Shown one piece after another: positions 1 through 26,926 of a stretch of 26,926 bases of DNA. The notes under the pieces are model-generated. The model was not told the DNA's origin, did no database searches, and saw only the letters and a list, made by a program, of their open reading frames with translations. Both the position numbers and the translations under genes were made by a program. Source of the DNA: a virus (Duplodnaviria > Caudoviricetes). How positions within the stretch are numbered: the stretch's first letter is position 1; each line of letters starts with the position of its first letter. The stretch spans positions 1 through 26,926 of IMG/VR virus record IMGVR_UViG_3300010244_000003. The stretch is one strand, 5' to 3'.

Positions 1-1
1 G

Positions 2-17
2 TGTGAGTTTGATCTCA
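2..17. promoter_or_regulatory. CRP/GlxR-like binding site (TGTGA-N6-TCTCA)
   Basis: 9/10 match to TGTGA-N6-TCACA; centre is -61.5 relative to TATACT at 59-64 if that hexamer is -12..-7. Confidence 0.5.
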
Positions 18-51
18 TTCTGCTCAGGATCGGCGGGATTCTGGGCAATCG

Positions 52-73
52 ACACGTATATACTAGGTGAGAG
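52..73 (+). repeat. 22-bp direct repeat copy 1 (ACACGTATATACTAGGTGAGAG) containing a TATACT -10-like hexamer
   Basis: 21/22 identical to 279-300. Confidence 0.85.
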
Positions 74-118
74 AGTTTGCTCCGGCGTGAATATAAACAG
101 GCGCATTCTTGCAAAGTT

Positions 119-140
119 ACAGGTACTATAGTAGTGAGAG
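119..140 (+). repeat. degenerate third copy of the 22-bp repeat (ACAGGTACTATAGTAGTGAGAG)
   Basis: Shares ACA.GTA, TATAgT and GTGAGAG with the other two copies. Confidence 0.55.
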
Positions 141-228
141 CCCGTTCGTGTACGGGTCCAGCCGTGCCAACCAGAGGGTGGATAGGCGTTCCCCAGGTTC
201 GCAGAACGCACCGCAGGGGTCTCATATT

Positions 229-244
229 AGTGAATCTAGTCACA
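229..244. promoter_or_regulatory. CRP/GlxR-like binding site (AGTGA-ATCTAG-TCACA, followed by TTT)
   Basis: 9/10 match to TGTGA-N6-TCACA with AT-rich flanks; centre is -61.5 relative to TATACT at 286-291. Confidence 0.55.
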
Positions 245-278
245 TTTGGAAGGGATGCGGGAGGTTTTCTGTTTTTTT

Positions 279-300
279 ACACGTATATACTAAGTGAGAG
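279..300 (+). repeat. 22-bp direct repeat copy 2 (ACACGTATATACTAAGTGAGAG), putative rightward promoter -10 region
   Basis: 21/22 identical to 52-73; TATACT at 286-291. Confidence 0.85.
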
Positions 301-391
301 GCGAACGAAGTGAGCCTCGAACGCAATCTCGTCTCACTGTCGTTCGTCAGTCAGGGCGCGGCCAACGCGCCCCTTCCTTCTACTAGTTAGT

Positions 392-430
392 TAACAGGCC
401 AGCCTTCGGGGGCTGGCCGTTATTACTTTT
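392..430 (+). terminator. intrinsic terminator-like hairpin in the left-end leader
   Basis: GGCCAGCC (397-404) / GGCTGGCC (411-418) stem, extendable with TAAC/GTTA, followed by T-rich TTATTACTTTT. Confidence 0.6.
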
Positions 431-558
431 ACAGTCAGTCCGGTGAGGGATCGGCCAACGATCCCGTCATCCTCCTGATCGGGAGCTCCGAAGAGCTCCC
501 TCTACAGTAGAGTCTCTTCTTCGTTCTTTGGAACTCCGAAGAACAGAAGGAGAAGTAA

Positions 559-852
559 GTGACATGGACCACATCCAACCGAAGGCAAAGGCTGCCTTCG
601 GATTGGGAGACTATCAGATTATCCACCCTCCGAAGAGACAGCTTCCGCTGCCAGCTCCGGAGACGGGGCTGCCGAGGAGCAGCCACGGAGGTTGACCACA
701 TCCTCCGAGGAGATAACCACTCCGAAGAGAACCTACAGGCGGTTTGCTCCGCCTGCCACAAATCAAAGACACAGACCGAAGCCGCCGAAGCACGGCGGAC
801 CAAGAGAGCCAGGAGGTTCCGCCCAACGGAACGCCACCCCGGCCAGAGATAG
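559..852 (+). CDS. HNH endonuclease (packaging-associated)
   Basis: C-x6-C...EVDHI...NLQAVCSACHKSKT motif; directly upstream of small terminase; SD AGGAG before GTG. Confidence 0.9.
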   Translation: MTWTTSNRRQRLPSDWETIRLSTLRRDSFRCQLRRRGCRGAATEVDHILRGDNHSEENLQAVCSACHKSKTQTEAAEARRTKRARRFRPTERHPGQR

Positions 853-863
853 GAGGTACCCGC

Positions 864-1289
864 ATGGCCGGAGTCGGCCCAGTCCCCAAGAGATCCGATG
901 AACGAATCCGCCGAAACAAGGACGACGTTGAGGTTACCAAGATCGACGCTGCCGGTGAGGTCGATCAGCCCCCGCTGGGGTTCGATGATCCTCACCCGGT
1001 AATCTCGGATCTGTGGGATTCCCTCGGAGAATCCGCACAAAACCAGTACTACGAGCCCAGCGACTGGCAGTACGCACGATTCGTGCTCCACTTCGCCGAC
1101 GGGCTGATTAAGAGTTCCCGACCCTCCGCTCAAATGTTCCAGGGCATCCACTCCGCCCTGGCCGACCTCCTGGTCTCCGAGGGCTCCCGCCGGCGAGTCC
1201 GGATGGAGATCGAGCGAGCCAACGCCCAGGCCGATGTCATCGACATCTCCGAGGAGTTCAAGAAGCGGATGGGTCTCAAAGACGACTAA
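864..1289 (+). CDS. terminase small subunit (L5 gp5-like)
   Basis: Start moved to ATG 864 after AGGAGG; N-terminus GPVPKRSDERIRRNK and YYEPSDW motif typical of actinophage TerS. Confidence 0.85.
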   Translation: MAGVGPVPKRSDERIRRNKDDVEVTKIDAAGEVDQPPLGFDDPHPVISDLWDSLGESAQNQYYEPSDWQYARFVLHFADGLIKSSRPSAQMFQGIHSALADLLVSEGSRRRVRMEIERANAQADVIDISEEFKKRMGLKDD

Positions 1290-1364
1290 GGGGTCACTGC
1301 CCCACGGCAGAAACACCGTTACCCGCTGCGACTGTGGGGCACCGACCTTGAAAGGATAAATTAA

Positions 1365-3137
1365 TTGACCACGCTGCACTGCGATGCCCACCGCATCATT
1401 GACGACGGACCCGTGGACGGGGTTATCCGCATCTCGTCCTCACACGTCCAGTACTCCCAGGGCGATCTGGTGATCCCGGATTTCACCGAGAAGGAGATGG
1501 TCGACGGCGAAGCGACGTTCACCAACGTCAAGCCGGGACGGGCTCTGGTGCAGATCCACTGGGGATTCAACAGCATGGTCTCGATCCGGGTGTCAATCCC
1601 GGACACCGACGAGATCACGCTGTCGAAGCTGGCTCTCCAGGACTACGACCTCGAACCCAACATCGTCTCCGAGGTGACCAAGCAGGCCACGAACGCCGAG
1701 AAGGCACTGGCCGATACCCAGCAGGGCCTGGATGACACCACGATCCAGGCCAATCTGGCTACCCAGGCCAGGAACCGGGCGGTGTCGGCCGCCGAGGCCG
1801 CTAACACCAGCAAACAAACAACCAACTCCTACGTTAAGACGGTCGAGACCCACATCGAGACCGTGCTGGGGTACCTGGGAGACACCGAGGCAGCCCGCGA
1901 CGCTGCCAAGGGATACTCCGAATCCGCTTCCGCCGAGGCTTCTCGGGCCGCTGAGAAGGCGCAAGCCGCCGCACAGTCCGAGACCAACTCGGCTAACTCC
2001 GCTGATGCCGCCACCCAGGCGGCCAACGACTCCGCAGAAAGCTCACAGACCGCCTCAGGAGCCGCTGAGACGGCCTCTGCCAGTCTTTCCGAGGTACAGT
2101 CCATCGAGGACTCTCTAAAGGCTCTCATGGCCGATACAGAGTCCTGGAACGATGTGCAGTACGCCCTGGAGCAGGTGGACTCCGACATCGCCTCCGCGAT
2201 GGAGAGTGTGAAGCAGGAGATCCTGGGCGGGGTTGGACCCGCGTACGACACGCTCCAGGAGCTTGCCGATGCGTTCCAGGGCAACCAGTCAGCGATCACG
2301 GCACTGACCGATCAGATCGCCGGTAAGGCCCCGAAGGATCACACCCACACCCCAGACGACATCGAAGGTACCAGCACCGGCATCGGCTACGAAGCAGCCG
2401 GTCTTCGCCTGGTCAAGACAAATTCCGCTGGATTCTTCAACATCGGTGGTGATCCGAAGCTAGAAGCTCACCCGACCAGGAAGAAGTACGTTGACCGCAG
2501 GGTCGATGAAAAGGCCGGTAAGGGCCACAAGCACACGATCCAGGATACCAACGGTCTCCAAGAAGCTCTGGATGGGAAGTCGCCCACCGGGCACGAGCAC
2601 GCCTGGGGCGAGATCTCTGGGAAGCCAGAGATCCCGGTCACCGATGTTGGATACAACACCCGCCACGCCGACGATCCACCCAGTGACTACCCCGCTGGCG
2701 TCTCGTGGGCCATGAGTACCGGTGGCTCCCGTGGATGGGACGAAGCTATCGCGGCAGATGTCCCAGATTACGAGGACAGCGGTTTCGTGATGATCCTGAC
2801 CATGAAGAACCCCTCGTACCCGATGTCCACCACCCAGCTGGTGTTCTCCTATGACAACGAGCACCGGCCCGTGTACCTCCGCAAACACTACGGTACAGAG
2901 GTAGGTTGGGGGCCGTTCCGCAGCCTCACCGACGACGGGCACACGCACGAGATCAGCGAGGTTAACGGGCTTCAGGAGAAGCTGGAGAACATCAACCCCG
3001 ATGTTGGCATCTCGGACGTGACCGGGCTCCAGCCCGCTCTCCAGGCCAAGGTCGAGGGCATGGGTATCCGATTCATCCAGGTCGTCACCCGGGTACCGAA
3101 CCCGCCCAACGCAGAAACACTGTACATCGTTATGTAG
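1365..3137 (+). CDS. tail fibre / minor tail protein
   Basis: TTG start after AAAGGA; Ala/Ser-rich coiled coil, YDTLQELA motif, repeated HxH..I.D..GLQ.AL phage tail repeats. Confidence 0.8.
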   Translation: MTTLHCDAHRIIDDGPVDGVIRISSSHVQYSQGDLVIPDFTEKEMVDGEATFTNVKPGRALVQIHWGFNSMVSIRVSIPDTDEITLSKLALQDYDLEPNIVSEVTKQATNAEKALADTQQGLDDTTIQANLATQARNRAVSAAEAANTSKQTTNSYVKTVETHIETVLGYLGDTEAARDAAKGYSESASAEASRAAEKAQAAAQSETNSANSADAATQAANDSAESSQTASGAAETASASLSEVQSIEDSLKALMADTESWNDVQYALEQVDSDIASAMESVKQEILGGVGPAYDTLQELADAFQGNQSAITALTDQIAGKAPKDHTHTPDDIEGTSTGIGYEAAGLRLVKTNSAGFFNIGGDPKLEAHPTRKKYVDRRVDEKAGKGHKHTIQDTNGLQEALDGKSPTGHEHAWGEISGKPEIPVTDVGYNTRHADDPPSDYPAGVSWAMSTGGSRGWDEAIAADVPDYEDSGFVMILTMKNPSYPMSTTQLVFSYDNEHRPVYLRKHYGTEVGWGPFRSLTDDGHTHEISEVNGLQEKLENINPDVGISDVTGLQPALQAKVEGMGIRFIQVVTRVPNPPNAETLYIVM

Positions 3138-3145
3138 GAGGTCGA

Positions 3146-3817
3146 ATGCCAAGTATACAGATGGGCAGCCGACCCCCGAACAGCATCATCGTCGGCAACA
3201 ACCCGGCTACCGGGATGCCAGCCCCGGCACGGGAGATCTGGCTCGGAGCCGAGAAGGTCTGGCCCGCTCTCACTTGGGAGTTCGAGGATGACTTCGAGCG
3301 ACCCAACGGGCCGCCCGGTCCGAAATGGAGCGGCTCGGGTGGTTGGATCAACAACGGCACCCTTCGCAAGGACGGCAACCCAGGTGAGGGGCGGCTGTGG
3401 ACGGTGCAGCAGTTCAGCTCCGACGATCTGGTTGTCAGAGCGAAGCTGGGCCCGATTGACAATGGAACAATACGAGCAGGTATCAAGCTCGGGAATCCGA
3501 CCTACGGAAGTAATTGGGTTGGGGTGGACTTCTCTGATACAGTCCTGGACATCGTTGGCTACGACGGAGACTGGCCCATCCTCGCTTCCGCCCCGGCGGA
3601 GCCGTGGGGCGCGGGGGACGAGCTAGAACTCCGGCGCGAAGGGGAAACCCTGACAGTGTACCGGAACGGGGACGAAGTGCTCCAGGGCCAGTCCCCGCTG
3701 GCGATTGGTTCTTCGTACCGGCACGTAAACCTCACCGTGAATATGGAGGAGCAAGGATTCCTCAACATCGAGAACCACGGGCCGTCGTTCGAGTCTGTGC
3801 GAGTCGGAACCTTGTAG
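3146..3817 (+). CDS. minor tail / receptor-binding protein with probable lectin-like beta-sandwich
   Basis: IWLGAEKVWP N-terminal motif, then FEDDFERPNG and a beta-rich domain (LTVYRNG); SD AGGAGG. Confidence 0.65.
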   Translation: MPSIQMGSRPPNSIIVGNNPATGMPAPAREIWLGAEKVWPALTWEFEDDFERPNGPPGPKWSGSGGWINNGTLRKDGNPGEGRLWTVQQFSSDDLVVRAKLGPIDNGTIRAGIKLGNPTYGSNWVGVDFSDTVLDIVGYDGDWPILASAPAEPWGAGDELELRREGETLTVYRNGDEVLQGQSPLAIGSSYRHVNLTVNMEEQGFLNIENHGPSFESVRVGTL

Positions 3818-3832
3818 TCGGAAGGAGGCATC

Positions 3833-5218
3833 TTGGATGCACACACGCTTGGCGAGGTGATGGGGTGGACGCTCAGCGAGTCCCGTTACCAGGAGCTTCT
3901 ACCATCGTACCTGAAGCTCATGGAGTACGCCGAGATTAACAACGTTAACAGAGCAGCCATGCTCGCGGCCCAGCTCGGGCACGAGTCGGTTGGTCTGAAG
4001 TACCAGGCAGAGATCTGGGGACCGAGCGCCGCCCAGCTCACCTACAAAGGCCGGATGGGCAACCGCCCCGGCACGACCGACTGGTCAGACTTTCGCGGCC
4101 ACGGCTGGATTCAGATCTCCGGCAGAAACAATCACACGAACTGCTCCCGCTGGGCTTACGAGCAGGGAATCATCAACGACCCTGACCTGTTCGTGAACCA
4201 CCCCGAGAAGCTGGGCCACGACGAGTACGTCTGGATCGGCCCGGCCTGGTACTGGACGGTGGCACGCCCGACCATCAATAAGATGTCGGATGCCGGTGAC
4301 CTGGAAGGTGTCACCCGAGCGATCAACGGTGGCACCAACGGTATCGCAGACCGGCGAGTACGCTACAACCGTGCGCTGCCGATAGGCGAGCGCCTGCTCC
4401 ACGACGGAGTAGCCAACCCCGGCAAGCGGATGCACGAGTTCCTGATGGACTACACCAGGGACCATGTAACCCAGCAGACACCGTGGAACTGCGGGCCAGC
4501 GAGCACCGAGACCGCGATCCTCGCTGCAACCGGCAACCACGTCCACGAATCGGACCTGGCCGTTGAGCTGGGAACCCATCGCGGCGGCACGGACTGGATC
4601 GGGCAGTTCCCCGAGGTCCTGAACCGGCACATCCCGGACGGTGAGTACACCTACTCCGAGATGCCGAACGATCCGCCGACCCAGGAGCAGGAGGACAAGC
4701 TCTGGACGGATCTCACCGCCTCGCTTGACGCTGGACACCCGCCCGTTATCAACATCGTTGCTCCACCGAGCAACTACCCGCAAGCGGTCTCGCCGTCCAC
4801 GGTCTCCCCGGCCTACGCCGGAGGGACCATCTACCACTACATCGCAGCCCTGGGCTACGCAGGCACCGGCGCTGGTCGCCGGGTCTGGATCGCTGACTCG
4901 GGCTTCCAGCCGTTCGGCTACTGGATCGGCTTTGACCAGCTGACAACGCTGATCCCGCAGAAGGGCTACGCACACTCAACCGCCCCGGCCAAGTTCAACC
5001 AGGACGAGCCGGAGCAGACATTCTTGGAGGATCTTATGGCATCCACGGTGCCCAGCTTCGTTAACCCGGATAAGGAGTTCACAGGTAGCACCAGCCTGGC
5101 TCTGATCGACCGGGCCACCTGGGAGAACCGGGTTCTGATTGAAGCACTGTTCACGGCGCTCGGCCTGGACGCAGACGCAGTGGTCGAGAAGGCAATCGCC
5201 GCCGACCGGGAAGGATAG
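3833..5218 (+). CDS. lysA: endolysin: GH19 glycosidase + C39-like cysteine peptidase + short C-terminal domain
   Basis: AQLGHESVGL, FRGHGWIQISGR and TRAINGGTNG (GH19); QQTPWNCGPAS, HYIA and IADSG (C39 Cys-His-Asp). Confidence 0.9.
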   Translation: MDAHTLGEVMGWTLSESRYQELLPSYLKLMEYAEINNVNRAAMLAAQLGHESVGLKYQAEIWGPSAAQLTYKGRMGNRPGTTDWSDFRGHGWIQISGRNNHTNCSRWAYEQGIINDPDLFVNHPEKLGHDEYVWIGPAWYWTVARPTINKMSDAGDLEGVTRAINGGTNGIADRRVRYNRALPIGERLLHDGVANPGKRMHEFLMDYTRDHVTQQTPWNCGPASTETAILAATGNHVHESDLAVELGTHRGGTDWIGQFPEVLNRHIPDGEYTYSEMPNDPPTQEQEDKLWTDLTASLDAGHPPVINIVAPPSNYPQAVSPSTVSPAYAGGTIYHYIAALGYAGTGAGRRVWIADSGFQPFGYWIGFDQLTTLIPQKGYAHSTAPAKFNQDEPEQTFLEDLMASTVPSFVNPDKEFTGSTSLALIDRATWENRVLIEALFTALGLDADAVVEKAIAADREG

Positions 5219-5221
5219 GAA

Positions 5222-5608
5222 TTGAAACTGAAGGATATTACGACCAAGGGCCTAATCCGCCTGGGCATCTTCCTGGTGGCCTCGCTGGTAGGCCTTGCCG
5301 GTGTGGCAGCTAACTTTCTCGGATACGGAGATGCTGCCGGACTGCTGGGCGGCATCTCCGCCGGGCTACTCCCCATCGTCGGTGGCACCGCCTCCTACAA
5401 CATCGAGAAGGCCCCGGACCAGGCTTTTCCCGTTAACGTAGAAAAGGTCCTCCCTGGGATCAGCACCATCTCAGGTGCCGTGAGGGAGTACGGCTCAGAC
5501 GACGAGCAGGAGGCTCCTGAGCAGAAGCCCGCCCCCAAGGAAGAGAAGCAGAAGGGCAACGCCCTCCTTACCGATCTCCGCAAGCGCGTCTCGCAGAACG
5601 TGAAGTGA
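5222..5608 (+). CDS. probable holin
   Basis: Two N-terminal hydrophobic segments, charged C-terminus, immediately after endolysin. Confidence 0.65.
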   Translation: MKLKDITTKGLIRLGIFLVASLVGLAGVAANFLGYGDAAGLLGGISAGLLPIVGGTASYNIEKAPDQAFPVNVEKVLPGISTISGAVREYGSDDEQEAPEQKPAPKEEKQKGNALLTDLRKRVSQNVK

Positions 5609-5612
5609 TCCT

Positions 5613-6029
5613 GTGACCCGCGCTATGAAAGTTCTGGTCGGGATTCTCGCGTGGGTCATGACGGCCCGAGGGATTGATTACGTCTCCGGGAACTCCTACG
5701 ACATGGGCCGACTCTGGGGCGATCACCTGTTCATGACCGAGCTGTGGGGTGCAGCCTGCCTAATCATCGCCCTGCTATCGGTGATCGGGCTGGTATTCGA
5801 CCGCACCCGGCTGGTGATTAACACCGCTGTCGGCGGAATGGCTGTTTGCATCATGTTCGCCATCCAGGTCGCAGAGGTGCGGATGTTTGCCTGGCCTCCC
5901 GAGGACATCCGGATCATCACCGACCACCTGGGCCAAGCCGCCATGTGGCTGCTGGTCGCTGTGACCGTGCACTACAGATCGGGGGTCGAGAAGAGAAAGG
6001 CAGAAATACTAGAGGAGGCTGATGGGTGA
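5613..6029 (+). CDS. multi-pass membrane protein (lysis cassette)
   Basis: About four hydrophobic segments; tightly packed in the lysis region. Confidence 0.7.
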   Translation: MTRAMKVLVGILAWVMTARGIDYVSGNSYDMGRLWGDHLFMTELWGAACLIIALLSVIGLVFDRTRLVINTAVGGMAVCIMFAIQVAEVRMFAWPPEDIRIITDHLGQAAMWLLVAVTVHYRSGVEKRKAEILEEADG

Positions 6030-6390
6030 GTGGCTAGATTGGCTCACCACTACCCCACAAGGGCAGTTCCTTCTCGGAGTTGCTGTGCTTATCTTCGGCT
6101 CCCAGGCCGTCCTATCGGAGGAGAATCTAAAAGGCAAGCTGTGGGGATTGGGAGCCCCTGCCCGGTGGTTTAAACGCCGCCAGAAGAAGGCAGCAGAGGA
6201 AGAAGTTGAGGAAACCAAGCGGCTACGCGAGCTGACCGAACAGCAGCACCGCTACATCGTATGGATCACAGCGATCCTACGAGCCATCGAGGTCTGGGCG
6301 GCGGACAACGGGCACGAACTCCCGCCGCCGCCGTTTATGACCTTTAACGAGTGGATGAAAGAGAAGGAGGAAGAAGAAGGAGGTGAGTAG
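6022..6390 (+). CDS. single-pass membrane protein with helical C-terminus (lysis cassette)
   Basis: One N-terminal TM, basic patch, acidic helix, ELPPPP motif; overlaps both neighbours; SD GAGGAGG. Confidence 0.7.
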   Translation: MGEWLDWLTTTPQGQFLLGVAVLIFGSQAVLSEENLKGKLWGLGAPARWFKRRQKKAAEEEVEETKRLRELTEQQHRYIVWITAILRAIEVWAADNGHELPPPPFMTFNEWMKEKEEEEGGE

Positions 6391-8041
6391 TACACCGTGG
6401 ATCATTGGCCCCACCTGGAGCCGGGACGACGAGGGAGACTTCGTGTACCCCGAGCGCACACTGGGCTGGGGAGTCATCAACTGGCTCTACGAGTACGTGC
6501 TCACCCCCGGCGGGCCGAGCGCTGGCCAGCCGTTCCTCCCGACCCTGGAACAGGCACGGTTCATCCTCTGGTGGTACGCCGTGGACGAGAACGGGAGGTT
6601 CGCCTACCGCTCCGGTATCCTCCGGAGAATGAAGGGCTGGGGCAAGGACCCCATCGCTGGGGCGTTGGCTCTGGTGGAGCTGTGCGGGCCGACCGAGTTC
6701 AGTCACTTTGACGAGAACGGGGAGGCGGTTGGCAAGGCCAAGTACGACCCCTGGGTCCAGATCGCCGCCGTCTCCCAGAATCAGACCCGTAACACGTTCA
6801 CGCTGTTCCCGTCGCTGGTGTCCTCGCAGCTGAAGGAGGACTACGGCCTGGAGCTGCACAAGACGATCATCTACGACGGTCGCGGGAAGATGATCGAGGG
6901 TGTTACATCCTCGCCTATGGCGCTGGAGGGTAAGCGCCCGACGTTCGTGATTATGAACGAGACCCAGTGGTGGGTCGAAGCCAACGACGGCAAGGAAATG
7001 GCTCAGGTCATCGAGGGTAACGTGACGAAATCCGCCTACGGGACCTGCCGCAGCCTGAGCATCTGCAACGCCCACGTCCCCGGACAGGATTCGGTGGGCG
7101 AAGCCGACTGGGACGCTTACCAGAAGGTCGCAGCCGGACAGGCGATGGACACCGGCATCCTCTACGACGCGCTGGAGGCACCGTCCGATACTCCGGTCTC
7201 GGAGATCCCGCCGATGGACGAGGACCCCGAGGGGTTCGAGGAAGCCCTGGACAAGCTCCGGGAAGGGCTGAAGGTCGCCCGAGGCGATGCAGTCTGGCTT
7301 GATCCAGAAATCATTGTTTCTTCTATTCTTGACATCAGGAACCCGATCAGCGAGTCCCGGCGTAAGTACCTGAACCAGGTCAACGCCGCCGAGGATTCGT
7401 GGATCAGCCCGAGCGAGTGGGACCGCAACGCCGACAGCATCAAGCTGGAGCCGGGCGAGCGGATCACGCTGGGCTTCGACGGTTCCAAGTCCAACGACCA
7501 CACGGCCCTGGCGGCCTGCCGGATCGAGGACGGAGCGGTGTTCCTGCTGCGTACCTGGGACCCGGAGAAGCGCCCGGACGGGGAGGTTCCCCGCCATGAG
7601 GTGGACGCTGCTGTGCGTTCCGCGTTCGAGCGGTACGACGTGGCGGCGTTCCGGGCCGATGTTCACGAGTTCGAGTCCTACGTGGACGAGTGGGGCCGAG
7701 ACTTCAAGCGCAAGCTGAAGATCAACGCCAGCCCCGGTAACCCGGTCGCATTCGATATGCGCGGGTACAAGAAGAAGTTTGCCCTGGATACCGAGAGGTT
7801 CCTGGACGCTGTGCTGGAAGGCGAGATGGTTCACAACGGAGATCCAACCTTGCGTTGGTACATCCTGAACGCCCACCGGCACCCGACCAACTACGACGCG
7901 GTGACAATCCGCAAGGAGTCGAAGGACTCCAGCCGCAAGATCGACGGCGCTGTGACAGCGATCCTCGCTTTCGGAGCGCGGCAAGAGTACATGCTCAGCA
8001 AGAAGTACCGAGGAAAGGGAAGAGGAGGTGCTATTAGCTAG
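6383..8041 (+). CDS. terL: terminase large subunit
   Basis: Walker A RRMKGWGKD, Walker B-like FVIMNE, nuclease LGFDGSKSND and KIDG motifs. Confidence 0.95.
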   Translation: MSSTPWIIGPTWSRDDEGDFVYPERTLGWGVINWLYEYVLTPGGPSAGQPFLPTLEQARFILWWYAVDENGRFAYRSGILRRMKGWGKDPIAGALALVELCGPTEFSHFDENGEAVGKAKYDPWVQIAAVSQNQTRNTFTLFPSLVSSQLKEDYGLELHKTIIYDGRGKMIEGVTSSPMALEGKRPTFVIMNETQWWVEANDGKEMAQVIEGNVTKSAYGTCRSLSICNAHVPGQDSVGEADWDAYQKVAAGQAMDTGILYDALEAPSDTPVSEIPPMDEDPEGFEEALDKLREGLKVARGDAVWLDPEIIVSSILDIRNPISESRRKYLNQVNAAEDSWISPSEWDRNADSIKLEPGERITLGFDGSKSNDHTALAACRIEDGAVFLLRTWDPEKRPDGEVPRHEVDAAVRSAFERYDVAAFRADVHEFESYVDEWGRDFKRKLKINASPGNPVAFDMRGYKKKFALDTERFLDAVLEGEMVHNGDPTLRWYILNAHRHPTNYDAVTIRKESKDSSRKIDGAVTAILAFGARQEYMLSKKYRGKGRGGAIS

Positions 8042-9471
8042 TGGACGAAGAGCAAGTAGAGATTTCGATTGACGATGCCCTGGACGAGTTCGAGGCCAGC
8101 CAAGGTGGCTTCGATGATGACACGGCCTACTTCAACGCCGAGGAGAGAGACCTCGCGGTGGGCATCGCTACGCCGCCCCAGCTCCGGGATCTGCTGGCCC
8201 TGGTGGGCCTGCCAAGGATCTATGTCAAGGCGATCACAGAGCGACTGATTATCGAGGGATTCCGCATCGGCAGCGACGCGGGAACTGACGAGACGCTGTG
8301 GGCCTGGTTCCGGGCCAACGGCCTGGATACGAAGTCGACGGTAGCGTTCATCGACTCGCTGGTGTACGGGCGGTCCTACGTGACCATCGCCGCACCCGGC
8401 GAGGCGGACAAAGAGAACCCGATGATGGTTCCGGACATCCCGATTATCCGGGTGGAGTCGCCGCTGGCGATGTACGCCAAGAAGGACCCGCGAACCGGGG
8501 AGATCCAGTGGGCTGTCCGGGTGGTGACCAACGAGGACGGCGATCAGATCGCTGCCACGATGTACTACCCCGACCGCACGGTGCTCTACACTTCTGTGGA
8601 GGGCGAGCTGGTGGAGGATCAGACGATCAACCACGGGCTGGGTGTGGTCCCGGTGGTGGACATGACCTACGAGCAGAACCTCACGGACACCTACGGCTCC
8701 AGCATCATCACCTCGGAGATCCGCTCCATCACGGACGCTATGAGCCGGATGCTCATGAACATGCAGATGACCTCGGAGCTTATGGCAACTCCGCAGCGGA
8801 TTCTGTTCGGCACCACGGTGGACGAGATCAACAGCGACAACCGCACCGGCCTGGAGCTGTACACGGCCTCCTACATCGCAGTGGAGGACCCGAACGGCAA
8901 GGCCATGCAGCTTCCGGCTGCTGAGCTTCGGAACTTTACCGAGGCGATCTCGCACATGATGAAAATGGCGTCGGCCTACACGGGGCTGCCTCCGCAGTAC
9001 CTGTCGTTCCAGACCGATAACCCAGCTTCGGCTGAGGCTATCCGATCCTCCGAGACCCGCCTGGTGCGGACGTGCGAGGCTATCGGAGCCCAGTTCGGGG
9101 ATTCCTGGGAGAAGGTCATGCGTATTGCCCTCCTGGTGATGGGCAACCAGTTGACCCTGGACCATTTTCAGATGGAAACCGTGTGGCGGGACCCTGCCAC
9201 CCCGACGTACCAGGCCAAGGCGGATGCCGCCACGAAGCTGTACAACAACGGCCAGGGCATCATCCCGCTGGAGCAGGCCCGCATCGACATGGGCTACACG
9301 CCCGAGCAGCGCAAGCAGATGGAGGAATGGGACCGCCGTTCCCCGCTGGCGCAAATGAGTTCGATGTACGGCTCCATGCCGGAGCCTGAGCCTTCCGGAG
9401 AGGAGGTGAACAATGACCCTGGAGGAACTGGAGAGTCGGACGGCGGAGATAGTCCGCCCGGTAATATCTAG
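8041..9471 (+). CDS. portal protein (SPP1 gp6/L5 gp14-like)
   Basis: YGRSYVT, DNPASAEAI and WRDPATPT motifs; follows terL. Confidence 0.93.
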   Translation: MDEEQVEISIDDALDEFEASQGGFDDDTAYFNAEERDLAVGIATPPQLRDLLALVGLPRIYVKAITERLIIEGFRIGSDAGTDETLWAWFRANGLDTKSTVAFIDSLVYGRSYVTIAAPGEADKENPMMVPDIPIIRVESPLAMYAKKDPRTGEIQWAVRVVTNEDGDQIAATMYYPDRTVLYTSVEGELVEDQTINHGLGVVPVVDMTYEQNLTDTYGSSIITSEIRSITDAMSRMLMNMQMTSELMATPQRILFGTTVDEINSDNRTGLELYTASYIAVEDPNGKAMQLPAAELRNFTEAISHMMKMASAYTGLPPQYLSFQTDNPASAEAIRSSETRLVRTCEAIGAQFGDSWEKVMRIALLVMGNQLTLDHFQMETVWRDPATPTYQAKADAATKLYNNGQGIIPLEQARIDMGYTPEQRKQMEEWDRRSPLAQMSSMYGSMPEPEPSGEEVNNDPGGTGESDGGDSPPGNI

Positions 9472-10279
9472 CGCTGAGACCCTGTTCACCCCGTACATCG
9501 GTATGCGGGTGAGCACGAGCCTGTGGCGCGAGCTGCTGATTCTCCTGTTCTCGATGGTGCAACCGGCATCGGTTAGAGCCGCCGAGGTGTCCAGGGACCA
9601 CTACGACTCCGAGAGGGAGCGGGTGGGACTTCCGCCGCATCCGATTCCGCTGGCCGATCTCACAATCGAGCGGTTCATGAAGGATATGGACGATGTTCGG
9701 CCAATGGTTCAACGGGGTCTGGTCAACCAGAACCAGATCCACGAGGTCGCTCTCCGGGTGGCACGCTCGGTAGAGAACAGCGGTCGCTGGACCGTGATGA
9801 AGGCCACCGACCAGCCGGACCCGGCCCTGGAAGAGGCAGCCAACCGGCTGGAGGTCACAGAGGGAGGCTCCCCGAGACGGGCTAGAGGCCCGAACGGGGT
9901 GAAGGGATGGGCGCGAGTCGCCACCGGCAGAGAAACCTGCGGGTGGTGCTGGATGCTCGTCTCCCGAGGCCCTGTCTACTCCTCCGCAGCCTCAGCTGGC
10001 TCAGCGAGGGGTGAGAGGGATTCCATGCAGATGGTCGGTGCTGGTGAGTTTGCCCCCGCCCAGCACATGCACGCCTGGCACACGGGCTGCGACTGCAAGG
10101 TCGTCCCGGTGTTCGATCTGAACAACTGGGCTGGCAAGGAGCGCTACGAGGCTGCACAGCAGCTCTGGCGCGAAGCGACCAGGGGTTACTCCGGTAAGGG
10201 TGCGATCAACGCATACCGCCGAGCGGTGGAGGCCGGTGGGATTCAGGAAATCCTCAACGGCGACCAGGCCGCAGCGTAA
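9413..10279 (+). CDS. capsid maturation protease / MuF-like head protein (L5 gp15-like)
   Basis: WARVATGRETCGWCWMLVSRGPVY and HTGCDCKVVPV motifs; between portal and scaffold. Confidence 0.85.
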   Translation: MTLEELESRTAEIVRPVISSAETLFTPYIGMRVSTSLWRELLILLFSMVQPASVRAAEVSRDHYDSERERVGLPPHPIPLADLTIERFMKDMDDVRPMVQRGLVNQNQIHEVALRVARSVENSGRWTVMKATDQPDPALEEAANRLEVTEGGSPRRARGPNGVKGWARVATGRETCGWCWMLVSRGPVYSSAASAGSARGERDSMQMVGAGEFAPAQHMHAWHTGCDCKVVPVFDLNNWAGKERYEAAQQLWREATRGYSGKGAINAYRRAVEAGGIQEILNGDQAAA

Positions 10280-10335
10280 AGAAATCAAACAATCATGCCC
10301 GCCGGGTGCGGGCATCAATCGCCCAGGAGGCATTC

Positions 10336-10836
10336 ATGGCAGAGGAAACCAACGACAACCAGGTCACCGACAACGAGCAGCACGAGTACCAGCTGCCGGA
10401 TTGGGCACGGGAGCAGATCTCCAAGGCCAATAACCAGGCAGCCAAGTACAGGACCGAGAAGAACGAAGCCGTCGAGGCGGCAAAGGACGAGGTTACCAAG
10501 TCCTTCGAGTCCAAGATCGAGGATCTGGAATCCAAGATCGCTGAAGCCGAGTCGGAAGGAGCAACCAGCCGCCACGAGGTGGATCGCCTGAAGGTGACCA
10601 TCGAGGCTGGCATCGACTCCGAGAAGGCCCTGGATTTCGCTGATCTCCTGAAGGGGGACAACAAGGACGAACTCCGCTCCCACGCGGAGAATCTGAAAAA
10701 GCTGTTCTCCAATGAGGAGCCTGCCCAGAAGAAGCAAGATGCCACGGACCCGTCACAGGGTAACCACGGCAGCCCCAAGCCCCTGAACGGTGACCCGCTC
10801 CTGAACGCGGTCACCCGGATGGTTAACACTCGATAA
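10336..10836 (+). CDS. scaffolding protein
   Basis: Start moved to ATG 10336 after AGGAGG; LPDWAR, AAKYR, acidic coiled coil, DPSQG and LNGDPLL C-terminus. Confidence 0.88.
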   Translation: MAEETNDNQVTDNEQHEYQLPDWAREQISKANNQAAKYRTEKNEAVEAAKDEVTKSFESKIEDLESKIAEAESEGATSRHEVDRLKVTIEAGIDSEKALDFADLLKGDNKDELRSHAENLKKLFSNEEPAQKKQDATDPSQGNHGSPKPLNGDPLLNAVTRMVNTR

Positions 10837-10851
10837 GGAGAAAGATTCAAC

Positions 10852-11781
10852 ATGGCTATTGATCCCAGCCAGTACGCAGGTACTTCCGATTTCAAGGGGT
10901 TCCTGAACCCCGAAATGGCCGCACCCATCTTCGAGGAGATGACCCGGCAGTCCATCGTCCAGCCCCTGGCTCAGAAGGTCCAGATGGGTCCGACCGGCAT
11001 CACCGTTCCGTACTGGGACGGCGACGTGACGGCCAACTGGGTCGATGAAGGCGGCAAGAAGCCGCTGACCAAGGGCGGCTTCGATCAGTTCGGTATGGAA
11101 CCGAAGAAGATCGCCACCATCTTCGCAATGTCCGCCGAGGTTGTTCGTGCGAACCCGCAGAACTACATCAACGTCATGCGGACCAAGGTTGCAGAGTCCT
11201 TCGCTAAGGCGTTTGACGAGGCAGCCCTGCACGGCACCAACACCCCGTTCGGTGCCTACGTGGATCAGACCACGAAGTCCACCTCCCTGATCCCGGCAGC
11301 CGGAGCCGACGGCGAGACCACGACCCCGAACGCCTACACCGCCGTGAACAACGGCCTGTCCCTCCTGGTCAACGACGGTAAGAAGTACACCGGCGGCCTC
11401 CTGGACACGATCACCGAGCCGATCATCAACGACTCCGTTGACAAGAACGGTCGCCCGCTGTTCATCGAGCCGACCTACACCGATACCAACTCCCTGACCC
11501 GCACGGGCCGCATCCTTGGCCGCCCGGCCACCATCGCGGACGAGGTTGCTCAAGACGGCACCGTGGGTTACCTCGGTGACTTCTCCAAGATCCTGTGGGG
11601 CCAGATCGGCGGCATCACCTACGACGTTTCCGACCAGGCGACCCTGGATCTGTCCTCCGCCCAGGATGGCTCGGGACTGACCTCGCTCTGGCAGCACAAC
11701 CTTGTCGCTGTCCGTTGCGAGGCTGAGTTCTCCATCCGCGTCCACGACGCTGAGGCATTCGTCAAGGTCACCAACAACTAA
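10852..11781 (+). CDS. major capsid protein (HK97 fold)
   Basis: WVDEGGKKP, PKKIATIF, EVVRANP and SLWQHNLVAVR motifs. Confidence 0.95.
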   Translation: MAIDPSQYAGTSDFKGFLNPEMAAPIFEEMTRQSIVQPLAQKVQMGPTGITVPYWDGDVTANWVDEGGKKPLTKGGFDQFGMEPKKIATIFAMSAEVVRANPQNYINVMRTKVAESFAKAFDEAALHGTNTPFGAYVDQTTKSTSLIPAAGADGETTTPNAYTAVNNGLSLLVNDGKKYTGGLLDTITEPIINDSVDKNGRPLFIEPTYTDTNSLTRTGRILGRPATIADEVAQDGTVGYLGDFSKILWGQIGGITYDVSDQATLDLSSAQDGSGLTSLWQHNLVAVRCEAEFSIRVHDAEAFVKVTNN

Positions 11782-11792
11782 GGAGCAAGAGC

Positions 11793-11939
11793 ATGACAGT
11801 CAAGCTAAAGAGCAAGACCAACGAGGGCCGGGTGGAAGTCTCCGACGAGCTCTCCGAGAAGCTTCTCGCTTCCGGCCTCTGGGAGAAGGAGGGCGCGAAG
11901 AGCACCCGTAAGCAGGGGACCAAGACCGAAGGAGAGTAA
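11793..11939 (+). CDS. 48-aa small head-region protein (MTVKLKSKTNEGRVEVSDELSEKLLASGLWEK...), missing from ORF track
   Basis: SD AAGGAG, ATG 11793, TAA 11937-11939 abutting the next ATG; fills the gap exactly. Confidence 0.8.
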   Translation: MTVKLKSKTNEGRVEVSDELSEKLLASGLWEKEGAKSTRKQGTKTEGE

Positions 11940-12320
11940 ATGAGTCTAGCGACCTTCGAGGATGTCCAGGACCGATACTATCGGGAGCTTACGCCGGAGG
12001 ATCGCAGGCTCGTTGAGACCCGACTGAAGGATGCCGAGGAGAAGATTCGGCTGACGATCCAGGACCTGGACTACCAGATCGAGCAGAATCCGGCCCTGGC
12101 CGACACCGTTATCCGGGTGACCTCGGATGCGGTGATCCGGCTGATCCAGAACCCCGAGGGCTACACCTCGGAGTCGGACGGCAACTACTCCTACGAGCTT
12201 CAGAGGGATCTGGCTCGGGGGAAGTTGTCGATCACCGATGAAGAGTGGGCCGACCTCGGCATCCGCAAGAAGATCACCGTGATCCACATGGCCCCGGAGA
12301 GGCCCAGTGGTATGGCATGA
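11940..12320 (+). CDS. head-to-tail adaptor
   Basis: RLIQNPEGYTSESDGNYSY and ITDEEWADLG motifs; position after capsid. Confidence 0.88.
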   Translation: MSLATFEDVQDRYYRELTPEDRRLVETRLKDAEEKIRLTIQDLDYQIEQNPALADTVIRVTSDAVIRLIQNPEGYTSESDGNYSYELQRDLARGKLSITDEEWADLGIRKKITVIHMAPERPSGMA

Positions 12321-12673
12321 GTCTACTTGACCGTGGTAACGCTGATCTTCTCCTGTACCCGGAGGAGGTCACCGAGGACATGGACGGCAACATCCGGACC
12401 CAGGCTTCGGATACCCCGATCCCGATCCGGGCGTATCTCTGGGTGATGAATCAGTCGGGCACGGCCTCCCGCCGGGCCGAGCAGGACAACGAGGGTTTCG
12501 CTATCGAGAAGGTGCTGAGCATGCGGCCCGTCCGCAGAGACCAGCACCACGAGATCGGAGCCCAGGCAAAGGTTCAGTGGGGCGACGAGATGTACTCGGT
12601 GTTCGGTGAGGTTTCCCGGTACAACATGTCGCCGCACACCACCCACTACGTCTACATGCTCCGGAGGACCTGA
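12317..12673 (+). CDS. head-to-tail stopper
   Basis: Start at ATGA overlap 12317; MSLLD..., DMDGNIRT, SGTASRRAEQDNEG motifs as in cluster A-type stoppers. Confidence 0.8.
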   Translation: MSLLDRGNADLLLYPEEVTEDMDGNIRTQASDTPIPIRAYLWVMNQSGTASRRAEQDNEGFAIEKVLSMRPVRRDQHHEIGAQAKVQWGDEMYSVFGEVSRYNMSPHTTHYVYMLRRT

Positions 12674-12984
12674 TGCCCAAGCTGACATGGTACGGGAATA
12701 GGGCCCACACGCACCGGCTGGTTGTTCGCCAGCCGGGTGTTCACCGGGTGAACGTGGAGAAGGCAGAGAGCATCGCTGAGAAGGCGGAAGGGTTCCTGGC
12801 TCCGCACCACGCTAGTAACGCCGACGAACGAGACCCCGGCGATTCGATCTCCCGCATCGAGGTCACCGAGGGCAACGTCGATGCGTTCGCCAGCCTGGTG
12901 GACGCGGACGGTGGTGCCGCCGCTATCGAGTACTACCTGAACCCGCTGAAGAAGGCGGCTGGATTGGAGGCTTCCGGTGGATAG
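12673..12984 (+). CDS. head-tail connector region protein
   Basis: TGATG coupling; AAAIEY motif; synteny. Confidence 0.7.
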   Translation: MPKLTWYGNRAHTHRLVVRQPGVHRVNVEKAESIAEKAEGFLAPHHASNADERDPGDSISRIEVTEGNVDAFASLVDADGGAAAIEYYLNPLKKAAGLEASGG

Positions 12985-13387
12985 ATTCCCCCGAGTACAG
13001 GAGGTGGTACTCCCGATTCTACGGGAGGGGCTGCCGGAGGCCCAGGTGTCCAGCTGGGTGCCGGACATCGACTACCGGGACTACCCCGTCGTCAACGTCC
13101 GGCGGCTCGGCGGATTCCGGGACCGTTCGCGGCCCGGGATGCTGGATCATCCGGTGATCGAGTTGACCGTGTACCACAGCGTGGGTCTCCCCGAGGGAGA
13201 GGCGCTGTACACCCGGGCACTGGAGGTCCTGATGAAGGCCCAGCAGGAGCAGCGGGTGGTTGACAACGGTTACATCTCCTATACCAGGGAAACGATGGGC
13301 ATGACCCAGTTCTCTTCCCCGTTCCAGGACACCTACCGAGTGCAAGGACTCATTCAACTGGGCGTTCGAGCGCCCCGAAAGGAATAA
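12977..13387 (+). CDS. tail terminator
   Basis: PRVQEVVLPILR, VRRLGG, ETMGMTQFSSPFQDTYRVQGLIQLGVR motifs; precedes major tail protein. Confidence 0.85.
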   Translation: MDRFPRVQEVVLPILREGLPEAQVSSWVPDIDYRDYPVVNVRRLGGFRDRSRPGMLDHPVIELTVYHSVGLPEGEALYTRALEVLMKAQQEQRVVDNGYISYTRETMGMTQFSSPFQDTYRVQGLIQLGVRAPRKE

Positions 13388-13390
13388 CAC

Positions 13391-14221
13391 ATGGCAATGA
13401 ACGATAACGCGGTCTTTACCGCGTCCACCGGCTACGTCTACAAGGCGGAGCCGGGCACCGCGGCTGTCACCCCGAAGCAGCTGGCTAACTTCGACCCGGA
13501 GACCTTCGGCTCCCACGCCTACGAGGTCCTGGTCACCGGCCCCTTCACCCTGAGCGTGGACGAGGCCGCTACCCCGGAGCAGGACGCTGAATCGTCCGCC
13601 GCTGAGATCCAGGCCGCCCTCCAGAACCTGGAAACCGTCGGCAACGCAAACGTCGTGGTCGCCGCCAACGACGGGGAGGGTTCCTTCTCCGTCCACTTTG
13701 TTGGCGATCTCTTCGGTTCCGAGGTCATCCTGGCCGCTGGTGCCGAGGGCGGTGCAACGGTCTCCGAGACCGCTAAGCCGCTTGGCTGGGAGCCGGTCGG
13801 CCACACCGCCGAAGATGAACTTCCGGAGTTCGGCTACGAGGGCGGCGAGTCCGAGAGCCGGGGTACCTGGCAGAAGAAGAACCTCCGCCAGGTTTCCACC
13901 GAGAACCCGGTGGACTACGTGACCATTCGAGCCCAGCAGTTCGATATGGACACCCTGGAGCTGTACTACGGCAAGAACGCCTCCACCGCCGCCAACGTGT
14001 TCGGCGTGGAAGATCCCTCCTCCGCTGGAGTGGATAAGGCGTTCATGATCGTGATGATCGACGGCGATTTCAAGATCGCCTTCTCGGCAGCCAAGGCCAC
14101 CGTTGGCCGCGAGGAGTCCATCTCCCTGGAGTCGGACAGCTTCGCCACCCTCCCGCTTCGCGCCACGTTCGTGAAGCACCCGGGCCGCCACCTGTTCGAG
14201 TGGACCCTGCCCGAGGCGTAA
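13391..14221 (+). CDS. major tail protein with internal extra domain
   Basis: MAMNDNAVFTASTGYVY, GWEPVGHT...LPEFGYEGG and GTWQKKNLR are L5 gp23-type motifs. Confidence 0.92.
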   Translation: MAMNDNAVFTASTGYVYKAEPGTAAVTPKQLANFDPETFGSHAYEVLVTGPFTLSVDEAATPEQDAESSAAEIQAALQNLETVGNANVVVAANDGEGSFSVHFVGDLFGSEVILAAGAEGGATVSETAKPLGWEPVGHTAEDELPEFGYEGGESESRGTWQKKNLRQVSTENPVDYVTIRAQQFDMDTLELYYGKNASTAANVFGVEDPSSAGVDKAFMIVMIDGDFKIAFSAAKATVGREESISLESDSFATLPLRATFVKHPGRHLFEWTLPEA

Positions 14222-14226
14222 GCCTC

Positions 14227-14319
14227 CGGGGCCCTGGTTACTTGGTAGGTCGGCCAGGGCCCCGCAACACCCAGACCTACACCAATCTTTCACACACTAC
14301 TGAATAGGAGACCTACCAA
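14227..14319 (+). promoter_or_regulatory. hairpin whose loop is complementary to the tail chaperone translation start (putative pseudoknot)
   Basis: 13-bp stem 14227-14239/14252-14264; loop TTGGTAGGTC is the exact reverse complement of GACCTACCAA at 14310-14319. Confidence 0.6.
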
Positions 14320-14675
14320 TGGCTACCTTCACCCTGAACGACCTCCGCAACGAGGTTTCCAAGAAGTACGCACCCACCGTTATCGAGAACGGCAAGGACA
14401 CCTACACCCTCCAGAACATGCTCCAGCTGCCGACCAAGAAGCGCAAGGAGGTCATGGAGCTGGTCGATTCCGTCGGTGGAGATGACGAGGGGGGCTCATC
14501 CATCGAGGATCAGCTGGAGATCTTCCGCAAGATCATCATTGCCGCCGAGGAGGACGACAAGGGCGATGAGCTGCTGGAACTGCTCGGTGACAACACCGCG
14601 ATGATCTACGAGGTCGTTTCCAGCTGGATGGAGACCACCCAGCTGGGGGAAGCCGGGTCCTCCTCCGAGCAGTAG
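14319..14675 (+). CDS. tail assembly chaperone (G)
   Basis: FTLNDLRNEVSKKYAP N-terminus, TQLGEA end with GGGGGAA slippery site; between MTP and TMP. Confidence 0.9.
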   Translation: MATFTLNDLRNEVSKKYAPTVIENGKDTYTLQNMLQLPTKKRKEVMELVDSVGGDDEGGSSIEDQLEIFRKIIIAAEEDDKGDELLELLGDNTAMIYEVVSSWMETTQLGEAGSSSEQ

Positions 14676-15058
14676 AGACTGCGGGGGAGTACCTGTACTC
14701 GGATCTCCTCCGGGATTACGGGGTGGACCTCCGGGACCTGTTCTCGGAGGATGACCCTCTCACTCCGAAGCGGGCAGTCGCTCTGATCGAGGGTCTGCCC
14801 CCGGAGAGTCGGACAGCGGCTATTCTCCGGGAGGACGAAGAGAGTTACGGGTGGAAAACATCCGACTACCTCCTTGCTGCTATAGCCAACTCCGTCCGAG
14901 AGGGCACCTTCGTGAACATGCAGGTCCGGACGAAGAAGAAGCTCACACCGATTGAACCCATCGAGGTTCCGGGCGTTAAGAAGCAGAAGAAGCAGAAGAA
15001 GGCCAACAAGTTCGTGCAAATGGCACAGGCCCAGTTGGCTAAGCAACAAAGGAGTTAG
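14319..15058 (+). CDS. tail assembly chaperone GT fusion via -1 programmed frameshift at GGGGGAA 14645-14651 (~246 aa)
   Basis: -1 frame is open from the slip site (GSRVLLRAVETAGEYLYSDLLRDYGVDLRDLF...) to stop 15058; ORF 14723..15058 is its C-terminal part. Confidence 0.85.
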
Positions 15059-15060
15059 GT

Positions 15061-18000
15061 ATGGCTGGAGGACCAGACGGTCCCGTGGTTGGCCGGGTAT
15101 CAATCCGGGTCACCCCGAATGTTCAGAATTTCCGCGAGAAGGTGGAGCAGCAGCTCTCCGGCCTCCGGGATGCCGAGGTGGACATCGCCCCGGACGTATC
15201 CGGGTTCCGGGAGCAGGTCAACGCTGCTACCCGGGGATTGCGAGCACAGGTCAACACCGATCTGGATTCCTCCGGCCTTCGCCGACAGGCCCAGACAGCC
15301 GCTGCCGCTGCCTCCGGCCAGGACGTAGAGTTTGACGCTGAGCTGGACGCGCTGGGGCTGCGACAGGAAGCCCGGCTGGCGGCTAACCGGGCATCGGGCC
15401 ACGAGATCAAGTTCACCCCGGACTGGGATACCCGTCTGGGCAAGCACCTTATTATGCCGGAGTCCGCTGAACTCCCCGGCCTGAAGGCGGATCTGGCAGC
15501 CCTGGGCTCCCAGGTGAAGAACATCACCCTGAAGCCGTTTGTCCGCTCCACCGGCGAGGCACGAGCCGCGTTCAAGCCCCTGACAGGGACCGCTCGGACG
15601 TTCCACCGTGCCCTCCAGGCCATTGGACTGACCACCCGCCGGGCTACGCCCGAGCTGGAGCAGTTCGACCGTGTGATGCGGCGAACAACCCGGGGATACA
15701 AGATCAACCGGGCCATGCTCCGGTGGTTCTCCGATGTCCGCACACTCACGGATCGGGGAATCGGGCAGCCATTCGTTAACGGCCTGGGGCGGCTCAACAA
15801 GGCCGCCAAGAACACAGCCACCAGCATCCGGGAGATTAACCAGGCAGCGGGCCTGGACAACAACCAGCTACGACAGACTACCCGGGAACAGGTTGAGTGG
15901 CTGGAGCGAGAGATCGACGCGCTGCACAAGCTCGGTGTTGAGCGGAAGAAGATCAACCGCAAGGGCAAGAACAACAAGCAGCGCCGCATCGAGATCCGGG
16001 ACCTGAAGGAAGCTGCTCAGGGTCTCCGGGATATGGGACCCATCGAGCTTCGGGATAACCTCCCGGCGTTCACCGAGCGGGTCCGGAAGATGCAGGAGCA
16101 GATCGGCTCCACCGAGGAGTTCACCCGGTTCCAGGACGGTATCGACCGATCCAACCACGCGCTTCGCCGTCTCCGCCAGGGGATGAAGATGGACCGGCTG
16201 GTCGGCAGCTTCGACACGAACAAGCTCCGCAGCCAGATCGAGTACATCGGCGGGGCGTTCGGAAACCTCCGCCGGCGTATGCGGGGAATGAGCCAGGACA
16301 TCCAGCTCACCGGCCTCACCGGAATCCGGCGCAAGTTCTCCGGACTCCGAGGAGGAATCGAGCGGACCACAGAATCCTCCCGGGGGATGGGTAAGACCCT
16401 CCGCAACGCCTTCTCCAAGACCGCATCGGCAGGGATTAAGACAGCATCCTCTGCGATCAAGGGTGTCGGGGCCGCAGCCAAGGGTGCTGGCAAGGCCGTG
16501 AAGAGCATGGGCAAGGCCATTAGCTCTGGCGGCGGTAAACGCCGTAAGATTCTGGGCCTTTCCACTATGGCCTGGAAGGTCGGGGCTATCGCCTCAGTCC
16601 TCGCCCCGGCTATCAGCGTGGTCAGTGGTCTGGCAGCGTCGTTGCCGGCGCTGGGCAGTGCAGCTGTTGCGGCCTTGGGTGTGACTGCCCTGGGCTTCGA
16701 GGGTATCAAGGATGCAGCCTCGGCAATGGAGCCCGCTGTTGGTCGGGCGCAGGATGCTCTCTCGGACATGTTCCGCACCCGGATGACTCCCCAGTTCGAG
16801 CAGTTGGGAGGTGTCCTGGATAGTGTTCGTGGTGAGCTGGTGGGAGTGGGCGAGGGCCTGACTTCCATCTCACAGGGCTTCGTGGATGCCGTCTCCTCGG
16901 AAGAGGGTGTCGGCATGATCGAGGAGTTCCTGGGCAACACCGGCCAGATGTTCAAGCAGATCAAGCCGTTCGCTGAAGATTTCACAACGGGACTGCTGGA
17001 TATGGCCTCCGCTGGCTCGGAGACCTTCGATACTCTGGGCAACGGACTGAACAGGTTTGGCCGCTCGTTCAAGGAGAACGTCGCGGAGCTTACCGAGTCC
17101 GGCGAGATGCAGCGGGCTATCGAGAACACCTACTCGGTGATCGGAAACCTGGGCACGAACCTGGGCCGCGTGCTCCGTGTCGGTATTGAGTCGTTCGATG
17201 ACGACATGCGTGATTCGATCAACCACCTGACAGACGGTATCGGAGATGCTGTTGTCGGGCTGACCCCGGTTCTGGCCTCCCTCTCCGAGGGTGTGTTCGA
17301 TGTGTTCGGCACCGTAGGCACTGAGCTGGGCGAGATCGGTACCGCTATAGCCCCCAGCTTCGACACTGTTATGGAGGAGCTTAGCCGAGGAGGCTCCGAT
17401 CTCGTTTCCGGGATCGGGGACCTTGCAGTTGAGCTGGGTCCCGCAGTTGGAGAGTTGGCGGCAGCGGTCGCCCCGGTGGCTGGGGATCTCCTCTCCGGCC
17501 TCGGACAGGACCTGGAGAACGCCTCCAACACCTTGGACGAACACGCCCCGGATCTGGAAGAGAACCTTGGCCGGATCGGTGATGCGTTCGCAGACCTTAC
17601 CGGGAACGCCGTTCCAGAAGGTGAAGATGTCGGGACCCTGGAAAAGATTTTCGGGGCTCCTCTGGTTTCTGAGTCCGACGCACAGTTGGTCGAGGATCTG
17701 TCCGATAGCATGGCAACCTTCATGGAGAATCTAGCCGAGGATGCTCCCGCGTTCGCGGAGGATGTGAAGTCGGTTGCCGGGTCCATCGACAATTTTGTGG
17801 ATAGAGCCAAGAATAAGTGGAATGACTTTTTCGGAGGCACATCACTGAATTGGGGCCCTCCGGATCTGAAGATGGGGTCTGCCGAAGGTGGCTCCCCGAG
17901 TTTGACGGAGATTGGTCTCCCAGATTTCAGTTCCGAAGATCTGAATATCCCGGACATCTCCACCGAGTTGGATGGGATGCGGGAGGACATCAACACCTTC

Positions 18001-19986
18001 GTCACCGACACCCAGACCCAGTTCTCCAACTGGGCAAGCACCATCGGTACCACGGTCAACACCGCGATGACCACACTGGTTACCACGGTGCAGACCCGGC
18101 TGGTGACCATCGCAACGTCCGTCTCCACGTTCTTTGCGACGCTGGCGCAGGCTGTGGTCACGGGGATGTCCCAGATCTCCACCTACGTCTCCACGATGAT
18201 GCAGCAGATCGCGCTGAGCACGATCACCGGGCTTCAGCTGATCCTGAACCAGGTGACGGTGTTCTTCACGGTGCTGGCTGCTCAGGTTGTCCAGCGCATG
18301 ACCACGCTGGTGACCCTGGTTCAGCAGTCGATGATGCTGATTACCCAGACAGTGGTTACTCACCTGACGATGCTCCAGCAGCAGGTGGTTATGGTTATGC
18401 AGTTGATTACTGTCACTGTGACCAATTCCCTGGTGCAGATGCAGACTGCTATTGCGACGATGGTTCCGCAGCTCGTGGTGTCGTTCATCACGCCGCTGCT
18501 GATGCTGCCGCCGCAGGTGACCATGATCTTCACCCAGGTCACTATGGCAATGACCGTGGCGCTGACAGCGGCTATCGGGATTGTCACGGGCCTGGCAAGC
18601 TCCTTCGTCTCCGCGATCCGGGGACGGCTGAACGCCCTGATCGGAGTTGTCTCGGGGATCTTCTCCGAGGTGGTCAGTACGATCAGCGGAGTGTTCGGAG
18701 GCGCTGTCGGCCTGGTCGCCGGTATCGCAGCCAGCGCCGTGGCTGCTGTGTCCGGTGCCCTTTCGTCTCTACCGGGGATCGCTGCCGGCATCTTCTCCTT
18801 AATGGTCAGCGGAATTATGGGGATTGTCTCCGAGTTGGCGAGCCAGCTCCCGGCCTCCTTCGGGGAGATGATCTCCGTAGCTGTCGGGATTATTGCCATT
18901 CTCCCGAGCAGGGCCCGGGGCGCTCTCTCCGGTATCGGAGGGGTCCTGGTGTCCTCTGGTGTGGCCCTGGTGCGGGGCTTCATCAAAGGTATCCGTTCGA
19001 TGATCGGCGCAGTCGCTTCCGCAGCATCCGAAGTGGTCTCAGCCGCCCGTAACTTCTTCCCGTTCTCCCCGGCGAAGGAAGGCCCGTTCTCGGGACGAGG
19101 CTATACGCTGTACTCGGGCATCGCCCTGGTGCAGGACTTCGCCAAGGGAATGGAGTCCCAGGTGGCGACGGTGAGGAAGGCGGCATCCGATGTCGCTGGA
19201 GCTGCCCAGCGGGAGTTTGGCGGCCTGACCGTGAACCCGTCCGGGTTTATGGAAGGATTCCACCGCGACAACATCCTCCAGGAGACCCTGGAGGCGAACG
19301 CGAAGAAGATCAACGACTTCCGCGAGCGGGAGGCTGACTCCGCTGAGCGGCTGAACGAGCGGATCGCTAAGATCAACGAGTCGGACGCTGACCAGGCCCG
19401 CAAGGAAGAGCGGATCGCTGCTGCCCGCGAGAGTGCCGCTGAGAGGTCCGCCGAGGCCAAGGAGCGGCTGCACGAATCGCTGGAGGCTCCGGACTATTCC
19501 CGGATCGACCGGAGCTTCGAGAGCTACTGGGTCCAGGGGATGCGGGACGCTCTGACACAGGGAGTCCAGAACATCGCCTCGGACATGGATCTCGCCGGCC
19601 AGACCCGGAACATGGCACTGGCCGCTGTCCAGGAGGGTCGCCGAGTGTTCGGCTCGCACCCGATCTTCAACCAGGTTGAGGCTTCGGTGCAGGCGGAGCA
19701 CTTCGCGGATGTGCTCCAGAAGGTTATCGAGGAGTCGGGGATCGCAGAGATCCCGGTGGACTTCGCAGTCTCCAACCTGGATCAGCTGAAGCGCGACCTG
19801 GGCATGGGCGACGGCCTCGTGTCCCGTGCTCTGGATGCGGTGACCACCACCGATCCGACTGACACGGACTCTGCGTGGGCCAAGGAGAACAACGTCACCG
19901 AGGTTCACTACCACGTCGAGGACATGCAGGAGGCTATCCGCCTGGAGAACCAGCGGCAGCGCAAGGAAATGATGAAGATGAAGTAA
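15061..19986 (+). CDS. tape measure protein
   Basis: 1641 aa; VGRVSIRVTP N-terminus, helical Ala/Gly-rich and hydrophobic repeats, FPFSPAKEGPFSGRG motif. Confidence 0.95.
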   Translation: MAGGPDGPVVGRVSIRVTPNVQNFREKVEQQLSGLRDAEVDIAPDVSGFREQVNAATRGLRAQVNTDLDSSGLRRQAQTAAAAASGQDVEFDAELDALGLRQEARLAANRASGHEIKFTPDWDTRLGKHLIMPESAELPGLKADLAALGSQVKNITLKPFVRSTGEARAAFKPLTGTARTFHRALQAIGLTTRRATPELEQFDRVMRRTTRGYKINRAMLRWFSDVRTLTDRGIGQPFVNGLGRLNKAAKNTATSIREINQAAGLDNNQLRQTTREQVEWLEREIDALHKLGVERKKINRKGKNNKQRRIEIRDLKEAAQGLRDMGPIELRDNLPAFTERVRKMQEQIGSTEEFTRFQDGIDRSNHALRRLRQGMKMDRLVGSFDTNKLRSQIEYIGGAFGNLRRRMRGMSQDIQLTGLTGIRRKFSGLRGGIERTTESSRGMGKTLRNAFSKTASAGIKTASSAIKGVGAAAKGAGKAVKSMGKAISSGGGKRRKILGLSTMAWKVGAIASVLAPAISVVSGLAASLPALGSAAVAALGVTALGFEGIKDAASAMEPAVGRAQDALSDMFRTRMTPQFEQLGGVLDSVRGELVGVGEGLTSISQGFVDAVSSEEGVGMIEEFLGNTGQMFKQIKPFAEDFTTGLLDMASAGSETFDTLGNGLNRFGRSFKENVAELTESGEMQRAIENTYSVIGNLGTNLGRVLRVGIESFDDDMRDSINHLTDGIGDAVVGLTPVLASLSEGVFDVFGTVGTELGEIGTAIAPSFDTVMEELSRGGSDLVSGIGDLAVELGPAVGELAAAVAPVAGDLLSGLGQDLENASNTLDEHAPDLEENLGRIGDAFADLTGNAVPEGEDVGTLEKIFGAPLVSESDAQLVEDLSDSMATFMENLAEDAPAFAEDVKSVAGSIDNFVDRAKNKWNDFFGGTSLNWGPPDLKMGSAEGGSPSLTEIGLPDFSSEDLNIPDISTELDGMREDINTFVTDTQTQFSNWASTIGTTVNTAMTTLVTTVQTRLVTIATSVSTFFATLAQAVVTGMSQISTYVSTMMQQIALSTITGLQLILNQVTVFFTVLAAQVVQRMTTLVTLVQQSMMLITQTVVTHLTMLQQQVVMVMQLITVTVTNSLVQMQTAIATMVPQLVVSFITPLLMLPPQVTMIFTQVTMAMTVALTAAIGIVTGLASSFVSAIRGRLNALIGVVSGIFSEVVSTISGVFGGAVGLVAGIAASAVAAVSGALSSLPGIAAGIFSLMVSGIMGIVSELASQLPASFGEMISVAVGIIAILPSRARGALSGIGGVLVSSGVALVRGFIKGIRSMIGAVASAASEVVSAARNFFPFSPAKEGPFSGRGYTLYSGIALVQDFAKGMESQVATVRKAASDVAGAAQREFGGLTVNPSGFMEGFHRDNILQETLEANAKKINDFREREADSAERLNERIAKINESDADQARKEERIAAARESAAERSAEAKERLHESLEAPDYSRIDRSFESYWVQGMRDALTQGVQNIASDMDLAGQTRNMALAAVQEGRRVFGSHPIFNQVEASVQAEHFADVLQKVIEESGIAEIPVDFAVSNLDQLKRDLGMGDGLVSRALDAVTTTDPTDTDSAWAKENNVTEVHYHVEDMQEAIRLENQRQRKEMMKMK

Positions 19987-19996
19987 AGGAGTTCTA

Positions 19997-20836
19997 ATGG
20001 AAACGGTTGTTGAGATTACCGGGGTGAACGGCGATGTGGTCGTTCTCTCCGGGGATCAGGTAGGCGAGGACGGGATGTGGCTGGCTACCGAGCTTGAAGG
20101 GTTCTACGACCCCGAGATCGAGACAGTCACCCGCGCCCCCGCCAACCGCTCGGGCACCCGGTTTATCTCGCACCGTATCCTGGAGCGGACTCTGATCTTC
20201 CGAGTCACCATCGCCAACGACGAGGGTATCGGTCAGACCTGGCGCGAGCGGGACGCTCGCTGGCGCAAGCTCTGGTCCCCCAACAAGTACACCCGGATCA
20301 GGGTCATCACCGACGACGGTAGCCGCACGCTGAAGGCCCGTCTGTCGGAGATCCAGGTGCAGATGAACACCGACCCGCACGTCAACGATGCCACCGACGT
20401 GAACATGACGGTGGTTGCCGATGACCCGTTCTGGTACGCCCCGGATGACACCTACGAGGTCACCGTGAACGGGTCTGCCACGATCCCGGTGCTTCTGGCG
20501 AATCCCACCGAGAACCCCGTGTTCCCGGTCTGGGTGCTGGAGGCACCGGGTGCCTGGACCATTCCGGACTGGTCCCCCGACACCCCGGACAAGCAGATTC
20601 CGATGCCGGAGATCTCCGGTGGAGCCCACCTGGTGGTGGACACGGACCCGGCTGCTCGCCAGCTCCAGTCCGCTGCCGGGGACCCGGTGTGGGCCCGGAT
20701 GAACGGGGTCCGGTTCCGTAACCACCTCCCGGGGTTCACTGGGAAAGTTGATTTCAATATTTCTGTAGATGCAGATTCCCCGAGGCAGGCTCAGCTCCGA
20801 CTGAAGCGCCCGTTCAACCGTCCGTGGGGTGTTTAA
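19997..20836 (+). CDS. minor tail protein (distal tail, L5 gp27-like)
   Basis: TVVEITGVNG, GFYDPEIE, VADDPFWY, NPT and RPWG C-terminus. Confidence 0.85.
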   Translation: METVVEITGVNGDVVVLSGDQVGEDGMWLATELEGFYDPEIETVTRAPANRSGTRFISHRILERTLIFRVTIANDEGIGQTWRERDARWRKLWSPNKYTRIRVITDDGSRTLKARLSEIQVQMNTDPHVNDATDVNMTVVADDPFWYAPDDTYEVTVNGSATIPVLLANPTENPVFPVWVLEAPGAWTIPDWSPDTPDKQIPMPEISGGAHLVVDTDPAARQLQSAAGDPVWARMNGVRFRNHLPGFTGKVDFNISVDADSPRQAQLRLKRPFNRPWGV

Positions 20837-22463
20837 GTTGTTTGATCCGGACCAAGTTTTTAAAGATATTAAAGAGACCGAGCGGCAGTTCGCCGCTGGC
20901 AGAGATGAACCAGCCCGAGTCCGGCTCTGGGACGGTAACTGGAACCAGTTTGCCGAGGTCGAGGTTCACTACGGGCTGGATTTCCAGTTCCTGAACCTGG
21001 ACGCTGGCAACGCCACCCTGACCCTCCCGGTGGATCACGCCGTGGCTGAGGCTCTGATGGATGTCCGGGAGTGGCCCACAAAGAGCATGTACGCCACCTT
21101 CGATAAGGATGGGGCCCGCTGGTCGGGCCGGTTGATTAACCGGGCCGTGGAGGTCAACTACAAGGGCGAGCAGTACATGGAGCTGTCGTTCGTCCACGAC
21201 TACATCAAGCTGAAGGAGCTGCTGGTCTGGGCCAACCCGTTCCTGCTGGCCGAGGTTCAGTTCCCGAAGGCGTGGATGCTGTTCGGCCCGGCCCGCTGGG
21301 TGGTCGCCACCACCCTGTTCGTGAACCTGCTACGCAAGAATAACTCGCTGTGGATGGTTCCGGACGACCCGCTGGACTTCGGGCAGTGGTTCGACCTGGA
21401 CATGAGCAAGTGGAACATGGCTGTGAAGCCGGTCAGCTTCCTGGATGACTCTAGCCCTACGGCTGTTGTCTCCTCCCGGTTCAAGACCTTCCACGACTGC
21501 GTGAAGGACGTGTGCCTGGACGCTCAGCTCACCATCGAGGCCCGCCGGTACCTTCCGGGCGACCCTGACCCGATCCCGGGCATGAACCTCCGGTACGGCT
21601 GCCTGGTGTTCGAGATCGTGGACAAGTCCGGCTGGAACAAGGAGACCAGCTTCTTCGGAAGCATGGTCGATGGACTGACCCGGGCTATCCGCCGCGTCAC
21701 CGACGACGGCATGGTCGAGGACCTGGACTACATCGAGCGGGTTGAATACCCCGACGAATACTACGATTCGGCCTTCCTCGGCTCCAGGCCGGAGGCCCCC
21801 TGGGTCGTGCTGGAGCACGGCCCGTACACGGGTATGGAGTCCACCCGGAGCGAATACGAACCCCCGGGACCGTCCCAGTTCGTCACCGGCGGTTCGAGCA
21901 GGACCGGTATCAACGAGGCTCTGAAGGCATCGGTTATCGGTATCGGTGGATTCATCGGTTCACTGTTCGACCAGTCCCAGGCCGGCAGTATCGCTGCCGA
22001 GCTGCTGGAGCCGTTGTACTCCGATGTGTTCTTCGCCTTCCAGGCGCACAAGCAGCACGACCGCATCGCAGAGCAGGGATGGGATTTCCCGTTCGAGCAC
22101 TGGGTGGACGGCGCTGACAAGGCGTACACGCTCTCGGCGCTGTCGTCCTTGCGAAAGGCCAAGACCGACACCCGCGAGCGCCAGTCGGTGGAGGTCACCA
22201 TGAACAACGGTGCCCCCTACTGGGTTGGCCCGGAGGGTCACGGTGACTTCTTCATCGGGGATCGAGTAGCTGTCCACGCCCTGGGAATGCCCGAGGACTA
22301 CCTCGCTGTGGAGCACGTAGAGAAGCTGGACTACTCCGAGTCCGGTCCAGCCGGCGAGTGGGAGATCAGTGTTGGTAAGCCGGAGTTCGCCTCCGGGATG
22401 GAGTATGTTTCCGGCCTGCTGGAGGACACCAGGGCCGGTCTGAAGGATCTAGGAGTTTGGTAA
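20829..22463 (+). CDS. minor tail protein (baseplate hub, L5 gp28-like)
   Basis: VRLWDGNW, DKDGARWSGR, WANPFL, DGADKAYTLS and GDFFIGDRV motifs. Confidence 0.88.
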   Translation: MFKLFDPDQVFKDIKETERQFAAGRDEPARVRLWDGNWNQFAEVEVHYGLDFQFLNLDAGNATLTLPVDHAVAEALMDVREWPTKSMYATFDKDGARWSGRLINRAVEVNYKGEQYMELSFVHDYIKLKELLVWANPFLLAEVQFPKAWMLFGPARWVVATTLFVNLLRKNNSLWMVPDDPLDFGQWFDLDMSKWNMAVKPVSFLDDSSPTAVVSSRFKTFHDCVKDVCLDAQLTIEARRYLPGDPDPIPGMNLRYGCLVFEIVDKSGWNKETSFFGSMVDGLTRAIRRVTDDGMVEDLDYIERVEYPDEYYDSAFLGSRPEAPWVVLEHGPYTGMESTRSEYEPPGPSQFVTGGSSRTGINEALKASVIGIGGFIGSLFDQSQAGSIAAELLEPLYSDVFFAFQAHKQHDRIAEQGWDFPFEHWVDGADKAYTLSALSSLRKAKTDTRERQSVEVTMNNGAPYWVGPEGHGDFFIGDRVAVHALGMPEDYLAVEHVEKLDYSESGPAGEWEISVGKPEFASGMEYVSGLLEDTRAGLKDLGVW

Positions 22464-22849
22464 TGAGGCTACAGCACGAGACGGATCTCGATGATCCGAA
22501 GCAGCGGTTCGGTTGGGCGTTCCGGGAGATCACGGTCAACGGGAACCCTACGGCGATCCCGGAGCCTGTCCTGGAGGAGTGGTCCCAGCGACTGGCCCAG
22601 GCCGGGTTCCTACACATCGACCAGGTTAGGCAGATTCTCGGTGACGAGGCAGCGGACCAGTTGCCCCAGCAGGAGATCCACTACCAGCCCCCGATCCGGG
22701 GCCAGGACCACGCGATGAACACCAGCGGAGGCTGGATTCCGGTGTCCGAGCCGGTGAAGCAGCCGATGGTCCCTACTAGTTCGCTAATGACCAAGGAAGA
22801 GAAAGCCAAGATGATCCAGGAGTTCAGGGAGGAGGGAATCATTGACTAG
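22463..22849 (+). CDS. minor tail-associated protein (L5 gp29/DUF2744-like)
   Basis: Start at TAATG overlap after AGGAG; QHETDLDDP, EEWSQRL..AGF and IHYQPPIRG motifs. Confidence 0.8.
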   Translation: MRLQHETDLDDPKQRFGWAFREITVNGNPTAIPEPVLEEWSQRLAQAGFLHIDQVRQILGDEAADQLPQQEIHYQPPIRGQDHAMNTSGGWIPVSEPVKQPMVPTSSLMTKEEKAKMIQEFREEGIID

Positions 22850-24101
22850 CCCGAACGCTAATAAGCCGGAGGGCATCTCCGGCGACTACGATGATGTCCA
22901 CTCCAGAGGATCGTCCTTCGGGCAGGACCTCTCCGCCAAGGGGGTCCGGGACAATCTACTGGGAACGAACATCAGCTGGTTCGAGCGGATCGGCAACTCC
23001 TTCGTAGAAGCTGTGGGCCACATCGGTGACGCTATCTTCTCTGGTATCGACCAGTTATTCGGAGGGTCTGGTAAGGAACTACCACCGCTGTACAAGGGTC
23101 TAACTGATTCAGTTTTTACCGCTGTGAAGCCTATACATTCTCTAGCGGATCGGGCATTAGATAAAGCCACCACCGCCCAGGACAAGGCCGATTCCCTGAA
23201 CGAGGATCTGACCGGCTCCATCGACGGGGATATGTCCGAGGCAGCGGAGAACTACTCCGGCCTCGTCGGGCAGATCAACCAGGAAGCCAAGAAGTTCGGA
23301 CAGTGGGAGGTTGAGCACCAGGAGGATCTGAACGCCAGCTTCTCTCTGGCTCTCTCCGCCCAGGAGCAGATCAATGATGTTAACCAGATCCAGTGGCAGA
23401 CCCAGGCCGACTATAACAAGCAGAATAACGAGATCAACCAGTCTCAGACCGAAGCCCTTAAACTGCACGAGAACCAGCTAATGCTGATGGATGCGGTCCG
23501 TCCCAGGGCCTGGGTGTTCTACACCTCCACCACCCATGATCGAGACCCCTGGGTCTCTGTCCGGGTGAATGACCGGAGCATCGGAGTCACCAGCTACGTA
23601 GAGATCCAGGCTTTAGGTTCCTGGGCCGGTCGGGTGGTAGCCTCCCTCTCGTTCTATGACCAAGGCTCCGGTAGCGAGTCTGCTGTGGATCAGTACGACT
23701 GGTTAGTTACCCGAGGCAGTGCTCAGCATCGCCATATCAGGTTTGATGCCGGAGCAGTGCATATGGGTATTAAAAATGTAGCTGTCACCATCTACCCGTA
23801 CTGGGGTAACGAGAAGCGGGAGTTCCTGCTAAAGCCCTTCGAGGATGATTCAACCAAATCTGGGTACGGTTTCCGGGAGACCGAGGCGTATACCAATGAC
23901 CTGGAAGGCAATCCGATTGTCTGGGGATACGCTGGAGATATTCTCTTCAGCGACCTCACAGTTAGGGCCGACCAGGATGTCTGGGTTCTGGAGGATGATG
24001 ATCAATGGGTGTTCCTTAACGGCTACGGGGGCGATACGATCCCGCCCGGCTACAGTATCCGAGCAGACTCCCTTGACCTTGTAACATTCACCGAAGCCTA
24101 G
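22842..24101 (+). CDS. minor tail protein (probable adsorption component)
   Basis: MTSPN start typical of actinophage minor tails; Q/N-rich coiled coil followed by beta-rich C-terminal domains. Confidence 0.75.
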   Translation: MTSPNANKPEGISGDYDDVHSRGSSFGQDLSAKGVRDNLLGTNISWFERIGNSFVEAVGHIGDAIFSGIDQLFGGSGKELPPLYKGLTDSVFTAVKPIHSLADRALDKATTAQDKADSLNEDLTGSIDGDMSEAAENYSGLVGQINQEAKKFGQWEVEHQEDLNASFSLALSAQEQINDVNQIQWQTQADYNKQNNEINQSQTEALKLHENQLMLMDAVRPRAWVFYTSTTHDRDPWVSVRVNDRSIGVTSYVEIQALGSWAGRVVASLSFYDQGSGSESAVDQYDWLVTRGSAQHRHIRFDAGAVHMGIKNVAVTIYPYWGNEKREFLLKPFEDDSTKSGYGFRETEAYTNDLEGNPIVWGYAGDILFSDLTVRADQDVWVLEDDDQWVFLNGYGGDTIPPGYSIRADSLDLVTFTEA

Positions 24102-24424
24102 CCCAGGGTTGTGTATTAAATTATACGCGGCCCTGCAAGGACCTTAAAAGGAGTAAACCGATGGTCTGTGACCCTCACCCCGGTTCTCACAAAATCCTGC
24201 TCCCGTCGTCACATTCCCACGCCGAAGAGACCCTTGTGCTTTCGACGCACAGGGCCTTCTCCGAACCGCACCGTGGGGGGACTCGCAGCGAACTATCCGT
24301 TCCACGGCGGCTGATACCGAGTTCTCAGCCATTGCTGGGTGGAGCACCGGGGGACGTTTGTGTGCCGGGAACTGTCCGAACTAAACCGGGTGGCAGTTTG
24401 TGTCTAGCCCACCCGATCCCGTTG

Positions 24425-24433
24425 TGCTAGGAT
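24425..24433 (+). promoter_or_regulatory. extended -10 promoter (TG-C-TAGGAT)
   Basis: TGnTANNNT fits SigA-type extended -10; lies just upstream of a two-hairpin unit. Confidence 0.55.
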
Positions 24434-24438
24434 AGGTC

Positions 24439-24516
24439 GCAGACACGAAAGGACTCCTAATCCCTGAGTTTCGTGTTGTGCCCCGTAGACTTTGCCCGAG
24501 TCTGCGGGGCTTCTTA
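24439..24516 (+). ncRNA. putative ~78-nt two-hairpin small RNA
   Basis: Stem GACACGAAA/TTTCGTGTT (24442-24477), then 12-bp stem 24480-24510 plus TTCTTA; G-U pairs favour the + strand. Confidence 0.5.
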
Positions 24517-24563
24517 CTGCCGTCCACAATACACGATCAGGGCGGTACCGCTCCAAGACATAC

Positions 24564-24604
24564 AAAAATAGCCCCCACTCTCCTTGCGGAGAGTGGGGGC
24601 TTTT
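24564..24604 (-). terminator. intrinsic (probably bidirectional) terminator after DNA polymerase
   Basis: Perfect 13-bp stem GCCCCCACTCTCC/GGAGAGTGGGGGC (24571-24600); GCAA loop on - strand; T-tracts on both strands. Confidence 0.9.
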
Positions 24605-24606
24605 AC

Positions 24607-26421
24607 TTATTGGTAGGTCGCTTCGTAGGCTTCTCGATCATCGTCTCCGACGTAGCCGGCTCCCCAGTCGGGACCGAACACGTCAGCGTCAGCGGCGATG
24701 GTGAGCCCGCCGAAGTCCGTGGTCATGGTCTGTGCGATGGTCTCAGCGCCCCACTCAGCCTTGTCGCTGGGGACGCTTGCCAGGATCTCGTCGTGGATCG
24801 GAAGCCGGAGGTACGGAGTGAACCCCAAGGCATCCAGCCGCAGCAGAGCCGCAGCCGTGATGTCCCGGCTGGTGGATTGGATCATGTAGTTCAGCGCCGC
24901 GTAGGAGCGGTCCTGGTCCACGTACAGCCTCCGGCCAGACCCGGTTTCGATGAAGCCGTTTCTCTTCGCCTCCGCAGAGAGCTTGTTGGACAACCGCTTC
25001 ACGCCGGGGAAGGATCTCTCGAACCCCTCGATGACCTCCTTAGCCTTCTTCACCGAGATGCCGGTGGTGGCCGCGATGTTGCCGGCACCGGAGCCGTAGA
25101 CGTAGGCGAAGTTCGTTGTCTTGCCCACCGAGCGATCCACACCCGAGGCATCAGCGGTGATCTGGTGGAGATCATCGCCCCGCTGGAACGCCTGGATCAT
25201 GTTGCGGTCACCCGAGAGGGCCGCCAGCACACGCAGCTCCTGGGCCTGGTAGTCGCACGACACGATGGTCTCTCCGGGATCAGCGACGAAGCACCGGCGC
25301 ACTGTCCAGTCCGACGACGGAAGCGTCTGAGCCGGGATTCCGGTGATGCTCATGCGAGCGGTGCGAGCCAGCAACGGGTTGATGTTCGCGTGGCATCGGT
25401 TGTCACCGTCCCGCATGTCCAGGAACTTGTCCACCCAGCTGGTGCGCCACTTCTTGGCCTTCTTGGCCTCGGTGACAGCGGTTGCCAGCGGGTGGCCGTC
25501 CTCGGCCAGCGGTTCCAGGATCGTCTTGTCCAGCTTGTAGTTGCCGGAGTCGGTCAGCTCGGTGAGCCGTACACCGTCCTGGATCAGGTCCTCCGCCACC
25601 TGTGCGTTGGCGTTGACGGACTCGGTGCCGTACCCGGCCAGGGCCACAGCCTCCCACACGTCCTGCTCCTCCTGGAGCTGTTCGGAGTAGCGCTGGGCGT
25701 AGTCCACGTCCACCAGGAAGCCGTTGGCCTCGATCTCGGAACACACCCGAGCCAGCCGGTGCTCGGTGGCTATCAACCCGCGAGCAGCGGGGGGTACCCG
25801 TGGTAGCAGCATGTTACGCAGCCCGAAGGTGAGGATCACGTCCATGCCGGCGTAGAGCAGGTAGGTCTCGTTCCAGAGGTCGATGCTCTTGAACACCTCG
25901 CCCTTCTTGACCTTGATCTCGTTCGCCATTTGCATCATCGAGCCCTTGACGCTCTCAGCGACCTCCGGGTCAAGGTACGCAGCGGTCAGCTCCTGGAGAG
26001 AGTGGCCGGTGCCACCCTCCTGCTTAGATCGAGAGTCAACCAGGTGAGCGAGAATCTTTGTGTCCGTGATCCGTTCCCAGTCCAGCTGCACCCCGAAGTA
26101 CTGGCGGATAGCCAGCACATCGTAGGAGGCGTTGTGGAAGGTGAGCTGTTCCCCGTGAACGTAGATCCAGATCCGGTCGATCTGATACGGCTGCATCTCC
26201 TCCACGGGCAGCACCCAGGCATCCAGACCCGCACCGATCTGCACGGTGCGAACCCGGAAATCGGGGGAGAAGATGTCCAGTCCAGTGGTCTCGGTGTCGC
26301 AGGCGAAGTTAGCGCCCCGGTGGTGGTCCATCCAGCAGAAGAAATCCTCCAGATCATCCTCGTTCTCCACAATCCGGATAACAGCCTCCTGCCCTCCGAT
26401 TGCCTGGGTCATTAGTTTCAA
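24607..26421 (-). CDS. polA: phage family A DNA polymerase (3'-5' exonuclease + polymerase)
   Basis: ExoI DTETTGL, ExoII HNASYD, ExoIII YAGMD; motif A DYQAQELRVLA, B RSVGKTTNFAYVYG, C IHDE. Confidence 0.96.
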   Translation of the reverse strand: MKLMTQAIGGQEAVIRIVENEDDLEDFFCWMDHHRGANFACDTETTGLDIFSPDFRVRTVQIGAGLDAWVLPVEEMQPYQIDRIWIYVHGEQLTFHNASYDVLAIRQYFGVQLDWERITDTKILAHLVDSRSKQEGGTGHSLQELTAAYLDPEVAESVKGSMMQMANEIKVKKGEVFKSIDLWNETYLLYAGMDVILTFGLRNMLLPRVPPAARGLIATEHRLARVCSEIEANGFLVDVDYAQRYSEQLQEEQDVWEAVALAGYGTESVNANAQVAEDLIQDGVRLTELTDSGNYKLDKTILEPLAEDGHPLATAVTEAKKAKKWRTSWVDKFLDMRDGDNRCHANINPLLARTARMSITGIPAQTLPSSDWTVRRCFVADPGETIVSCDYQAQELRVLAALSGDRNMIQAFQRGDDLHQITADASGVDRSVGKTTNFAYVYGSGAGNIAATTGISVKKAKEVIEGFERSFPGVKRLSNKLSAEAKRNGFIETGSGRRLYVDQDRSYAALNYMIQSTSRDITAAALLRLDALGFTPYLRLPIHDEILASVPSDKAEWGAETIAQTMTTDFGGLTIAADADVFGPDWGAGYVGDDDREAYEATYQ

Positions 26422-26439
26422 TGTGCTTCCTTTCCTAGT

Positions 26440-26682
26440 TCACCAGTAGTCCCCCGTGATGATTCGGGAGACGGTGGCCGGGTTGATTCCGAAGTCCTCA
26501 GCGATCCTCCGCTGGTTAACCCCGGTGCGGTGCAGCATCCGGATGGATCTGACCTGCGAGTCGTCCAGTTTCTTCTGGTTGGAGTACCGGAAGATGTCCA
26601 GCACCTCCTCGGCAGCGTCCTCTGCCTCGTACTTCTTCAGCAGCGTTCTGACCTGTGCTTCTACAGAGTGCAAGACACGCAT
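26440..26682 (-). CDS. helix-turn-helix DNA-binding protein
   Basis: [11 protein letters not shown]...[22 protein letters not shown]; next to pol as in cluster A phages; start uncertain. Confidence 0.85.
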
Positions 26683-26926
26683 CCTTCCACCTCGGTGCCG
26701 GTCAAGGCATCCTGCTTGATCCTTGTGTAGTAAAGCGTCTTTACCCCCTGCCGCCAGGCGTAGATGTAGGCCCGGTTCAGGTCGCGGGTGGTCGCATCGT
26801 CCTTGAAGAACATGGTCAGCGACAGCCCCTGATCGGTGTGCCGGGTCGCCACCGCGTAGGTGTCGATCAGCTTCTTGTAGCCGACCTCGTAAGCGTCCTG
26901 GTAGTAGGGCAGCGTCTCCTTGGACA
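26661..26926 (-). CDS. nrdE: ribonucleotide reductase class Ib alpha subunit, C-terminal fragment (runs off window)
   Basis: Frame open to window end: [31 protein letters not shown]...KTLYY...[10 protein letters not shown] with terminal CxxC. Confidence 0.92.

Follow-up and report, generated by a model that had tools for sequence, protein, structure and literature searches.

A conserved structured RNA-like element of about 247 nt, founding a new family, occupies minus-strand positions 24146-24392 of a 26.9-kb fragment of a siphophage genome (the window, meaning the whole stretch of DNA analysed). Judged by sequence comparison, this core is a real conserved feature. It lies just left of the 180-nt sense/antisense module that a first-pass annotation had singled out, and that module is better described as a 5' leader specific to this lineage, together with a plausible antisense RNA. 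Carriers of the core include capsid-forming satellites, small prophages, islands and three chromosomal spots. We tentatively prefer to see in it a primer RNA from which replication would start at an origin that needs no protein of its own, 24440-24517 being a predicted antisense regulator, a reading whose chance falls somewhat below even.

Setting of the interval between the tail genes and polA

The layout of the window is cluster-A-like, with structural genes running rightward and polA, an HTH gene and a ribonucleotide reductase gene running leftward; tail-fibre-like and virion structural genes, then the lysin, precede the terminase (1365-3817), also as in cluster A. Since the best matches of the lysin are Corynebacterium phages and the named relatives of polA include Corynebacterium prophages, a Corynebacterium host is probable. 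No credible gene lies between the end of the last tail gene (24101) and that of polA (24607); an 89-aa rightward ORF (24161-24430) has no family match and its frame is broken in homologues. The interval is bordered by the following features.

24607..26421, minus strand: phage DNA polymerase I gene (polA), neighbour of the interval
24570..24601, either strand: bidirectional terminator after polA, from a terminator scan
24104..24135, plus strand: hairpin closing the tail operon (-19.2 on plus vs -9.4 on minus), replaced in the related phage described below

Within the tail-operon hairpin, a perfect TATAAT (24119-24124, minus strand) points into the tail gene and is lost in the related phage. Among the closest polA relatives compared, a serine integrase, recognised by reading the sequence, stands directly after polA in two (L006 and L087), and a prophage/host junction falls at the place after polA in another (L086). 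Because these relatives carry an integrase or a prophage junction there, the interval can be read as an integration slot devoid of integrase, which agrees with the earlier proposal that the element stands in the position of the integration cassette; neither integrase nor repA is present at this position in the window.

The core family, its carriers and its fold

The core and its parts, as defined by homologues and covariation, are listed below.

24146..24392, minus strand: conserved structured RNA core (homologues, covariation; the match of covariance model R3 at 24147-24391 is by construction)
24352..24377, minus strand: 5' stem-loop H, with seven invariant pairs in the three-copy alignment; the stem is replaced in G090:C19
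24309..24330, minus strand: hairpin with conserved loop RCUCGG, 5/6 pairs compensatory among three sequences
24271..24307, minus strand: variable-stem hairpin with a GUNCGC loop, from sequence comparison
24220..24263, minus strand: long central stem-loop, 4/17 pairs compensatory and three changed on one side
24167..24213, minus strand: 3' domain, a stem (24213-24208/24172-24167) around a GNRA-type hairpin and a G tract

When 301 Corynebacterium genomes were searched at the DNA level with 24150-24390, two real homologues emerged (E 2e-9 and 4e-9), and five other weak matches of 20-28 nt were dropped. Both homologues (G090:C8 and G169) occupy the distal end of elements of ~10 kb that carry serine integrase, terminase, portal, capsid and head-tail genes, with no tail genes seen; these elements are classed as capsid-forming satellites by gene content, without SatelliteFinder (class name from PMC10085698 and PMC12822802). 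Model R3, built from the window and these two sequences, retrieved a divergent copy in G090:C19 from a search of 150 genomes (28.6 bits, E 8e-6). With that copy as query, further members were found in G140, G313, G094 and G179, and the G313 copy led to G257, G017 and G239, matched in their 3' part only. The family thus amounts to 10 loci in 9 of 321 Corynebacterium genomes, plus the related phage of a second study. Further, runs of both studies contain short contigs that agree with 24338-24390 or 24151-24234 before continuing into different, hairpin-forming sequence.

The surroundings of the copies vary. In the window, G090:C8 and G169 the core and the capsid or tail operon point in opposite directions, and in G090:C19 the core precedes a Bro-N gene. 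In G140, G313 and G094, which are small prophages at tRNA-Lys, it lies in line with the operon between an excisionase-like gene and whiB-HNH-terminase; these prophages also have an endolysin gene between the portal and capsid genes (L179/L191, L180/L192 and L181, respectively). No replication family was matched by any of 18 scanned ORFs of the G140 prophage (a scan that left aside small ORFs between capsid and tape measure), and the early regions of G313 and G094 hold on the core's strand only ORFs of 139 aa or less, three of which were scanned without a match. The copies of G257, G017 and G239 lie among ordinary chromosomal genes, as near-identical 3' halves beside a GT87 glycosyltransferase and LuxR-type regulators (L187-L189), and are possibly domesticated. 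An integrase is present in all prophage and satellite carriers with ends seen, and Rep-like genes occur in two carriers, namely G090:C8 (E 1e-13) and the G179 island (weak, E 1e-6). In the G090:C8 satellite, four ~29-nt hairpin repeats with a ~61-nt period and palindromic spacers lie directly 3' of the RNA (L161:9825-10030); they resemble type I-E CRISPR repeats in shape, or may be iterons. Adjacency to polA, noted in the first-pass annotation, is kept by no other carrier of the core.

Beyond these carriers, searches of INPHARED with three family members gave no match, and blastn with two members against PLSDB (72,556 plasmids) gave three short chance matches for one and none for the other. 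Order-level genome samples yielded 0/401 by pattern, and a model search of 150 found only the centre genome. Among the pattern scans of IMG/VR, one returned a single chance in-gene match, one returned none, one gave 36 stretches, of which none was confirmed, and two re-found the G169 satellite together with that same chance match. Rfam 15 (including tmRNA, RNase P, SRP, C4, raiA and ribozymes) produced no gathering-score match on the window and none on two homologue loci, and a tmRNA/tRNA search found neither. Candidates set aside were Rfam sX13 (26.5 bits vs 50 needed, E 0.24), taken as chance; resemblances by eye to tmRNA, RNase P, group I/II introns, T-box and HDV-like RNAs, for which there was no Rfam support; and a 30-nt look-alike in L032-34/L052, which lies within a reading frame. 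Literature searches, mostly of listings and abstracts, did not reveal the core family in print, and the supplements of PMC10690425 gave no match to three motifs, with files 1, 2 and 4 outside the search and a prior listing there possible.

A hand-drawn minus-strand structure for the three closest copies leaves 94.8% of cells paired, and 9 of its 45 pairs are changed on both sides, as against 0/500 shuffles and at most 4 in slid controls; being drawn from the same sequences on which it was scored, this structure overstates covariation. Less circular support comes from the 3' stem, which has 6-9 bp in all 10 copies examined (G257 left out) with pair types varying at several positions, and from two double changes read by eye in stem H of the related phage (24354/24375 and 24358/24370). 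The last 65 nt are G-rich in 10/10 copies (G 25-29 vs C 7-14), and in several a strong hairpin directly follows the 3' stem. The consensus folds better on the minus strand (-58.8 vs -45.3 on plus), and 7/10 single copies fold at least equally well on minus (two ties), with 3/10 better on the other strand; in four carriers the genes around the core lie on the same strand as it does. Folded singly, core sequences do no better than shuffles (z -1.2, +1.2 and -0.9), and the whole-interval values (z -6.0/-4.3) owe much to the terminators. A minimum-free-energy pairing of 24178-24193 with 24357-24369 was rejected, as it is broken by the changes of the related phage, and the local stem is preferred. 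Since some stems cross, a pseudoknotted or switching fold is likely, a point that the rough alignment of eight copies does not decide. The family itself is solid on these comparisons, and its function is what we infer below.

The lineage-specific leader and the predicted antisense RNA

The features to the right of the core, on which the first-pass annotation concentrated, are as follows.

24393..24519, minus strand: predicted lineage-specific 5' leader, with hairpins 24382-24419 and 24443-24476
24425..24433, plus strand: extended -10-like box for a predicted antisense RNA, unchanged in runs X2-X5 (chance 0.18)
24440..24517, plus strand: predicted antisense RNA of ~78 nt, ending in the terminator-like hairpin 24480-24510
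24381..24446, minus strand: 21-codon ORF, peptide unconserved (0 synonymous, 4 non-synonymous changes)
24542..24551, no strand: 10-bp palindrome, function unsupported (chance 0.17)
24526..24531, minus strand: -10-like TATTGT, candidate promoter of the long RNA, not called by the scan (chance 0.13)

On direct reading, every motif named earlier is found at its place: the extended -10-like box TGCTAGGAT (24425-24433, plus strand), the hairpins 24443-24476 and 24480-24510 followed by TTCTTAC, the latter hairpin also found by scan, the minus-strand TATTGT, the palindrome GCGGTACCGC (24542-24551), and, on the minus strand, AGGAG, 7 nt and GTG at 24446 with the stop TAG at 24383-24381. The 21-codon frame is also part of a 48-aa ORF starting at an upstream GTG. 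No motif exceeds chance by itself: 3000 base shuffles of the 180 nt produced every one of them at rates of 5-18% (TGnTAnnnT 0.18; TATTGT-like 0.13; 10-bp palindrome 0.17; AGGAG plus start 0.05). The promoter scan called no sigma-70 promoter-like site in 23900-24800, leaving both TATTGT and the extended -10 uncalled. Nothing supports the suggested binding of the HTH protein to the palindrome.

The same region can be compared with a related phage, recovered from four runs of one other study (X2-X5) and diverging from the window by ~4.5%; runs X7 and X8 gave no aligned sequence and X6 none over the interval, which is not proof of absence. This phage retains 24164-24606 as one block joined to polA, with at least 20 substitutions and at least 8 indel events (the comparison spanned 1.5 kb in all), and 930 other bases replace 24065-24163 on the tail side, the joint falling at 24064-24164. 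In record 3 of run X2 these 930 bases (~830 more than in the window) lie beside the RNA's 3' end and end in a plus-strand stop codon. Both boxes and the palindrome are unchanged, which is weak evidence at such divergence. The hairpin 24443-24476 has five substitutions and four deleted bases, so that most of the inner stem is altered; its 7-nt loop (24454-24460) is kept, displaying UUAGGAG on the minus strand, and by inspection the stem re-forms, best on minus. The leader hairpins favour minus (24382-24419, -17.2 vs -13.7; 24443-24476, -10.6 vs -9.0), and hairpin 24480-24510 favours plus (-23.7 vs -17.5), where a change at 24483, seen in X2 only, preserves the pair on that strand alone. These preferences fit two overlapping RNAs, both predicted.

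Among the changes listed for the related phage, those in the 21-codon ORF are 0 synonymous and 4 non-synonymous, and those in polA are 15 synonymous and 2 non-synonymous. As all four ORF changes are non-synonymous, against the synonymous-rich polA, the peptide is not under selection. This pattern and the polar character of the peptide agree with the earlier view that a classic type I toxin is unlikely. In plasmid ctRNA/leader-peptide control, an antisense loop is complementary to the Shine-Dalgarno sequence before a short ORF. The window has the same complementarity between its predicted antisense loop and the Shine-Dalgarno sequence before the short ORF; unlike the plasmid systems, its leader has no rep gene downstream and its peptide is unconserved. 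The sense/antisense geometry described by the first-pass annotation does exist at the sequence level, and in the integrase slot; it is not the conserved unit. Positions 24395-24560 are not conserved in other carriers, and the conserved part is the "structured domain" that had been mentioned in passing.

Candidate functions of the core

For the core as origin primer, the following sequence of events is proposed. A leftward transcript with a predicted start near 24519 would fold through the core and, by its G-rich 3' domain, remain hybridised to the template as an R-loop; the hybridised RNA would be processed and then extended by a Pol I-type enzyme. A short rightward RNA would pair loop-to-loop (CUCCUAA/UUAGGAG) with the 5' leader, blocking priming.

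The closest parallel in setting is provided by cluster A phages with parABS. Stable lysogeny of these phages depends on ~600 bp at the integration-cassette position, which express a leftward RNA and are sufficient to support replication with neither parABS nor any ORF present (PMC7157519). Phages with such RNA-based, non-RepA origins (RedRock, Alma, Gladiator, LadyBird and Et2Brutus) have extrachromosomal prophages (PMC7157519). When aligned, the cluster A origin regions reveal a strongly covarying RNA (23/81 pairs) that is absent from Rfam, and a rightward TA.A.T box stands shortly before the terminator hairpin in 14/14 aligned copies. The window resembles them in genome layout, integration-cassette position, a leftward RNA (predicted here), a region of ~450-600 bp without a needed ORF, a rightward -10 box and terminator hairpin at the right end, and a covarying structure missing from Rfam; it differs in that the core family lacks an adjacent parABS and extends to satellites and prophages that carry an integrase. 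Although a forced alignment looked collinear, membership of the cluster A family was rejected: an HMM of 17 cluster A origins did not match the window, two covariance models did not either (best E 0.09, the polA terminator only), and the models did not match 12 carrier loci.

Some observations concern the cluster A origins themselves. They have complementary loops UGCCA/UGGCA (L098:733-1398, L099:649-1261, L100:665-1263 and L101:576-1223; alignments A4-A6), with a further UGCCA in the terminator loop, and most of their G-U pairs speak for the rightward strand, contrary to the leftward direction reported for the RNA. A clear homologue of their core is found in Gordonia phage Daredevil (NC_048021; L103:2373-2752), lying within the 1.2 kb that separate the HNH gene from the terminase-region genes; no parAB was seen in the stretch examined. 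A palindrome, TCGTCAC(A/T)GTGAC, flanks the cluster A ori/parAB cassettes in inverted arrangement (L098:739/2386, L099:651/2234 and L100:668/2407) and also occurs at L170:1424, before the Bro-N gene of G090:C19; it is operator-like.

In ColE1, the antisense RNA overlaps the 5' end of RNA II, and a G tract favours a persistent hybrid that RNase H cuts. The predicted arrangement here is similar, with a structured long RNA, a G-rich 3' end and a short antisense RNA over the 5' end; unlike in ColE1, the antisense part is not conserved across the core family, and the plasmid collection holds no match. In ColE1 itself, RNA II is long and structured and RNA I is a short antisense RNA (PMC7157519, introduction). 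On the best reading, the core would work like the cluster A RNA origin and ColE1 and belongs to neither.

The origin reading is favoured by the gene-free integrase-slot position, where cluster A phages place an RNA-based origin; by an overlap geometry equal to their box-before-terminator arrangement; by the presence of the core in the early region of small prophages without a detected Rep gene (G140, G313 and G094); by the G-rich 3' end, which a primer remaining hybridised to its template should have; by the cluster A cassette palindrome ~90 nt 3' of the G090:C19 copy; and by the related phage, which keeps 24164-24606 as one block with its tail side swapped. Against it stand the failure of cluster A HMMs and covariance models to match, the lack of parA/parB relatives in the 27-kb window fragment and 14 carrier loci, the integrases and two Rep-like genes of other carriers, the three chromosomal copies, the strong hairpin that in several copies comes directly behind the 3' stem and would suit a free RNA, the antisense extended -10 in only 1/10 copies (the window itself), and the non-significant core folding with its mixed strand preference. 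Of the earlier suggestion of an antisense-regulated primer or origin, the geometry stands at sequence level and has its parallel in the cluster A RNA-based origins; origin function would follow by analogy, the core showing no homology to a proven origin. A wider version holds that the core is a portable protein-free RNA origin, with a fold unrelated to ColE1 or cluster A, swapped among a cluster-A-like phage, Rep-less mini-prophages and satellites, with an antisense copy-number switch acquired here; it would explain how the smallest actinobacterial phages replicate without a replication gene, and is rather unlikely in its entirety.

It is also quite possible, if doubtful, that the core is a free trans-acting accessory RNA (scaffold, decoy or catalytic) carried as phage or satellite cargo, for example in phage-satellite or defence conflict, with the antisense RNA as its off switch. 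Large ornate RNAs of phages and mobile elements include the raiA motif, ROOL, GOLLD and ARRPOF, and the core is likewise multi-stem, covarying and on mobile DNA; unlike them, it matches no Rfam family. A free RNA would suit the varying context and orientation (opposite to the operon in three carriers, in line in three, chromosomal in three), the distal position in satellites, one of which has its own Rep, the conserved unpaired motifs and crossing stems, which suggest a tertiary fold, and the 3' hairpin, often with a UUUA loop, that closes many copies. It would leave the integrase-slot and Rep-less early-region positions unexplained, the carriers have no partner gene in common, and the RNA is predicted from sequence alone.

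Less probable is a cis-acting leader, an attenuator or antiterminator for downstream genes: the core does precede the Bro-N gene in G090:C19 and whiB-HNH-terminase, with a terminator-like hairpin following, in G140, G313 and G094, but in the window, G090:C8 and G169 its 3' side faces convergent structural genes, so that nothing is there to regulate in cis. More improbable still is that the fold acts as single-stranded DNA (a lagging-strand or restart signal) or as a small mobile unit with incidental leader motifs; the predicted status of both transcripts, mixed strand assignment by energy and TAAAC-like words at both ends in three copies would allow it, yet one-sided changes of G-U type and GNRA/UNCG-type loops point to RNA, and the copies are single and divergent, not insertion-like. 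A functionless chance cluster of terminators, suggested by motifs common in shuffles and by non-significant core z-scores, is highly improbable, as homologues with E 2e-9 to 6e-24 in unrelated elements and with compensatory changes largely refute it for the core, if not for the leader.

Within the family there are at least three sub-types whose stems covary, which suffices for mutant design. If the core is a free RNA, it would represent a new class of ornate non-coding RNA exchanged between phages and satellites. If it is an origin, it would give the actinophages a second RNA-primed replication system, with an independent fold, permit a direct test of how small Rep-less prophages copy their DNA and provide a compact replicon for Corynebacterium genetics.
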